The notes beneath the pieces are model-generated. The model saw nothing but the letters and a program-made list of their open reading frames with translations, was not told where the DNA came from and searched no databases. Position numbers and translations under genes: made by a program. Source: a virus (Duplodnaviria > Heunggongvirae > Uroviricota > Caudoviricetes). From it: a stretch of DNA of 64,000 nt. Positions 1 to 64,000 of the stretch are shown piece after piece (the first letter of the stretch is position 1; each line of letters begins with the position of its first letter). The stretch lies in IMG/VR virus record IMGVR_UViG_2681813305_000007; one strand, written 5' to 3'.

Positions 1-240
1 GAGCGGTTCTTTCTGAATTTGAAAATGGAGCGTGTCTGGCAGACTCGGTATGCCAACCATACAGAAGCCAAACAAGACATCACCGACTACATCGTTAACT
101 TTTATAACAGTACCCGATTGCATTCAAAACTTGGCTACCGATCACCCGCACAGTACGAAACGCTGGCCAGCCCTGCCGCCCAGTTGCCCGCCTGTGCATA
201 ACCCTACCATCTGATCGGCGTGTCCAAAAAAACTTGACCA
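1..240 (+). mobile_element. IS3-family insertion sequence, right-hand end only (transposase OrfB C-terminal fragment at 19..201; element continues left of the window)
   Basis: The 60-aa ORF reads ...DYIVNFYNSTRLHSKLGYRSPAQYE..., the characteristic C-terminal tail of IS3/IS150-type OrfB transposases. A CGTGTCCA-like terminal-repeat motif lies at 218-226. The adjacent minus-strand phage gene (start 432) loses phage-like sequence at about 205-246, so the IS terminus is near 225-245. Confidence 0.6.
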
Positions 241-432
241 CAACATGCCGCTCTTACCGGCGTGAAGGCTGTGCATCACTTCCCCGTCGGCGCCTACGGT
301 CATGGTGTTTTTTGCCTCTGCCATGACTACGGTGATCCCCTCTTCGGAGTTCGCCGAGCCGTAACCCAGATCGATACTGCCGGTCGGGCCCGTCAGGGAT
401 GCAGAGACGTCAATAAAAGAGTAAGTAGACAT
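241..432 (-). pseudogene. Phage tail-tube-like gene (DUF3277-like from memory), 3' end truncated by the IS insertion
   Basis: The ORF starting at 432 (MSTYSFIDVSASLTGPTGSIDLGYGSANSEEGITVVMAEAKNTMTVGADGEVMHSLHAGKSG...) follows the sheath-like gene in the same operon. The track ORF 142..432 only stays open because it reads into IS sequence. Confidence 0.45.
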
Positions 433-442
433 TTAGTTCCCC

Positions 443-1588
443 TTAACGGACCACGTTGATCTGCACGTCGCCATAATGAATAGCGCCAGCCAGCTTGATC
501 GCCGCCTGAATTACCGGCGACTTACGCGCTTCCCTGTCGGATTGAGCCTGGTTAGCTACCGCGTCGGCGTAGACGTAGTAACCCTTGGTCAGGGTATCCC
601 CGGATTCAATCTGGCCAATCGGGCCACCGTTCCAGACACCCGGAGCAATGAGGCCGTTATTTACCGCCTGATCCAGTGAGGCTTCGACGTTGGTCATTAA
701 CCGGGTTACGCCTGCGTCGGTCTGCGGGATTTTGGTGGCCGAGGTGTAAAGCAGGTTATAGAGATTGGTCTGAACGTAGTTCTGCAGCCAGTCCAGGCCA
801 TGCCGCTCATCAAAGAAATCACCGTTCGCCATCACACCCTGCTGGATAATCGCTGTATCGTTGGCGTAGTAGACGTAGACGTTACCGTTAATAGCATCAA
901 TAGCGGACGCCTGTGCGGTCGTCAGCGTTTCGTGCGTCACGCCCGGCTCGGTTTTGAACTTCAGGGTGATCGTGGTGTTGTTGCCGGTGAAATTCACCGT
1001 AAACGCACGGCCAAATGCCGAGATAGCGGCGTATTTGCTGCTGGAGCTGTACTGCCAGAACGTACGGCTGTAGCCGGCGGCTTTCAGCTTATAGCCGATG
1101 TTGTCGGTATTCCCCGAGACCAGCACATTCACATCAGCAGTGGTAACGGCCAGAATGCGGCTTAAGCTGGATGCCTCAATAGCAGCAGCAACGGAAATCA
1201 CGTCAGCCTCAACCAGATCGGCGCTGTCGGCAATTGCCAGCCCGTACCAGTTGGTATACTGAAGGCAGGCATTAACGGCCTGTAGCAAGGTTTCCACCGC
1301 CCCGGCCTCTCCTTCCGCCAGCGTCTTCGCCCAACGGCCGATATAGACCAGCGTGGGTTTTGGTGATTGTGAAAAGAAGATGGTCGCTGCTTCGTATTCC
1401 GGGGAGTCAGCGCCAAAATCATCGCCGATATCTTCAATGGCCGAATACTGGCGAATGCGCTCGGTAACCGGAATAACGGTAGAGGTTCCCAGAATGAGGA
1501 GCGCACCGAAGTTTCGCCCCGTTGCCGCTACCGGTGACATGATGACGTCAACGTTAACGACATTGGAAACAGGTAAGCCCTGTGCCAT
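443..1588 (-). CDS. Tail sheath-like virion structural protein (DUF3383-like, from memory; not verified)
   Basis: 381 aa, downstream of the head-tail genes in the late operon. The RBS and start are immediately after the previous stop. The composition is typical of phage sheath-like proteins. Confidence 0.45.
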
Positions 1589-1591
1589 GTT

Positions 1592-2215
1592 TTAATCTCC
1601 AAAAAATTGCACTGGCGCGTCGACCAGCGATTGAATGCCGTACTGGCGGATGATTTTGCGGCGCAGGTCAACGCTGATATCGTACCGGCGCACCCACTGG
1701 TTATTGATGAGTTCGGGCAGATTGAGGATCCGCCCATGCTGCAGAAATGTCAGGCCAGAGCGGTTGAGCTCGTCATTGTTCTGCGAGACCAGCAGACCGT
1801 CACGAAAGCGCGTGGCCATTGCCAGCCCCTGCGGGCCATAGAAGCACAAGATCAGGCTCACGGTCTCATGCGACCACTGTTCGGTGTTCTCTTCGCCCTG
1901 CACGTACGCCGGGTTGAAGTCCTCCTGAATGCCGGTGATACCGAACGCGCACCAGGTGGTGCCGTTTTTGGGTATCTGCTTTTGCGGGTCAGTCCAGCGT
2001 GGGTAAACCAGCGTGGCAGCCAGCCCTGTCACACCCCGTATCCAGCGGCTGATTAGCCGTTCCAGATCCTCATCGTAGGGCGGTGAATCACCGACGGGGG
2101 TCAGATATCCCGCCGTTGTGCTGTCGTTACTCAATTGGCGTTCCCCCGTCGAATTCCAGAAGCTCGCAATGCGCCTGAACGAACCCGGCACCGTACGCCG
2201 TATACGGGTCGACAA
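1592..2215 (-). CDS. Phage virion morphogenesis protein (head-tail joining / tail completion), function unassigned
   Basis: 207-aa ORF in the structural operon, tightly packed with its neighbours. Confidence 0.4.
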   Translation of the reverse strand: MSTRIRRTVPGSFRRIASFWNSTGERQLSNDSTTAGYLTPVGDSPPYDEDLERLISRWIRGVTGLAATLVYPRWTDPQKQIPKNGTTWCAFGITGIQEDFNPAYVQGEENTEQWSHETVSLILCFYGPQGLAMATRFRDGLLVSQNNDELNRSGLTFLQHGRILNLPELINNQWVRRYDISVDLRRKIIRQYGIQSLVDAPVQFFGD

Positions 2216-2512
2216 ACGTCACACGATAATCTCGCCCGCGGTAGGTTACGATATCGGCATCTAATCCGGGTTGCCCCTGAGTCAGCCTGAACTGCGTCAC
2301 GATGAGAATGGCCCCGTTGATGTTCTGTCCGGCGGCCATACGCTTCGCTTCCAGTGAACGGTCGACGGTTACGACACCAGAGAACGGAATAGCCTGCACG
2401 GTATTGGTTGGAAAATTATCTTCGTCCACTGTCTGCACCTGTCGATAACACACCAGAGACAGGTCGACAAAGTCCGGATCAAGCAGAACATCCGTCACAT
2501 CGAGAAACGGCA

Positions 2513-2513
<1 letters not shown>
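2127..2513 (-). CDS. Phage structural-module protein (start may lie downstream of 2513)
   Basis: 128-aa ORF abutting the 2513 stop of the upstream gene, in the same orientation. It overlaps the next gene by 89 nt, so the true start is uncertain. Confidence 0.35.
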
Positions 2514-3694
<1,181 letters not shown>

Positions 3695-3724
3695 TCATGA
3701 GCGGCCCTTTCGGGCCGCCGCAGG

Positions 3725-4666
3725 TTAGATGCCGTCGACGTAGGCCAGAGTTTCCGGATAAACCGGCTCTACTGCACCCAGCTTGCCGTAATAGGTTACG
3801 AGCTGATACAGGCCGCGATACTGGATCGGCACGCTCATCAGCGGAACCATCGGGAAGCGAACGTATTTCTTGTCGTTGGTGTAGAACATCATGCGATCAG
3901 AGTTCGACACGCCACGACCTTTCGCCCATTTCACCGGACGGATGTTCAGAGGACGCCCGTTCTGGTGGTATGCGATGGTGTTGGTTTCCAGATAGGTCAG
4001 CAGGGACTGGTTACCAGCGCTGGATACGATGGTGCTTGCCAGCAGAGAGAACTGCTCCGGCGGGATCAGCATGTCCGTCGGTACCATGGAGTAAGCTGAG
4101 TTGGCCCACGCAGCACTCAACCCGGCATTAATGCTCGCCCGGATTTCGTCAGCGGTGGAGGTCGCCCAGGTCTTCGCGGCGTTGGTCGGCGTTACCTGCG
4201 TCAGGTTCAGCAGGCCTTTAACGTTCAGACCGGAATCGCCGATATAAACCTGCTCGTCCGTGTCCATGTTCCACTTCAGCTGCATGCCGTCGTACTTCTG
4301 CGTGTCGATCGGGCGACCAACCTGCGCAGCTGCCTGCAATTCAGGAACGGTCCAGCCAAGCTCCATACCCCACAGTGTGAGCGGGAAGCCAGTTTTTGCG
4401 ATGTCGACGTTAAGTCCAGCCATCGCGGTCGCGGCTTTGCTAAGCCAGTTTTTACCGTTAGCATTCGGCGTACCGGCAGCAGCAAAAGTGGTGTTAGTGA
4501 ACGAGCTGATCTCATCAGCAATAGACACGTCTTCACGCAACTGGATATCGCGCGACCAGGTGAAATTCACCAGCGGCAGATTCAGTGTCTGATCGAGACG
4601 CTCCAGCTCATGGACAAGAAAGGCACCAGTGCCGTCGACTGTCGCCTGGTCAAATGTCATTGGCAT
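3725..4666 (-). CDS. Major capsid protein (DUF2184-like family, from memory)
   Basis: 313 aa, immediately downstream of the decoration-like and scaffold-like genes. Prophage B carries the same gene trio (47891..49276, 47459..47887, 46353..47447). Confidence 0.6.
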   Translation of the reverse strand: MPMTFDQATVDGTGAFLVHELERLDQTLNLPLVNFTWSRDIQLREDVSIADEISSFTNTTFAAAGTPNANGKNWLSKAATAMAGLNVDIAKTGFPLTLWGMELGWTVPELQAAAQVGRPIDTQKYDGMQLKWNMDTDEQVYIGDSGLNVKGLLNLTQVTPTNAAKTWATSTADEIRASINAGLSAAWANSAYSMVPTDMLIPPEQFSLLASTIVSSAGNQSLLTYLETNTIAYHQNGRPLNIRPVKWAKGRGVSNSDRMMFYTNDKKYVRFPMVPLMSVPIQYRGLYQLVTYYGKLGAVEPVYPETLAYVDGI

Positions 4667-4677
4667 TTGCGATTTCC

Positions 4678-5172
4678 TTAAATATTGAAGGCCAGCTCAA
4701 TGTTGCCGCTGGTGTCGCCAGGGCCATTGAAGTAAGCGTTAGTGATCTGGACGGTATTCGAGCCATCAGCGGCGGCAAGGAACGCGCCGAGAGGGCTTGA
4801 GGCGGATGGTGTGGCCACTCGCATGTAGACCGGGCCATGCAGAGCAACGCTGGATGCATCCGCGCCGATGTTTACCGTGACGTAACCACGTACCAGGCAA
4901 TCGCCGGTGAAGTTTTTACCGCTGCCTACCTGCTGGACTTTATCCGGCTGGCTGGCGGTCGGATACGGACGAACATAAATGCCCACCAGCACCGACGCTG
5001 TATCGCTCGCAGCGATTGGCACAAATTTCCCGGAGGAAATCTTGCCGCCAAGGCCGTAAGCGGGGAAAAGGTTGGAGGAGTCCAGCAGTTGAGGTTCAAC
5101 CGTCAGATCCTGCGGACGAGAAATTGCCCCGGCGATGCCCGCTGGCATCCGGTAAAGAAATGTATTACCCAT
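4678..5172 (-). CDS. Head decoration / cement-like protein (DUF2190-like)
   Basis: 164 aa between the scaffold-like and capsid genes; its counterpart in prophage B is the 142-aa ORF 47459..47887. Confidence 0.45.
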   Translation of the reverse strand: MGNTFLYRMPAGIAGAISRPQDLTVEPQLLDSSNLFPAYGLGGKISSGKFVPIAASDTASVLVGIYVRPYPTASQPDKVQQVGSGKNFTGDCLVRGYVTVNIGADASSVALHGPVYMRVATPSASSPLGAFLAAADGSNTVQITNAYFNGPGDTSGNIELAFNI

Positions 5173-5175
5173 TAG

Positions 5176-6378
5176 TTAGCCTCGTTTAGACCAGAATTCC
5201 TGCGCGGCCTGATTCATACCGGCAATGGTTTTAACAGTGGTGGCAGTCTGCGTTTGCAGGCTGTCGACGGTTTTGGTATTGCGGTTTTTCGCCAGCTCAG
5301 AAACAGCCGTGAAAGCCATATCTACCGTGGCTTTTTTCAGCTTGCTGATATCGGCATCACCGACAATAGAGCGAACCAGAGATTGATCGGCAGAGGCAAG
5401 CACCTGGCGCTTGAATGCTGTCGGCTTCGCCTTTTCTGGCAACTGGATGCCTGGCTGAATCAGATCGGCACGATAAGCGGCATCGCCGGTAACCTTACCC
5501 TCCTCTTCCTTTTTCTCCTCTTCATCCTCGGCATCGCCGGTACCAGGAGCAGCTGCCGCAGGCGTGAGTTTGGCCACCGCCTCAATCAGCGCCTTACCCC
5601 ATGCAGGAATTTCTTCCTCACCATCGCCAGTACCAGGCAATGCCGGGCCGGGAAGCGGATTTTGCGGTGCAAGGTTGATGACCACTCCGCCGGGTGTCAT
5701 AGAGGTCGATACATCGTTATCGCCCGTGACATCATCAGGCGGGTTATCAATGAGACTTGCCATTTCGGCAGCGTCCCCGGTTTTACGGGCCTTCAGGAGC
5801 CGGGTAAACCAGTTTTTAGTAGTGCTTGGCATAGAATCCCCTATTGCACAACGGAAACCGGCCCGCCCGTTAGGGACAAGGGCCAGATGGTTAGCGGTAA
5901 TCGCAGATTGCTTTGCGAGACCAGGTGAAATCTGTTCGTAATCGGCGTCGTACCCGCAGCTGACCTCGTCATCACCATCATCAATGGCCTGCAGGGCTTC
6001 CGGGGTTTTGACGATGACATCAGCCAGCAGCAGATCGATTTTATCGTCCGTGCCACGTCGTACGTTCTGGATGTGCCCGTGAGCCAGCTGGCGCCAGTTA
6101 TCAGGGGTAACAAAGATGATCTGCCCGTCAAAATCTCGCGGATGGCCGATAGTGACTGCCATTCCTTCGAATGACGCCATGGCTCGCTCGCTGAACACCT
6201 CTTCTGGCATCCGGCGTACGATGACCTTCCCTCTGTCGTTTGGGACAAGCTCAGGCCGCTCTGTGGCGTCGTACTCCTGCTCACCAGTCCTTGCGATCGG
6301 GACGTCCTTAAACAGGACAGACCCATCAGCAAGTTGAAAGCGGGTATTACCCAGGCGGGTTTTAAAGAAATATTTCAT
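5176..6378 (-). CDS. Prohead scaffold/protease-like protein (DUF2213-like)
   Basis: 400 aa with a conserved N-terminal domain (…[14 protein letters not shown]…) followed by an acidic, low-complexity Pro/Gly/Glu-rich C-terminus typical of scaffolds. It is the same family as 47891..49276. Confidence 0.5.
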
Positions 6379-6429
6379 GGGTTACCTGCTGAATTGCGGG
6401 CATTGAAAAGGCCGCTCATTGGCGGCCTG

Positions 6430-7212
6430 TTATTTTACAGGGTCAGGTATTTGCACTTCCGACCAACACTTGCAGTTAGGCAGGCACCCGGCGTGTCCAG
6501 TCATGCCATCGAGCGTTGGCGGGCTATCCCAGCGCACAAACTTATCTTTCATTTTTCGGTGTGAGGGCCTGGTGCCTGCACCTTCAATGCGCCACCAGTA
6601 TCCCTCTGATCCAACTGCCAGAGCCCGTGCCTGGGTCAGTGCGCCAGTTGCGCGCCCTATCTCTGTGCGGGCTATCATCCGCGCCCTGCTGGCCGCCACG
6701 TCACCGGATTGCATGATCATCTCGTAAAGCTGATCGGGGCGCTCACCATGGATGACAGCCTGTATCGCACGCTCCTGAATTTCCCTGACACGTCCGGCCG
6801 CCTCTAATGGCAGAGACTTCATGTAGCGAATCTGTCGGTAAACGATGTCTTGCGCCACCATGCCGACAGGAGTGTTACCAATCACGTCACGCAGACCAGC
6901 GGATATTTCTTCCGAAACAGAGCGCCACTGATTCCACTCTTCACGCTCCACCTGGGCAAACATCTTTCGACCGACCATTTCGGCCCAGTCGTCGATCACC
7001 CCGGAGTAGTCAACAAGCGATTTAGCAATGCTCTCAGCGCTTGCCTGTGAACCATCGTAGGAACCCGTGACGATTTGATTTATCTGGTCGACTATCGCCA
7101 GTAGGCTTTTCTGATACTGGACCTCCGATCGGCGGCGGAGGGCTGGTTTCAGATTCAGTCTCCTGCCACTGTTTCGCCGCATTCTGGATATCCTCATCGC
7201 TAATTGAAGCAC
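6430..7212 (-). CDS. Minor head protein (phage Mu F / SPP1 gp7-like head morphogenesis)
   Basis: It lies downstream of the portal. The track ORF start overlaps the portal's 3' end by 179 nt, so the real start is probably internal, near 7034 or below. Confidence 0.55.
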   Translation of the reverse strand: MLQLAMRISRMRRNSGRRLNLKPALRRRSEVQYQKSLLAIVDQINQIVTGSYDGSQASAESIAKSLVDYSGVIDDWAEMVGRKMFAQVEREEWNQWRSVSEEISAGLRDVIGNTPVGMVAQDIVYRQIRYMKSLPLEAAGRVREIQERAIQAVIHGERPDQLYEMIMQSGDVAASRARMIARTEIGRATGALTQARALAVGSEGYWWRIEGAGTRPSHRKMKDKFVRWDSPPTLDGMTGHAGCLPNCKCWSEVQIPDPVK

Positions 7213-8485
7213 CGATGCCGGTAACGTCAGACAGCTCGCGCAAATCAGTCAGAGCAGCAGCCGGCGACATGCCCAAATCACGCACCGCGGTTGCAAGAGC
7301 GGTAGTTGTGTTGGTTGCCACCGTGGAGCGATCGGTGTCGCTCATCTGCCACAGGGGGTTAAACTCAAAGGTGAAATCTTGCGGCAACGGCTCGCCAAAC
7401 TCTGAGCGATGCAGTACATCGAATAACAGGCGGATGTGAGGCCGTAAATCTCGCTCCTGAAGCGCTCCCACGTCGTCGTAGTAGTTCGCGAGGTCAGCGT
7501 CACCGGTTGAAAAACCCTTCGGTGACTGGCGGAACAGACGGACAAGAGGAATGCCAACAGCACCCGCGATATCCTCTTTAAACTCGCTAAGCAGGTCAGA
7601 CAGCCCTGCGAAAGAATAGGAATGTGTTTCAAATTCGTCCTCCGAATCAAACAGGGACATACCCTCGTTCGTCTGGTACTGGCGGACCATCTCCATATTC
7701 TTGATAAGCGCCTCAAACGCTTTACCGCCTGTGGCGATAATTTCACGCAGCTTTTTAATCTTTGCCGTTCGCAGATGTGCCTTGTAGGCAAGCTGGGCGG
7801 CGCCGACGCTGGTGCTATCGTAGGAAGTCAGGCGATCGAAGATGCGCTCGACAATGGACATCCCCCATTCGTTTTCGGTGATTTTCTGCTGATACGGCAG
7901 TTTCACACCATCCATGCGGATCAGGCGGCTGTGGTGAACAGTCCACGCAGGCAGCCCCTGCGCCGTTGTCACGATGTCATAGAATTCAGGCTTGCCGAGG
8001 TTAGGACCAAGTGCCTTAATGCGCCTGGTGAGCTGTGGGTTAATCATCCAGCGGTCAAGTACAGCCAGACCTTTAAAGCTGCCCTTGCCAACCTTATCCA
8101 GCACCAGCGGCGTCAGCGGTGCCTGACCTTCAATCAGAATCAGTGCCACCGCCCCGCCATACAGCCGGGACCATTTCAGCGTCTCGTTGATGCAATCCCA
8201 AAGCTGAAGCTCATCGAACCGTGATTCCAGAATGCCACGACGTTTCGGGTCAATCTCACTGGTGATCCGCACGCCCTTTTTGGTCATATCGTCCGCTTTC
8301 GAATCGACTGCGGCGCCAATAATCCAGGAGGAACGATAAGCCCACTCGATGAGCAGGCGGTTGCGGCTGGTATAGTTCGCCCTGTAGGTCGATGCGGCAT
8401 GCTGATTAGGCTGCTGCATACCGACACGGGCAACAAAGTTATCGTACGAATCCGCCGTGGCGACTCGTCCTGTTTTCTTCGCCAT
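7034..8485 (-). CDS. Portal protein
   Basis: 483 aa, immediately after TerL in the packaging module. Its size and acidic C-terminal tail are typical of portals. Confidence 0.75.
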   Translation of the reverse strand: MAKKTGRVATADSYDNFVARVGMQQPNQHAASTYRANYTSRNRLLIEWAYRSSWIIGAAVDSKADDMTKKGVRITSEIDPKRRGILESRFDELQLWDCINETLKWSRLYGGAVALILIEGQAPLTPLVLDKVGKGSFKGLAVLDRWMINPQLTRRIKALGPNLGKPEFYDIVTTAQGLPAWTVHHSRLIRMDGVKLPYQQKITENEWGMSIVERIFDRLTSYDSTSVGAAQLAYKAHLRTAKIKKLREIIATGGKAFEALIKNMEMVRQYQTNEGMSLFDSEDEFETHSYSFAGLSDLLSEFKEDIAGAVGIPLVRLFRQSPKGFSTGDADLANYYDDVGALQERDLRPHIRLLFDVLHRSEFGEPLPQDFTFEFNPLWQMSDTDRSTVATNTTTALATAVRDLGMSPAAALTDLRELSDVTGIGASISDEDIQNAAKQWQETESETSPPPPIGGPVSEKPTGDSRPDKSNRHGFLRWFTGKR

Positions 8486-8722
8486 GGTGACTATTCTCCG
8501 GCTTTTTTGGTACTCGTGGCGGATAGGATAATTTGTTAAAAAACGACCCGATTTAACATAATGACTGTTACCCGCACCAGCCGGATCCCTCCCATGATGA
8601 AATGTCCGCCAAAGGCTTATTTATCGGGGTTAAGTGGCTAAAAGCGCGTGAATAAAACATGCATAAACAGGGTCGAAAAATGAATAGCGTGAATTTTGCG
8701 TGAAACGGTTATTTCCAGGTAT

Positions 8723-10123
8723 TTAGCTGTTTCCCAGCGCTTCCCAGATATCCATTGCCGTATCGGTTGGAGCAAACGCCATGATGAACGCGTCGGCCAC
8801 GTTCGGCGATGGTACGTCACGCTTGGCGAGGTCTTTCTTGCTTTCCACCATCACGCGACCGTTTTTGTCAAAATCACGGTGCGGGGTGGTAAGTTCCAGC
8901 TTGAGCTTTTCCAGCAGCGGGCAGGATGAGTCAATGCTAATCAGCTCATCTACCGGGTACTGCTCGCCGTTCTTTACCGCGTTGAAGGTGTTACGGAAGC
9001 GATCCGCTACCAGCCACCAGGCTTGCGCTTTGAGGTTGGCGAAAAAATCCTTGTTCGGGATCCCACTATATTCGTAGTCCGGCTCATTCACACCAGCGCC
9101 TGCATTGAATCGCTGATAATTGATGCGGGATGCATTCATGTTTTCGCGCTTACGATCCTCATTAATTTCTGAGAATTTCGCGCCAGCAGATGCCCCAACG
9201 CCGATTGAGTCGTAGACGATATCAGCATCGCGCTCCAGTGCTGCCTGATACGTACGCTGGCAGCTCTTCAGCAATTCGTCTTCTTTCGCCTTCCACTCAT
9301 CCGCCCAATACACGACGGAGCCGTGACGATAGACGTTAGCGCACTTATCGGCGCCGCTATCGGCGACGTCGAAGCCAATACGCTTACGCCCGCTTGGCTC
9401 GAAATTCAGGATTTTGTGGGCATCAACAGCCGCCTCAATCCATGACAGCTTGATAATGGCCGCATCATCATCCGACTCTGGCACGCCTTCGTAGACGTGC
9501 TTAAACCCATCCGGATCCCGGCGCTTAGCGGCTTCGATAACCTTCAGCATCGTGTCGGACAAAAAGGGGTTTTCATCGTAGTTGATTTTGCGTATCAGCG
9601 TATCTTCTGGCGGATCGACCACAAAGTTACGCCAAACGAAATCAGTCACCAGTCCGGGGTTAAAGATAAACCAGCACTCTGAGCCCTCTTTACGGATGGT
9701 AGGCTCCAGTATCTTCCACTGGTACTCCGTCAGCGCGTGGGCCTCTTCAAGCCACAGAACGCTGATACCTTCCAGAGACTTAATCTCTTCAATGTTGCGC
9801 CAGAGCCCATAAAACACGAATTCAGACCCGGTCACCCGGTTAATGATTTTGTTGTTCAGAATGCGGAAACGATGCCGCAGGCCAAAGCGGTCAATCTGAA
9901 TTTTGAGCAGGGTATACACCGACTCTTCAATTTTGTTCTGGATCTGACGCGCACAACAAAAGCGCAGGCTGTATTTATTTGACAGGAATATGGCGATGCC
10001 AGCAGCATCCCATGACTTTGACGATGACCGGCCACCATAAAGCACTTTGTTACGCGCCTGCGTCGTCCAGAAGCTACGCAGGACCGGATTCAGCGTCGGT
10101 TTGGATGTCAGAGTAGAAGTCAT
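8723..10123 (-). CDS. terL: Terminase large subunit (PBSX-type)
   Basis: ATPase and nuclease regions are recognisable (…VLYGGRSSSKSWD… Walker A-like; C-terminal nuclease). The start was moved to the ATG at 10123 (MTSTLTSKPTLNPVLRSFW), which overlaps the TerS 3' end. Confidence 0.85.
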   Translation of the reverse strand: MTSTLTSKPTLNPVLRSFWTTQARNKVLYGGRSSSKSWDAAGIAIFLSNKYSLRFCCARQIQNKIEESVYTLLKIQIDRFGLRHRFRILNNKIINRVTGSEFVFYGLWRNIEEIKSLEGISVLWLEEAHALTEYQWKILEPTIRKEGSECWFIFNPGLVTDFVWRNFVVDPPEDTLIRKINYDENPFLSDTMLKVIEAAKRRDPDGFKHVYEGVPESDDDAAIIKLSWIEAAVDAHKILNFEPSGRKRIGFDVADSGADKCANVYRHGSVVYWADEWKAKEDELLKSCQRTYQAALERDADIVYDSIGVGASAGAKFSEINEDRKRENMNASRINYQRFNAGAGVNEPDYEYSGIPNKDFFANLKAQAWWLVADRFRNTFNAVKNGEQYPVDELISIDSSCPLLEKLKLELTTPHRDFDKNGRVMVESKKDLAKRDVPSPNVADAFIMAFAPTDTAMDIWEALGNS

Positions 10124-10826
10124 TGAGGTCACGCTCTCCGTTGCCATCATCAATACCAGCATCACGGCGAAGACGATCGGCCTCCAGCGACACCTTATCA
10201 GTAGCAGCCTTGCGATAGTCTGTATCAGCAAATATTTTGCCTACCGTCGCAAGCGTGCCGACGATGGACTCAATACGAACGGTATTGCGCATCATCGCCT
10301 TCTCGGCGGCGCTGATATTTTCCATCAGCACCTTTCTTTCCTGGTCCCCTTCAGCATCATCCAGCTTGGTCAACCACCGGCCAATATTCTCTGCGGCGAC
10401 AAGGTTGTTAGCCCGAAGGCGAAATAATTCGTCTTCGAGTGTCAACGCTTTCGCGTCTTCAATGACCTCATCTTTAAGCAGAAGACGGCGGGCATAACCA
10501 CCGTGTTTTAACGCCTGCTGGTTGCCGGGTTGAAATGGGTTAGTCGGCGGATCGGTACGCACCCCGCGTATCGGTTTCGTATCTGGTGGAGGTTCGGCTT
10601 TTGGTTGCGTACGGCCAGAGCTGGCAGGCTTTTCGCTGGTACGCGCCTTACTCTTTTGCGTACCATTTTTGCGTACCTGCGTACTGGCCTTGCGTACCCA
10701 ATCAAACTTTTTAGCCCTCTTCCTGATAGCCCCTTCAGTAACGCCGTATTTATCGCCTATATCACGGAGACTAAGGACTCCGGCCCGGTATGCCGATTCG
10801 ATGGCCTCCCAGTCCGGTGTTGCCAT
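10074..10826 (-). CDS. terS: Terminase small subunit (HTH N-terminus)
   Basis: It starts MATPDWEAIESAYRAGVLSLRDIGDKYGVTEGAIRKRAKK..., which is homologous to the N-terminus of prophage B 53752..54354. It lies directly upstream of TerL. Confidence 0.6.
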   Translation of the reverse strand: MATPDWEAIESAYRAGVLSLRDIGDKYGVTEGAIRKRAKKFDWVRKASTQVRKNGTQKSKARTSEKPASSGRTQPKAEPPPDTKPIRGVRTDPPTNPFQPGNQQALKHGGYARRLLLKDEVIEDAKALTLEDELFRLRANNLVAAENIGRWLTKLDDAEGDQERKVLMENISAAEKAMMRNTVRIESIVGTLATVGKIFADTDYRKAATDKVSLEADRLRRDAGIDDGNGERDLNDFYSDIQTDAESGPA

Positions 10827-10876
10827 AATTTTGTCCTCGCCTTGACATTATCGAGCCACCTCTGGAAGTGGCTCTG

Positions 10877-10903
10877 TAATGCCCATAAAAAAACCCGCCG
10901 CAG
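10877..10903 (-). terminator. Hairpin terminator (AAACCCGCcgcaGCGGGTTT) between the GrlR-like moron and terS, preceded by a second hairpin at 10853..10876
   Basis: A GC-rich perfect stem with flanking A/T runs on both sides, so it may act bidirectionally. Confidence 0.45.
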
Positions 10904-10927
10904 CGGGTTTGGGATAAAGAATACTCT

Positions 10928-11248
10928 CTAAACCAACTCACCAATGAATTTTGCACTTACCCTAAGCCGAGCTTGAGGAATTCCTTTAACGGCCCCTGAT
11001 AAAAGGTAACCCCCCTGCACTTCTACAATGCTCATTTCCATCGTGTAGTCATTTACACCTTGAATGACATTCACCGCCTGAGGATTATGCTGAGAAACAT
11101 GCAAATCTAATGTATCGCCCTGAATATGGCCTTGGTAAGTGAACCCGAAATCACCACCGTTGATGGCATTGTCTTTTACTACTACAGTGCCTTGTCCAAC
11201 ATCATGGTTATTGCTGCTGAAGGTTACGAAGTAAATACCGTTTTTCAT
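10928..11248 (-). CDS. GrlR-like small beta-barrel (lipocalin-fold) regulatory protein, moron in the late operon
   Basis: From the ATG at 11248 it reads MKNGIYFVTFSSNNHDVGQGTVVVKDNAINGGDFGFTYQGHI..., which resembles the GrlR N-terminus (…KDGIYSIIFISNEDSCGEGILIKNGNMITGGDIASVYQGVL…, recalled from memory). There is an AAGGTG RBS. Confidence 0.45.
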   Translation of the reverse strand: MKNGIYFVTFSSNNHDVGQGTVVVKDNAINGGDFGFTYQGHIQGDTLDLHVSQHNPQAVNVIQGVNDYTMEMSIVEVQGGYLLSGAVKGIPQARLRVSAKFIGELV

Positions 11249-11340
11249 GTCACACCTTATGTTGTAGCCAATCGGCAAAGGCATTATAGACACGCTACTT
11301 ACGGGGAGAAAGATGGCATTTTAATAACTGCCGGATATGA

Positions 11341-11598
11341 CTAATTTTTCCCTCTAAATATTTCAGACCGACGTATGTCGGCCTTATCCCGGTTGCACTG
11401 CCCCAGCGCTGATAGCAGACTGACGTTTAAATCAAGGCTCTGGCCCCACGTCATCTTGTCCGGTATATCAGGATAAGGCGTTTCAGCTGTCAGGCTGGAG
11501 GGTAGCGGCACTACCGGAACGGTGACGTAAACTGTCTTTGTATTGCTGCAACCGCTTAACTGCGCCAGCAGGAATACCAGCGGGAGCGCAATCATCAT
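11341..11598 (-). CDS. o-spanin (Rz1-like outer-membrane lipoprotein), overlapping the Rz 3' end in the +1 frame
   Basis: MMIALPLVFLLAQLSGCS is a signal peptide plus lipobox, and the protein is Pro-rich. It overlaps Rz by about 116 nt. Confidence 0.5.
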   Translation of the reverse strand: MMIALPLVFLLAQLSGCSNTKTVYVTVPVVPLPSSLTAETPYPDIPDKMTWGQSLDLNVSLLSALGQCNRDKADIRRSEIFRGKN

Positions 11599-11872
11599 TC
11601 GCAACAGCCACTTTGATATCCGCCGCGGCTCCCGATGCGTCCAGTGCGATCTGCTCTTTGGCATTTTTGTTGGCCTCCGCGATGGAATTGAATATGGTCA
11701 TGGTGGTAAGAACGTTGGCTGTGATGGCCTGAGTGCTGTTTACCTGCTGCTCGGCGCCATCGGCTCGGGTTTTCTGCTCAGCAGCAGCGTTGTGGTAATG
11801 CATTACCAGCCACCCAAGGCAAACCATCAGGCAGATCACAACAGCGCTGATAATGGCTGCTAATCGGCTCAT
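11483..11872 (-). CDS. i-spanin (Rz-like)
   Basis: It has an N-terminal TM segment (MSRLAAIISAVVICLMVCLGWL) and a coiled-coil periplasmic domain, immediately downstream of the endolysin. Its N-terminus is homologous to 55160..55624. Confidence 0.6.
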   Translation of the reverse strand: MSRLAAIISAVVICLMVCLGWLVMHYHNAAAEQKTRADGAEQQVNSTQAITANVLTTMTIFNSIAEANKNAKEQIALDASGAAADIKVAVANDDCAPAGIPAGAVKRLQQYKDSLRHRSGSAATLQPDS

Positions 11873-12399
11873 TCATCTATCCCCCAACATGCCAGTGCGC
11901 TTTCCTGATCACGACGAGAGACCTGGCCGTAACAATTGTTCGAACGCACGCGGCAATCTTTTCCGCCATCAAAAATCCACCGGCGAATTTCAGCGCAGGC
12001 GCCTTTCCGGTCACCGGCATTCAGCTTGCGGTAGAAGGTGGAAGGAAAGCATTTACCGGGCCCGATGTTATAGGGGCAGAAACTGGCAATCCCGACCTTT
12101 TGAGGGGGTGTCAGAGGAACACGCACATTCTGATCTACCCATGCCAGCGCCTTATTGCGCTCGACGGCATTAACCTGATCGCATTTGGCCTGGGTTAACT
12201 TCATTCCCTGGGTTACAGGTCTTCCATCTACCTGGGTAACTCCACGACATATCGTCCATATGCCGGCGCCATCGCGGTATGACGTGAGGCTTTTGCCCTC
12301 TTTCTCATTCAGGAACTGGTCCATAAGAACGGGAGCTGAAGCGCCAGCAGCGATAAGCGCCAGCATGGCCGAACTGAGTTTCGTTTTCAGGTTAGCCAT
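11869..12399 (-). CDS. SAR endolysin (GH24 T4/P21-type lysozyme)
   Basis: It has an N-terminal signal-anchor-release segment (MANLKTKLSSAMLALIAAGASAPVL) and the catalytic E…D…T spacing (EGKSLTSYRDGAGIWTICRGVT). It is near-identical to 55621..56151. Confidence 0.8.
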   Translation of the reverse strand: MANLKTKLSSAMLALIAAGASAPVLMDQFLNEKEGKSLTSYRDGAGIWTICRGVTQVDGRPVTQGMKLTQAKCDQVNAVERNKALAWVDQNVRVPLTPPQKVGIASFCPYNIGPGKCFPSTFYRKLNAGDRKGACAEIRRWIFDGGKDCRVRSNNCYGQVSRRDQESALACWGIDE

Positions 12400-12401
12400 C
12401 G

Positions 12402-12659
12402 CTATTCATCCTGCGGTGGCGGGCCACCATAGCCACGATCGAGGGATTGCTGATACATCTTCGTCCAGCGGCGCTTAAAGTAGAGATTGGTCAGATAAGT
12501 CGCTACACCGATTATCACGCCACTGGCCAGGGCAATAAAATTCCAGTCAAGGCCATGAAACCAGTCATAGGTCCTTGCCAGCCCGGTGCATATCAGGCCG
12601 CCTGACGAGCAGTACGAGGCCGCCGAAAAGATTTTGTCAGGCATTTTCATAGTCTCCAC
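12402..12659 (-). CDS. Holin (two-TM; possibly a pinholin, given the SAR endolysin)
   Basis: 85 aa with two hydrophobic segments and a charged C-terminus; it is the first gene of the lysis cassette and is near-identical to 56154..56411. Confidence 0.6.
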   Translation of the reverse strand: METMKMPDKIFSAASYCSSGGLICTGLARTYDWFHGLDWNFIALASGVIIGVATYLTNLYFKRRWTKMYQQSLDRGYGGPPPQDE

Positions 12660-12916
12660 CTCCGATAATGTTCGGGGTGCTATCTGTAGTCAGTAAAAGG
12701 TTCAGGGCCGTCGGGCTGGATTTAACAACGAAGCGTGTCGATGATGATTCCCGTGAGCCTGAAATGAAAAAGGCCACGCAAATGCGCAGCCTGTAATTGT
12801 CGCGGGTAAAATTTAATTGTCGCTCGTTGGACGCTAACCCGCTTTTGACAACGCGCCCATCCAGAGCGCGGCCTCAATGGAGGTCTTCCAGTCGGCCAAC
12901 TTTTCAGTCGCCAGAA

Positions 12917-12941
12917 ACAAAAAACCCCGCCGAAGCGAGGT
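12917..12941 (-). terminator. tR'-like intrinsic terminator downstream of Q (prophage A)
   Basis: On the minus strand CCTCGC-UUCG-GCGGGG is followed by UUUUUUG: a tetraloop hairpin plus a U-run between Q and the holin. Confidence 0.55.
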
Positions 12942-13055
12942 TTCATGTTTTAATTTCGTACGGGCGTTATATCCCACGATTGAAAGCATACTAGACACTT
13001 TTATGCAAAGTCAATACTATCATGCAAAAAATAGCCGATATTTGTTCCGATCATA

Positions 13056-13847
13056 TTAATAACTTGTCGCTTTCTCAAATTCTACTGCAGCCTGACGCTC
13101 CCCCTGACGCAGCATGTCCACCAGCCCCTCATAGAACGGTTTCCAGTTGCGTGACCACGAAGACTGATGGAGATCCGGGAGACGCTTCAGAATGGCGCGG
13201 TGAACCGTCGCTGAGGGTACAACAGAGAAGCCATTTCCAGAGCAGCGCTCACATGTTTTGAAAACCGGTGCGCCAAGTTCTTTGGTCGCTTTGCGATCTA
13301 ACACCTCCCCTTTACCACCACACCTGCATCGCGCATGGATCACTTTCTTTCCTCCACACACTCCACAGACCCTTTTCACCAGTTCATTTCTAATCTTTGG
13401 GGCCTTCACCTCGACACCGTCTGCATCGAAAATACCAGGGTGCTTAATTACATCTTCATGGCTGGAAATAAAGCCGGTTCCGCTGCAGCTGTGACACGTT
13501 GCGCTGGTGGCCGCCGAACGTGAGTACTCCGCAAAAGCAAATTGTGCCAGCGTCAACATGCAGGTGCCGAGCTTGTCACCGGCGGCTTTGCGGACATTTT
13601 TAGGAGCGTTTTTGATGGCAAACTGCGCCAGCGCCTGAATTGCAAGCTGTTCATCCGTTTTGCTGATACCAGCCTTTCCGAAGAAAGCGGCCAGGCCGAA
13701 GCGTGCCCTGCTGCTGGTCACACCGATCCCGGTCATAATGTCTGTGCCATTCAGGCGATTCGGGGATGTGCTTTTCGCGTCGTCGGTGATATGCATGCCC
13801 TGAGGGCTAAAGTGTTTGAGGGAGGCTTCCAGTTTCATTCTTCGCAC
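13056..13847 (-). CDS. Late-gene antiterminator Q-like protein (zinc-finger type)
   Basis: 263 aa with several CxxC pairs (CHSCSGTG, CGVCGG…CRCGG, CERCSG). It sits immediately upstream of the tR' terminator and the lysis cassette. Confidence 0.55.
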   Translation of the reverse strand: MRRMKLEASLKHFSPQGMHITDDAKSTSPNRLNGTDIMTGIGVTSSRARFGLAAFFGKAGISKTDEQLAIQALAQFAIKNAPKNVRKAAGDKLGTCMLTLAQFAFAEYSRSAATSATCHSCSGTGFISSHEDVIKHPGIFDADGVEVKAPKIRNELVKRVCGVCGGKKVIHARCRCGGKGEVLDRKATKELGAPVFKTCERCSGNGFSVVPSATVHRAILKRLPDLHQSSWSRNWKPFYEGLVDMLRQGERQAAVEFEKATSY

Positions 13848-14311
13848 TCCCCGACCAGGTTCAAAATAATGCGATCAAACAGCGAATCCCGTTCCTCAAA
13901 ATAGTCACATGCCAGTAACCACTTGCAGACTGTTAATGCTTCAGCCCGGGTAACTGGTTTCATGGCGCACAAAAGGTCAGTGAGCCACCCGCGCCGATCC
14001 CAGATAATCTGGACGTAGCCATCGCCATTTTGTGTTTTATACCTGTGACGAAGTACGGATTCCCAGTAATCCCATTCAATGGTTACATCGCTTAATGTCC
14101 AGGGAGAGAGGAGGATGTTTTTAAAACCTTTAATTTCTCTTACGCGAAGTTCTTCCGCCTCACGACTTAAGTTTTTTTCATCGGCCCAGTTTGCATAAAT
14201 ATGACTGAAGCGCTCCATAACAAGGCGCTCAGCATCAGTAATTTTCTCAGGCGAAAAGTCCTGTTCGATGGTGAAGAATTGGTTATGTTGCAGATTGTTA
14301 TTGTTCATCAT
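13835..14311 (-). CDS. Hypothetical nin-region protein
   Basis: 158 aa, translationally coupled (ATGA overlaps) to the primase upstream and Q downstream. Confidence 0.4.
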   Translation of the reverse strand: MMNNNNLQHNQFFTIEQDFSPEKITDAERLVMERFSHIYANWADEKNLSREAEELRVREIKGFKNILLSPWTLSDVTIEWDYWESVLRHRYKTQNGDGYVQIIWDRRGWLTDLLCAMKPVTRAEALTVCKWLLACDYFEERDSLFDRIILNLVGECEE

Positions 14312-15285
14312 GCTGCCACCTTTTTATAGAAAACTTGTTCACGAACCTGATCGCCGTTCATAAGCATATCATTGAAATCTCCGTTATCCGGCCAGCGTAT
14401 GCTGACTTTCACCAGGTCGTTTTTCGCCAGCAGGTTTGCGTGGGCGCACTCGAACGCCGCGGCATGTCCAGTTGCAGAGTGCTTGTCCATGTCGGCAAAA
14501 ATAATCAGATGCTTCACACCTGCCGGGACCCGGAATTTCTTCATAAACCCGCTGTTGATTACCGCCCAGGTGTTGACGCCATAAACCTGATAACAGGAGA
14601 GTGCTGTTTCGATACCTTCGGCAATGCCGATCGTCGTTGATACCGGAAACATGCGAATGGCCACAGAGCGGGCGTGATCCAGATAGCTGTCCTCTTGAAG
14701 CGACTTAAGACGTTTGGCGCTATCAATATCTGCCTTCCTGTCGCCGTCCAGCAGCGTCTGGTGCAGGTAACAAAGCTCAGCTTTGTCATCGGTAGCCAGG
14801 GCATACAGAGCTTGATAAACGCGCCCCGCATGGCGTTGGCGGTCACAAAAACGGATGCCTTCTGCCGGCAGGCGACTTATCCCACGTTGAAGAAGGTAAC
14901 CAGCCGCGCTAGTTCCCCGTAAATCGAGCAACTTGGAAAACTTACTGATGACTCGCTGGCGCTGCCGCGCCGCCGAACTGTTAGAAGGCACGTTGATGCG
15001 CTGATAGTTATTCCCGATGAGCTGGTCCACTTCTGCGCAGATGGCGGAAAAGCTTTTTGACTGGGTCAGGGTCAGCAGCTTCATCCCGTCACCGCTACCG
15101 CATACACAGATCCATGTACCCTGACCGTCACGGTCATCAACGCGATACTTCCCCCGCGCCTTACAGACCGGACATTCTCCCTTGTAATGGTTTTTCCCGG
15201 TGATAGGCGGCAGCCCGTAATATTCAAAAATTTCTGACCACCGGCCTTTTGCTGCTTCTGCTGTTTTCATATCACTGACTCGCAC
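14308..15285 (-). CDS. DNA primase (zinc-binding + TOPRIM, P4 alpha-like N-terminal region)
   Basis: It has the CPVCKARGKYRVDDRDGQGTWICVCG zinc ribbon and an acidic TOPRIM motif (IIFADMD), and it overlaps the helicase gene. Confidence 0.7.
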   Translation of the reverse strand: MRVSDMKTAEAAKGRWSEIFEYYGLPPITGKNHYKGECPVCKARGKYRVDDRDGQGTWICVCGSGDGMKLLTLTQSKSFSAICAEVDQLIGNNYQRINVPSNSSAARQRQRVISKFSKLLDLRGTSAAGYLLQRGISRLPAEGIRFCDRQRHAGRVYQALYALATDDKAELCYLHQTLLDGDRKADIDSAKRLKSLQEDSYLDHARSVAIRMFPVSTTIGIAEGIETALSCYQVYGVNTWAVINSGFMKKFRVPAGVKHLIIFADMDKHSATGHAAAFECAHANLLAKNDLVKVSIRWPDNGDFNDMLMNGDQVREQVFYKKVAA

Positions 15286-16930
15286 TATTTACGTTTTTCT
15301 GGAGTTTTCGTTTTGCTTCGATAATTAATTGCCCGTCGCTGCCCTCAGGAGGCTCATAGTTGATACTGGCGCTCGGAGGTGGAAATAGATCCTGGTCAGG
15401 TTTCTTCCCCATCTGCTGCAGGCGTTCGCGGCGTTTAGCAAATTTGATAAGTTTGTGTTTGATGTGATTGCTGACCTCCGGTGTGATCTCCATTGGAAAG
15501 TCGCTTAAGCCGTTGGGCCATTCGCCGAATTTCTCCTGAAAGGTATGAGCACACCAGCCATCGCTGACAGGTTTCCCCTGCGCCGCACGATGACGCTGGT
15601 AAAACTTGATCTGACTCCACCAGGACTGCTTGTCGCTTTTGGTATAAACCGTTTCGTGCTTGCTCATTTTTTTGATGTTGCGGGTGCCGTCAGTCTCGAC
15701 GTCCTGACCAACGAGCGGTTTAAATCCGCACTTTGGGCAGACGTAAACGCCGGATGGCTTCATGAAATGACATTCGGGGCATTCTTTCGGAAGTTTTTCT
15801 TCGCGCTCCTTAGTTGCGCCGGCAGCGGCCGCTTTCATGCCGTCGTTTGTGGATGGCAGATCGTCGTATTCGATGGAGTCAGGGAAGCCGAGGCGATGCA
15901 CAGTGCCACTGTGATCAAAAATCAGGCAGGCATCTTTCCCGGGTGCAGTTCGCAGTCCGCGGCCCAGCGCCTGCAGCCAGCGAATTTCACTTTTTGTCGG
16001 ACGGGCGTAGATAATGCAGCGAACATCACTATCAAAACCGGCCACCAGCACACCCACACTGACGATTATTTTTGTGGCGCCAGTCTCGAAGCGGTGGATC
16101 ATCGCCTGCCGTTCTTCGTGGGGTGTTTCTGCGACCATCACCTCAGCGTTAATGCCCGCCTTGTTAAACTGCATGGTTACAAAGTTTGCGTGGGCCTTGT
16201 TAACGCAGAACGCCACCGTAGGAAGGTCACGACCATGACGAAGCCAGTTATCGACGATATCGCCCACCAGGTCAGAACCGCACATGATTTCCGCCAGCTG
16301 GGACTCGTCGTAATCAGTACCGAACTCTATAGATGGCTTCGTTTCTACCCCGCTAAGATCCGGTTTTGTTGGGGCGAAAAATTCGTACTTACTGAGGTCA
16401 CCACGCTGGATCAATTCGCCAATCGTCGTTGGCTTAATCAGGTGTTGATAGTAATGGCCCAGGAACGGCGCAAAAGGGGTACCAGATAAACCGATAACCT
16501 TCGCTTTTTTCTCCGCTGTGATCCGTTCGATTTCTTTCAGGATACGGCGTTTACGCAGGTGCGCCTCATCGACAATAAGCAGATCGATGTTTTTGGGAAA
16601 TTCACGCCTAATGAGCGTGTCAGCGCTCGCAATCTGGATCAGCAGATTTGGGTCGTAGTTCGGGTGATCACGCCAGATAAAACTAATCTGGTCTTCCGGC
16701 AACCCGTATTCTGTAAAGCGCTGGGCGGTCTGGTTAATCAGGATCGTATACGGGGCGACAAACAGAACACGCATACCACGACTAACCAGGCCGGCGGCGA
16801 TAAACGCAGCCAGGCCTGTTTTGCCGCTTCCGGTCGGTGCGTAGACCATGAAGGAATCGTGCGCCTTCCAGGTGCGCCGCAGCATGTTAAGCCCACGTTC
16901 CTGTGCAAAGTTCGGTGTGATGTTAAGCAT
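15272..16930 (-). CDS. Superfamily-2 DNA helicase (DEAD/DEAH-box, phage replication)
   Basis: Recognisable motifs are Walker A APTGSGKT, DEAH-like LIVDEAH, SGTP and QALGRGLR. The C-terminal zinc ribbon CPECHF…CPKCG is also present. Confidence 0.8.
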   Translation of the reverse strand: MLNITPNFAQERGLNMLRRTWKAHDSFMVYAPTGSGKTGLAAFIAAGLVSRGMRVLFVAPYTILINQTAQRFTEYGLPEDQISFIWRDHPNYDPNLLIQIASADTLIRREFPKNIDLLIVDEAHLRKRRILKEIERITAEKKAKVIGLSGTPFAPFLGHYYQHLIKPTTIGELIQRGDLSKYEFFAPTKPDLSGVETKPSIEFGTDYDESQLAEIMCGSDLVGDIVDNWLRHGRDLPTVAFCVNKAHANFVTMQFNKAGINAEVMVAETPHEERQAMIHRFETGATKIIVSVGVLVAGFDSDVRCIIYARPTKSEIRWLQALGRGLRTAPGKDACLIFDHSGTVHRLGFPDSIEYDDLPSTNDGMKAAAAGATKEREEKLPKECPECHFMKPSGVYVCPKCGFKPLVGQDVETDGTRNIKKMSKHETVYTKSDKQSWWSQIKFYQRHRAAQGKPVSDGWCAHTFQEKFGEWPNGLSDFPMEITPEVSNHIKHKLIKFAKRRERLQQMGKKPDQDLFPPPSASINYEPPEGSDGQLIIEAKRKLQKNVNSASQ

Positions 16931-17073
16931 TGTCAGCCCTTTTTGAGTTCTACTCTTCCAGGAAGAAACATTCCTGACCTCTTGCCGGGATACCGTGTAC
17001 CAGTTTGCTAGTGCGCCGCTCTTTTATGGTTCTGCCTTCAAGATCGGTACCTACCTAACCCATGTACCTGTCT

Positions 17074-17127
17074 GTTGGAAAAGGACGCTATTCCTGCCCT
17101 AACTCCCAACTCCCCCCAACCCCCCTC
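17074..17127 (-). other. Polypyrimidine (plus strand) / G-run (minus strand) tract in the 308-bp leader upstream of the helicase gene
   Basis: ccctaactcccaactccccccaacccccctcttccctcttccccatccc: the minus strand carries at least five GGG(G) runs. Scattered GTACC/GGTAC repeats flank it. Confidence 0.5.
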
Positions 17128-17238
17128 TTCCCTCTTCCCCATCCCATGTACTCGCAAGCTGGTACAAAGAACAAAAAACAGTCAAGGATTGTTCCCTGCT
17201 ATCACCCGGCACCTTTAAGCCCGGTGACCAACGGATCG

Positions 17239-17532
17239 TTACTGAGATCCGGCCAGGGGTGGCTGGGTCGTATACCCCTGCAGTGCGCGTCCGTGTGCAT
17301 CCACGAATCTGCGAAGCCTCACATTGGCTTCATGCCTTGCCCGGTTCTCCTTGCGGTATGGAACGGGCTCGGCTTCGAACGATTCCTGATACACAGCTGC
17401 ATAACGCTGAATGGCTTTTTGTCGTGCTGCTGGCGTCAGGCTCAGTAACTGCTGCTTGATCCATTCTTCATCTGCAGATGCGTACACAGATGGGAGCAAA
17501 CCGTGGTCAGGCCTCATCCCGTGCAACATCAT
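17239..17532 (-). CDS. Hypothetical early protein in the cII position (downstream of cro)
   Basis: 97-aa ORF overlapping the cro stop; no recognisable motif. Confidence 0.35.
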   Translation of the reverse strand: MMLHGMRPDHGLLPSVYASADEEWIKQQLLSLTPAARQKAIQRYAAVYQESFEAEPVPYRKENRARHEANVRLRRFVDAHGRALQGYTTQPPLAGSQ

Positions 17533-17728
17533 CTGAAAATACCTCGTCCAAACTTGTATTCAGGCCAAGCTGTTTAAACGCGCTGACGATCCGCTTTCCG
17601 ACTGCAACATCAGGAATCCTTCTTCCTGTTTCGTAGTGGCTAACGGCCCCCTGGGAGCTATCAATCAGCGCGGCCAGCTCTCCCTGAGTTACCTTTGCTT
17701 TGCGTCTAAGGCTCTTGATTCCACTCAT
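17507..17728 (-). CDS. cro: Cro-like HTH (XRE family) regulator
   Basis: From the ATG at 17728 it reads MSGIKSLRRKAKVTQGELAALIDSSQGAVSHYETGRRIP (helix-turn-helix). It is divergent from cI. Confidence 0.6.
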   Translation of the reverse strand: MSGIKSLRRKAKVTQGELAALIDSSQGAVSHYETGRRIPDVAVGKRIVSAFKQLGLNTSLDEVFSDDVARDEA

Positions 17729-17825
17729 TCGATTAGTCTCGCATAAATAATACATAACGTACTATACACGGTCACAAGAATAATACAAAATGGAAGTTGC
17801 TCAGTAAATACGGAATGTAATAATC
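17729..17825. promoter_or_regulatory. Divergent cI/cro promoter-operator region
   Basis: 97-bp AT-rich intergenic region between divergent repressor genes; the individual operators were not resolved. Confidence 0.4.
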
Positions 17826-18494
17826 ATGGCTATGAAACAGAGATGGCAGGACCTGGCCAAAACCAGGATGAAAGAAGTCGGCATGACTCAAGAACAGCTG
17901 GCAGAGGCGCTCGGCATAACGCAGGGCGGGCTGGGCCATTGGTTAAACGCCAGACGTGAACCGAACTTAGAGGTTATAGCTAAGATTTTTAACATATTGA
18001 AAATGCCCGGCTTCGTAGTAAATGCTGACGGCACTATCAGCGACTCAAGAGCCGATCACAATGTAAGTTTTAATAGCATTAACGAATCCAAGGGAAGCTA
18101 CCCTGTTATAAGCTGGGTTAGCGCTGGAGATTGGATGGAAGCTGTAGAACCGTACCACCGTAGAGCGATAGATCGATGGTATGACACCACCGTTGAATGC
18201 TCTGAGGATTCGTTCTGGTTAGACGTCAGAGGCGATTCCATGACATCACCAGCAGGGCTGAGCATACCGGAAGGGATGGCGATACTTGTCGATCCCCAAG
18301 TGGAAGCAATCAACGGAAAATTGGTTGTAGCGAAACTTGACGGTGACAATGAAGCCACTTTCAAAAAGCTTGTTATCGATGCCGGTCAAAGATTTCTCAA
18401 ACCCCTCAACCCCCAATACCCAATAATCCCTATCAATGGCAATTGCCGTATTATCGGGGTTGTAGTCGACGCAAAAATCACCAACCTCCCATAA
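17826..18494 (+). CDS. cI: CI-type prophage repressor (HTH + LexA-like S24 peptidase domain)
   Basis: The HTH is MTQEQLAEALGITQGGLGHWLN, and the S24 motifs are GDSM (Ser) and KLVVAKL (Lys), so it is predicted to autocleave. Confidence 0.85.
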   Translation: MAMKQRWQDLAKTRMKEVGMTQEQLAEALGITQGGLGHWLNARREPNLEVIAKIFNILKMPGFVVNADGTISDSRADHNVSFNSINESKGSYPVISWVSAGDWMEAVEPYHRRAIDRWYDTTVECSEDSFWLDVRGDSMTSPAGLSIPEGMAILVDPQVEAINGKLVVAKLDGDNEATFKKLVIDAGQRFLKPLNPQYPIIPINGNCRIIGVVVDAKITNLP

Positions 18495-18502
18495 ATTGGC
18501 CG

Positions 18503-18530
18503 CGAAAGCGGCTTTTTTTTTGCCTCCAAC
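18503..18530 (+). terminator. Strong intrinsic terminator after cI
   Basis: GCCGC-GAAA-GCGGC is followed by T9. Confidence 0.7.
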
Positions 18531-18664
18531 ACCCCACCAGAAACTAAAAAACCTTGAAAAACAAAATGATGTGAAATAACACACCAAAATACTCCATTTT
18601 GTATTGATCTTATTTAATACGTTATGTATTGTTTATGCATTAGCGGATTAATGGAGTGCAAAAG

Positions 18665-18979
18665 ATGAGTACAGAGAAATTTTTTCAACTGGTAACTATA
18701 CCTGATTACCGTTTCTCTTCCGATAAAGAGCAATGTCAAAACATTGATTTCGACAAAATTGCTACTGATTGCGATACAAAAACAATATCTATTTTGCAAG
18801 CCATCAATCATATAGGGGTTAGCATAATGAGTGAGGCAGAAGAAAAGAGATTAAATAAAGATAAAATAATGATGCTTTCTAGTGTGGTTGCAGACCTCGC
18901 TGAATTAGCAATAGCAACAAATAAAATAGCTAACTCAGCAACATATTCTTCCGGTTATAAGGATGCTAAAAATGTCTGA
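18665..18979 (+). CDS. Hypothetical protein, AT-rich accessory cassette downstream of cI
   Basis: The ATG at 18665 has a GGAGTG RBS. The protein is about 104 aa, the local GC is far below the flanks, and a sigma70-like promoter (TTGATC…TATGTA) lies at 18604-18640. Confidence 0.45.
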   Translation: MSTEKFFQLVTIPDYRFSSDKEQCQNIDFDKIATDCDTKTISILQAINHIGVSIMSEAEEKRLNKDKIMMLSSVVADLAELAIATNKIANSATYSSGYKDAKNV

Positions 18980-19160
18980 TATCACTTTGCAAAAAGCAGC
19001 ATCAAAGGCTTACCAGGCTGAGATTGTGGCGAGGATGCTTGAGAACTACCCTCATAAACTGACCGACTCAGACGTGGAATCTGTCGCCTCACTTTTGGCT
19101 GATCTGATTGGGCCAGTTGCAGCGTACCTTATTGAGGAAGAGTCTAAAAACCCGGCTTAA
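18972..19160 (+). CDS. Hypothetical small protein, second gene of the AT-rich cassette
   Basis: The ATG at 18972 is preceded by an AAGGA RBS; it overlaps the previous gene's stop and encodes about 62 aa. Confidence 0.4.
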   Translation: MSDITLQKAASKAYQAEIVARMLENYPHKLTDSDVESVASLLADLIGPVAAYLIEEESKNPA

Positions 19161-19228
19161 AAATTTAATTAGTAATTTTAATTACAGGAGTAATCCCGGG
19201 GATTTCTGCAATCAAATTAAGGGTAACC

Positions 19229-19327
19229 ATGATTAATAAACAAGCATTTAAAACAGCTCAGTTATTTGTCTCTCTTGGTTATTGGTCTATAGCCATGCTT
19301 TATTTAAAAAAGGCTTACGGTAAATAA
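19229..19327 (+). CDS. Possible 32-aa small ORF (MINKQAFKTAQLFVSLGYWSIAMLYLKKAYGK)
   Basis: It has an AAGGGT RBS and lies in the AT-rich tract; short and speculative. Confidence 0.2.
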   Translation: MINKQAFKTAQLFVSLGYWSIAMLYLKKAYGK

Positions 19328-19329
19328 AA

Positions 19330-19695
19330 GTGAATAATTTAATTAGCACTTATAGACGCAGAATTTTAAAAGCGGCCTTGTTACGCCACCAGCGAAAGAC
19401 TGGGAGTAGCTTACTTGTCATTAAGCTCAACAAGGGTGGGATTAGTACTATCGAATTAACTGAGATTCTTCTTGATGGATTGTTGCGGAAATTCGAGCGA
19501 CTGGCGCTCGGTGAATACGGAAATGTGGAAGGTGTGAAAGCTCTTAAGGGAATTTACAGCAACTCTGTTGATGTTAATGGCAGCGGCGAATTCCTCACAG
19601 AAAGCGGGAAAGAGTTAATCGACGAGCTTATTTCTGAACTGGTTGAGTTCGTCAAAAAGCAGAAACCAGTTACTGCGGAGTCCGGCAATGAATAA
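19330..19695 (+). CDS. Hypothetical early protein (GTG start)
   Basis: 121 aa; it begins a chain of translationally coupled early-left genes. Confidence 0.45.
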   Translation: MNNLISTYRRRILKAALLRHQRKTGSSLLVIKLNKGGISTIELTEILLDGLLRKFERLALGEYGNVEGVKALKGIYSNSVDVNGSGEFLTESGKELIDELISELVEFVKKQKPVTAESGNE

Positions 19696-19942
19696 CCAGC
19701 AAACAATGCTCTATCAGGGTGTGCTGATCCCCCGCCCCGTGTTGAACGTGGATCTGCATGTCCTCCCTGATTTTACCGGGCGGGTAGTCTTGCACATCGA
19801 GAACGGGAGGGTGATATGCGACCGCCAGCTGTTCGACGACGAGCACATTTGCACACTGGCCACGTTTATCGAAATGGCCCGCGACGCGGGGTTGAGGATC
19901 GAGGAGGAAGCTGGTGGCACTGACAGCGATACGAATTCCTGA
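19688..19942 (+). CDS. Hypothetical early protein
   Basis: The ATG at 19688 overlaps the previous gene's 3' end; about 84 aa. Confidence 0.4.
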   Translation: MNNQQTMLYQGVLIPRPVLNVDLHVLPDFTGRVVLHIENGRVICDRQLFDDEHICTLATFIEMARDAGLRIEEEAGGTDSDTNS

Positions 19943-20132
19943 GAGGGTTCACCTGCAGGCGCTGCAGGTCCTGCTGCGGTATCGGCGCCGGCGGATATTC
20001 CCGCGGCGAATGCGCCGCACCGGCTACCTCAGCCTGAAGGTTAACCCACGCTGGCGCCTGTTATCGAAAGACGATGGCCGGAACTGGGAAGTTATGAGTC
20101 ATGAAACCTATAACCGGGAGAAAGACAAATGA
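19914..20132 (+). CDS. Hypothetical small basic protein
   Basis: 72 aa, Arg-rich, with overlapping start and stop. Confidence 0.35.
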   Translation: MALTAIRIPERVHLQALQVLLRYRRRRIFPRRMRRTGYLSLKVNPRWRLLSKDDGRNWEVMSHETYNREKDK

Positions 20133-20554
20133 TTGACAACAGAACTGTCAGCGCCATTGACCTGGCGTTGCAAAAGCACCCAACGCCAGTTGGTGATCTG
20201 TTCGCCGCGATCCGCCACGGACGCATGAAGCGGTGCTTCAGCCGGGATACCGCAATTCGTTACCTGGCGTTCTTCATGACCTCCCGAGCTTTTGGGCGTT
20301 CTGGTTTCAAGCAGCGTTATCCGGACGTGCAGGTAATTCATCCACTGAATCCAGAACTGAGTAGCTGGCAACGTGGCGCCGTGACCACTGAGTATTTTAA
20401 CGCCCACCAGCGCACCGTTCGCCGGCTGCGTCGCATCCTCGCCCGCAAAAGAGAAATGCAAAAGTGGTGCAAAAAGTGGGATGCCATGCACGACCGCTAC
20501 GTGAAAGAGCGCGAAGAACTACAGGCCTGTAAGCCTGGAGGGCTGAGTCGATGA
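20129..20554 (+). CDS. Hypothetical basic protein, first gene of a four-gene coupled module
   Basis: 141 aa; its stop overlaps the next start (ATGA at 20551). Confidence 0.45.
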   Translation: MIDNRTVSAIDLALQKHPTPVGDLFAAIRHGRMKRCFSRDTAIRYLAFFMTSRAFGRSGFKQRYPDVQVIHPLNPELSSWQRGAVTTEYFNAHQRTVRRLRRILARKREMQKWCKKWDAMHDRYVKEREELQACKPGGLSR

Positions 20555-20745
20555 TTGCTTACTTACGCATTGTTCTATCGGTGGTGATTGTCGCCAGCGT
20601 TTATGGGCTGTTCGTTCCGATCCTCATTTCGATGAAGGACACGACAGCAGTTATATCCGGTTTTGCCCTGGCGATTCTGACCCCGCCGTGCATCTACGCC
20701 ATTTGTAAGGGTCTTGTGCTTACCGTAACGAAGGAAAAGAAATGA
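20551..20745 (+). CDS. Two-TM membrane miniprotein (64 aa)
   Basis: MIAYLRIVLSVVIVASVYGLFVPILI … ISGFALAILTPPCIYAICKGLVL gives two hydrophobic helices. It is coupled by ATGA at both ends. Confidence 0.45.
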   Translation: MIAYLRIVLSVVIVASVYGLFVPILISMKDTTAVISGFALAILTPPCIYAICKGLVLTVTKEKK

Positions 20746-21569
20746 AAAAAGCAATTATGGCTTCAATTATCGCACTCTCTGCCATCGGCCTTGTTGGTTG
20801 CGATCGAGTTGAGCCCGGCAACGTGGGTATCAAGGTGAATAAGTTGGGCGACGATAAAGGCGTTGGTGAAGTCGTCGGCGTCGGCCGCTACTGGACCGGC
20901 TGGAATACCGAGGTTTATATCTTTCCGACCTTCAAGCAGATGAAAACGTATGAAGACGCTTTCAACTTCCAGATGAGCGATGGAACCACCATCGGCTACC
21001 ACATCGGGGTCGCGTACAAGGTTGATCCGACCAAAGTTACAACCGTTTTCCAGACCTACCGTAAAGGCGTGGACGACATCACCGACACCGACCTGCGGCA
21101 GAAAATTGCTGACGCCCTTAATCGTCTCGCAAGTCGGATGAGCACCGATAAATTCATTGACGGCGGGAAAGCTGAGCTGCTTGAAAACGCACTGAAAGAG
21201 ATCCAGTCCGATATGGGGCCGGTTGGTATCCAGGTGATCAGCCTTTCTTACGTTGGCCGTCCGGAATACCCGCCGACAGTGATCGAAAGCATCAACGCCA
21301 AAGTTACGGCCAACCAGAAGACGCTGCAGCGCGAGCAGGAAGTTAAACAACGTGAAGCTGAAGCCAACATGTTACGAGCCGAAGCCGATGGCCAGGCGGA
21401 TGCAAAGCTGAAATTGGCTGAAGCAGAAGCAAAGTCTATCCAGATCCGTGGGCAGGCCTTGCGTGAGAACCCTGAGGTACTGCAACTGGAGGCCATCAAC
21501 AAATGGAATGGCACCCTGCCCCAGTACATGACCAGCGGAACAAACACCCCTTTTATCCAGGTTAAATGA
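20742..21569 (+). CDS. SPFH/band-7 (prohibitin/HflC-like) lipoprotein
   Basis: It has a lipobox signal (MKKAIMASIIALSAIGLVGC), an SPFH-type domain and a coiled-coil Ala/Glu-rich segment (QREAEANMLRAEADGQADAKLKLAEAEAK). Confidence 0.7.
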   Translation: MKKAIMASIIALSAIGLVGCDRVEPGNVGIKVNKLGDDKGVGEVVGVGRYWTGWNTEVYIFPTFKQMKTYEDAFNFQMSDGTTIGYHIGVAYKVDPTKVTTVFQTYRKGVDDITDTDLRQKIADALNRLASRMSTDKFIDGGKAELLENALKEIQSDMGPVGIQVISLSYVGRPEYPPTVIESINAKVTANQKTLQREQEVKQREAEANMLRAEADGQADAKLKLAEAEAKSIQIRGQALRENPEVLQLEAINKWNGTLPQYMTSGTNTPFIQVK

Positions 21570-22192
21570 TCCACCAGCCCGGCGACAAGCCGGGCACATA
21601 TGAGAGGTTCGCAATGCTTCAGAACATGCTTAACCCGGAACCAACCTCAACAGGGATCCGGTCTGGAAACCGGGTGATTGGCTACTCCGCTGCTATTCGC
21701 CTGCTGGATAACGGTCGCTATGACAAACACCTTGCCGATGGAATGGAAATTCTGGCCTGCATCATGGAAGCGGTAGAAAGCAACTGGATCACGCTCAATA
21801 TCGAAAAAGAGTTGATCCTCTGGCGCTGGTTACTGGCTGCCGTGTTCATCACTGAGGAGCTGGAGAAAAACGGAACTGTCGACGTTCCGAATGATACTGG
21901 CGGTGTTGATACTGCTGTTATCTATTCCAGCAAGCATGGCGCCATTAGCGTCTATCCGGGACCTGAACGCTTTGCACTCGCCAACCATATTGAGCTGGGG
22001 GCAATCGAGAAATATGGGCCAGAGGTTGGCCAGCAGCTGGCGCTGCGGATGTATCAGGACATGGTTATTGCTGACGAAGAATTTGGGTTCAGGTTATCAG
22101 CACTTGGCCGGGAGGGGCTTAACCTCCTCCATGACAGCTTTATCGAACACATCCAGATCGAAGGTGTGCCCGAAGCACCGATTATGCATTGA
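21566..22192 (+). CDS. Hypothetical protein, fourth gene of the coupled module
   Basis: 208 aa; the ATG at 21566 overlaps the SPFH gene's stop. Confidence 0.45.
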   Translation: MIHQPGDKPGTYERFAMLQNMLNPEPTSTGIRSGNRVIGYSAAIRLLDNGRYDKHLADGMEILACIMEAVESNWITLNIEKELILWRWLLAAVFITEELEKNGTVDVPNDTGGVDTAVIYSSKHGAISVYPGPERFALANHIELGAIEKYGPEVGQQLALRMYQDMVIADEEFGFRLSALGREGLNLLHDSFIEHIQIEGVPEAPIMH

Positions 22193-22203
22193 GGGGAATG
22201 ATG

Positions 22204-22908
22204 ATGAATAACTTGATCACTAACAAACCATCCATGACCAGCCTTGAGATCGCCGAGCTGGTAGAAAAACGCCACGACAACGTGAAACGCACGATTGAGA
22301 CCCTGATTATGCGTGGCGTTATTACTTCTCCTCAAATTGAGGAAAAGCCTACTGCCGGGCGCCCCACAACAATTTACGTTTTTGAAAGTGAAGAAGGGAA
22401 GCGTGACAGCATCATTGTGGTCGCGCAACTCAGCCCCGAGTTTACCGCCAGACTGGTAGATCGCTGGAAAGAGCTGGAAGAAGAACGCTCCCGGCCAAAA
22501 TCGCAGGCAGAGCTGATCGCTGAAATGGCCCTGCTGAATGTTGAGCAGGAACGACGCCTCTACCAGGTTGAAGAACAGGTGGAAACCGTAGTCGAAGCTG
22601 TCGAAAACATTAAGCGTGGAAATATGCGGGCCGGGTATGTCGGTTATCGCCAGGTGGTCGCAAAAAGCGGCATGACCGATGCCAAGTGTCGAAACCTTGT
22701 TAACGCATACCGTATCCCAACCGATACACACGAATTCATGACGCCTGATGGTTTACTGTCTCGCCGGGCGATCGTGGAGTTTGAACCTTTTATGAAAGCA
22801 TTCCGCCAAATGATGGCAGAAGCCGAACCACGTGGGACCCGTTGGTATCACCCGAAAATGGGACTCTTTCAGGCTATCGGATGGGAGGAAAAACATTGTG
22901 AAAATTGA
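22204..22908 (+). CDS. Rha-family phage regulatory protein
   Basis: N-terminal …LITNKPSMTSLEIAELVEKRHDNVKRTIETL matches the Rha/pRha domain; a GAGGGGA RBS lies 6 nt upstream. Confidence 0.6.
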   Translation: MNNLITNKPSMTSLEIAELVEKRHDNVKRTIETLIMRGVITSPQIEEKPTAGRPTTIYVFESEEGKRDSIIVVAQLSPEFTARLVDRWKELEEERSRPKSQAELIAEMALLNVEQERRLYQVEEQVETVVEAVENIKRGNMRAGYVGYRQVVAKSGMTDAKCRNLVNAYRIPTDTHEFMTPDGLLSRRAIVEFEPFMKAFRQMMAEAEPRGTRWYHPKMGLFQAIGWEEKHCEN

Positions 22909-23122
22909 GTTTAATGATCAAGGGTCGGTTTCAGTTATCACGGTCACCAGCACCGTGTTTGAGTTCCGCCGGCACAACCGGGCGATTGATGTCGCGTTGT
23001 TCCTCACGCCTGAAATTACCAGCCAGAGCAGCGGTTTTTTCATTATGAAAACGATCTTAAGCGGGAAGACACATCACGCGCTGCGGGCCTATAAACATCT
23101 GATCCGGGAGGCTAAGCAATGA
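22898..23122 (+). CDS. Hypothetical small protein (GTG start)
   Basis: GTG at 22898 with a GGAGGAA RBS 7 nt upstream; 74 aa. Confidence 0.35.
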   Translation: MKIEFNDQGSVSVITVTSTVFEFRRHNRAIDVALFLTPEITSQSSGFFIMKTILSGKTHHALRAYKHLIREAKQ

Positions 23123-23331
23123 GAAACGGCCAGCATTATGCATACCCAAATCCAAGCAACGCAACGCCTGGTGGTATGACTTATCGTCAGTATCTTATCG
23201 CAAAAATTGCACCAGTTATGATCACGAACTTCTTCAGCAACGATGCTTGGACGGATTACGACGACCTCGCCAGAACTCTGATGATGGCTGTGGATGCCAT
23301 CATCGAAGCTGAACAGGAGACAGCTGAATGA
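23119..23331 (+). CDS. Hypothetical small acidic protein
   Basis: 70 aa, coupled by ATGA overlap. Confidence 0.4.
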   Translation: MRNGQHYAYPNPSNATPGGMTYRQYLIAKIAPVMITNFFSNDAWTDYDDLARTLMMAVDAIIEAEQETAE

Positions 23332-23807
23332 CAATCTGCGAAAAACGGCTTAAAAGAATCGCCGGCGGTGAACCTTTCTTCCCGGGCGAGGTGGTTGCGA
23401 TGGCTCTTGAGCTTCTGGCGAATTCTAAAGAAACATTGCGGCCGGAATACCCTGAAACACTCCCCTGCCCGGTCATTCTTGAACCCGGCTTCCGGTTTGG
23501 CAAAGGCGTTGGCACTCACCTGGTTCTGCGAGCACTTAACAACAGGGCTAAACGTTACGCTGAATTGGATGCCATGGGTCCAGAGGCCCGCGCAGAGCAT
23601 GATGCCGCTATCGTTGAACTTCGGGAAAAACTGGGTTTTGGTACCCAAGCAAAAACAGCTGTGCAGGTGAAGCTTCCGGGACTGCCGCAGCTCGGATCTA
23701 ACGCCGAATGGTATCAGGGATTTGCTGCTGGTGCAGGAAGCATGCGCGAAGCATGTGCGGCCGCTCTGATTTCTGCGGGTATTGAAATTATTGGGGAGAC
23801 AATGTAA
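23328..23807 (+). CDS. Hypothetical early protein
   Basis: 159 aa, coupled by ATGA overlap. Confidence 0.45.
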   Translation: MTICEKRLKRIAGGEPFFPGEVVAMALELLANSKETLRPEYPETLPCPVILEPGFRFGKGVGTHLVLRALNNRAKRYAELDAMGPEARAEHDAAIVELREKLGFGTQAKTAVQVKLPGLPQLGSNAEWYQGFAAGAGSMREACAAALISAGIEIIGETM

Positions 23808-23875
23808 TGGACTGGCCAACAGCATTTTGCATCGTCGGTTGTGCGTTTGCCATAGCCTGGCTGTTTCGGAGTTAG
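23807..23875 (+). CDS. Possible 22-aa hydrophobic micropeptide (MDWPTAFCIVGCAFAIAWLFRS)
   Basis: TAATG overlap with the upstream stop; a single predicted TM helix. Speculative. Confidence 0.2.
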   Translation: MDWPTAFCIVGCAFAIAWLFRS

Positions 23876-23879
23876 TGTC

Positions 23880-24026
23880 ATGAATAGAGAATTTGAGATA
23901 TGGATCAGACTGCGCTACGGCGGCCGCTATGACCTAACGCGAGACGGTCACGGCTACTACAGCCGGGAAGTAGTTAAGCGGATGTATGAAGTGTGGTGCC
24001 ACTGCCGTGGCCTGGAAGTGGTGTGA
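23880..24026 (+). CDS. Possible 48-aa ORF (MNREFEIWIRLRYGG…CHCRGLEVV)
   Basis: Not in the track (shorter than 60 aa); it lies between the early genes and xis. Confidence 0.25.
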   Translation: MNREFEIWIRLRYGGRYDLTRDGHGYYSREVVKRMYEVWCHCRGLEVV

Positions 24027-24036
24027 GGTGAGTAAT

Positions 24037-24228
24037 ATGGTAGACATTGAAATGATTGACGAGGAAGAGGCGATGCGGATGATCCGAGTATCTTCACGCG
24101 TGACCATCCGGAAATACACCGAGCGCTATAATTTCCCCAAGCCGGTCCGGACCTACCCTAAACAGTATCTGCGCTCTGCTATTGTGGAGTGGATCTTAAA
24201 CGGGGGAGTCAACCAGAAATCTTCCTGA
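24037..24228 (+). CDS. xis: Excisionase / AlpA-family DNA-binding protein
   Basis: MVDIEMIDEEEAMRMIRVSSRVTIRKYTERYNFPKPV… is an AlpA/MerR-like HTH. It is convergent with int and overlaps it by 20 nt; a GGTGAG RBS is present. Confidence 0.6.
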   Translation: MVDIEMIDEEEAMRMIRVSSRVTIRKYTERYNFPKPVRTYPKQYLRSAIVEWILNGGVNQKSS

Positions 24229-25390
24229 TATGCCAGAATATCTTTTCAGCATACAGATCGTAGGCGTCTTTCTGTTCGGCAATCCAGTCATGCTTGTTAT
24301 AGACAGAAAGCACGCCACCAAGCTCATGCCCCAGCATTTTTTCGATGACGTGCGGGGCAACCCCCTCTTCGGATAGCCGGGTTGCCAAGGTGCGCCGGAA
24401 ATCATGTGAAGTAAACTCACCAAACCCCAACGAGTCTTTGATTCTTCTCAGAAATTTATTTGCACCAGAAATAGTTATAGGGCTTTTCAGGTCCTCGCCC
24501 GGGAAAAGTATATCCCCATACGTCATTTCAGCTTTTTTCAGCAAATCATCTGCCGCGGAGAAAATTGGGCGCCTGATAATTTTGTTGGTTTTGCTTTTCT
24601 CTGCCGGAACAACCCATAACCCCTCCTCTCGGTCAAATTCACCCCTTATAGCCAGCCGAAGTTCGCTATTCCTGGCGCCGTACAGCATTAGCAATTGATG
24701 AAGCAATCGGTTAGAAGTTGACCCTCGACTTCTTTCTATAGCCATCCAAATTTTGGCAAGCTGGTTATAGCTGAGTGTGGTCTCTCCAATCACAGGTTTA
24801 ACACCGATGTCTTTCGGCTGCAAAAGCATGAGCTCGGTTGTGCTAACGAACTGTCGCCGCGTACACCAACCAATGGCGGACCTGAGCTGTATCAATAAAT
24901 GCCGGGCTCGGCGAGGATTGATTTTCTCCTCTTCGGTAAACCTCTCAACCCACAAGCGGACTGGGATATCCTCAACCGGAATACCGGGAAAAGCGTCACG
25001 CATGTGCTTTATAACCGTTGACTTATAAAGCGCTATCGTCTTAGCCCTTAACGTTACGTCAACGTAATTTTCCTTCCAGTAATCCAGGCAATCCTTTACC
25101 GTTGGCTTACTCTTGGATTTGTTGCCACCAGCCAGCGTTCGGGGGTCAATGCCTTTGTCTGCCGACTCCCTCAGGTCTGCAACGATATTGCGGGCATCGC
25201 GCAGCGTCAGCGCTGGGTAGCGTCCAAGCCCCATTCGGTTCTGCTTTCCTTCCCATCGGAACCTAAACTGAAAGCTGATCACGCCTTTGGGGGTTATGCG
25301 AACTCCAAGCCCGTCAGAATCCGTAATTTCAGCAGGCCCAGAATATGGTTTACCATAGATAGAGCGAAGCTTTGTGTCACTGATTGCCAT
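24209..25390 (-). CDS. int: Tyrosine integrase (P4-type, DUF4102 N-terminal arm-binding domain)
   Basis: The C-terminal catalytic motifs are …HDFRRTLATRL… HVIEKMLGH… VYNKHDW (R, HxxR, Y). Confidence 0.9.
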   Translation of the reverse strand: MAISDTKLRSIYGKPYSGPAEITDSDGLGVRITPKGVISFQFRFRWEGKQNRMGLGRYPALTLRDARNIVADLRESADKGIDPRTLAGGNKSKSKPTVKDCLDYWKENYVDVTLRAKTIALYKSTVIKHMRDAFPGIPVEDIPVRLWVERFTEEEKINPRRARHLLIQLRSAIGWCTRRQFVSTTELMLLQPKDIGVKPVIGETTLSYNQLAKIWMAIERSRGSTSNRLLHQLLMLYGARNSELRLAIRGEFDREEGLWVVPAEKSKTNKIIRRPIFSAADDLLKKAEMTYGDILFPGEDLKSPITISGANKFLRRIKDSLGFGEFTSHDFRRTLATRLSEEGVAPHVIEKMLGHELGGVLSVYNKHDWIAEQKDAYDLYAEKIFWHIRKISG

Positions 25391-25700
25391 GTTAGTTTTC
25401 TGTACTCATCACTTTGGTATTTTATGTACTTATTCTGTACTCAATATCGCATGAACGAACATAAACAACAATATCAAATCATGTACAACCATGCGCAACA
25501 ATTGGCAGCACAACTAAAATAATAATAAAAAATCATATACATAAACATCTAACCGTATTCATTCTTGTCTGAACAATCTCAACCATGTGCAAAGCCCACA
25601 CCTTGCCGAAGATTACTTGAACAAAATTATAACTAACTGATTTAAAATAAAATTAATTAATAATTACCTAAAATATGTACTTAATTATGTACTCACAAAC
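25391..25700. repeat. Integrase arm-type repeat cluster (attP-like P and P' arms) in AT-rich DNA
   Basis: There are five copies of (T)ATGTACT(C/T)A / TCTGTACTCA: three at 25393-25445 next to int and two at 25674-25697. Confidence 0.45.
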
Positions 25701-25741
25701 CTAAACAATCCATTTGACTAGTAATCATCTCTCGCTGAATA

Positions 25742-25757
25742 CTGTATATTCAACCAG
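25742..25757 (+). promoter_or_regulatory. LexA (SOS) box upstream of dinI-like gene
   Basis: CTGTATATTCAACCAG fits the CTGT-N8-CCAG form of the E. coli dinI operator; it lies 17 nt upstream of the RBS. Confidence 0.55.
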
Positions 25758-25773
25758 CACAAAGGTGATTATC

Positions 25774-26022
25774 ATGCGTGTAGAAATCAGCATTGCCAAA
25801 GAGAAAGCCGCGAAAATGCCAAAGGGGTCAATGGAGGCCTTGAAAGACGAAATGACCCGTCGAATCAGCAAGCAATATGACGACGTTGAAGTGATCGTGA
25901 AAACGGCCAGTAATGATGGACTGAGCGTTTTGTGGGCGACTGATAAAGAAATCGCCAAAGAATTTGTAGAGACCACTCTAAAAGACGCTTGGGAGACGGC
26001 TGACGACTGGTTTGTGCGTTGA
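25774..26022 (+). CDS. dinI: DinI-family damage-inducible protein
   Basis: [31 protein letters not shown]… …[15 protein letters not shown] parallels E. coli DinI (MRIEVTIAK… WESADDWFV). An AAAGGTGA RBS is present. Confidence 0.75.
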
Positions 26023-26244
26023 TCGGTCTATATAATCATTCGCGGTGATCTCCTGCCTGAGTCACTACCCCCACCAGGCAGCAGCATACATTAGCTGCCG
26101 GGTGGGCCTATGTGCAACACACTTTGAACTATTCACTAAATGAGCTGCCTGAATAATAACCACTATTAATAAGGCTCACTATGACTACTCTTCTGATCAC
26201 CTCAAGCGTTGTATTTGTCATCCTCGCACTATTTACCATAAGCG

Positions 26245-26529
26245 TCATAAAACTATGGATTGGAGTCTCCAACAACCCTGACTAGCACCATCAGAGCCCC
26301 TCCCCATCCCTGCCATCATCCACAGCCTGTTTTCGCTATGGTCAGGCGTCTTATCGACGAAATACGTTTGTTCCCGCGCGATCCAGGAGTTCGCCTCCAC
26401 CTCGGAGAAGTGGATGCCGCGCAGGCGCAGTGCGGTAACGAAGTCTCGGGTGTGAATGTACTGGAACCCCTTGGAACTGCGCAAAATGGACTCGCGGAAA
26501 GCCGCGGCGATGTCTGTCTGTCGAAGCAT
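26245..26529 (-). CDS. LexA-controlled small protein at the prophage end (candidate trans-acting antirepressor of the Gifsy/186-Tum type, or another SOS effector)
   Basis: 94-aa ORF with a GGAGGG RBS 9 nt from the ATG; a consensus LexA box lies immediately upstream, and the gene is convergent with dinI. Confidence 0.45.
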   Translation of the reverse strand: MLRQTDIAAAFRESILRSSKGFQYIHTRDFVTALRLRGIHFSEVEANSWIAREQTYFVDKTPDHSENRLWMMAGMGRGSDGASQGCWRLQSIVL

Positions 26530-26549
26530 GATCTGCCCTCCAATTAATG

Positions 26550-26565
26550 CTGTATTTATATACAG
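26550..26565 (-). promoter_or_regulatory. Consensus LexA box (CTGTATTTATATACAG)
   Basis: A perfect CTGT-N8-ACAG palindrome with an AT-rich spacer, 21 nt upstream of the 26529 start codon. Confidence 0.65.
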
Positions 26566-26633
26566 TAGTTTTGTTGGTGGGCAAGGTCAATACAAGATGT
26601 GGCTATTGGTTACTGTGACAGCGACATAAGTCT

Positions 26634-26843
26634 TTAAGGGGCCTCGTTTTCGCTTTGGGACCAACTCAGCGTATAGCCAGTGCTTACTGATATAACGGCT
26701 TGCGCATCATCATTACCGTTTACCAGTAAACTGATGATGTCATCACGCTCAAACTGGTTCAGTTCATCCCAGATAAATACTTCATGTGAGAATTCTACTT
26801 TTGCCCCTGAAACAGTCTCAATCTTAACTGCGATTGTTGTCAT
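26634..26843 (-). CDS. Hypothetical small protein, last gene of the prophage B tail operon
   Basis: 69 aa, with a 4-nt overlap to the upstream gene. Confidence 0.35.
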   Translation of the reverse strand: MTTIAVKIETVSGAKVEFSHEVFIWDELNQFERDDIISLLVNGNDDAQAVISVSTGYTLSWSQSENEAP

Positions 26844-27571
26844 ACCGTCTCCCCTCTTCCGGTCATGATACTAGTTCCCAGGGCTATGGCATTTGTGATA
26901 TCTCCTGCGGAGAACTCATTACCCCATGCACCAAAGAACCCAATGTCGCCTTTGAGCATCGAGGATCCTGCGGCACTTGCACCGAGCATGAGAGGACTGC
27001 CAGCAACGTTAGCCAGATAGCCCGTTGGGCTAGCAGCAATTGCGGTTCCATCAGACAAAGTTAATTTGTGATTGCGGTTAGGGGAAATGACACCACAGGC
27101 CACATACCATTTGTCAGCAACGATGGTTTGTCCGGTTGCGTAGTAAATACCCATTGAGCCATCAGGCCACGCAACACGCAGCTCCAGGCGCTGCCCGGTG
27201 GGGTTGTATGTGATGGCAAAGCCGTGACCGGAGCCGACGGTAAGATCTCGACAGTCCAGAACGTACTGGAATGTGTCGATGGCACTGAAACGGAAAGCCG
27301 TCAGGAAAGATAGTCCCGCAAGTCCAGCCTCCGTAAAGTCTGTTTGACTACCTGCAGTACCTTGAAACTGCAGTCCATATGGTTTCAGCTTCTGAACGCC
27401 CTGCTGCACGCTAAATCCGTGCCGCGAGTTATCGAGAGGCGTCAACAGGTCGTAAGCGACCTTCGGATTACTGATTGCCGATAGCGGAGAAGCTACAGGC
27501 TCAAAGTGCTGCTTGCTCCAGTCGGTGATGATACCGTCCGAGTTGAGCAGAATACGTGTTCCATTAGACAT
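26840..27571 (-). CDS. Tail fiber-associated protein / possible second receptor-binding protein
   Basis: 243 aa, Gly/Ser/Thr/Ala-rich, directly downstream of the tailspike. Confidence 0.45.
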   Translation of the reverse strand: MSNGTRILLNSDGIITDWSKQHFEPVASPLSAISNPKVAYDLLTPLDNSRHGFSVQQGVQKLKPYGLQFQGTAGSQTDFTEAGLAGLSFLTAFRFSAIDTFQYVLDCRDLTVGSGHGFAITYNPTGQRLELRVAWPDGSMGIYYATGQTIVADKWYVACGVISPNRNHKLTLSDGTAIAASPTGYLANVAGSPLMLGASAAGSSMLKGDIGFFGAWGNEFSAGDITNAIALGTSIMTGRGETV

Positions 27572-27581
27572 TTGTTACTCC

Positions 27582-30563
27582 TCAAATAAACGCATTTGCA
27601 GGGAGGTTAGGCGCTTTGGCGCTATCACCGATCATCTCATTTCCAGAACCGCGTAAGGTTCCAGTATAGGTTGCGCCGTTCGTCGGATTCAGCCACGAAC
27701 AGCCAGTAACCAGTGTTTTATCTGCTGCAAAATAGACCACGCCTGACGCATCAGGTATCAGCTCAATATCAGCACCGGTGACCCGGCAGCGGTTGCCATT
27801 GCCGTTGGTGTAGACCCGCGCCAGCTTGCCGCCATGAATATCGACAACAGCTTTTGCGCCAGGAGTATGGATAATTGCCGGGATGCAATTATCCAGGGTA
27901 ATCCGCGGTATCCAGCTGTAATCACTGTTCAGGTAATCAGCGGTCCAGTTTGCCGCGTCTCCCGGAATATCGACGGTCTGGGCTGCGGCCAGCTCGATGG
28001 ACGGATTGTTGATAACGCTGTGCAGGTTGCGCAGTGTGATCCGGGCGTTCGTCCCGTCGCTGCCCTTTTTGTTACGTGAGCCCACAGTGTTCTGATACAG
28101 GTCGGCAGGCAATTTGATGCCGCACATGACAGCGTTCTGTGTTGGCTGGACGTTAATAGCCGTCATTCCATCAACGGTGATATTGTCGGGTAGCAGCGTT
28201 TTACGTCCGGTTACCGCGTAGTCGGTAAACTGAGAACGTAAGGCCGTAACAGCGCAGAACTCAAAATTGTCATTCGGTCTTCCGGTCTGGATGCCGGCGA
28301 GATCAAACACTATATTGCGGATGGTGATGGTAGGCGGTAGTTTGCTGTCGATGCCCTGATCAAGAGAGTTGGCCGTATCGATAATTCTGACAAGGTCAAA
28401 TGACCGGGTCGTGTTGTACCATGCGGGTAGCCCTCTGTCCCACATCACCGTGACACCATCAATATTGAGAATGCCATCGCAGTCACTGGCATAGTCCTGC
28501 CTCATGCCGATGGCGTAGTTAAGGAAATACTCCACTGCATCGCCACTGGTGCGGGTGATATACAGACGAAGTTTCTCTATCGACCACTCATTACCTCCCT
28601 GCAGGTTAATTTGCCTGCCTTTCACAGTCAGATCTTTGAAGAAAACATCGTACCCGAAGCTGTGGAAATCAACGCGGTTAAACGTATTTCTGTTGCCGTA
28701 TAAACCCTTTATTCCGTGATGCCCCTGAAATCCCCAGCCATGCAGTCCGTAATAGTTATCGATATGCACGTTGCAGGTATCTCGAATGCAGATGACATAT
28801 GAGCCGTTCTCCGCCGGGTGACAGGTGGTTTCTCCGTATTCGCAAAAGACGTCAAAGACTTCGCGAGCAGAAATAACCACGCGGCTTTCGAGACTTGTTG
28901 AAGCTGTTTGCCACGACGTATGCACCAGATTTTTAATGCGCACCATCGGCCTGGAAACTTCGATATTCAGGAATCGACGACTGTCGCCCAGCTCAATAAA
29001 ATGCGGGCATTCAAATTCCAGAAAATCATCTTCTTTCGGGATAATCGCAGCGTAACCAATTGAGCCGGTCGGAATATCTTTCACAATCCGTTCCGTCAGC
29101 GCGCCATTTCTACCAATACGGGAGAATTCGCGGTATAAAACCCGGTCACGAGGGTTATCCCTGTTTCCGTTTCGGTAAATCTCCACTTCATTAGAAAGCG
29201 CATAGAACATCCCGCCGTAATAAGGATACAGTTTCGGATACGGCAGATAGTTAGAGCCTTTTTTCAGGTACTGAGAGTAACTGGTGTTGAACGTAGCCAG
29301 CTCAGCAGGAGTGAGTTCAATACGTTCTTTCCCCTTGATATTGAACATACGTTTTGGCTCAGGCGCTGTAGGATCAAGCAGTCGCAGTGGCCCCCAGCGG
29401 ATTTCGTTAACACCTGAGTCAGCGGAGGTAAAAATTATCGACCCTCCGAGTGACGTTTTTGTCCGAACCTCTGCTTCATGGTCAACTAATACCAGGAAGG
29501 CACCATCATTCTGACGAACCGGGATATTGAGCAGGTTCGCATAACGATGAGCATTCTGGATAGCGGCATCGGCAGCTTCAACACCAGACAGGTATGCTAT
29601 CGCGGATGAACGGTTGCCCATCGCCAGGGCGACCTGCACAGCAAGGAGCGTAGCACCTGGAACACGGGGGGCCATAAACATGTCATAGCTGACAAATTCC
29701 GCCTGGCGATACCAGCGGCGTCCCAGCACATCGACCAGTATCCCGCCCGGTATTTCCCCGGAGGTCGTATCATCCGGGTTGACCACGAACCTGCCGGCAA
29801 TATGCTGGCCGACGACGTCACGCACAGTTGCTGTTCCTGCGTAGTTGCGAATGGAATCGTAATCAGCCGCCGTATCGCCAGGCTCAATTGAACCACCGCC
29901 GCTACTACCATCACCAAAACCAACAATAGTACCGTCGGTTTTTTGCCCGCATAAAACCAGACCATTGCGGTAATAAATTATAAAAATCCACCCATCCGGG
30001 GGATTGTTATCTATTATACTGCCACCAAATTCAATACCAAAATTTGAAGAGTAAACCTTCTCAAATTCATCGGCATACAATCTCCCATTCTTATAACCTA
30101 AAGGAGAAAGGCCATTTTTGAAAACAACAGAAAACGGGTTTACACCAAGGTTGTCTATTAAACCTCTTAATAATTCTACAGCCTGATTAGATGGCATTTT
30201 CCGCCCGGTAGGCTGCAGCGTGCCGGCGTTATTGATTACCTCAATGGCCAGCGCGCTATCGTCAGGGCTGCGATAATAAGTAGTGCTCCCTTCTGGAATG
30301 TTCGCTATATCAGCCTGAGCTGCCGCAAGGGTCATGTACTGGCGGCTTAGAGGGATCAGGTTTTGTCTGGTCTCTTCGACAACCTTGTCCCCTTCAGCCT
30401 TCATTCCATCTACGGTGTAGTGCTCACCTCCCAGGCGATCGGTGTATTTCAGTTCGGTGCTGGTAACAACCTTATCCAGCATGGCGCCAGCATAAACTGC
30501 GTCCCGGATATCAGTGCTGGGTACCTGATTGTCTGTTGGAGTTGGTAACGGTACTTCTGCCAT
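27582..30563 (-). CDS. Tailspike / tail fiber with predicted beta-helix polysaccharide depolymerase domain
   Basis: 993 aa with a conserved N-terminal anchor domain, then long Asn/Gly/Thr/Asp-rich repeats typical of pectate-lyase-like beta-helices, in the last position of the tail module. Confidence 0.7.
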   Translation of the reverse strand: MAEVPLPTPTDNQVPSTDIRDAVYAGAMLDKVVTSTELKYTDRLGGEHYTVDGMKAEGDKVVEETRQNLIPLSRQYMTLAAAQADIANIPEGSTTYYRSPDDSALAIEVINNAGTLQPTGRKMPSNQAVELLRGLIDNLGVNPFSVVFKNGLSPLGYKNGRLYADEFEKVYSSNFGIEFGGSIIDNNPPDGWIFIIYYRNGLVLCGQKTDGTIVGFGDGSSGGGSIEPGDTAADYDSIRNYAGTATVRDVVGQHIAGRFVVNPDDTTSGEIPGGILVDVLGRRWYRQAEFVSYDMFMAPRVPGATLLAVQVALAMGNRSSAIAYLSGVEAADAAIQNAHRYANLLNIPVRQNDGAFLVLVDHEAEVRTKTSLGGSIIFTSADSGVNEIRWGPLRLLDPTAPEPKRMFNIKGKERIELTPAELATFNTSYSQYLKKGSNYLPYPKLYPYYGGMFYALSNEVEIYRNGNRDNPRDRVLYREFSRIGRNGALTERIVKDIPTGSIGYAAIIPKEDDFLEFECPHFIELGDSRRFLNIEVSRPMVRIKNLVHTSWQTASTSLESRVVISAREVFDVFCEYGETTCHPAENGSYVICIRDTCNVHIDNYYGLHGWGFQGHHGIKGLYGNRNTFNRVDFHSFGYDVFFKDLTVKGRQINLQGGNEWSIEKLRLYITRTSGDAVEYFLNYAIGMRQDYASDCDGILNIDGVTVMWDRGLPAWYNTTRSFDLVRIIDTANSLDQGIDSKLPPTITIRNIVFDLAGIQTGRPNDNFEFCAVTALRSQFTDYAVTGRKTLLPDNITVDGMTAINVQPTQNAVMCGIKLPADLYQNTVGSRNKKGSDGTNARITLRNLHSVINNPSIELAAAQTVDIPGDAANWTADYLNSDYSWIPRITLDNCIPAIIHTPGAKAVVDIHGGKLARVYTNGNGNRCRVTGADIELIPDASGVVYFAADKTLVTGCSWLNPTNGATYTGTLRGSGNEMIGDSAKAPNLPANAFI

Positions 30564-30649
30564 TGTGCATGTCGCCCTATAAAAGGCGCACGAAGCCCTC
30601 AGAAGTGAATCTGATGGTGTGCGCGAAGGTTGGTAATTACTGCTGTGTG

Positions 30650-33127
30650 TTACGGATAAATCGAGTCTGAATATTCAGTGAGTGAGAGGGTTTGAGTATC
30701 GTCACCGTTGGGTTTGGCGCTATCGACGCGCCAGATTGTGGAGTTCAGTTCCGAGTCGGTAGCGATGAAATACCGGCTGGGGTTTTGCACCGTGCTGCGG
30801 TCATAAATGTTCAGATCGAAGGTATCGGCTGCAGCCTGGAATGCTTTGGGCTTGCCACTTACCGGATAAGCTCGCCAGCGCCCGCGGTAATTGCCGAGAC
30901 TGTCAGTCATCACCACCCACATATCGCCGAGAGAAAAGTCGATACGCTCTGACGTCGAGAACACATCCCCGGAGCGCCCGGTGATGTATCCAGTCTGCTG
31001 CGCGTTGTCGTACATGTCCGGACACTGAACCACCGTACCGCGCACCACCTGCGTCGACTCCAGCACCTTCACCGTCATAGTGAGGCGTGAGTAGAGGATT
31101 TTCCTCGCCTCAAGCCAGGCCCGATCAGTCGCCTGAGTGGAGTTACGGCAGCCGTCCAGGCTGATCTGCATCGCGTTAACGGTAGCGTCCTCAACCTCGG
31201 TGATGCCGCTGCTGTCGATCTGCAGGTAGATATACGCCTTCTTGTTCGTCAGAGGGTCAACGTAGTCCAGCGCCACGCCGTCATAACCACCGGGTAGAGA
31301 CATTTGCCAGGCGACCTTGTACTCGTCCCAGAACATGTTTGAGCGCGCAAAAACCGCATCCGGATTTGTCACTTTCTCATCACGCCAGAATGTCAGCACA
31401 TCACCAATGTTATTACCGTCAACTCGGGCCACATTGGCGATCGTCGCTATGCGCTCACCAAGAGGCTGTTTCTCATCCGAGAAGGTGTAATCGAAATACC
31501 CAAGCTGAGCATCCGGCAGCGAATCGGCAATGGCATAAAGAGCCGCGACGTCAATACTGGCCACATCCTGCTTACCCACAACTACCCACTCATGCAGGAT
31601 AGCGTCAGCAAACGAACGACTCGGCCGCAGTGTGTAATCGACCCCGCCGGTTGTCCGGTCGTAGCTGATGGTATGCCGCTGCGCCAGCATGTTGTACTTC
31701 TGCTCGCGGTTGCTGTTGCTGTCATTCGAGCCTTTAATCGTGATGCGGGCAATCGTGTCTTCCGGATACACGACGTTTTCGCGCACGTTCACCGCGTGGA
31801 TCGCCATCAGAGTCACTACGTTGGCGTCATTGCTGTTGTCGAGACGTTCGATGGTCACCGCATAGCGCCCTGCCCCGGCTGCCGGAACGAACTTATGTGT
31901 TGTGCGGAAATACCGGGTCGTCACCTGGAAGTCGTTATCGAAGAAATAATCGTGCTGCTCGGATGTACCCGGCACCTGATTGTTGTCGTCATCGACCTGC
32001 CAAAACTTGATCCGGTATTGCGTTGTGCCGGCCGTCGCGCCGAGCTGAACCAGCACATGCACCCAGACCTGAGTGGAGACGATCGGCGACACTGACGGTC
32101 CGATAACCAGAGGGGTCTGGTCATTCAGCGTGAACAGCGTCGGGTTGATGACTGCATTGCCCGGCAGAGACGTAATTTCTCCCGACAGTTCGCCGATATA
32201 GAACGTCGTGTACGACAGCGTGTCGTCGCCAATAAAGCTCTCTGAGGAGATGATATTCCCGGCGCCGGTGACATTCCGTGTGACGCTTGTCCCGCCTTCG
32301 CTCCAGGTAGCATTAATGACGAATGACACGGGATGAGGTACCGCCAGCGCGGCGAAGTATGCAAAGTTGTCATCGTTCGACAGCACAATGGCTTTGAGCT
32401 GATTACTCTCGATCGCCACCGATGTCGGCGCCGTCGTGGTCGCGGTCTGGGCCGGAAAGTCCTGGGATTCGTTTAACCCGGGGACAGTTTCGTTATCGAC
32501 GTCATCGAACTGATACCCCACCTCAATCGTGCCGATCACGTCACCCGGGTTATAAATCGCAGAACTGGCTCCCGCCAGGCTTCCGAGATTCGATTCCGAG
32601 TAGCGGATCGAGGAAATGGTGTACCGGCCGTAACCGACTTCAAACCACTCCGTGAGTTGCTTGTTATTGTCGACGAACTCGAACAGCGCCTCCTGAATCA
32701 GGTCAGGGAAGACGCGGCACTGGCCGTAAATGTTCGGGCGCCCCTTGTAGAGTCGCGCGCGGTTCGTCTGGCCGGTTAAGTCGTTGTTGGGTGATTCGCC
32801 TGTCGCCACCGATACCGACGCGCTGGGCTTATTTGACAGGCCGAACACCTTCAGCGCGCCGGAGAGAATTTTAGTGACCGGGCGCAGTATCGTGGTGATG
32901 AGTTTGCCAACCCCACCCTCTGGCTGGTCGAACACAGCCACCACGTCGCCAGATAGCAGTGGCCGGCTGATGTCGTAATCGTCCGGCAGCGCCCGGCCAT
33001 TCAGTTTCACGATAACATCGCGGTGCAGCTGCAGAGAATCCAGCAGGCTCACCAGTGTGGTGCCAGCATCTACCGTCCCCCGCTGCAGCGGCGCGCCAGG
33101 CAGCCTCTGTAACTCATATCGAACCAT
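30650..33127 (-). CDS. Tail tip / host-specificity protein (lambda I+J-like central fiber)
   Basis: 825 aa, downstream of the NlpC/P60 tail protein. The N-terminus (…VSLLDSLQLHRDVIVKLNGRALPDDYDI…VAVFD) resembles a ubiquitin-like lambda gpI-type domain. Confidence 0.6.
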   Translation of the reverse strand: MVRYELQRLPGAPLQRGTVDAGTTLVSLLDSLQLHRDVIVKLNGRALPDDYDISRPLLSGDVVAVFDQPEGGVGKLITTILRPVTKILSGALKVFGLSNKPSASVSVATGESPNNDLTGQTNRARLYKGRPNIYGQCRVFPDLIQEALFEFVDNNKQLTEWFEVGYGRYTISSIRYSESNLGSLAGASSAIYNPGDVIGTIEVGYQFDDVDNETVPGLNESQDFPAQTATTTAPTSVAIESNQLKAIVLSNDDNFAYFAALAVPHPVSFVINATWSEGGTSVTRNVTGAGNIISSESFIGDDTLSYTTFYIGELSGEITSLPGNAVINPTLFTLNDQTPLVIGPSVSPIVSTQVWVHVLVQLGATAGTTQYRIKFWQVDDDNNQVPGTSEQHDYFFDNDFQVTTRYFRTTHKFVPAAGAGRYAVTIERLDNSNDANVVTLMAIHAVNVRENVVYPEDTIARITIKGSNDSNSNREQKYNMLAQRHTISYDRTTGGVDYTLRPSRSFADAILHEWVVVGKQDVASIDVAALYAIADSLPDAQLGYFDYTFSDEKQPLGERIATIANVARVDGNNIGDVLTFWRDEKVTNPDAVFARSNMFWDEYKVAWQMSLPGGYDGVALDYVDPLTNKKAYIYLQIDSSGITEVEDATVNAMQISLDGCRNSTQATDRAWLEARKILYSRLTMTVKVLESTQVVRGTVVQCPDMYDNAQQTGYITGRSGDVFSTSERIDFSLGDMWVVMTDSLGNYRGRWRAYPVSGKPKAFQAAADTFDLNIYDRSTVQNPSRYFIATDSELNSTIWRVDSAKPNGDDTQTLSLTEYSDSIYP

Positions 33128-33509
33128 GAATCATGTACTCCACGCGGCTGTAAACCTTCAGTAATGCCAGCGGGCTATCGCAGCGCACGAAACCAAATTC
33201 CCCGCGGGCATGCAGGCACTTAACCGGGCTGATCATCACACCGATATGCGCCGGCACTTCGCCGCGGTAAAAAACGGCGATGCAGCCGGTTGCCGCCACC
33301 GGCACTCGCCGCCAGTGGGTGCGCTCCTGTTCGTAGCAGGTGATGAACTCTGCGCCAGATTCGTACCCGGCTATATGGTGCAGTTCCAGTCCGAGCACAT
33401 GCCGGTAATACAGAACCACCAGGCCCCAGCAATCCATCTGCTCAAAACTGCAGGCGCGGTTAGCCCAGGGCTTGCCGTTAACAAGCCCGATAAAGTCGCT
33501 CTGTGTCAT
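33114..33509 (-). CDS. NlpC/P60 (C40 peptidase) tail protein, lambda K-like
   Basis: It has a Cys-His motif (MDCWGLVVLYY … GEVPAHIGVMI … CLHA). Confidence 0.65.
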   Translation of the reverse strand: MTQSDFIGLVNGKPWANRACSFEQMDCWGLVVLYYRHVLGLELHHIAGYESGAEFITCYEQERTHWRRVPVAATGCIAVFYRGEVPAHIGVMISPVKCLHARGEFGFVRCDSPLALLKVYSRVEYMIHGSI

Positions 33510-33976
33510 ACGGTGATTAGCCCGGGATAGTCTTTCGTGGTGTAAATGATGGAGTTGGCCAGCGTCAGCGGATTGGTCTTGCCAGCGGTCACGGTGACGT
33601 TGCTGGCATCGGCTGAAATGTCGTTCACGTAAAGCGTCCAGTCTTTCAATGACGCCGTGTCACCGATCGCGTTCCACTGCTGATACAGGCATTTTATCGG
33701 CGTCATGCGCGCCGCCCCGCGCCAGCTTTTCAGTGTCTGCCGGACATGCTCCGTCGCGGCGACAAAAGTGATCGTCATGGATATGACCGCCGTTCCGTCC
33801 TGCGCCGGCTCGGTCACGCTGAACCGCGCAGGCTCGAACGAGTTGCCGCCAAACGTCGCCGGGCGAAACAGGTTATTGACCACCCGGTAATAACCAAACG
33901 CAGGGTGATAAAACTCCACCGTCTGTTTGATGTCGCTTGCTGGCCGCCGCTCCTTCCACTCTCTCAATGTCGGCAT
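33506..33976 (-). CDS. Minor tail protein (lambda L-position)
   Basis: 156 aa, coupled by overlaps on both sides. Confidence 0.45.
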   Translation of the reverse strand: MPTLREWKERRPASDIKQTVEFYHPAFGYYRVVNNLFRPATFGGNSFEPARFSVTEPAQDGTAVISMTITFVAATEHVRQTLKSWRGAARMTPIKCLYQQWNAIGDTASLKDWTLYVNDISADASNVTVTAGKTNPLTLANSIIYTTKDYPGLITV

Positions 33977-34467
33977 CAGTCAGCCCTCGGCATCACTTCG
34001 GTGATCAGGTAATCCAGCCAGTATCCATAGCCAGGCTGGGCCTCAACAATCCAGTCGTCATAGTCCTCGGTAATGTCCTCGATACCGTTGCTGATGACCG
34101 TTGCGGTCCAGGTGACGACGTTGCCGTTTTTGCTGGTCTGCACCGGCATATCGACGAAATGCAGCGTCTGCTGCTGAACGCCCTGCGTATCACCCAGGTC
34201 GATCGGCATCTGGAACCAGTTGCGCCCGCGGTCGCAGTATGTCGGCGAGCGCAGCCACGACTTAAACCGCTCGGCCTGGGCAAGCGTGAATATCCACTGC
34301 AGCGTCCATGTCGCCTTAAGGTCTGTGGTGATCGGCGTGATTATCAATGGACCGACTGCCGTCTGCGTCGTCTGCCAGGCTGTATCCTGCGTCATGTTCT
34401 GATCGGCGCGCTGGGGAAGCGGCAGGAACGGAGGGTATTGAACTGTTGCCACGTTTCCTCCGGGCAT
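33976..34467 (-). CDS. Minor/distal tail protein (lambda M-position)
   Basis: 163 aa, the first gene after the tape measure. Confidence 0.45.
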   Translation of the reverse strand: MPGGNVATVQYPPFLPLPQRADQNMTQDTAWQTTQTAVGPLIITPITTDLKATWTLQWIFTLAQAERFKSWLRSPTYCDRGRNWFQMPIDLGDTQGVQQQTLHFVDMPVQTSKNGNVVTWTATVISNGIEDITEDYDDWIVEAQPGYGYWLDYLITEVMPRAD

Positions 34468-34494
34468 AAAAAAAACCGCCGAAGCGGGTTGGGT

Positions 34495-37400
34495 TTAGTA
34501 AGCACCTTGCGCTTTGCGGCTTAGTCCAAATGTCTGCTGCATCTGAGAGGATACGGGGCCGCCTCTTTCCATGTCGGTGATCAGCAAGTCCACCACCGCA
34601 CTACCGTCCTGCATGTAGCCGTTGGCACTCTGTACGGTGGCACCGGTAGACTGGTTGATGACGTTCACCTGCACGCTAATCCCTCCTCCTGACTGCATAT
34701 CCTTATTGCTGATGACCTTCCCGTTATCACCGGGGATCATGTACTGCTTGCCGGTGCTGGCCTGGTAAATCTCTGGCTTACCTTTCTCGCCGACCTGATA
34801 CAGTCCGCCGGCTGATACCGGGCCGCCGTTGTAGCGAGCGCCGGCTATTGAAAGGGCCTGCGCCATGCCAACTGTTGAAGCTATTCCTGCCTGAGCGGGG
34901 ATAGCGTTAGCGCCAGCCGTGGCAAGGGAGGTCATTGCAGCAGCCGGAGCCATGGATGCGGCTATTAGTTGCCCTTGCGCAATAGCCATTCCAGAAGCGG
35001 CGGTCATTCCAGCCTGCCCCATAATTACAGACTTCAACCACTCAACTCCCATCTGGACAAAGGAGTTGATGACGCTGTTAAGTACCGTCGAGCCTAGCGA
35101 CCGCATAGCTTCGCTGACAGACATGCTGCCAGTGATTATGCCAGTGAGGGCGTTGGAGGCGTTTCCAGCAAATGAATCAAACGCCGCGGCAGCTACCTCA
35201 TATCCTGCGTTTTGTTGCCTCCATATCTCCCACTGCGCCGCTATGCGCTGTTGTTCGTACTGAGTGTTAGCGGCATTCATCAGTTCAAGACCGCGCTGGG
35301 TTATCTGCCCCTTCTGCGTTTCGAACTGCTGGATGAGAGCCAACTCCTGAGCGTGCTGGTTAGCAAGCCGCTGAACTGGATCAATCTCTCCCTGAGCTTG
35401 TTGCTGAGGAGTTACTACTTGCCCAGCCCGAATTTTTGCCAGATTAACTTGGTGCTGTTGCTCAAGCTGCTCGCTAGCCTGATTGTATTGCTGCTGAGAG
35501 ATGATCAGATTGCCTTGCGCATCTTTAGCATCCTTGAGGGTTTCAAGTTGCGATTTCTGTGCATTGTAGTCTGCATTTTCTTTAAGCTCAGGAACGGCAT
35601 TGCGCGCCTTAATTGCTGCCGCCGTATCCCAAACAGCAGCCGCGTAATTTCTAGCCTGCTGAACCTGATCGGCTGATGCGGATTTACCGAGTGACTGCTC
35701 GGCCCTTAGCATCGCCTGCTCCCGGCTTAACTCCTGCGTTGAGCCAGCAGCGAGTTCTGATTGCTGGCGCAGATTTTCAAGTTTTTGGTTTACCGATTCC
35801 TGCTGGTTAGCAAGTTTCTTAGCCTCAGACGCCGCAGCATTATCTTCCTTCTTTTGATCCTTTCTTGCCTGAGTGTTTCTCTCTGTTGCAGCATAATTAT
35901 CCTGAAGCCTTTTGATTGCTCGCTCATCTGTAACGCCTGCATCCTCAGCATCATAGGCCGCCTGCTGCCTGGCTTTTGCTTCCCCCTCCAATTTTGACAA
36001 GGCAAGTCGGCGCTCAGCCTGCTTAATTAACTTCTCGCCTTCTTTCCCGCCCCAGTTTATTTTCAGACTTTCTGAGTTGAAGGCTTTCAGGGCCTGCGTT
36101 GATTGGCCGAGTTTTTCAGCCAGGAATGCCTGGGTTCCACCGAGGAATGACGCTTGCTTTTCTGCTTCAGCGATAGCGATAGCGTTATCTCTGGCAGCCC
36201 TCATCTGATCAACAATGCCCTGATTAACTTGAATGTTAATTAGGTGTAATGCGTCTTCAGTTTGCTTAAGAGTGGCTGTCGCTCCATCCAGATCCCTGCG
36301 CTTTTTGGCCAACTCGTTTGCGGCATCCTTTGCCTTAATCACGAAACCATTATTTTGATCTTCGGTAACTCCGTATTGCCTTGCAAGCGTTGTATATTTC
36401 TCGTAATCGGATTGCAGACCTGAAATGGTATCTTTCAGATCGCTAATAGCTTCCTTTTGCGCCTCAATTGAGGTGACCGTATCAGCCCTAACGCCCTGAG
36501 CTTGAGCAAGATTCATGTCCTTGAGGCGCTTAATAACGTCAGGTACGGTGTCAGCAAAAGCTATTGCCTCTTTTCTGGCCTCGGCCTGTCGCTGTGAATA
36601 CAGATACCAGCCAGCGGCAACAATGGCTATTACGCCAATGGGTCCACCCAAAGGGGCGGTAACCGAATTCACTACCTTCATTGTGTTTGCAAAAGTTATA
36701 CCCGTAGCGGCCACTTTGGCTTGTGATGCCGCTAGTGCATTATTAGCCAATGCCGCTTCTGCGGATGTTGCAACGTAAATCCCTCTTAGTCGTATAACGT
36801 TCTCAAGCGCAAAGGCTTCAGCAGCAGAGCCTTTTGCTACGTTATACTCAGCAGTTGCCACATTTAGAGCGGAAAGAGCAGCATCTTTATCTGCCGCTGC
36901 TTTTCTGGCTGTCACTGATGCTGCTGCGGCTTCCTGTTGTGCCGATTGCCTTGTCGCAACTATTCCCTGAATGGTTGCTTTAACTCTTGAGGCTTGAGCG
37001 GCTGTTGCCATTGCTAACGCGCCAGCAAACCTACCGCCCATTATTGCAGCAGCGCCAATTAAGGCTGTCCCCAGCGTCTCAAGGTTTTCGCTTATTGTAA
37101 TAACAGAGTCTCGGAACCCTGCTGCGAATGATTTAACCGTCGAGTTTTCGCCAATGAACTTCGTTACGTTGTTACCGGCAACCTGCAATCCCTTGGCGAT
37201 TGAGACGGTGGTGTTGGCAAATTCTTTGCCGATTGCATCCCCTTGTGACAGAAGCCCTTTAACCACAACGTCTGTTGTCAGTTGCCCTTGAGCGGCCATA
37301 GCCCTTAACTGACCGATAGAAACACCCATCGAATCAGCCAGAGCGACCATGAGGCGGCTTCCTTGCTCTGACACTGAGTTAAACTCTTCGCCGCGCAGAA

Positions 37401-37941
37401 CGCCGGAAGCTATACCCTGTGATAGCTGAATGATTGCGTTCTCAGCTTCCTGAGCAGTTGCGCCGGATACCGCAAATCCCTGGTTGATAATGGTGGTAAG
37501 GCGGGTTAAATCTTCTGCGCTGGTGTTGTATGTTCTGGTTCCGCGCTCAAGCCGGGCGTAAAGAGTCGCCGTGCCGTTCAGGGATGACTGGGTTGCTTGT
37601 GAAACATCAAAGATCCGCTGCATAACTTCGGCCTGCGTCTCTCCAGTACGAACCGAGTTAGCGACTTTGTTATTCAGTTCAGTCCAGGCATCGGCGTAAC
37701 TCGCAACCTGTTGCACAGAAAGCGCGGCCAGCAAGCCTTTAGCAACGCCAGAAAGGCTGGACATTGTTCGTTCCATCGATCCAATAGAGCGCTCAGTGCG
37801 GTTAACGCTGGCTTCAAGGCGGCCCATGCTCCCATTAAGACCGTTCAGTGCCGCATCAACTTCTCTTCGCGCTGCCAGTAAACGCGAAGTATCCATGTCG
37901 ACTTCATAGACAACGCTGCCAGCATCAAAGGTTCCAGCCAT
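34495..37941 (-). CDS. Tail tape measure protein
   Basis: 1148 aa and highly Ala/Gln/Glu-rich with coiled-coil character, plus a C-terminal Gly/Met-rich region. A weak hairpin plus U-run lies at 34473-34495, just after its stop. Confidence 0.8.
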   Translation of the reverse strand: MAGTFDAGSVVYEVDMDTSRLLAARREVDAALNGLNGSMGRLEASVNRTERSIGSMERTMSSLSGVAKGLLAALSVQQVASYADAWTELNNKVANSVRTGETQAEVMQRIFDVSQATQSSLNGTATLYARLERGTRTYNTSAEDLTRLTTIINQGFAVSGATAQEAENAIIQLSQGIASGVLRGEEFNSVSEQGSRLMVALADSMGVSIGQLRAMAAQGQLTTDVVVKGLLSQGDAIGKEFANTTVSIAKGLQVAGNNVTKFIGENSTVKSFAAGFRDSVITISENLETLGTALIGAAAIMGGRFAGALAMATAAQASRVKATIQGIVATRQSAQQEAAAASVTARKAAADKDAALSALNVATAEYNVAKGSAAEAFALENVIRLRGIYVATSAEAALANNALAASQAKVAATGITFANTMKVVNSVTAPLGGPIGVIAIVAAGWYLYSQRQAEARKEAIAFADTVPDVIKRLKDMNLAQAQGVRADTVTSIEAQKEAISDLKDTISGLQSDYEKYTTLARQYGVTEDQNNGFVIKAKDAANELAKKRRDLDGATATLKQTEDALHLINIQVNQGIVDQMRAARDNAIAIAEAEKQASFLGGTQAFLAEKLGQSTQALKAFNSESLKINWGGKEGEKLIKQAERRLALSKLEGEAKARQQAAYDAEDAGVTDERAIKRLQDNYAATERNTQARKDQKKEDNAAASEAKKLANQQESVNQKLENLRQQSELAAGSTQELSREQAMLRAEQSLGKSASADQVQQARNYAAAVWDTAAAIKARNAVPELKENADYNAQKSQLETLKDAKDAQGNLIISQQQYNQASEQLEQQHQVNLAKIRAGQVVTPQQQAQGEIDPVQRLANQHAQELALIQQFETQKGQITQRGLELMNAANTQYEQQRIAAQWEIWRQQNAGYEVAAAAFDSFAGNASNALTGIITGSMSVSEAMRSLGSTVLNSVINSFVQMGVEWLKSVIMGQAGMTAASGMAIAQGQLIAASMAPAAAMTSLATAGANAIPAQAGIASTVGMAQALSIAGARYNGGPVSAGGLYQVGEKGKPEIYQASTGKQYMIPGDNGKVISNKDMQSGGGISVQVNVINQSTGATVQSANGYMQDGSAVVDLLITDMERGGPVSSQMQQTFGLSRKAQGAY

Positions 37942-37965
37942 TTACTTTTCTCCGGGCGATAAAAA

Positions 37966-37990
37966 ACCCGCCTGAGCGGGTTATATATGT
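37966..37990 (-). terminator. Hairpin terminator (AACCCGC-CUGA/UCAG-GCGGGUU plus U-run) between the secreted-protein moron and the tape measure gene
   Basis: A perfect 7-bp GC-rich stem with a T-run on the minus strand. Confidence 0.5.
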
Positions 37991-38033
37991 GATTAGTTAT
38001 TTCACTTGCTGATCATGGATAGCACGGCAGAAA

Positions 38034-38537
38034 TCACATTTTCCACTTACATGAAGAGGAAATTTCTTTTGCTATTGAATCTGCTCCAGTGAGGTCAAAC
38101 TCAACTACTTGCATCGTTGAACCATATGGCTCGAACCCAAGGATCATTTTTTTATGAGAGGAAATATCCTTTATGAAGGATATGGCCTTGGGGCTGAATG
38201 CCGCCTCGCCCCCTTCTGCAGCACTCCATCTACGTTTTTGCGGCTTTCCTCCATCAAACCTGATGGTTATTAACGGGTCATCAATCCCCATATACTCATC
38301 TACGGAAAGATATGCTTCCGTTTTTCCCTCACGGCATCGCAAGACAATGGAAGTACTTCTTTCAATTCCTTGCCTCATATAGACATCTGGTGACCTATTA
38401 ATGGCTACAACATCAGTCATATCGGTCATCTTGTTTTCTTCTTTCTTAACCTGCCAAGAGCCTTCCGTTACATATTCAGCGCCGGTTGATACCAGAGGGA
38501 TAGCAGCTACACACAAAGCCAAGATCGTCTTTTTCAT
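38034..38537 (-). CDS. Secreted/periplasmic protein of unknown function (moron)
   Basis: It has a cleavable signal peptide (MKKTILALCVAAIPLVSTGAEY), is 167 aa, and has its own terminator. Confidence 0.5.
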   Translation of the reverse strand: MKKTILALCVAAIPLVSTGAEYVTEGSWQVKKEENKMTDMTDVVAINRSPDVYMRQGIERSTSIVLRCREGKTEAYLSVDEYMGIDDPLITIRFDGGKPQKRRWSAAEGGEAAFSPKAISFIKDISSHKKMILGFEPYGSTMQVVEFDLTGADSIAKEISSSCKWKM

Positions 38538-38600
38538 TTTAGGATGTATCCGTTTTGAATGTTCAGAACTATCCTATCAGGTATGAATGGGAACGACAAA

Positions 38601-38623
38601 ACCCGCAGTTAAGCGGGTTTAAA
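38601..38623 (-). terminator. Hairpin terminator after the antirepressor gene (AACCCGC-AGTTAA-GCGGGTT)
   Basis: A perfect 7-bp stem flanked by A/T runs. Confidence 0.45.
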
Positions 38624-38664
38624 TAGCAAAGCCCAAAATTGAGCTTTGAATGTTTTTCAGATAG

Positions 38665-39450
38665 TTACGCTACATCAGCACCATGGATCAGGTGGCGAAG
38701 CGCCTGAACCCCTTCGGCGTTGTAACGGAACGCCTCAACCTGCTTGTCCGAGTGCCTCGACTTATCCAGAAAGAACTTGCCGTACTGCTCAGTTTTCAGG
38801 TTGTGTTTATTGGCCACGCGACCGATCTTGTTCGCAGTGCAACCGAGCTGCGCTGCCACTTCACCCGCCGTTGAGTAATGCTCTTCAATCGCCGGCAGTG
38901 GCACAACTTCGTGACCGAGAAGTGGGTTAACAAGGGTGGCAACAATCACCTGGTTAGCCGATTCACCAAGCCGCGGAAACATTGACATCAACTCCCGAGC
39001 TGATGCGATGTTTTTCTCCAGCGCCTGAGCTTTAAGCTGTTCGGCTTTGGCAAGACGGTACTCAGGAAGTCCTGATGAAGTCTTGTCCCTCGAAATGTTG
39101 TAAGTTCCCGTATCCATCAGCGCCGGGAGCACCTCTTCACATACCCAATCCTGGACACGTTCTGCTGAAGGGAGTGAGCTGCGCATGATGAGGCGAAACA
39201 CATCCGCCTGACCAACAAGTTGAATGCCCCGCGGGTTGTCACCGAACCCCAATTCTCGCGATTCGCTATAATTAAGTTTAATCAGAGACTTACAATGCTT
39301 TTTCAATGCATCTGCTGGGTTGGTATATCCCAACGCCCTTGCGAGCGGCACCGCAAGAAATACAGGCTTTCCTTTGAAGCGGGCTGCATCAATGCTTACA
39401 TCCATACCTTCACTTGACTTAAACTCAAAATGTTTGATAATCGAATTCAT
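38665..39450 (-). CDS. ant: Phage antirepressor (Bro-N N-terminal domain + KilAC/Ant C-terminal domain)
   Basis: The N-terminus (…FLAVPLARALGYTNPADALKKHC…VFRLIMRS…) is Bro-N/AntA-like; the C-terminal half is Ant-like. Confidence 0.65.
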   Translation of the reverse strand: MNSIIKHFEFKSSEGMDVSIDAARFKGKPVFLAVPLARALGYTNPADALKKHCKSLIKLNYSESRELGFGDNPRGIQLVGQADVFRLIMRSSLPSAERVQDWVCEEVLPALMDTGTYNISRDKTSSGLPEYRLAKAEQLKAQALEKNIASARELMSMFPRLGESANQVIVATLVNPLLGHEVVPLPAIEEHYSTAGEVAAQLGCTANKIGRVANKHNLKTEQYGKFFLDKSRHSDKQVEAFRYNAEGVQALRHLIHGADVA

Positions 39451-39515
39451 AGAGTTTGCCTTCTATGTATGTTAGTGATAACCGCCAGCGCCAACTGGCG
39501 GTTTTTCTTTTTGCA

Positions 39516-40148
39516 TCACTGCAATACTCCCGTCCCGTATGAAAATACATTTTTCCAGTTAGTATCCCCCCATGGGTGTTCTTCAATATGTTTCGTTTCG
39601 CGGCGAAGAAGATCTCGCGTCCTGTTTATAGTCCTCGCATGGTTGGTCACTATCGAGGCAAAGCGAGGTAGTAATTTGTGCTCTGCGGCCAGCAATAACG
39701 GGTAAATGTTATGGCAGGCTTCGTACATAACTGCGCTTGATCTCCACAGGTAAGACAGTGAGCAAAGCTCTTCGTCACTGAACTGCTTCGCAATCGGCGA
39801 ATGCGCCACTTCCCGATCCAGAATATCCAACACCCAGCGGCGGAACTCTTTGGCTTTGTCTGTAGTGGCAAACATAGCGATCAGGTGGCAACCGCGGAGA
39901 GAGAACACGCGGACCGATTTTTCACGTAAGTTATTGTTTATTCCATTGGTCTTCATTTTGATGACCATTGACATGCTGCTTGTGAACTCATCTGAATTGC
40001 GTGAGTAAATGGTCGAAACGCTTTTGCTAGAAGCATATCCCAGTGCCTTAGCGATATCTGCCGATGTCAGCCATATACCATCCGCAACAGGTGCCGGAAC
40101 CAGGGTGACATTGTGGAAACTTAGCTCTTTATTCTGTACACTGTTCAT
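39516..40148 (-). CDS. Second Bro-N-domain antirepressor-like protein
   Basis: From the ATG at 40148 (AAGGAAAT RBS) it reads MNSVQNKELSFHNVTLVP…WLTSADIAKALGYASSKSV… (Bro-N). Confidence 0.55.
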   Translation of the reverse strand: MNSVQNKELSFHNVTLVPAPVADGIWLTSADIAKALGYASSKSVSTIYSRNSDEFTSSMSMVIKMKTNGINNNLREKSVRVFSLRGCHLIAMFATTDKAKEFRRWVLDILDREVAHSPIAKQFSDEELCSLSYLWRSSAVMYEACHNIYPLLLAAEHKLLPRFASIVTNHARTINRTRDLLRRETKHIEEHPWGDTNWKNVFSYGTGVLQ

Positions 40149-40218
40149 GTCGATATTTCCTTCGCGGTTATTTTCGATAGAAGCCCCAAAGGTTGCCGCC
40201 AATGGGGCTTCGCTGTTT

Positions 40219-40401
40219 TTACTGACCATTCATGCGCTCCTCACGCAGGCTTTTTGCCAAACGTTGCACAATTGCAGAGTTAATCGATATCCCATCCATT
40301 TCAGCCATACGGCGGATCTCTTCCTTCATCCCTTCTGGCAAACGCAATTGGAAGCTAGAGCTTTTTCTTTCAGTATATAAAGTATCCATATCAACCCTCA
40401 C
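40219..40401 (-). CDS. Arc/Mnt-like ribbon-helix-helix repressor
   Basis: 60 aa; …SFQLRLPEGMKEEIRRMAEMDGISINSAIVQRLAKSL is the Arc RHH signature. It lies upstream of the antirepressor genes, as in P22 immI. Confidence 0.6.
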   Translation of the reverse strand: MRVDMDTLYTERKSSSFQLRLPEGMKEEIRRMAEMDGISINSAIVQRLAKSLREERMNGQ

Positions 40402-40488
40402 TAATTATGTCACCGTGACATGATATCACTGTGACTCAATTTACGGATAATGTCAATGTGATAGCATCAAGAAAATTTTGAGGTGCTT

Positions 40489-40848
40489 ATGTCAGAAAAA
40501 CCAGTCCGCGAATACGATAAATTCATGCTCCGCTTCCCTGATGGTATGCGTGATGCCATAGCCGAGAGAGCCAAGCGTAATGGCCGCTCCATGAACTCTG
40601 AGATAGTGCAGATACTCCAGGACACGCTAGAGGGTGGCTTTACCCTTCAGATGGATACAGAGTTTGGTAAGGTTTACAACGATCTTATCTCTACAGAAGT
40701 AAAAACATCTGAAGATTTTGATAAAAACAATGAAAGAATAGACTGGTTGATAGATCAGCTTGTCTGGAAAATCGATACTGACGCGGCAAAACTACGTGAG
40801 CTTATGAATTTACGTAAAATAGCTAACGAATCTAAAAAACCCACCTGA
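40489..40848 (+). CDS. Arc-like RHH DNA-binding protein with a C-terminal extension, divergent from the RHH/ant operon
   Basis: MSEKPVREYDKFMLRFPDGMRDAIAERAKRNGRSMNSEIVQILQD is an Arc-like RHH, followed by a 70-aa acidic helical tail. Confidence 0.55.
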   Translation: MSEKPVREYDKFMLRFPDGMRDAIAERAKRNGRSMNSEIVQILQDTLEGGFTLQMDTEFGKVYNDLISTEVKTSEDFDKNNERIDWLIDQLVWKIDTDAAKLRELMNLRKIANESKKPT

Positions 40849-40864
40849 TGGTGGGTTTTAACGT

Positions 40865-41554
40865 TCATTCATAGTTATGATCTATCTCTGATGGACCACA
40901 GCCATAAAATTTATCACCAGCCTGAATGACAAATTTGTGTCGAGGTTCACTTGGTACAAATCTAGCCATCATCGATCCACCATTGAAGGTAAAGGAATAT
41001 TCCCTTCCATCCCATCGTGGATTCTTACCCATCATTACACTGCCAGCGATAATCATTGCAGGGTAACGGCCAGTAATCATTGTAACATCCTCCCACACTA
41101 GGCAGTTTGTGGTAAAGGCGTGCTTTTCTTTCATAAAAAATGACTTTGCTTTTGCTCCAGAGAGACTCTCAACCATCCTCATTTCATCTTCTGATTTTTT
41201 TTGTAGTGCCGATGCCTTATCTATTTCGCATTTAGCCCACTGCTCCGTGGTTTTCTTTATTCGGTCAGATACAGCAAAGTTAGATTTGTCCTGGCTGGCG
41301 GCAAATACCTTTGTTTTATCATCAATGAAAATCATACCATCTTTCTTTTCAGTCAGTGGTGGGCTTACTACATAAGAGCCTCCTGGCCTATATGCTGTAA
41401 AAGATTTTCCGTTGAATATCACATTTGCGCTGCCTTTAGTGAGAAGAGTTGGAGGTGAAGAAAAATCCCCGACTGCATACTCACAAACAAGATTTTCATT
41501 AGCCACAGCCACGCCTGAGGCCATCAAAAGACTAAGCGTAATAAAACCCCTCAT
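40865..41554 (-). CDS. Secreted protein of unknown function (moron)
   Basis: The ATG at 41554 gives the signal peptide MRGFITLSLLMASGVAVA. The upstream extension in the track ORF would bury the signal peptide. Confidence 0.5.
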   Translation of the reverse strand: MRGFITLSLLMASGVAVANENLVCEYAVGDFSSPPTLLTKGSANVIFNGKSFTAYRPGGSYVVSPPLTEKKDGMIFIDDKTKVFAASQDKSNFAVSDRIKKTTEQWAKCEIDKASALQKKSEDEMRMVESLSGAKAKSFFMKEKHAFTTNCLVWEDVTMITGRYPAMIIAGSVMMGKNPRWDGREYSFTFNGGSMMARFVPSEPRHKFVIQAGDKFYGCGPSEIDHNYE

Positions 41555-41628
41555 ATCCCTATCCCCATTGGTTTGTTTTGGACAGATTAGCAGGGATATG
41601 AGGGAGTAAAAAGACCACCGTGGTTGGC

Positions 41629-41889
41629 TCATTTCTTCTTCTCTTCACGTTTGCGTCGTCGCTCTTCCCGCAACTCCTCTCGGCGTAAATCATCAAACAC
41701 CTTTACGATCGCTTTCATCATCATGAAATTGACGAAGTGGTGATTAACGCAGCCGTGAATGCGTAACTGCTCGGTGAACTCTTCAGCCGATCGCAGCGCC
41801 TCCATCATGTTCTTCTCGCCTTTCATGAACTCCGAGAAGTCGCGCCCCGCTCTGGAGGCGCATTCAACGATTCGGTTATTCATGGTCAC
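41629..41889 (-). CDS. Hypothetical small protein with a Glu/Arg/Lys-rich C-terminal helix
   Basis: 86 aa, coupled (ATGA) to the upstream KilA-N gene; its C-terminus is REELREERRRKREEKKK. Confidence 0.35.
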   Translation of the reverse strand: MTMNNRIVECASRAGRDFSEFMKGEKNMMEALRSAEEFTEQLRIHGCVNHHFVNFMMMKAIVKVFDDLRREELREERRRKREEKKK

Positions 41890-42641
41890 GCCGCCGCATA
41901 CAGCAGTTTCATCTGACCCTTAACGGGAAACGCAGCCATGCAACGGGCCTCGAAGTCCTTCTGGTCAATGCTACAACTGGCAATGTTGGTAACGGCGATC
42001 AGTTGCTGCTCGACCTTCTCCAGTGCATCAGGCTTAAGATGTTGGTGAATCTTCTCCTTGCTGTCCCCGGCGGCTTGTTTGGCTGCCTGATAGACATAAT
42101 CAGGAAGTGCTACACCGTACACCCAGCGAGAGGTGATCTGCCCGAACAAAGCCGGGCAACCACCGATATGACCAAAGTAAGGAAGGCCGGACATTTTCGA
42201 CAGTGCTTGATAGAACGGGTCTTTAAAGCGCTTCTCCCAGGACGTTGGTTGCTGGCACACCATCAGGCCGACAATCTGATCTTCGGTGAGCTGGAAGTTT
42301 TTACTCAGCAGAAGATTTTTAATGTGTCGGTCACAGGCGCGGGCGAATTTTACTGACAACCAGCGGGCGAATTCCACCGCCAACTCCGGATGAAGCCAGG
42401 TCCCGCCGTTTCGCCCTTTTTCCACTCTGACTAAAAGGGGAGAAAAATCCTCTTTTACGCCAGAGCTAGCAATTCCAAGCTCCTCAGCCAGTTCGGCGAT
42501 ATAAATTTTTGTCGCCTCAGTCTTTAGCCAGTCCTTTGGAAGCTTGCCGTGATGCTTTGCAGCAACTGTGGCATTGAACCAGCAATCTGCTGTAAAAGGG
42601 AATGAGCGGTCATCGTAATTCATAGGGATGATATTAGACAT
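41886..42641 (-). CDS. KilA-N domain protein with a P63C-like C-terminal domain
   Basis: The N-terminus (…FTADCWFNATVAAKHHGKLPKDWLKT…GGTWLHPELAVEFARWLS) is KilA-N/APSES-like. Confidence 0.55.
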   Translation of the reverse strand: MSNIIPMNYDDRSFPFTADCWFNATVAAKHHGKLPKDWLKTEATKIYIAELAEELGIASSGVKEDFSPLLVRVEKGRNGGTWLHPELAVEFARWLSVKFARACDRHIKNLLLSKNFQLTEDQIVGLMVCQQPTSWEKRFKDPFYQALSKMSGLPYFGHIGGCPALFGQITSRWVYGVALPDYVYQAAKQAAGDSKEKIHQHLKPDALEKVEQQLIAVTNIASCSIDQKDFEARCMAAFPVKGQMKLLYAAA

Positions 42642-42816
42642 ATCGGTAATTACCTTTTAGTGATGAACCTTGTCTCACAGGAATCCGGCCCACAGAAAGG
42701 CACCGACAGCCAGCCGGTATCCTCAAGGGTCATCCTGAAAGGTTCTGTGTGAAATGCGCGTGAGATGCGCGGTGAAATTTGGGTATAAAAAAGCCCCGGA
42801 CTATACCGAGGCTGGC

Positions 42817-43494
42817 TTATTGGTTGGCTTTGGCCTGCTTCCGTTTGCGTCTTGCAAAGTACGCATCGGCTGCATCGTCATACTCTTCCCTGGTATACCC
42901 TTTCTGATCCGGGTATTTGGCGATGAGCATTAACTGAAACTCGGTCATCGTCAGGTTTTCAGCTTCCTCTCTGCTGATCCCGAAGTGGTTGCGTGCAGCG
43001 ATGACGTAATCGGCAGCCCGGAACTCACTGGTTTTTTCATTTGTCTCATGGCGCTGAAGTTTGCGTACTTTGGCCTTTCCGATAATGCCGTGCATCATCA
43101 GACTTTGTGCAAGGATGACCATATCCTGCGGATTCATGACGCCCTTATGCCACACAAACGCCCTTCTTTTGGTTTTGCCGGGCTTCATCCAGCCAACCAG
43201 ATCACCTATGTCATCATTGCAGCAAGCGGTGAGGACCGTGTGGGCGGCCAGTAGAGATTTCTTATCAAGATGTAAAGCAGACAGGTGTTTAGCCAGCCAT
43301 TCAGGCACCCTGCCGTACGCTTCGACAACCCTCTGAATGAGAGGTGTTATTTCATCGTTGCAAAGGTCATAGAACGTCTGAACTATTTCTGCTGGCTCGC
43401 CGATGCGCGACATAGCCATGAATGATGGCCGGAAAAAATAATCCCGGTCCCCGACGGTTACCAGGCATTCTCCCAGCTCTTTTAGCGGAACCAT
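42817..43494 (-). CDS. Tail assembly chaperone-like protein (start uncertain; track ORF extends to 43593)
   Basis: It lies directly downstream of the major tail gene; the C-terminus (…EFQLMLIAKYPDQKGYTREEYDDAADAYFARRKRKQ) is chaperone-like. Confidence 0.4.
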   Translation of the reverse strand: MVPLKELGECLVTVGDRDYFFRPSFMAMSRIGEPAEIVQTFYDLCNDEITPLIQRVVEAYGRVPEWLAKHLSALHLDKKSLLAAHTVLTACCNDDIGDLVGWMKPGKTKRRAFVWHKGVMNPQDMVILAQSLMMHGIIGKAKVRKLQRHETNEKTSEFRAADYVIAARNHFGISREEAENLTMTEFQLMLIAKYPDQKGYTREEYDDAADAYFARRKRKQAKANQ

Positions 43495-43546
43495 TTGCTG
43501 CCTCCTGTAAACAAAATCAAGGGCAGGATCCTGCCCTTTGTTTTGC

Positions 43547-44299
43547 TTACGCCGTGACAGTAACCACGTGGGTAGCCACGAATTCACCATCAACCGTCTT
43601 CACAGTAATTGTTGCTGTTCCCGCCGTTGCACCTGACGGCGCTGACACGGTTACCGTATTACCAGTGATGGCGACGGTTGCACGTGCCGGCACGGATGAG
43701 CTGGCTGTGAACAGTTTGTTATCAGCATCTTCCGGTGCAATATTCACTGCGAATGTAGTACTGGAGCCAGCAGCAATAGAGCTGGTCGTCGGCGCAACAC
43801 TTACACCGGTAACCAGAATGTCACCATCAGCTTCGGTGATCTGGAAAGTCTGACCGTCAGCCAGTTTGAACTCAAAGCTGTAGGTCACGATTTCTTTCAC
43901 ACCACCGCCGTCACTGGCTCCTGATGGGACCATATAGCCGATGTGGTAATAATCGCCCCAGTGGAAACGCATCCATACACCTGGCTGGCGGCGGGCACGA
44001 ACCTCATCGACGATGTATTTCACGAACTGCTGAATGCCAAACTCATCAGTGCGGTCTTTAACGCGAACCTCCCCTTCGATGGAGTAGGTCGGATCCAGAC
44101 TGGCAATAAGGTTTGAACTGAATCCGCCGTTATCTGCATCAGAGGTCAGAGCCTCCGGGCTAAGGTCCCACGTTGCCGATGTTGGCAACCCCATCAGTTT
44201 CCAGTCGCCTTCCGCCGGAAACTGGTCGGCACAGCCGTAAGCCAGTTCCAGCGTCTTAGCGCGACCAATTAGTTGTCCGTTGTCGGAGCAGCCTTGCAT
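43547..44299 (-). CDS. Major tail protein with a C-terminal Ig-like (Big_2) domain
   Basis: The C-terminal approximately 85 aa is Thr/Ala/Val-rich (…TVTVSAPSGATAGTATITVKTVDGEFVATHVVTVTA), which is typical of Ig-like decorations. Confidence 0.65.
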   Translation of the reverse strand: MQGCSDNGQLIGRAKTLELAYGCADQFPAEGDWKLMGLPTSATWDLSPEALTSDADNGGFSSNLIASLDPTYSIEGEVRVKDRTDEFGIQQFVKYIVDEVRARRQPGVWMRFHWGDYYHIGYMVPSGASDGGGVKEIVTYSFEFKLADGQTFQITEADGDILVTGVSVAPTTSSIAAGSSTTFAVNIAPEDADNKLFTASSSVPARATVAITGNTVTVSAPSGATAGTATITVKTVDGEFVATHVVTVTA

Positions 44300-44317
44300 T
44301 GTTGCTTACCTCGCTTC

Positions 44318-44345
44318 AGATAATAAAAAAGGCCGCTCCAGGCGA
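44318..44345 (-). terminator. Hairpin plus U-run upstream of the major tail gene (AAGGUCGCC-UGGA-GCGGCCUU, UUUUUUAUUAU)
   Basis: It is closely similar to the hairpin at 49296..49325. Confidence 0.4.
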
Positions 44346-44367
44346 CCTTATGTGGTTTTATTCGGTG

Positions 44368-44760
44368 TTATCCGCCAAAGAGGCAGGCGAACTGCAGGCG
44401 CCACACCATACGCCCCTCAGCTGTGATAACAGGCGAAGGAATTCCGCCCATGTTGGATATCTGCCCAAGGCAGGTGTGCGTCATCGGGTTTTGCTGCACG
44501 TAATCGATGATGGCCTGAGCGTCGTTCTCTGACTGCGCATAGTCAGCAGATGCCTTTCCCCTGCTTATCACGTCCACCATGACGTAGTAATCAGCGGCCA
44601 TATCACGATCTACTGACGTGCCACCATTTGGTCGGAACACAATAAAGCGGTCAGATGCCTTGCCGGTATCATTCCAGAACAGGGACTGAACGATGTATCC
44701 GGCAGTCAATCCTGACTCAACAAAGACATTTCGAACCCGCCTGTGCATAGGAGGCGTCAT
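44368..44760 (-). CDS. Tail completion / tail terminator-like protein
   Basis: 130 aa, the last head-tail joining gene before the major tail. Confidence 0.4.
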   Translation of the reverse strand: MTPPMHRRVRNVFVESGLTAGYIVQSLFWNDTGKASDRFIVFRPNGGTSVDRDMAADYYVMVDVISRGKASADYAQSENDAQAIIDYVQQNPMTHTCLGQISNMGGIPSPVITAEGRMVWRLQFACLFGG

Positions 44761-45182
44761 AGCTCCATCTCCCTGCGTATAACTGCGTCAACTCTGTCTC
44801 TGGCGTTTTCAGCACCTTTCTCAAGGAATTTTGGCTCGCCTGATGTATCCCATATATTTCCACGGGAGCCGGGCGCTTCGCCTTTTCTTACAGGGCGCGG
44901 GGTGTTTTTTCCAAGATGAATACCTTTGGCCTCATGCACGTACGCCGCATAATTTGCAGAATAACCAATTCTCCCGGTTAGTCTGGTGCCCTTGATAACA
45001 ACCTCTCTGAACTGAGAGTTAACCAGAGTGCTGGTATCGATAGGAACCAGCACCGCGGACTCCAGCCCAATCTCAAACAGAGCAGAGTAGAGCGCCCGCA
45101 TGGTTTTTCGCTTTTCGATATTATCAATCAGCCGGTTGATGTTATTGCTGACCTTGGAGACTCCCCGAACTTTAACGCCCAT
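44757..45182 (-). CDS. HK97 gp10-like head-tail joining protein
   Basis: 141 aa, with the motif …ALFEIGLESAVLVPIDTSTLVNSQ…. Confidence 0.5.
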   Translation of the reverse strand: MGVKVRGVSKVSNNINRLIDNIEKRKTMRALYSALFEIGLESAVLVPIDTSTLVNSQFREVVIKGTRLTGRIGYSANYAAYVHEAKGIHLGKNTPRPVRKGEAPGSRGNIWDTSGEPKFLEKGAENARDRVDAVIRREMEL

Positions 45183-45184
45183 AA

Positions 45185-45547
45185 TCAGACTCCCGTAATC
45201 AGTGCGAAATCGTCCGCCAGTCGCTCGAACGTATCTGCGAACTGGACGATCTGCCGAATCTCATCGGCCTCATCCGGCGGAGCCGCATCTGTCGACGTGC
45301 CAATCAGGATGTAATCTCCCTCCCGCGCCGTTTCGTACTCGGTCCATATCGTGTTTTTAACCACGATTTCCCGGCCAAGGTCACCGATTTTTGCAGAGAG
45401 TCCGCCCTGGTAGTCGCAGAGAATAGCGATCGGCGCTTCCCATCCATACGGCTGACCGCCGCCGTCGGTATCGCTACCGTCAGCATCGCGTATGCGCCGC
45501 CAAATTGTCGCCGTCGCGGTGTATGACCAATTAGCTACCGAAGACAT
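45185..45547 (-). CDS. Head-tail adaptor/closure-like protein
   Basis: 120 aa, within the coupled head-tail gene run. Confidence 0.4.
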   Translation of the reverse strand: MSSVANWSYTATATIWRRIRDADGSDTDGGGQPYGWEAPIAILCDYQGGLSAKIGDLGREIVVKNTIWTEYETAREGDYILIGTSTDAAPPDEADEIRQIVQFADTFERLADDFALITGV

Positions 45548-45720
45548 CAGTCATCCCTCCATCGCAATACAACGGCGCCTGTGGCGCGTATGCGGTCGCA
45601 GTTAATGAACCATTCACCGTTGCTTTTCACGTACGCCGTCGTTTGTTGGCCGGCATCGGTGATCACCCACACCCGGGTAAACGTCCGCGGCAGCCGTTGC
45701 TGAACTGAAACCCGCGCCAT
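45548..45720 (-). CDS. Unannotated 57-aa ORF (MARVSVQQRLPRTFTRVWVITDAGQQ…) coupled on both sides
   Basis: A TAATG overlap with the upstream stop and a TGATG overlap with the downstream start; it fills an otherwise 172-nt gap. Confidence 0.35.
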
Positions 45721-46100
45721 TAGCAGTCCCCGACCACCATAAACAGGCCCACAGTGTTGCCAGCGCTGATCGGAAGTTCACTGGTGCAGCCGCTGGTATC
45801 CAGTTTCGCCAGCGAGTCACGCAGCCAGGTAATGCCGTCGTCTCCGTAATCGAACGAGCGCGACGCTCCTGATGGCGCCCCCTGCGATTTTATTCGCCGG
45901 GCACCGGATGACGTCGCCATGAGCGCAGCGGCATACATCAGAATGAGCTTTGCCGTGCATTCGTCGTATCCAGCACCATCGAGGCACGGGATAATCTTGT
46001 TAACCACGCAGAGAATCGGATCGAGCAGAGCGGCCGGGATGGAGTAACCCAATTCACCGAGGAACGCCTGCACGTCTGCCGCTGTGATTGGGTCAGCCAT
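45720..46100 (-). CDS. Head-tail connector-like protein
   Basis: 126 aa, downstream of the capsid gene. Confidence 0.4.
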   Translation of the reverse strand: MADPITAADVQAFLGELGYSIPAALLDPILCVVNKIIPCLDGAGYDECTAKLILMYAAALMATSSGARRIKSQGAPSGASRSFDYGDDGITWLRDSLAKLDTSGCTSELPISAGNTVGLFMVVGDC

Positions 46101-46102
46101 GG

Positions 46103-46342
46103 TTATTTCGCCTTCTTCGATTTGCTGGCAGATTCTTCCTGCTGCTCTGCCTGCTCTTCAGCATCATTGCCAGGTGTGGCCACTTCCAGCACCTGATCGT
46201 CATCACTAATGATTTCAACCAGACCAGCGGCTACCCAACGCTTAGCGACATCGCCGCTTACCGAAACCTGAGCACCAACCTCCAGTTTCTGGAGATTGGC
46301 ACCGGAGAAAAGGTTATCGCTAATCACTTTTACCAGTGCCAT
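46103..46342 (-). CDS. Small acidic head protein (hypothetical)
   Basis: 79 aa, immediately after the major capsid gene, with a Glu-rich tail. Confidence 0.35.
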   Translation of the reverse strand: MALVKVISDNLFSGANLQKLEVGAQVSVSGDVAKRWVAAGLVEIISDDDQVLEVATPGNDAEEQAEQQEESASKSKKAK

Positions 46343-46352
46343 TTACCGCCCC

Positions 46353-47447
46353 TTAGCTGTGTGCGTAGATGACTGATTTTTTGCTGTTGATGTCGGTCTT
46401 AACCATCAGACCAGCAGCGCCCCAGGTACGCCAGATGTAATCGCTGTTGTAGAACGGACGCGGATCGGCAACGGTGCCGAAAGCCTGGCCTACAATCGGA
46501 GCAATCACGCCAGCGGTAAGCGGGACAATCAGGATCTGGTTACCGGTCAACTGAGCGTCTTCTTTAATCGCGGCAATGCCGGACAGTTTCAGAAGCTCTT
46601 GCAGGATGGTGTCAGACTGATAGTTGTCGCTGAAGTAGCGCTCAAGGTTGGAAATGATGGCGCTCGACACGTACCAGGTCTGCTCGGCGTACTGATTGTT
46701 GGTCAGTTTGAGCGTGTCGCGCAGCTTAATTGCTGCGTTACGGATCTGCTCAGCAGTGGCGGATGCGCTGGTGAAGTCGATATTCAGTCCAGATGCGCCC
46801 AGGTCAACCATCGCCACACGCTCGTCGTTCTTCAGACCCTTCCAGGTCTTATCGTCGAACTTGATGTAGTTACCTTCCGCGTCGCGATAGCCGTTGTAGA
46901 TGTAATCCACATACTGGCGGCGCACTTCGTTGGTTGACTCAAACTGAGCGTCAGAGATGATGTCGAACGCATCCGGGTTGTTCAGGCGAGGCTCACGCCA
47001 GTGGAACTTGAAGCCTGTATCGTGCACCGGAACCATAGTACCGTCGTACTGGTACTGCACAGCATCCAGCGCAGCGCCGATCTGGCCTGACATGGAGGTA
47101 TGAGCCCACATGCGGCCGCCAGACTTGGCGTATTCATACACCGTCTGATTGATGCGCACCGAACGTGACAGCGGCATCAGGTCGTTAAACAGTGTGAACT
47201 CAGTGTTCGGCTGGAATTGACGCAGCACGGTCTGGTCAAAGGCCTTGTACAGGTCAGCAGGTGAGCGAACAGCGTTGATGCCGTTGAGATGGTTAACAGC
47301 ATTAAGCCGGTCGGCGATCTCCTGCATAACGTTGACACCCTGATGGTTCAGCGCGGCATTACGCTCCATACTCAGCATTCCAAACTGGTATTGGTTCACA
47401 GCTAGGTTGCCGGTCTTTTCGCCCAGCGATTTAGAATAAACAAGCAT
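46353..47447 (-). CDS. Major capsid protein (DUF2184-like)
   Basis: 364 aa, at the position and in the gene trio (DUF2213-like, DUF2190-like, capsid) shared with prophage A. Confidence 0.65.
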   Translation of the reverse strand: MLVYSKSLGEKTGNLAVNQYQFGMLSMERNAALNHQGVNVMQEIADRLNAVNHLNGINAVRSPADLYKAFDQTVLRQFQPNTEFTLFNDLMPLSRSVRINQTVYEYAKSGGRMWAHTSMSGQIGAALDAVQYQYDGTMVPVHDTGFKFHWREPRLNNPDAFDIISDAQFESTNEVRRQYVDYIYNGYRDAEGNYIKFDDKTWKGLKNDERVAMVDLGASGLNIDFTSASATAEQIRNAAIKLRDTLKLTNNQYAEQTWYVSSAIISNLERYFSDNYQSDTILQELLKLSGIAAIKEDAQLTGNQILIVPLTAGVIAPIVGQAFGTVADPRPFYNSDYIWRTWGAAGLMVKTDINSKKSVIYAHS

Positions 47448-47458
47448 TCAGTGACTCC

Positions 47459-47887
47459 TTACTTGATCACTACGCGAATGAGATCGCCAGCAGCGGCGGT
47501 AATTGAGCGCTCTTCGTCGCAATAGCAGCGATCGTTTTCACCGGTGGCCCACTTCTTAACCTGGCCATTAACGATTGAAAGAGCGTCGCCTTTTTTATAG
47601 GTGCCGGCCGCTGCGCGCACATTCAGGAACATGCCAGGTAGCGGATGGATGCCAACCAGCAGATCGTCGACAGCAAACGTGTCATCTACCGTTTTGCAGC
47701 GCAGATAATCGAAGTCAGCGACATAGATAATTGCTGTCTCGCTACCATCAACCGACACCTTGAAGACGCCAGCATCGAAGAAGCCCAGGGTGCCGGGCTT
47801 GACCGCGGTGGCGCGGCCTTCACGGTTGAGCAGCGGATTAGGGAATACGCCACCGGCGTGAATTACATGTTTTCCGTCTTTAGCCAT
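47459..47887 (-). CDS. Head decoration/cement-like protein (DUF2190-like)
   Basis: 142 aa; counterpart of 4678..5172. Confidence 0.45.
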   Translation of the reverse strand: MAKDGKHVIHAGGVFPNPLLNREGRATAVKPGTLGFFDAGVFKVSVDGSETAIIYVADFDYLRCKTVDDTFAVDDLLVGIHPLPGMFLNVRAAAGTYKKGDALSIVNGQVKKWATGENDRCYCDEERSITAAAGDLIRVVIK

Positions 47888-47890
47888 TTT

Positions 47891-49276
47891 TTACTCCGGC
47901 ATTTCGCTGACTGATTGGATATTGGTAGCCTGGCGGAAAGCGCCATTCAGGCCGGTTGAAGTCTGGCATTGAGCAAACAACTCTTTCAGGGGCTCGCCGT
48001 CCAGCGCGTTGACCGCGATATCGGTCATGCCAAATTTGGCTTTTACCGCTGCGCGCATGTTGCTCTTCTCGCTTTCCGAGTTCGCGTTGATCTTGCTGTT
48101 AAGCGCCAAAACCTGATCGGACAGAGCTTTTGCCCAGGCGGGCATCTCTTCATTGTTGGCGGCCTTTTCCGTCTTCTTGGGTGCGCCAGTATCCGGGGCG
48201 ATTTCTTCATCGCCCTTTTTCTTGGCGGTGACCTCTTCGGCCTTCATCTGGTTGTAAGCGTCCATCAGTTCGGCATCGGACTTGCCTTCAGTCGGCTTAC
48301 CCGCGGCTTGGAGCGCATTGATAATCAGTTCTTTCATCGGATCGTTCTCTCCGTTGGTTTTAATCTCGTACTCAATGGGTTTGCGCACGACTTCTACAGG
48401 TTCGCCGACGAACACGGCTTTGCCGTCATCATCGATGAGGTACTTCTGCTTTAGGTATCTGGTGTCATCGCGGTAGATGAAGCTGTCTGGCCACACCGTT
48501 TCTGGCCATAGCCACTTATCTTCTGTGTCACCCTCACGCAGCTTGTCGCTGATGGCGCGTGAAATGTCGTCAAAAGAGAAGTTGGAGGCGTTGGTGAAGA
48601 AGAATTTTGTCTTGTTGAGCAGACCTTCGCGGGTGCAGTCGATACCATCAGCAAGGCGAGCAACTTCGATCTGCTGCTCATGACCTTCTGAGTTGACGAA
48701 GATGCCCACGCCTTCTTCCGGAGTTCCGGCGCCAGGCTCATCGAGCAGCACCGCCACATGGTCAAACATCATGTTGGTGGCGATCTCGTTGTACTTCTTT
48801 CCCTTCGACTCGCCATTAGCGGCAATGCCGGAATACAAGAGTCCTGTGGAGATGTGGATGGGTTCTGAGTTGGTACCGGCGATCATCTCATCAAGGCGGT
48901 TAATCAGGCGCTTGCCCTTCTCGCTTGACTCGGCGTACTGGCGGTTAACGTACATATCGCCCGTCACCTTCCCGTCTTCGTGGCTGACGTTCTGCAGCCA
49001 TGCGCCTACGTGATATTCATTCACCGCCCGGACATCGCGAGCAGACACATGCTTGCCGTCAACCTTCGGGTGGCCCAGCGGCATCGGGTTACGCTCAAGC
49101 GTGTTGTAGGCCTTTTCGATTTCTGCTGCCGGGTACAACTTCCGGTTCATCACGATATCGTCCACGACAGGCGTGATGCCGCGAACCACGATATGTGGCT
49201 TGCCGTCGATGGTTTCAGTGGTGATGTTTGAAGCGGAGTTGACGACGGTCAGCACGTTAACGCGGTTGCGTTTCAT
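47891..49276 (-). CDS. Prohead scaffold/protease-like protein (DUF2213-like)
   Basis: 461 aa with a conserved N-terminal domain (…PMPLGHPKVDGKHVS…) and an acidic/Lys-rich C-terminal half. Confidence 0.5.
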   Translation of the reverse strand: MKRNRVNVLTVVNSASNITTETIDGKPHIVVRGITPVVDDIVMNRKLYPAAEIEKAYNTLERNPMPLGHPKVDGKHVSARDVRAVNEYHVGAWLQNVSHEDGKVTGDMYVNRQYAESSEKGKRLINRLDEMIAGTNSEPIHISTGLLYSGIAANGESKGKKYNEIATNMMFDHVAVLLDEPGAGTPEEGVGIFVNSEGHEQQIEVARLADGIDCTREGLLNKTKFFFTNASNFSFDDISRAISDKLREGDTEDKWLWPETVWPDSFIYRDDTRYLKQKYLIDDDGKAVFVGEPVEVVRKPIEYEIKTNGENDPMKELIINALQAAGKPTEGKSDAELMDAYNQMKAEEVTAKKKGDEEIAPDTGAPKKTEKAANNEEMPAWAKALSDQVLALNSKINANSESEKSNMRAAVKAKFGMTDIAVNALDGEPLKELFAQCQTSTGLNGAFRQATNIQSVSEMPE

Positions 49277-49295
49277 GCTGGGTCCTCGTTAGTGG

Positions 49296-49325
49296 ATTTC
49301 AGGCAATAAAAAAGGCCGCCGTGGC
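49296..49325 (-). terminator. Hairpin plus U-run between the AT-rich moron and the scaffold gene (AGGUCGCC-ACG-GCGGCCUU, UUUUUAUUG)
   Basis: A near-duplicate of the 44318..44345 hairpin. Confidence 0.4.
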
Positions 49326-49348
49326 GACCTATTCATGTATATAAAACA

Positions 49349-49837
49349 CTACCGTGTGTTTAAATCTGTAATGATTTTGTTGTATATGGCTTCAAAGAAA
49401 CGAGTCATATCTACATTACCGTCAACTTCATAGCATTTGATTGTATTTGTTAATGCATTGGATACAAAATCATATTCATCTCCGTCTCTGCAGACGTTTA
49501 TATCAAATAATATATTTGATGTGCCGTCACTTGCACCCACCCCACCTATTCTCAGGCAGCAGTAGAAGCATAAAAAATTATTATCCTTCGGCAACTGGCT
49601 GTCAAAGGCATCATCAACGCATTGCTTTTCCTCATCATAAACGCCAATTGTTAGCACTGGAATTCGTTCATTTGATGAATCTTTAATTATTTCGTTGTTG
49701 ACGCCAAGGAATTCTGAGAAATCCTTATTGAATTTATTATAGACCTTATACAAACCACTCCAGTACAAGTCTTCTTTCTGACTTTTCCTTAATGCCGCAC
49801 TCCGAAGCTCATCATATCTGGACATCTGAACCTCCAA
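49349..49837 (-). CDS. AT-rich moron protein of unknown function inside the head module
   Basis: 162 aa (or 158 aa from the second ATG); its GC is far below the flanking genes, and it has a Cys-rich patch (FLCFYCCLRIGG). Confidence 0.5.
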   Translation of the reverse strand: MEVQMSRYDELRSAALRKSQKEDLYWSGLYKVYNKFNKDFSEFLGVNNEIIKDSSNERIPVLTIGVYDEEKQCVDDAFDSQLPKDNNFLCFYCCLRIGGVGASDGTSNILFDINVCRDGDEYDFVSNALTNTIKCYEVDGNVDMTRFFEAIYNKIITDLNTR

Positions 49838-49866
49838 TTTTAATGAGATTCAAATCTATCATCATT

Positions 49867-50871
49867 CTATGGTGTCGTCTCTAACCAACTTTTACGTTCT
49901 TTCTCCAGCTTCTCAGCCAACCCCTGATTGAAAATGCTACCGTCGTCATTGAGCAACACCGGAATCTGGCTGCAGTAGCAGTTGTACCGGTTGCCGTTCT
50001 CAGCGTAGAAGTCTCGCACCTGCTCGGTGGTGTATACCTTTCCGTGACGGCTGGCATGCCAGCTGCGCGTGGTCGGTTTGAGCGCAGATAGCCACAGCAG
50101 GCCGGTTTTCAGCCCAAGCCGATCCGCTGCCCAGTCCGTTTCGTTCCATTGCGCCTGGCGCAGTGCGCCAACCTGCTCAGTCTGAGCGATAGTCTTTGCG
50201 CGGCCCATAGAGACATCAAGGCGCTTGCTTACCACCTGCGCCGTTTCGCGGGGATTCACACCGCGCCCAACGGCATCCGCGATGATGTTCGCCAGGTCAC
50301 CGCGCGCCCGGTCAGCTTCCAGCTTCCAGTCGCTATACGTGCTGATGTAGGCACTGGCGATCTGGTTCTGGTATGCAGGGCTGCTTAAAAGCTGCTGAAG
50401 CGTCGTCTGGCTGGCGTACACCTGCGACTGCTGCGAGAGGTTGTTGAAGGCCTCCAGCGTGCCGCGCTGCGCCTCTGCGGCGACGTAATCCATCGCCCAC
50501 AGGCTTTGTTCGCCGCCTTCCAGCAGGTAATCGTCGAGAATAACCTGTACCGCTTCGAGCAGGTCGGCCAGTTCCTGCGCTGACATGTCGTAGATGAACT
50601 TGCCAGCGCTGACCTGGTAGAGCGTTGGCTCTGCACCGTTAACGTGACACAGGAAATGCCAGTTGTGGCTGTTAACCTCTCGCTCTCTCCCGGTCAGACG
50701 CTGGTCAAACAGTGCTTTCAGAGCACGCTTGATGCCGAGATAACGGTCCTCGATATCCCGGAACATCGCGCTGACCTGCTTCGCTGATCGAGTCGGGTCA
50801 ACCTTGCTGCGCGGAACTATCGGCAGCCCCACCTTTGCCGTCTGCTCAGGTGTCATCGGCCAGTGGATCAT
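49867..50871 (-). CDS. Minor head protein (Mu F / SPP1 gp7-like)
   Basis: 334 aa, immediately downstream of the portal and overlapping its 3' end. Confidence 0.6.
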   Translation of the reverse strand: MIHWPMTPEQTAKVGLPIVPRSKVDPTRSAKQVSAMFRDIEDRYLGIKRALKALFDQRLTGREREVNSHNWHFLCHVNGAEPTLYQVSAGKFIYDMSAQELADLLEAVQVILDDYLLEGGEQSLWAMDYVAAEAQRGTLEAFNNLSQQSQVYASQTTLQQLLSSPAYQNQIASAYISTYSDWKLEADRARGDLANIIADAVGRGVNPRETAQVVSKRLDVSMGRAKTIAQTEQVGALRQAQWNETDWAADRLGLKTGLLWLSALKPTTRSWHASRHGKVYTTEQVRDFYAENGNRYNCYCSQIPVLLNDDGSIFNQGLAEKLEKERKSWLETTP

Positions 50872-52267
50872 CGGTTGTCACCTTGTCATTCGGGTTAGGT
50901 GGTTGCTTTGGCTCAGGCTGAGGGTCGAGGCCTACAATCTCGCGTAGTTCGTTGGCAGTGAATGGCGGCTCGCCACCATAGAAGCCCGACGTTTTCTGGA
51001 CGATATCAGCCAGTTTCGAGGCGTTCTCGATTTTCTCCTTCTCGCCAGGCGCCAGCAGGTCAGTCCATGAAATGGTGACCTCTCCGTTTGTCGGCGGATC
51101 TATAATGCCCAGGGTCCAGAAGCGCTCCAGCAAGGCTGTGATTCTGTCAGTCAGGAAGCCGTTGCGGCGGGTATTGCGGCGAATGGCCCAGTCTGTTTTA
51201 TCCTCATCGCTCGCCAGTCGTCCGGTCTGCTGTCCAAACAGGATGGTGAAAGGTATCTGTACGGAGGCGGCCAGTTCGTTCGCGGTGACCTCCCACGTCG
51301 GCCCCGGGTCGCCTGGCGTAACGCTCAGAACATGCATCTGCCCGGCCTGCATCACGGCGGCCGCATCGGTGCCGCGGTTAAGCTTGTTGACCTTGTCCCC
51401 CATCGCTTCGCCGAGGTCGGCATAACCAGCCTTCTTCGCCAGATCGGACAGCGTAGCCATGTCTGTTTCTTTGCTGAACTCGACCGCGATCTGCCGGCTG
51501 GCATTTTTCAGGAAGCCCTCAGCGCCACCGCCGGAAATCTTCTCAAGGTCGAGTCCTTTGTTGTATCCGGCCTCAAGCAGGGGGATACCCGACAGAACGT
51601 TGTCATCCTCTGAGCCTTCGCAGAACAGGATCACCCTGCTCGGATGCACAGGCTCACCGCGCGTCGGTCCGACGAAAGCCTCGTCTCCAACCGGCTGCTC
51701 GTTGAAGTTGAACATCTTCGGCTGGCCGAACGTCTCGGACTGGCGATCGTTATCCCATTCGGCAACTGTCAGTTGCGGCTCCCATACCGGGATAAGTTTT
51801 ACCAGCGCTGACTCGCCCAGGGATTTCACCAGCCTGGTATCTACTGGATCGCTCCATGCCTTGCTATCTTTCACCTGCAGCAGCAGTGCGGAGTAACGCC
51901 CGACCATATTGCGGCGATCGGCATCCTTCACCTTCGGCCACAACTTCTTCATAAACTTGGTTACTTTCTTTTCCCAGGCGTTTGCTTTCTCCGCTTTCTG
52001 CGCTTCATCACCGTCAACAATGACCGGATAGTCCTGCCAGCAACCATCCAGAAGACGATGCACCACTGCGAAACCCGCGGCGTTGCGGCGGTACATGTTG
52101 TAGAAGTCATGGAAGGTAATGGTTCGCGGGTAGCCAAATTCCTGATAGAGCGTCGGGCGCTTGGTATTGCCACCGCCGATACCGATGGCGTTAAGGTAAT
52201 TCGCTCGCCGCATTTCAGTGGCGAGATTGTTCACAGCCAGTTGAAGGCCGTTATCTTGTTCGCTCAC
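50846..52267 (-). CDS. Portal protein (DUF1073-type, from memory)
   Basis: 473 aa, after TerL, with an acidic C-terminus. Confidence 0.7.
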   Translation of the reverse strand: MSEQDNGLQLAVNNLATEMRRANYLNAIGIGGGNTKRPTLYQEFGYPRTITFHDFYNMYRRNAAGFAVVHRLLDGCWQDYPVIVDGDEAQKAEKANAWEKKVTKFMKKLWPKVKDADRRNMVGRYSALLLQVKDSKAWSDPVDTRLVKSLGESALVKLIPVWEPQLTVAEWDNDRQSETFGQPKMFNFNEQPVGDEAFVGPTRGEPVHPSRVILFCEGSEDDNVLSGIPLLEAGYNKGLDLEKISGGGAEGFLKNASRQIAVEFSKETDMATLSDLAKKAGYADLGEAMGDKVNKLNRGTDAAAVMQAGQMHVLSVTPGDPGPTWEVTANELAASVQIPFTILFGQQTGRLASDEDKTDWAIRRNTRRNGFLTDRITALLERFWTLGIIDPPTNGEVTISWTDLLAPGEKEKIENASKLADIVQKTSGFYGGEPPFTANELREIVGLDPQPEPKQPPNPNDKVTTDDPLADDT

Positions 52268-52279
52268 TGGCGATGCTCC

Positions 52280-53752
52280 TTAGAAGAATACTGTGCCGAC
52301 CTGCTTGCGGTTGTTCTTCGCCACGGCAAAGTAACGAAAGCTGTCGGCGCCGTGCGATGTGAAGTCGTGAAGGGGTTTGTCTTTCCAGCAGCCGCGCTTG
52401 TCGTCCCACTCCTTGCGGTAACCTTCGAGGTGGGAAATGCCAACAGCGCACTTCTCCTCATCGAAAACGCAGGACTTGAGGATTTCACGCACCGACTCAA
52501 TGCCGGTGTCGATCCCCGCTTTAGGCACAACGCGGAAGTTCATCGAATACACCCGGCCGTCAATCTCGTATCCCTCGCGCGCCAGCTCTTTGCGAGACTT
52601 CGCATCAGCTGCAAACTCGCGGTTCTCGATGTCGTGCGGCCCCCAGTGCTCACCGTACTCATAGCCGCGGTCTTTCAGCACCTTCATGTAGTGCCGAAGC
52701 CCTTCGCCAGAGTTTTCGTAGTAGTCGATGACGTGGAACTCTTCGCCGACCTCGCGAACGAACCAGATCGCCGTGGAGTCCCCCACACCAATATCCCAGA
52801 ACGTGTTAACCGGTAGATGGGAGTTATCCGGGATTTGGCCGATCCGCTTGTTGGTGTAGAGCCAGCGGAATTGTTTGGCGTAGTACGCGCCCTCGACCGA
52901 CTGCTGGAACGCCTCTGCCGGAATGGTCGGGTATTCGCGCTTCATGTCGTCGCCGAGCGTCTTTTCTTTGGCGTAATACCACGCCTTTTGGCGTTCGTTA
53001 ACGACTATGCCGTGTTTCGCCTCCATCTCAGCAAAGTACTCAATCAGGCGTGCAGGGAGCAGTTCTACCGGGTCAATTGCGTACTGCGGATTCTTCCACC
53101 AGGAGAAGAAGAAAAACTTCCAGTCCAGCGCAGATAACGGTTTGCCCTGCAGCAGTGCTTTCTCTGCCGCTTGGCAGTAATCGAAGAAGTAACCCGCCCT
53201 GCCCTCTGCAGTGCTCTCGATAGTAGCGAAGCATCCTGTCGATACCGCCTCAAACGCACCGGTGACGATTTCACGGGCTTTATCCGGATACTTTGCGCAT
53301 ATCTTTCCGAACTCGGAAACGTGCAGGTAACGCAGCGTGCCGCCACGAAATGAGGTGCTTACGTAGAGTGATCCGCCCTTCTTAAAGACCAGCTCGCCGG
53401 CTGAGTCGTTGCTCGCCGGATTGGCTGCCTTTATCTCGGCCGGCAGCTTGTCGTAGGCATATTTCACCTTTTCCCGGAACAGGCGCTTTGCGTCATTCAG
53501 CGTATGGGCGATCAGCGCGCACTTTGCCGACTCGAACAGAGCAGCGTCGAGCTGGATGATGCACACCTCTGTGGTGAAGCCGAGCTGGCGAGCTTTCAGG
53601 ATGATGTTGCGGGTATGGATTCCCTCGAAGTATTCCCGCTGCTCCGGCGTCATTCTGAAGCGGGTCGGCTTGCCTTCTTTGTCGGTGATCCAGTAAAGAT
53701 TGTTCAGCCGCCAGTCTTTATCAGCTAGCAGCTTGAGATGCTCAGGCTTCAT
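52280..53752 (-). CDS. terL: Terminase large subunit
   Basis: 490 aa with an ATPase N-terminus (…ILKARQLGFTT…) and a nuclease C-terminus (…WDIGVGDSTAIWF… HDFTSHGADSFRY). Confidence 0.85.
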   Translation of the reverse strand: MKPEHLKLLADKDWRLNNLYWITDKEGKPTRFRMTPEQREYFEGIHTRNIILKARQLGFTTEVCIIQLDAALFESAKCALIAHTLNDAKRLFREKVKYAYDKLPAEIKAANPASNDSAGELVFKKGGSLYVSTSFRGGTLRYLHVSEFGKICAKYPDKAREIVTGAFEAVSTGCFATIESTAEGRAGYFFDYCQAAEKALLQGKPLSALDWKFFFFSWWKNPQYAIDPVELLPARLIEYFAEMEAKHGIVVNERQKAWYYAKEKTLGDDMKREYPTIPAEAFQQSVEGAYYAKQFRWLYTNKRIGQIPDNSHLPVNTFWDIGVGDSTAIWFVREVGEEFHVIDYYENSGEGLRHYMKVLKDRGYEYGEHWGPHDIENREFAADAKSRKELAREGYEIDGRVYSMNFRVVPKAGIDTGIESVREILKSCVFDEEKCAVGISHLEGYRKEWDDKRGCWKDKPLHDFTSHGADSFRYFAVAKNNRKQVGTVFF

Positions 53753-54354
53753 TACGCCCCCTGAGACAAGGAATCCATCAGTTCAGAGAGTTGCTTAACA
53801 GAATTGTCGCCTTCCGGCCCGTCGATGTCGTAGGCCTGGCGTTCAAGTCCGATCAGGTTCTTCAGCGCTTCGCTGAGAGCTTTCACCGATTTAACGCGCT
53901 CCGGCATGCTGATGACCTTGTGGTAAATCTCGTTAAGCTTGTCCTGTCCCTTGTCGTCTGGTTCAAGCATCAACTCTCCGAGCTTCTCCAGCGCGGCCAC
54001 ATCAGCACACTCGGCGCCTAGCTCATCAAACAGCGCGTTCGTTATCTGCCGGGCGCGCTTGATATCACCGCGATGCTCCATGCGGACACTGGCGATTACC
54101 TCTGCAGTCGCTTCAATCAGTACGCGTTCGTTCAAAGTGACTTCACTGCGTACCTGCTTGCGTACCTCTGCTTTGCGTACCAGATCGTCAGCACGTTCCT
54201 TCACTTTCGCATTCAGGTCGCGAGACCAGTCGTCACGCTTTGCTCGCTTACGGATAGCACCTTCGCTGATACCGTGCTGCGATGCAATTTCACGGAGGGA
54301 CATCACCCCGGCCCGGTACGCCGTCTCGATGGCCTCCCAGTCCGGTGTTGCCAT
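53752..54354 (-). CDS. terS: Terminase small subunit
   Basis: MATPDWEAIETAYRAGVMSLREIASQHGISEGAIRKRAKR… is homologous to the prophage A TerS N-terminus; an ATGA overlap couples it to TerL. Confidence 0.6.
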   Translation of the reverse strand: MATPDWEAIETAYRAGVMSLREIASQHGISEGAIRKRAKRDDWSRDLNAKVKERADDLVRKAEVRKQVRSEVTLNERVLIEATAEVIASVRMEHRGDIKRARQITNALFDELGAECADVAALEKLGELMLEPDDKGQDKLNEIYHKVISMPERVKSVKALSEALKNLIGLERQAYDIDGPEGDNSVKQLSELMDSLSQGA

Positions 54355-54570
54355 GGTTCTGTTCCTGTGGTTAAAGCCATTAATAAAGCCACCCGGTTAA
54401 TGAACTGCCCTCCATAAAGGTGGCCTTTGTGATATCAATTAATCTACTGAAAACACTTGTAAGCGTTATCCAATATCTGTATTTGTGAAGTAATGTCATT
54501 TTTATTCAAAGTAATGGCATGCAAGATACTTATTGATGTCGCTCCTATCATCCAGCCATGAGGTATTGCA

Positions 54571-54735
54571 GTGATAAACATTTTTCTGAAAATTTTCGGT
54601 TTTTTTGCCTCCATATGGTCAGGCCTAAGCAACGAGCAGAAAGATAAAATCATCAACATCCTTGTTGATGCATTTGAAGGGATTTTTCGCAAGTATTTTC
54701 GCGATAGTAAAAATGAGGTGAAGCATGGTTAAGCT
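54571..54735 (+). CDS. Possible 54-aa membrane miniprotein (GTG start), first gene of a plus-strand AT-rich moron
   Basis: A GAGGTA RBS lies 5 nt upstream; the N-terminus VINIFLKIFGFFASIWSGL is hydrophobic; the stop overlaps the next start. Confidence 0.3.
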
Positions 54736-55054
54736 TAAAGATGTGGTGCGCAATGTCATCTCTGGAGCTAATAAACAGCTTCCAGACCATTCGACAACAC
54801 AATCTACTGCATCTACTGCTCTGGCAACTGAGATTTACACCAAAATCTCTTGTATAGGTCCCAGAGCGTTAGGCATTGGTGGAGATAAGCAATCTGATTT
54901 TTCCAATCAAGCTGCTGAACTGGTGACCGATGAAAAATTTCTTGACGAGCTTCAAGATAAAATTGGTAATCCTCAAGCCAATGAGAATGAGGACGAATTT
55001 ATTCACAGAGCCAAAAAAGAAATGCGCAACCTGTTGAAATCTAAATTAAAGTAG
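54725..55054 (+). CDS. Hypothetical protein (plus-strand AT-rich moron between terS and the lysis genes)
   Basis: 109 aa with a GAGGTGA RBS; a hairpin plus T-run lies at 55105-55136 downstream. It runs opposite to all surrounding phage genes. Confidence 0.4.
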   Translation: MVKLKDVVRNVISGANKQLPDHSTTQSTASTALATEIYTKISCIGPRALGIGGDKQSDFSNQAAELVTDEKFLDELQDKIGNPQANENEDEFIHRAKKEMRNLLKSKLK

Positions 55055-55159
55055 ATAAAACAGCTAGTCTTTGCATTCTGCTTACAATGCAATAAACGAT
55101 AAGAGCGGCTCTTATGGCCGCATTTACCATTTTTCTTATGGGAATGGAGAAGTGCTATC

Positions 55160-55624
55160 TCAATTGCATTGAGTGTTGATGTACTCCTGCAGCGTCTTCA
55201 GGGCCGTCTGATCTCGCTGGATGCCGGCTCTGATACCGAGAACGTTTCGTCCAGCAACTGAAGAGAGTTCGACGGTGGCATCATCGCCCATGCTGGGGGC
55301 GCCGGCAGTTTGGGTTGAGGCTGACACTGGACACTTGCCTTTGACGAGCACCCGACCACCATTATCAAGCTTACGCTGCAGAGCATCATTTTCAGCTTTT
55401 GCATCGGCTAACTCCTTCGTGTATTTGGCATCGAGCGCTGCGACTTCTCTCTGGCGGGTCTGCATGTCAGCGATGGTGTCTTTCGCCAGGCTGAGCTGCT
55501 CAGTCGCTTTGTCCCGCTGCCTTTTGAACTCGGTGGCGTTGTCGTGGTAGTGACTGGCCAGCCACCCAAGGCAAACAACCAGGCAGATCACAATGGCGCT
55601 GATAATGGCTGCTAATCGGCTCAT
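55160..55624 (-). CDS. i-spanin (Rz-like)
   Basis: N-terminal TM segment plus coiled coil. The first approximately 25 aa are near-identical to prophage A Rz; the sequence then diverges. Confidence 0.6.
   Translation of the reverse strand: MSRLAAIISAIVICLVVCLGWLASHYHDNATEFKRQRDKATEQLSLAKDTIADMQTRQREVAALDAKYTKELADAKAENDALQRKLDNGGRVLVKGKCPVSASTQTAGAPSMGDDATVELSSVAGRNVLGIRAGIQRDQTALKTLQEYINTQCN
55198..55404 (-). CDS. o-spanin (Rz1-like lipoprotein) fully embedded in Rz in the +1 frame
   Basis: It has the lipobox MMLCSVSLIMVVGCSS and is Pro-rich. Confidence 0.5.
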   Translation of the reverse strand: MQKLKMMLCSVSLIMVVGCSSKASVQCQPQPKLPAPPAWAMMPPSNSLQLLDETFSVSEPASSEIRRP

Positions 55625-56151
55625 TCATCTATTCCCCAACATGCCAGTGCGCTTTCCTGATCACGGCGAGAAACCTGGCCATAACAATTGTTGGAACGCA
55701 CGCGGCAATCTTTTCCGCCATCAAAAATCCACCGGCGAATTTCAGCGCAGGCGCCTTTCCGGTCACCGGCATTCAGCTTGCGGTAGAAGGTGGAAGGAAA
55801 GCACTTACCGGGCCCGATGTTATATGGGCAGAAACTGGCAATCCCGACCTTTTGAGGAGGCGTCAGACGAACACGCACATTCTGATCTACCCATGCCAGC
55901 GCCTCATTGCGCTCGACGGCATTCACCTGATCGCATTTGGCCTGGGTTAACTTCATCCCCTGCGTTACAGGTCTTCCATCTACCCGGGTAGCTCCACGAC
56001 ATATCGTCCATATGCCGGCGCCATCGCGGTATGAAGTGAGGCTCTTGCCCTCTTTCTCATTCAGGAACTGATCCATGAGAACGGGAGCTGATGCGCCAGC
56101 GGCGATAAGCGCCAGCATGGCCGCGCTGAGTTTTGTTTTCAGGTTAGCCAT
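55621..56151 (-). CDS. SAR endolysin (GH24 lysozyme)
   Basis: 176 aa, differing from 11869..12399 at only a handful of positions. Confidence 0.8.
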   Translation of the reverse strand: MANLKTKLSAAMLALIAAGASAPVLMDQFLNEKEGKSLTSYRDGAGIWTICRGATRVDGRPVTQGMKLTQAKCDQVNAVERNEALAWVDQNVRVRLTPPQKVGIASFCPYNIGPGKCFPSTFYRKLNAGDRKGACAEIRRWIFDGGKDCRVRSNNCYGQVSRRDQESALACWGIDE

Positions 56152-56153
56152 CG

Positions 56154-56411
56154 CTATTCATCCTGCGGTGGCGGGCCACCATAACCACGATCGAGGGACT
56201 GCTGATACATCTTCGTCCAGCGGCGCTTAAAGTAGAGATTAGTCAGGTAAGTCGCTACACCGATTATCACGCCGCTGGCCAGAGCAATAAAATTCCAGTC
56301 AAGCCCATGAAACCAGTCATAGGTCCTTGCCAGCCCGGTGCATATAAGGCCGCCTGACGTGCAGTACGAGGCCGCCGAAAAGATTTTGTCAGGCATTTTC
56401 ATAGTCTCCAC
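56154..56411 (-). CDS. Holin
   Basis: 85 aa, near-identical to 12402..12659. Confidence 0.6.
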   Translation of the reverse strand: METMKMPDKIFSAASYCTSGGLICTGLARTYDWFHGLDWNFIALASGVIIGVATYLTNLYFKRRWTKMYQQSLDRGYGGPPPQDE

Positions 56412-56672
56412 CTCCGATAATGTTCGGGGTGCTATCTGTAGTCAGTAAAAGGTTCAGGGCCGTCGGGCTGATTTACCAACAAAGCGTCGAGGGTGATTCC
56501 CGCGACCCTGAAAATAAAAAAGCCTGCGGTTAGGCAGGCAATAAGCATGAGGGTAATAGCAATGTCGGTGATGACCGAAAATACCCTGGCTGGGTCTGGC
56601 GGCCTGTTGCGCTGCGCCAACAACGCCCTGATGGATTGGATTATGAGCCCGTCATCAGGTCAGGCCATTATC

Positions 56673-56747
56673 TGGCGGGACAGGAAGGATTCGAACCTTC
56701 GACCATTCGGTTAACAGCCGAACGCACAACCGCTGTGCTTCTGACCC
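56673..56747 (-). tRNA. Phage-encoded tRNA-like gene, anticodon GTT (Asn) by manual folding
   Basis: The minus-strand sequence GGGTCAG-AA-GCAC-AGCGGTT-GTGC-G-TTCGG-CTGTTAA-CCGAA-TGGTC-GAAGG-TTCGAAT-CCTTC-CTGTCCC-G-CCA folds as a 7/4/5/5-bp cloverleaf with a TTCGAAT T-loop and an encoded CCA. There is one T-T mismatch in the acceptor stem and A at position 8. Confidence 0.5.
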
Positions 56748-56812
56748 CGAAATGAAAAAGGCCGCGAAATAGCGCAGCCCTTAATGCTTTATGGTTTTGC
56801 CTGAATTAGGCG

Positions 56813-56841
56813 AAAAAAAGCCCGCTCAGAGGGGCGGGCAG
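56813..56841 (-). terminator. Intrinsic terminator (GCCCGC(UC)-loop-GCGGGC plus U7) upstream of the tRNA-like gene
   Basis: A GC-rich hairpin followed on the minus strand by TTTTTTT. Confidence 0.55.
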
Positions 56842-57215
56842 AAGGTAGGAAATACTGATTCTTCAACGGTTCGAGGCGCACCTAATAGTCCGAGCTACCG
56901 ATTTACCAGGAGAGCGCTCGTTTTCCGTTACTACCTTTTAAACATAGCTGGAGAAGCCGAAACGGCAACCCCACTACCAAATGTCTTAGTAGTACTGCGT
57001 GGTGCCGGGTGCCTCCCGGTGAGCATGCCCCAGTCGGCATGGCCCGCGCTGCATTTACAGATCACTGTAAGTGACTGGTCGCCCCTCCGCATAGGGGGAT
57101 TCACCACACCAAAAATTTAACATCTGATGAAACTCGTTTCAATGCTCTACGACGATGTGACAGGGGTACTGATGCAATGCATCTCGCGAATACCCCTGTC
57201 GTGTCGCCGGAAAGC

Positions 57216-57244
57216 AAAAAGCCCAAGGCGTTAACCTCGGGCTT
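57216..57244 (-). terminator. tR'-like intrinsic terminator just downstream of Q (prophage B)
   Basis: The minus-strand AAGCCCGAGG-UUAACG-CCUUGGGCUU is followed by UUUUUGCUUU. Confidence 0.55.
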
Positions 57245-57311
57245 GAATTCTTTGTGTGTCGACAATCGAAGCTATGGCGACGATATCAGATTTACATGAA
57301 ATATATGCCTT

Positions 57312-58001
57312 TCAGTTCGGTTTTGCAAGACTTACATCTAAATTTGTCGCCTTTTGTTGTGAACGTGATCGCGTTACCGATATGAGAGCGTCGCTATCAA
57401 GCTTCACAAAACTGCTGCGCAGCGCCAGCCAATGAGGGAGGTAGGTTTCTGTCCATGTGGACTTTGCTACACCAACCAGCTCCGCCAGCGACTGGTATTC
57501 ATACGTCTCCCGCCCTGCCAGCTCGGCTTTGACATCCTGCGCGGCCAGCCAGATAAGTTGACGAAGGCGATCGACAGTCTTCTTCGCAATGCGTACGCCG
57601 GCCAGCTTCTTGCTGAATTGCTCCCATGCCCACCGGGTGATCGTCTCCTGGTGCTCCCAGCGGATATTGTCGCTGTAATTCCACAGCAGCCACGCTTTCT
57701 GATGCTCTTCCAGCGACAGCAGAGCCCGGCGCCAGCTGGCCGTCGAATACTCAACAGGCAGAACGAGAGCGATCGATGAACCCTTAGCGCGTGACTGGCT
57801 GCCACTCATCGGCGGGCCATCCGGGTTAACCATTTTTTGCTTTGCCTCGCTATAAACTTTCTTCCGGCCACGGCTGCGCGCCGTAGCGGTAAATTGCGCG
57901 TTCTCTGCAAAGGCCACCAGTTGCCCTTTCGTCGCACCGCTCAGATCGGCGGTGGCCACTATCAGCTGCTGGCGAACATACTGGAGGTATTGGGTGTTCA
58001 T
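57312..58001 (-). CDS. Late-gene antiterminator Q-like protein
   Basis: 229 aa in the Q position (upstream of tR' and the lysis cassette, downstream of the nin genes); a different family from prophage A's Q. Confidence 0.5.
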   Translation of the reverse strand: MNTQYLQYVRQQLIVATADLSGATKGQLVAFAENAQFTATARSRGRKKVYSEAKQKMVNPDGPPMSGSQSRAKGSSIALVLPVEYSTASWRRALLSLEEHQKAWLLWNYSDNIRWEHQETITRWAWEQFSKKLAGVRIAKKTVDRLRQLIWLAAQDVKAELAGRETYEYQSLAELVGVAKSTWTETYLPHWLALRSSFVKLDSDALISVTRSRSQQKATNLDVSLAKPN

Positions 58002-58528
58002 TTGGCAGCCTCTTGGTCGTGAAATGAAGGAATATAGAAATTTGCATATAACTGTCTGGCATACTCAGTCCTGGCTTTCGCCGCTTCTTGTGCAGTAGCA
58101 AAAAGACCAACGTAATGTGTTCTCCCGTTGGCCACTATGCTCGCCTGCCATTTCTTCCCTAACTCATTCCAGTACACCCCGGTAAATCCAGACTTATTTT
58201 TGCTTTTAGCTGCTCTATTTGCCGAGTTTTGAGAAAATGTAACGGCTCTTAAATTTTCAATGGCATTATTCGAACGATTCCTGTCAATGTGATCTATAAC
58301 CTCAGGCTCATCCCCGTACACATATAGCCAGGCAAGCCTGTGGGCCTTTCTGTTCTTTCCATAGATACGAATAACTCTGTATCCCTGACCATCAATGCAT
58401 CCTGCAATATCGCCAGGGTGCGCACTAGATGAGGCCTTTATTTTCCATCTAAAAATGCCGGTCTGCGGGTCGTATTCAAGGAGAGTCCTTAACAGCTCTT
58501 GGGTTATTGATTTTTCTGATTTACTCAT
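57998..58528 (-). CDS. HNH homing endonuclease with AP2 DNA-binding domain
   Basis: It has an HNH_3 region (…VIDHIDRNRSNNAIENLRAVTFSQN…) and an AP2-like region (…SGFTGVYWNELGKKWQASIVANGRTHYVGLFATAQEAAKAR…). Confidence 0.65.
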   Translation of the reverse strand: MSKSEKSITQELLRTLLEYDPQTGIFRWKIKASSSAHPGDIAGCIDGQGYRVIRIYGKNRKAHRLAWLYVYGDEPEVIDHIDRNRSNNAIENLRAVTFSQNSANRAAKSKNKSGFTGVYWNELGKKWQASIVANGRTHYVGLFATAQEAAKARTEYARQLYANFYIPSFHDQEAAK

Positions 58529-58654
58529 AACTCCCCCTTGAGAGACTTGCGATGAAATTGCGCAAAATTAAATAGTCAACCAGCACGGTTCCGCGGCTAC
58601 GCAAGAGGCGGAGCTTTTTCCAGCGGTCTCGGATGCGTTCGATAATGTCGTGGT

Positions 58655-59290
58655 TCATGCGGCCTCCCGCTGTTTCAGTGCTTTGAGCTTGGCGCGGTAC
58701 TCATCGCGGATACGAATAAAGTCTTCCCGGCGGTAGTTGGTCATTTCGTGGGGTCCGTTAAGCCAGTCGACATACTCCTGTCCGTAACGAGCGACCAGGC
58801 CAGCTTCGTATTGCTGAGCAACCGTCAACTCTTTGGCGGTGTACTTACCGGCCCCGGCATTGCACGATTTGCACTGCTTATGAGCGTTGCGCTCTTCAAA
58901 ACGCAACTCAGGGTAAGCGCCGACCGTTTTGAAGTGGCCGCAGTCCCACTGGCCGCCATGCAGATCAGGCGGGTTGGTCTCGCCGCAACTGATGCATGGC
59001 AAAGCAGCATCACGAGCGCGGATGTAGGCGTTGAATGCCTTCTGAGCCTGGGCTTTGTAGTAACCGTTAGGTCTGAGCTCAGCCAATCTTGCTTTACGGC
59101 GCTGGCGCCCCTCTTTCTCGGATTCGCGCTGGCGCTTAACCGCTCTGGCCTTCGCCGCTTCCCGGGCTTTTGCTGTCTGTTTTTTGCCGATCGCGCTAGC
59201 GCATTCAAAACTGCATACCACCTGCCCTTCCCGGGCAGGATGGAACCATTCGCGGCAGTGGGCGCATTTACGACGTGCTGGTTTACGCAT
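58655..59290 (-). CDS. ninG: NinG/Rap-like recombination endonuclease
   Basis: It has N-terminal and central Cys clusters (CAHCREWF…C..C, CISCGE…CGHF…CKSCN) in the lambda NinG arrangement. Confidence 0.7.
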   Translation of the reverse strand: MRKPARRKCAHCREWFHPAREGQVVCSFECASAIGKKQTAKAREAAKARAVKRQRESEKEGRQRRKARLAELRPNGYYKAQAQKAFNAYIRARDAALPCISCGETNPPDLHGGQWDCGHFKTVGAYPELRFEERNAHKQCKSCNAGAGKYTAKELTVAQQYEAGLVARYGQEYVDWLNGPHEMTNYRREDFIRIRDEYRAKLKALKQREAA

Positions 59291-59457
59291 GTGGCCTCCG
59301 TGCTCTCAGGCGTAGCCACTTCTTATCGACCAGGCGGGCGGTATAGTCTTTCAGGGTCGGGATGTCGGAAGGCTTATCTTCGACCTTGCGCTTGCGGCGC
59401 GCAGGCACGCGGAAGATGCCGCGCTCAATTACTTTGGCGAGAAGGCTGCTCATCAGG
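59283..59457 (-). CDS. Small basic nin-region protein (58 aa; start chosen at the ATGA overlap with NinB)
   Basis: From 59457 it reads MSSLLAKVIERGIFRVPARRKRKVEDKPSDIP…; the longer track ORF overlaps NinB. Confidence 0.3.
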
Positions 59458-59908
59458 CCTCCTGCTTTTGCTGCAGTTGCTGATATTCGCAACCGTGTGG
59501 AATGGTGAGAGCCAGACCAAACTGAGCGCACCAGGCCTCTACTTTGGTCAGGAAGATGTGCATTTCGCCGGTATCAAGATCGGAGGTATGCCGGGGTTCC
59601 CAGGTTGTGGTTTTCTCACCGGTGATGAAGTCGGTGTATGTCACCTCTTCGCAGCCGAGATAGGTCTTTTTTAGGTTCCGCTTAACCCACTCGGGAGTTG
59701 CGTCGGTACGTCCTGAGTTAATCAGGTATTCGCTGATTTCCGCGTACCACATGTGACTGAGTGCGTTCTGGCTCAGGCTGCGTTTTTCACGCCACTCTTT
59801 GACCTGCAGGCGAAGACATTTCCCGTCAGAGAGCTGCTCCTGAAGAATCTTGCCTATAGCGCTGAAGTTGCCGTTGTGCAGCTTGATGCCGCATTGAGGG
59901 ATGTTCAC
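59453..59908 (-). CDS. ninB: NinB/Orf-family recombination mediator
   Basis: …RSLSQNALSHMWYAEISEYL… parallels lambda NinB …RSLDQNRKLWACLGDVS…; it lies directly upstream of ninG. Confidence 0.65.
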   Translation of the reverse strand: MNIPQCGIKLHNGNFSAIGKILQEQLSDGKCLRLQVKEWREKRSLSQNALSHMWYAEISEYLINSGRTDATPEWVKRNLKKTYLGCEEVTYTDFITGEKTTTWEPRHTSDLDTGEMHIFLTKVEAWCAQFGLALTIPHGCEYQQLQQKQEA

Positions 59909-60160
59909 GCTTCACCTCCGCAGAGGCTAAACGCTGAATGCAGAAAATCGCCGGAGGCTTTCGCCATCGGTGACAGGGATTGCTGTAAGGTTTTGTGCGC
60001 CATGTGTCCCCACTTGGCGCCGGGGTAAAGTTGTCAGTTGTCCAGACTGACTAAGTAATTATCGCCCTTCCCGGGGATAAAAGCAAAATGAGCATATACG
60101 ATAAAACCCCTCAGGAGAGGGGTTTGATTTCAACTGGAGGCTTTGCGTTCTGCGGGGGAT

Positions 60161-60409
60161 TTAGGCATCGCCAACTTCCTCAAGAATCTTTGAAGCATCG
60201 ATTTTACTAAGGCGATTAACCATGGCTTCCATCTCCCTGCGCATGATTTTTTGAAGCACCCTATCTCTTCTGAAATGGCAAGGTTGTGGCCTGTGCTTAC
60301 GCTTTTCACGAAACGGAAGAGATGATGATTGCCAGTATCGCTTTCTGAGCGCCCCAGACTGCACCATGTCAGACCTGACGATTTCGCCTACCGTACTAGC
60401 CCTCGGCAT
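60161..60409 (-). CDS. Hypothetical nin-region protein (82 aa)
   Basis: The start at 60409 overlaps the upstream stop (TAATG/TGATG-type). Confidence 0.3.
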   Translation of the reverse strand: MPRASTVGEIVRSDMVQSGALRKRYWQSSSLPFREKRKHRPQPCHFRRDRVLQKIMRREMEAMVNRLSKIDASKILEEVGDA

Positions 60410-61056
60410 CACCTCACCTCCTGCGGCCCAGCCGGCAGCGGCATCCAGTGGGTTATATTCTTGGCAATGAATTGGTTTGCCTGCCAAGCACCAAATATGA
60501 ATGCGTAGGTAGTTACGTAACGATTATCCCAGCAAAGATATGCCCCATCATTTTCCGGCATCCGCTCGCTTACCGAAATCCATTTACCCGGTACGGTGGC
60601 AGGGTCACTGCCGGGAGACTGCGGGGCGGCTGCTAATGTGGAGTCGATGATATGCTGGCGCATCCAGTTAGCCCCACGCGCAAACACGTCTACTGGGTCT
60701 CCATAGTAATATCCTATTTCATATGCCTGCTCTGCTGTCATCTCGTCAGGAATTACCAACACTGGCTGCGCGTGGCGATAGAGCGGAATAACCTTGAAAC
60801 CACTCAACCACAAATCTCTTGCGCGCCCATCGTGACTGGTGACATGCCACATATCGAGATGATGCCATGCCCACAACACTGGCTCGCTGTCCATTGCGGC
60901 CTTGCGGCGTTCCTGTAGCTCTTCCAGAGCAATCGTCAGCGCGTAATAAAACGAGTGGTCAACTCGATTGTCGGCGAGTTCTGCGTTATCGCGCGCCAGT
61001 TTGACACTGTTCAAAAGCTGGATGACGCTGTTTTCTGCTAACTGGTTATTTGTCAT
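60409..61056 (-). CDS. DUF551-domain protein (nin region)
   Basis: From the ATG at 61056 (MTNNQLAENSV…); the C-terminus …GKWISVSERMPENDGAYLCWDNRYVTTYAFIFGAWQ… resembles DUF551. Confidence 0.45.
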   Translation of the reverse strand: MTNNQLAENSVIQLLNSVKLARDNAELADNRVDHSFYYALTIALEELQERRKAAMDSEPVLWAWHHLDMWHVTSHDGRARDLWLSGFKVIPLYRHAQPVLVIPDEMTAEQAYEIGYYYGDPVDVFARGANWMRQHIIDSTLAAAPQSPGSDPATVPGKWISVSERMPENDGAYLCWDNRYVTTYAFIFGAWQANQFIAKNITHWMPLPAGPQEVR

Positions 61057-61229
61057 TGGTTGGCTCCCCTTCCAAGTTCTGCGCAAATAAATCCTGCTAT
61101 AGTCGCGCCGCAGTGCCCGGCAATAAGCGCCCAAACAGGCACGTCAATCTTTGCCGCTACCATGCTTATCGGCGTAGCTCCCAAGCCGATGAATGCAATA
61201 GTGAGATAAATTTTCCAACGTTCTGCCAT
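61053..61229 (-). CDS. Unannotated 58-aa two-TM membrane protein (MAERWKIYLTIAFIGLGATPISMVAAKIDVPVWALIAGHCGATIAGFICAELGRGANQ)
   Basis: ATGA-type overlaps with the Ea22-like stop and the DUF551 start; it is not in the track because it is shorter than 60 aa. Confidence 0.4.
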   Translation of the reverse strand: MAERWKIYLTIAFIGLGATPISMVAAKIDVPVWALIAGHCGATIAGFICAELGRGANQ

Positions 61230-62071
61230 CACTCAGCCTCCATCTTGATGCCAGCGGCGGTGAGGCGTTTCTCAACCTCATCCAGGCAGCAATTCCAGGC
61301 ATTCCCTGCAAACGGAACGTTTGAACTATCAACCCTTGGAGGGAGCTTCACTGTGCGGGACTCCAGCTCGGCGATGCGCTGGCGCAGTGCTTCAATCTCC
61401 ATCTCTGCAGCATCGGCATAATGGACGTTTTCATGCTCCAGCGGCGGCAGATCTGGAGTGTTCACGCCAAACAGCGCCGCCAGTGCTCGATAGTTCTGCT
61501 CGCTGTGATAGCGACCTTTGCAGCGAACAAGCTTTTCGGCTGCTGCGCGGATGGCCTCAAGCTCATCAATTTTCACGTCGCTTTCGCAAGCCTGCTCATG
61601 TACCCGGGACGCCACCCGATGCCAACGGCGCTCGGCTGCCTGCGCCTTCTCCAGCTTTTCACTGGTCGACTCAGCTGTTTTTCTCCACGTTGCGCAAATA
61701 CGTTTCTCTGATTCCAGTGCCTCTACCAGCTCAACGTTTCGTTTTCCTTTGGCCTCAACCTGTCGATACAGCTCATCCCAACTTTTTGAGTTGTCGCGCA
61801 CCAGACTTGTCACGCGCTCTTCACGTGACTTGTAATACTCCAGCGCCTCTACCAGCGCGAGAACGTTGGCAGGGTTAGCGGCCTGGACGAACTCGCAGTT
61901 CTCCGCTGCATCTGGACCTACGAAGTGCGCGATGATGAATCCGCCGTTGGCCTGGTCATTTGCGCTACAACACGCTTCCCAGCCGTCGCCAGATTCTTTA
62001 ACCCAGTCGCCGTTACTCGCTTTCTCTGCCGCCGCTTTCAGGCTCTGCGCCAGTTCGGTGATATCAGTCAT
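61229..62071 (-). CDS. Ead/Ea22-like family protein
   Basis: It has the N-terminus typical of this family (MTDITELAQSLKAAAEKASNGDWVKESGDGWEAC…) and a long coiled-coil middle. Confidence 0.6.
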   Translation of the reverse strand: MTDITELAQSLKAAAEKASNGDWVKESGDGWEACCSANDQANGGFIIAHFVGPDAAENCEFVQAANPANVLALVEALEYYKSREERVTSLVRDNSKSWDELYRQVEAKGKRNVELVEALESEKRICATWRKTAESTSEKLEKAQAAERRWHRVASRVHEQACESDVKIDELEAIRAAAEKLVRCKGRYHSEQNYRALAALFGVNTPDLPPLEHENVHYADAAEMEIEALRQRIAELESRTVKLPPRVDSSNVPFAGNAWNCCLDEVEKRLTAAGIKMEAE

Positions 62072-62181
62072 GCTGCATCCTCACATTCGTGACTTTTCGG
62101 ATCGTCGGCTTTGTAATAACCGCCGCACAAATTGCAGCGGACTTCTGCCACATCGTCATAATTAGTAGTCCCGGTAATCAT
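62068..62181 (-). CDS. Unannotated 37-aa zinc-ribbon-like ORF (MITGTTNYDDVAEVRCNLCGGYYKADDPKSHECEDAA)
   Basis: ATGA overlaps at both ends; it has a CxxC…HEC motif. Confidence 0.35.
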   Translation of the reverse strand: MITGTTNYDDVAEVRCNLCGGYYKADDPKSHECEDAA

Positions 62182-62684
62182 TTGTCGGCCCCCTCGCGCA
62201 GTTGCTTGGCGAAGTCGTCAGCAGCAAGTGCAATCCCTTTTGCTAAAGCGTCAAAAAACTGGTCATCACCAGGAATTCGAAGTTTTGCCGCAAACTCCTC
62301 CACCCCGTCAGCCTTAATCCCGGCTACGATGCGATCGGTGGCGGGGGTGGCAGGCGCATGCATAATTGCGACAAGCATTGCATCATGCATGCAATCCGCA
62401 TCAGAGCATCCAAGCGCCTCTGCTGTTTTAAACTCCCGGTACATGTTTTTGAATGCATCCGTTTTGCACCATGCGTTGATGTCCTTCAGCGCCACATTCT
62501 CCGCAGCCAGTTGAGCATTTTGGTCTGCCAGCATATTCCCGGTTTTTATGGCGGCATCCAGTGAAGCGCTGCAAATGCGAAACTCTTTAGCCAGCTTCAG
62601 GAACTTCTGCTCTCTGATCGACAGCTCGCCTGCGCTCTCCATGGAGGCGATGAGCTTGTTTACTGCCTGTAGTGTGATAGTCAT
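62178..62684 (-). CDS. Hypothetical early/nin-region protein (start at the ATG at 62684; the track ORF is longer)
   Basis: MTITLQAVNKLIASMESAGELS…; ATGA overlap with the upstream gene's stop. Confidence 0.4.
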   Translation of the reverse strand: MTITLQAVNKLIASMESAGELSIREQKFLKLAKEFRICSASLDAAIKTGNMLADQNAQLAAENVALKDINAWCKTDAFKNMYREFKTAEALGCSDADCMHDAMLVAIMHAPATPATDRIVAGIKADGVEEFAAKLRIPGDDQFFDALAKGIALAADDFAKQLREGADK

Positions 62685-62977
62685 GCTGATGTTCTCCCGT
62701 AAACAGCCAGTACCCGCTTCATCGCCGGGCTTTGCCGACACTCGTTGAAAATCTGATTGGTGCTCTTCCTGCCTGCAATCTCTTCTTCGGTGGCCAACCG
62801 GTAGTAAACCGTACGCCACACGCGAGCTTCCGCTACCAGCACCCCCTGCTTTGCCAGGATATTTGCAGCCTGGTTGATGCAGGTATGCGTCATTCCGGAC
62901 GCTGCGGCGACATCTGGAGAACTGCAGGTTTTATGCGTTTTCAGGTAGTTCAAAATTGCGTCTTTTCCTGTCATCAA
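62681..62977 (-). CDS. Small winged-helix-like protein downstream of the replicative helicase
   Basis: 98 aa, coupled by ATGA overlaps. Confidence 0.4.
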   Translation of the reverse strand: MMTGKDAILNYLKTHKTCSSPDVAAASGMTHTCINQAANILAKQGVLVAEARVWRTVYYRLATEEEIAGRKSTNQIFNECRQSPAMKRVLAVYGRTSA

Positions 62978-64000
62978 AATCCACCCCGCTTGGTTGGTTT
63001 TTGCTCTTTCTCGCGCCGGCGCTGACTGGCAGCTTCCTGATCGCAGTCATAAATCGCTCCGTGACGTTGCTCGCAATAGACAACACCAGTCTCACCATGC
63101 CGGTTAAGGCGCAGGAGGAGCTCTGTGTCGCTCTGGTTTGCGTTCTCGTCGTAGGCGCCCTCCCGGTATATGGCCAGCCAGTAATCGCAGTCCTGCTCTA
63201 TCTGGCCTGTGTCGCGGGAGTCGCTCGGCAGCGGTCGCTTGTTGGTTCGCTTCTCCAGATCCCGGTTGAGCTGAGTCAGGAGAACGACGACGCAATCCAG
63301 CTCCTTAGCAAGAATCTTCAGGCCTTTGGTGATCAGCCCGTAAGCAAGGTCATTTCGCTCTGCCTTATCGGCAGTCATCAGCGTCAGGTAGTCAACAAGG
63401 ATCATTCCGACCTTGCCGCGTTCGCGCTTGATGCGACGTGACTCAGCCATGACATGCGCCAGTGAAATACCCGGTGTGTCATCAATCAGGAGATTGTTGG
63501 TTTCAATAAGGGCGCCCATTACACCGGTGGCCTTTTGCAGATCGCTGTTCCAGTCCCCGCGATAGCCGTAGTCATCCTTAGTCATGTCCGGGTAAAACAG
63601 GTTTGGAGAGATCCTCCCCTTCTGCGCAGTGATTTTCTCCACCATCTGCCCTTCCGGCATTTCGAGGGAGAACATAAGGGCCGGCTCGTTCTCGACCGTC
63701 GCGCAGTTGATCCCCATCTGGGTGTAGAGCGTGGTTTTACCCATCTTCGGGCGTGCGCCTATAACAAACAGGCTGCCACGCACAATGCGCTTCACACCGA
63801 GAAGTTCATCCAGAGAGCGGATCCCGGTCGACAACCCGCGGGAACGGCCATCCGGCTTGAGCCTTTCGTCGAATTCTGCTGACCAGTCAGTAACAGCGTC
63901 ATAGAACGTGCGAAGCCCAGTCCGTCGCCCTGTTTTTACGTGCTCGGTTATCTCAGTGAATAATCCCTGAATTGCGTCAAACTTCTGTTCTGCCGTCATG
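62974..64000 (-). CDS. DnaB-family replicative helicase, C-terminal RecA-like domain (gene continues beyond the window edge)
   Basis: Walker A is GARPKMGKTTL, Walker B/DnaB motifs are ILVDYLTLM and VVLLTQLNRD…, and there is an Arg finger region. The track ORF start at 63999 sits at the window boundary. Confidence 0.75.
   Translation of the reverse strand, partial: MTAEQKFDAIQGLFTEITEHVKTGRRTGLRTFYDAVTDWSAEFDERLKPDGRSRGLSTGIRSLDELLGVKRIVRGSLFVIGARPKMGKTTLYTQMGINCATVENEPALMFSLEMPEGQMVEKITAQKGRISPNLFYPDMTKDDYGYRGDWNSDLQKATGVMGALIETNNLLIDDTPGISLAHVMAESRRIKRERGKVGMILVDYLTLMTADKAERNDLAYGLITKGLKILAKELDCVVVLLTQLNRDLEKRTNKRPLPSDSRDTGQIEQDCDYWLAIYREGAYDENANQSDTELLLRLNRHGETGVVYCEQRHGAIYDCDQEAASQRRREKEQKPTKRGGF

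Follow-up and report, generated by a model that had tools for sequence, protein, structure and literature searches.

A two-gene phage cassette encoding an SPFH-domain predicted lipoprotein and its putative two-helix membrane partner

In the SPFH family, HflK/C with FtsH and prohibitin with the m-AAA protease form cage complexes, and HflK/C has historically been tied to lambda lysogeny through CII. A different arrangement is found in the NfeD-SPFH operons (YbbJ-QmcA, YqiJ-YqiK, and the archaeal PH1510-PH1511), where a small membrane-protein gene is located beside an SPFH gene and co-transcribed with it. NfeD proteins are recognised by the OB-fold domain at their C-terminus (PF01957), and some also carry a ClpP-type protease domain. 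Phages also encode SPFH proteins, which have been mentioned in genome papers since 2006. Their role has been called unclear in papers up to 2026 (PMC13239085, PMC7760394, PMC8540360), and our literature search found neither a functional study of a phage SPFH/partner pair nor a description of a conserved pairing.

The locus described here lies in a window of 64,000 nucleotides (the whole stretch of DNA that was analysed), in a region that is 100% identical to published Klebsiella prophages, e.g., MN166823 and MK416019. A previous sequence-only reading had proposed that four genes, with products of 141, 64, 275, and 208 aa, form a translationally coupled module in the early-left operon. The four open reading frames are present at the coordinates that it gave, and the 141-aa product, which it had described as basic, has a pI of 10.7. 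The limits of the conserved unit and one of the translation starts had to be revised (Table 1).

Table 1. Position of the cassette, its two genes and the surrounding features in the window.
Feature	Position	Strand	Remarks
Gene for the 64-aa two-TM miniprotein	20551..20745	+	core gene 1; PHROG 1130, E 1e-28
Gene for the 275-aa SPFH/Band-7 (prohibitin-like) predicted lipoprotein	20742..21569	+	core gene 2; PHROG 200, E 2e-111
Limits of the mobile 2-TM plus SPFH cassette	20521..21602		1082 bp; blastn of the window against L098-L100
Gene for the 141-aa basic protein (PHROG 1886)	20129..20554	+	neighbour, outside the conserved unit
Gene for the acidic 192-aa protein (PHROG 1515)	21614..22192	+	neighbour, outside the conserved unit; probable start, revised from 21566
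Gene for the 72-aa ParE-like toxin-domain protein	19914..20132	+	upstream neighbour; Pfam PF24732 ParE_like, 2.6e-20
OL/PL-like control region	18593..18638	+	inverted copy of the cI/cro operator region
Intrinsic terminator directly after cI	18498..18521	+	GGCCGC-GAAA-GCGGCT, then T8

The SPFH assignment of the 275-aa product, for which a domain search had been suggested, is confirmed by a match of residues 22-208 to Pfam Band_7/SPFH (PF01145; E 8e-32, 111.1 bits against a cutoff of 23.6). Its N-terminus, MKKAIMASIIALSAIGLVGC followed by DR, holds a signal peptide with the lipobox LVGC, Cys20, and an Asp at position +2, in agreement with the pattern used here to recognise lipoproteins (a signal peptide, a lipobox [LVI][ASTVI][GAS]C, and Asp at +2), and in support of the earlier description of this protein as a lipoprotein. 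Asp at +2 is a Lol-avoidance signal. This combination of lipobox and Asp predicts that the protein is retained in the inner membrane as a lipoprotein facing the periplasm. The LxGC-D arrangement is common to all 11 enteric homologues inspected, from lambdoid, Stx, P1-like, and N4-like phages; more distant homologues hold E, S, N, or G at +2, and the protein of the Gram-positive phage K is TM-anchored. The proposed coiled-coil tail is also borne out, as its Ala/Glu/Lys/Gln-rich stretch, from about residue 190 to 250, matches the HflK coiled coil in an alignment. This stretch is followed by a C-terminal motif, K-W-[ND]-G-x-x-P, in which K254, W255, G257, and P260 are invariant in an alignment of 12 lineages.

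When the 12-lineage profile A3 was compared with the PDB, the best matches were prohibitin-2 (1.8e-13; positions 23-254, almost the whole length) and prohibitin-1 (1.4e-11), with HflC, HflK, and QmcA behind them at ~1e-8. For the window protein alone, the closest solved sequence is that of HflK (E 1.5e-3). By these profile scores, the phage protein falls in the prohibitin-like SPFH subfamily. As in the prohibitins of the mitochondrial inner membrane (PHB1/PHB2), its layout comprises an SPFH domain, a coiled coil, and, at the C-terminus, a short conserved segment, and its SPFH domain is predicted to sit on the outer face of an energy-transducing membrane. However, it is encoded by a single gene, with no PHB1/PHB2 heteromer, it is predicted to be anchored by a lipid and lacks an N-terminal TM helix, and it has a dedicated 2-TM partner gene.

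The similarities to HflK/HflC-FtsH of E. coli comprise the SPFH family itself, the periplasm-facing orientation (predicted for the phage protein), and the position of the cassette, which corresponds to that of cIII in the lambda operon. Nevertheless, the phage has one SPFH gene instead of two paralogous subunits, and a signal peptide with a lipobox instead of an N-terminal TM anchor, and its family is also found in virulent phages, where the control of CII is irrelevant. Moreover, its scores are far under the NCBIfam equivalog cutoffs (27.5 against 134.4 bits for TIGR01932, hflC, and 18.9 against 159.4 bits for TIGR01933, hflK), and orthology to HflK or HflC was rejected on these grounds. Databases name phage SPFH proteins 'HflC/HflK family inner membrane lipoprotein' or 'band 7 lipoprotein', and misleading names such as 'serine protease' and '2-polyprenylphenol hydroxylase related flavodoxin oxidoreductase' have also been given to these genes. 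The PHROG labels ('lipoprotein' for PHROG 200 and 'membrane protein' for PHROG 1130) are annotation bins without function.

The 64-aa product consists of two hydrophobic segments (residues 1-29 and 32-51) and a basic C-terminus, which agrees with the two TM helices attributed to it before. It is predicted to adopt an N-in/C-in topology that exposes a short conserved loop, with a consensus of roughly P-x-[LM]-[IV]-S-x-x-[DNS]-[TS], to the periplasm, and in the 64-aa protein this loop reads ISMKDTT; its homologue in phage Pylas carries the annotation '2 TMDs N in C in'. Although the small membrane-protein gene beside an SPFH gene recalls the NfeD-SPFH operons, the 64-aa protein is almost entirely made of its two TM helices and holds no PF01957 domain, and QmcA and YqiK face the cytoplasm, in contrast to the predicted periplasmic orientation of the phage protein. 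The search for an NfeD-like fold in the 64-aa and 141-aa products, which had been put forward as candidates, found none: the former has no Pfam match, and hence none to NfeD, and is too small for an OB fold, and the model of the latter is not OB-like. An NfeD identity for the partners was consequently rejected.

The strongest result of this analysis is the association of the two genes. An ORF of the partner family is located upstream of the SPFH gene in 159 of the 163 distinct SPFH loci. As an independent test, an HMM built from enteric partners only was run on the 15,647 ORFs of a six-frame translation of 171 non-enteric loci, and each of its 55 matches at E<=0.01 was the ORF directly upstream of SPFH (55/55). 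This HMM reaches the partners of Pseudomonas, rV5-like, and Roseobacter phages, and it recognised a single crAss partner out of 75 and no Burkholderia partner; for crAss-like and Burkholderia phages, the pairing is suggested by position, size, topology, and a short motif. A single-sequence search of a library of 1.84 billion proteins placed the partner in at least 26 clusters, a lower bound, given that ORFs this small are easily missed in gene calling and difficult to find by searching. Thus, the partnership that had been proposed for the miniprotein and the SPFH protein holds well beyond this prophage, and the pairing is strongly conserved across phage lineages, including lambdoid, Stx, P1-like (RCS47), N4-like (Pylas), rV5-like (SSE121), Pseudomonas, Burkholderia, Roseobacter (Ruegeria phages), and crAss-like phages. 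Many carriers of the SPFH family are strictly virulent, and phages that infect environmental bacteria are also among them. In RCS47, the pair stands alone between tRNA genes and dnaB.

The conservation of the pair does not extend to the two flanking genes. In closely related Klebsiella prophages (L095-L100), the 141-aa gene is followed by the 208-aa gene and Rha, with no SPFH pair between them. In a blastn comparison with three of these prophages (L098-L100), window positions 19914-20520 correspond to 4786-5392 and positions 21603-22999 to 5411-6810, so that DNA homology breaks at 20520/20521 and 21602/21603, and 18 bp stand in place of the 1082-bp stretch. These breaks at both junctions indicate that the mobile unit is a cassette holding only the 2-TM and SPFH genes, its limits including the last ~11 codons of the 141-aa gene. 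The cassette shows no compositional anomaly when its GC content (0.525) is compared with that of the window (0.521). The distribution of the genes agrees with these limits. Among 68 distinct close neighbourhoods, the 141-aa gene is present in 59, the 208-aa gene in 21, and all four genes together in 21; the 2-TM gene was detected by tblastn in 62, and diverged 2-TM ORFs were found in those inspected of the remaining six. Conversely, the SPFH pair is found without the 141-aa or the 208-aa gene in Fraca-type, Stx, P1-like, N4-like, and other phages. Since the four genes fail to co-occur, the proposal that they constitute one unit falls by the standard that the sequence-only reading had set for itself. 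The genes for the 141-aa and 192/208-aa proteins, whose folds are uninformative, are part of the backbone that received the cassette and are unrelated to it. Judged from these comparisons, only two genes (20551-21569) make up the conserved functional unit, a phage accessory cassette, and there is no four-gene module.

The overlaps between the genes had been taken as three consecutive ATGA junctions implying stoichiometric co-expression. Those at 20551 and 20742 are genuine, each start being preceded by a Shine-Dalgarno sequence (GGAGG and AAGGA, respectively), and the latter, of 4 nt, joins the small membrane-protein gene to the SPFH gene. The third did not stand. The ATG at 21566 has no Shine-Dalgarno sequence upstream, whereas that at 21614 has GAGAGG 6 nt upstream; homologues of the 208-aa gene mostly encode 192 aa, and in relatives without the SPFH pair, sequence homology starts only at 21603. 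The most likely start is 21614, 44 nt past the SPFH stop, and the third overlap therefore most likely arose from choosing the longest ORF. Further ATGA overlaps occur at 20129 (with the upstream ParE-like gene), 23119, and 23328. As the chain extends beyond the four genes, these overlaps mark the whole operon and do not delimit any module.

The location of the cassette in an early-left (PL-type) operon between cI and int, as first described, is supported by the terminator after cI, which separates the cI transcript from the downstream operon, and by the inverted copy of the operator region, where the inverted repeats I1 and I2 pair positions 17741-17794 with 18593-18638 (82-89% complementary). 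A candidate promoter (TTGATC-17-TATTGT, 18604-18632) was assigned by eye and is not listed by the consensus scan. The same scan listed no sigma-70 consensus promoter inside the operon (+ strand, 18.6 to 24.0 kb), nor any upstream of the isolated cassette of RCS47, although it is too crude to exclude one at either place. The cassette would thus belong to a cI-repressible PL-type operon, a position from which early expression is expected after induction or infection, and none in a quiescent lysogen.

Taken as a whole, the reading that we hold to be somewhat probable is that of an SPFH cage which is expressed early, faces the periplasm, and has a 2-TM protein as its partner. The SPFH gene would be translationally coupled to the 2-TM gene through their ATGA overlap, and its product would be exported, lipid-modified at Cys20, and kept in the inner membrane by the Asp at +2, with the SPFH domain and the coiled-coil tail facing the periplasm. 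By analogy with the solved assemblies of prohibitin, HflK/C, and QmcA, copies of the lipoprotein may assemble on the periplasmic side of the inner membrane as a ring or cage. The 2-TM protein would be embedded in the membrane as the partner of this assembly, presumably touching it through the periplasmic loop. The complex could then fence off a membrane patch, providing an early host-takeover function after induction or infection.

The favoured target of such a cage is the FtsH protease, which we put forward tentatively, as both of the other SPFH families that face outward, HflK/C and the prohibitins, partner FtsH-type AAA proteases. However, the phage protein lacks the N-terminal TM helix that embeds HflK/C beside FtsH, which counts against this target. 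The presence of the family in strictly virulent and crAss-like phages makes a CII-type role in the lysis-lysogeny decision inapplicable there, and a role involving FtsH would have to be more general.

The main alternative is superinfection exclusion, in which an early SPFH assembly and its 2-TM partner would alter or occupy the inner-membrane surface and block the translocation of incoming DNA. It would then be comparable to small early membrane proteins such as Imm and Sp of T4 and gp15 of HK97. The predicted site of the phage protein, the periplasmic face of the inner membrane, is where ejection channels form, and the cassette is moron-like and mobile, its partner belonging to the PHROG category 'moron, auxiliary metabolic gene and host takeover'. 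Like exclusion genes, it is found in early gene regions of very different phages, both virulent and temperate, and in PhiSH19 an SPFH gene adjoins an annotated superinfection exclusion gene (PMC3220722). Nevertheless, neither PADLOC nor PHROG revealed homology to a known exclusion or defence family: in PADLOC-DB 2.0, the 141-aa, 64-aa, and 208-aa proteins have no match and the SPFH protein only a negligible one to PbeC (E 0.032, 10.7 bits), so that a known defence system was rejected. In addition, our literature search found no SPFH protein shown to block phage entry, and a lysogen would go unprotected by a repressor-controlled operon in which no internal promoter was detected. This control, together with the occurrence of the family in many strictly virulent phages, somewhat weakens any exclusion or abortive-infection role, and we regard exclusion as unlikely.

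Less likely still is a general membrane scaffold with no specific client, where the cage would stabilise or compartmentalise the inner membrane during the lytic programme and could preserve the proton-motive force, delay premature holin triggering, or blunt membrane-disrupting Abi effectors. SPFH proteins are generic organisers of membrane microdomains, the host range of the family is very broad (including that of phage K), and the SPFH core and the C-terminal motif are conserved while the partner evolves fast, all of which would fit such a role; on the other hand, a co-inherited partner with a conserved periplasmic loop points to a defined complex. The stoichiometric, NfeD/SPFH-like four-gene device first proposed, a membrane-anchored Abi or exclusion system of the prophage, is highly improbable, because its contiguity and co-orientation here and in the 21 neighbourhoods mentioned above, and its first two junctions, are outweighed by neighbours adjacent without the pair, pairs without either neighbour, the probable 44-nt gap before the 208-aa gene, and the lack of an OB fold or a PADLOC match. 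Equally improbable is a lysogenic-conversion lipoprotein acting on the animal host through vesicle release and TLR1/2 stimulation, by analogy with PM0222, a prophage-encoded HflK/C-like SPFH protein reported as a virulence factor of Pasteurella multocida (PMC9872710), because, despite the clinical Klebsiella pneumoniae lineage of the present host, virulent phages and phages of environmental bacteria commonly carry the family, Asp at +2 predicts inner-membrane retention, and the operon would be repressed in the lysogen.

The present comparisons show that the lipoprotein form of SPFH protein found in phages is almost always accompanied by a membrane partner of its own with two helices, and that the pair moves as a self-contained cassette. 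The closest relatives of the lipoprotein are the prohibitins and HflK/C, the two SPFH families that enclose FtsH-type proteases in cages on the outward side of the membrane. A vague annotation is thus turned into a defined two-gene system, for which the hijacking of FtsH, exclusion, and membrane stabilisation can be considered as hypotheses. As its carriers comprise crAss-like gut phages, Stx-converting phages, and prophages of carbapenemase-producing Klebsiella, a function for the system would be broadly relevant. It is conceivable, though speculative, that the pair represents a distinct, ancient, and hitherto undescribed organelle-like device of phages, an SPFH nanocage on the periplasmic side that has a membrane subunit of its own. 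This device would operate early in crAss-like, N4-like, P1-like, and lambdoid infections by capturing a specific inner-membrane machine, be it FtsH or a component for DNA entry or secretion, or by excluding rival phages. If so, the two-gene signature would define a new class of systems for host takeover or exclusion.

The gene for a 64-aa protein with two transmembrane helices (2-TM) and the adjoining gene for a 275-aa SPFH lipoprotein form a translationally coupled cassette within a repressor-controlled early operon; its products are a miniprotein of the inner membrane and a prohibitin-like protein that is exported and bears a lipobox. The sequence-only reading had placed both in a four-gene, NfeD-like defence module, together with a 141-aa gene and a 208-aa gene. 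Its observations stand in part, since ORF calls in the window recover all four genes, the SPFH assignment and the placement in the early-left operon, whereas the reading of these genes as one such module is only partly supported.

Features of the window around the 2-TM/SPFH cassette
Feature	Coordinates	Details
cI	17826-18494	strong intrinsic terminator at its end
Terminator after cI	18498-18513 + T8	intrinsic
OL-like element	18593-18638	inverted copy of the cI/cro operator region, 82-89% complementary
Candidate PL promoter	within 18593-18638	TTGATC-17-TATTGT, read by eye
Predicted PL-type operon	18656 to ~24228
PHROG 340 small protein	19643/19706-19942	probably 78 aa from Met22
ParE-like toxin-domain protein	19914-20132 (+)	72 aa; Pfam PF24732, 2.6e-20
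141-aa gene	20129-20554	basic product, pI 10.7
Cassette segment	20521-21602	1082 bp
2-TM partner gene	20551-20745	64 aa
SPFH gene	20742-21569	275 aa
Fourth gene, as first read	21566-22192	208 aa
Fourth gene, most likely extent	21614-22192	192 aa
Rha/antirepressor-like gene	22198-22908 (+)	Pfam Phage_pRha, 6e-10

The conservation of the neighbourhood separates the pair from its flanking genes. Among 68 distinct neighbourhoods with enough flank, drawn from 80 IMG/VR loci with the closest SPFH relatives, the 2-TM gene lies beside the SPFH gene in 62 (tblastn), the 141-aa gene in 59, and the 208-aa gene in 21, with all four genes together in 21; those inspected among the six loci without a tblastn match carry a diverged 2-TM ORF at the same place. 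The 141-aa protein is only 36-49% identical beside SPFH proteins that are still at least 91% identical, a pattern expected of independent modules. The decisive evidence comes from the Klebsiella prophages L095-L100, where a ParE-like gene is followed by homologues of the 141-aa and 208-aa genes and then by Rha/ORF6N, with neither the 2-TM nor the SPFH gene in between, so that the four do not belong together as one module. This adjacency was hinted at by adjoining locus tags in Klebsiella chromosomes and confirmed in the prophage sequences. In the DNA alignment to L098, window positions 19914-20520 and 21603-22999 correspond to 4786-5392 and 5411-6810, leaving 1082 bp in the window against 18 bp at the same site. 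This segment is the cassette, either inserted in the window prophage or deleted in its relatives; it holds an alternative end of the 141-aa gene (the last ~11 codons), the 2-TM and SPFH genes, and a further 33 nt. The pair also occurs without the 208-aa gene in E. coli phage Fraca and Stx2a phages. In the P1-like Escherichia phage RCS47 (NC_042128, 2236-3280), it is an isolated cassette flanked by tRNA genes, plp/upl, and dnaB; the RCS47 partner has 78 aa and a 20-nt overlap with the SPFH start, and a simple scan found no consensus promoter upstream of the pair.

Of the three ATGA overlaps proposed to link the genes, those at 20551 and 20742 are genuine, each preceded by a Shine-Dalgarno (SD) sequence (GGAGG and AAGGA), while the one at 21566 is doubtful. 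Because ATG 21566 has no SD and ATG 21614 has GAGAGG 6 nt upstream, most homologues have 192 aa (among them the 859 members of a 99%-identical cluster), and homology to relatives without the SPFH pair begins only at 21603, the fourth gene most likely starts at 21614, 44 nt past the SPFH stop. Further four-base overlaps occur at 20129, where the ParE-like stop meets the 141-aa start (ATGA), 23119, and 23328; they are an operon-wide trait and do not delimit a four-gene unit. The ParE-like protein, likewise encoded within the early-left operon, may form a toxin-antitoxin pair with the PHROG 340 protein encoded ahead of it. Downstream, the Rha-like gene most likely starts at ATG 22198 (SD GAGGGG) and thus does not overlap the preceding gene, TTG 22189, the start of the longest ORF, probably not being the true one.

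The early-left placement is upheld by the terminator after cI and the inverted operator copy. Together with the candidate promoter, this copy suggests that the genes downstream form a PL-type operon, which the repressor should silence in the lysogen; a consensus scan found no sigma-70-like promoter inside it on the + strand before 24056.

The lipoprotein assignment was likewise confirmed. The product belongs to the SPFH/Band-7 family (Pfam PF01145, E 8e-32, residues 22-208) and to PHROG 200 'lipoprotein' (2e-111). At its N-terminus it carries a lipoprotein signal peptide, MKKAIMASIIALSAIGLVGC-DR, in which Cys20 is followed by Asp at +2. Under the Lol-avoidance rule, Asp at +2 keeps a lipoprotein in the inner membrane, so a retained, periplasm-facing protein is predicted. 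Taken alone, its closest solved sequence is E. coli HflK (E 1.5e-3, residues 114-230), and its scores fall well short of the cutoffs that NCBIfam sets for HflK and HflC. A profile of SPFH proteins from 12 phage lineages ranks prohibitin-2 and prohibitin-1 first (1.8e-13 to 1e-11, nearly full length), followed by HflC, HflK, and QmcA at ~1e-8, and then erlins. Prohibitins and HflK/C are the SPFH families with domains facing the intermembrane space or periplasm, and both form large cages partnering FtsH-type AAA proteases; QmcA and YqiK are cytoplasm-facing and have NfeD proteins as partners. A C-terminal K-W-[ND]-G-x-x-P motif (K254, W255, G257, and P260 in the window protein), invariant in all 12 lineages, marks a coherent phage SPFH subfamily, and may serve for docking or as a segment that caps the cage. 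Its carriers include enteric, Pseudomonas, Burkholderia, Roseobacter, crAss-like, Caulobacter, and Staphylococcus phages.

The 64-aa partner has hydrophobic segments at 1-29 and 32-51 and a basic C-terminus, and belongs to PHROG 1130 'membrane protein' (1e-28). The suggested NfeD identity was rejected, as the protein is too small for an OB domain and has no Pfam match. The joining of an SPFH gene to the gene of a small membrane protein in one operon is known from NfeD-SPFH; the phage cassette is organized likewise, but with a minimal, non-NfeD partner. Aligned partners share a central motif, approximately P-x-[LM]-[IV]-S-x-x-[DNS]-[TS]-x-x-V-x-x-G, at the turn between the helices.

This pairing extends well beyond enteric prophages. 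SPFH matches (tblastn) occur in 510 phage records, temperate and virulent, including Stx2a-converting, P1-like, N4-like, rV5-like, Felix-O1-like, Pseudomonas, Burkholderia, Caulobacter, Roseobacter, crAss-like, and Staphylococcus K-like phages. In many, a small two-helix ORF lies immediately 5' of the SPFH gene, often overlapping its start by 4-20 nt; such ORFs adjoin it in Pylas (annotated '2 TMDs N in C in'), Pseudomonas Pacha, Burkholderia Maja, Burkholderia prophages, Ruegeria RpAliso, and crAss-like PhiCrAssBcn3; in SSE121, it lies 140 nt upstream, with one ORF intervening. After ~185 loci carrying SPFH genes of the Pseudomonas, Burkholderia, and crAss types were added, a pooled HMM, partly trained on the same sequences, found a partner-family ORF within 500 nt upstream in 159 of 163 distinct SPFH proteins across the whole set of loci. 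In an independent test, an HMM built from enteric partners only was run against 15,647 six-frame ORFs from 171 non-enteric loci; all 55 matches at E<=0.01 (52 from Pseudomonas, SSE121, one Ruegeria, and one crAss) were same-strand ORFs just upstream of the SPFH gene. This HMM detected no homology in most crAss and Burkholderia partners, for which the pairing is supported by where the ORF lies, its size and topology, and the short motif. Caulobacter Karma and phage K are exceptions to the pairing. Immediately upstream of the SPFH gene, a 2-TM ORF is also missing in PaP3-like HHBS55_2 and in phiEa21-4, whose candidate pooled-HMM matches lie ~420-450 nt upstream. In Staphylococcus phage K (KF766114, 1543-2642), from a Gram-positive host, the SPFH homologue is TM-anchored without a lipobox, and the 102-aa ORF abutting its start, with a single N-terminal TM helix and a charged helical tail, is a different kind of partner.

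As a mechanism, the complex would be produced early after induction or infection: the SPFH lipoprotein, presumably kept in the inner membrane by Asp at +2, would assemble on the periplasmic side as a ring or cage, like the solved prohibitin, HflK/C, and QmcA assemblies, with the 2-TM protein as a membrane subunit contacting it through its conserved periplasmic loop. FtsH is the favoured target, albeit tentatively, because the two outward-facing SPFH families partner FtsH-type proteases and the cassette occupies the position in the operon at which lambda has cIII, an FtsH inhibitor. Such a role for phage SPFH proteins has already been speculated upon (PMC4936722, PMC8540360); given the family's presence in virulent and crAss-like phages, it would have to be broader than CII control. 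The chief alternative, itself doubtful, is that the complex excludes superinfecting phages at the inner membrane. PADLOC identified no known defence system in the four genes. A generic membrane-stabilising scaffold comes next and is rather improbable. Also unlikely is a role as a virulence lipoprotein, of the kind reported for PM0222 from a Pasteurella prophage (PMC9872710). The remaining probability falls to explanations not yet imagined.

Several published prophages of Klebsiella pneumoniae (MN166823, MK416019, MK422455, and others) match the region at 100% identity; their records label the SPFH gene 'serine protease' and name the fourth gene '2-polyprenylphenol hydrolase' or 'hydroxylase related flavodoxin oxidoreductase'. 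The names of these two genes (20742-22192) are not borne out by Pfam, NCBIfam, PDB, or fold searches and look like propagated misannotations. Phage SPFH lipoproteins are themselves a known annotation, with a role called unclear up to 2026 (PMC13239085, PMC7760394). What appears to be undescribed in the searched literature is the combination of a conserved pairing with a minimal, non-NfeD 2-TM partner, a mobile cassette shared across distant phages, and a prohibitin-like, periplasm-facing character.
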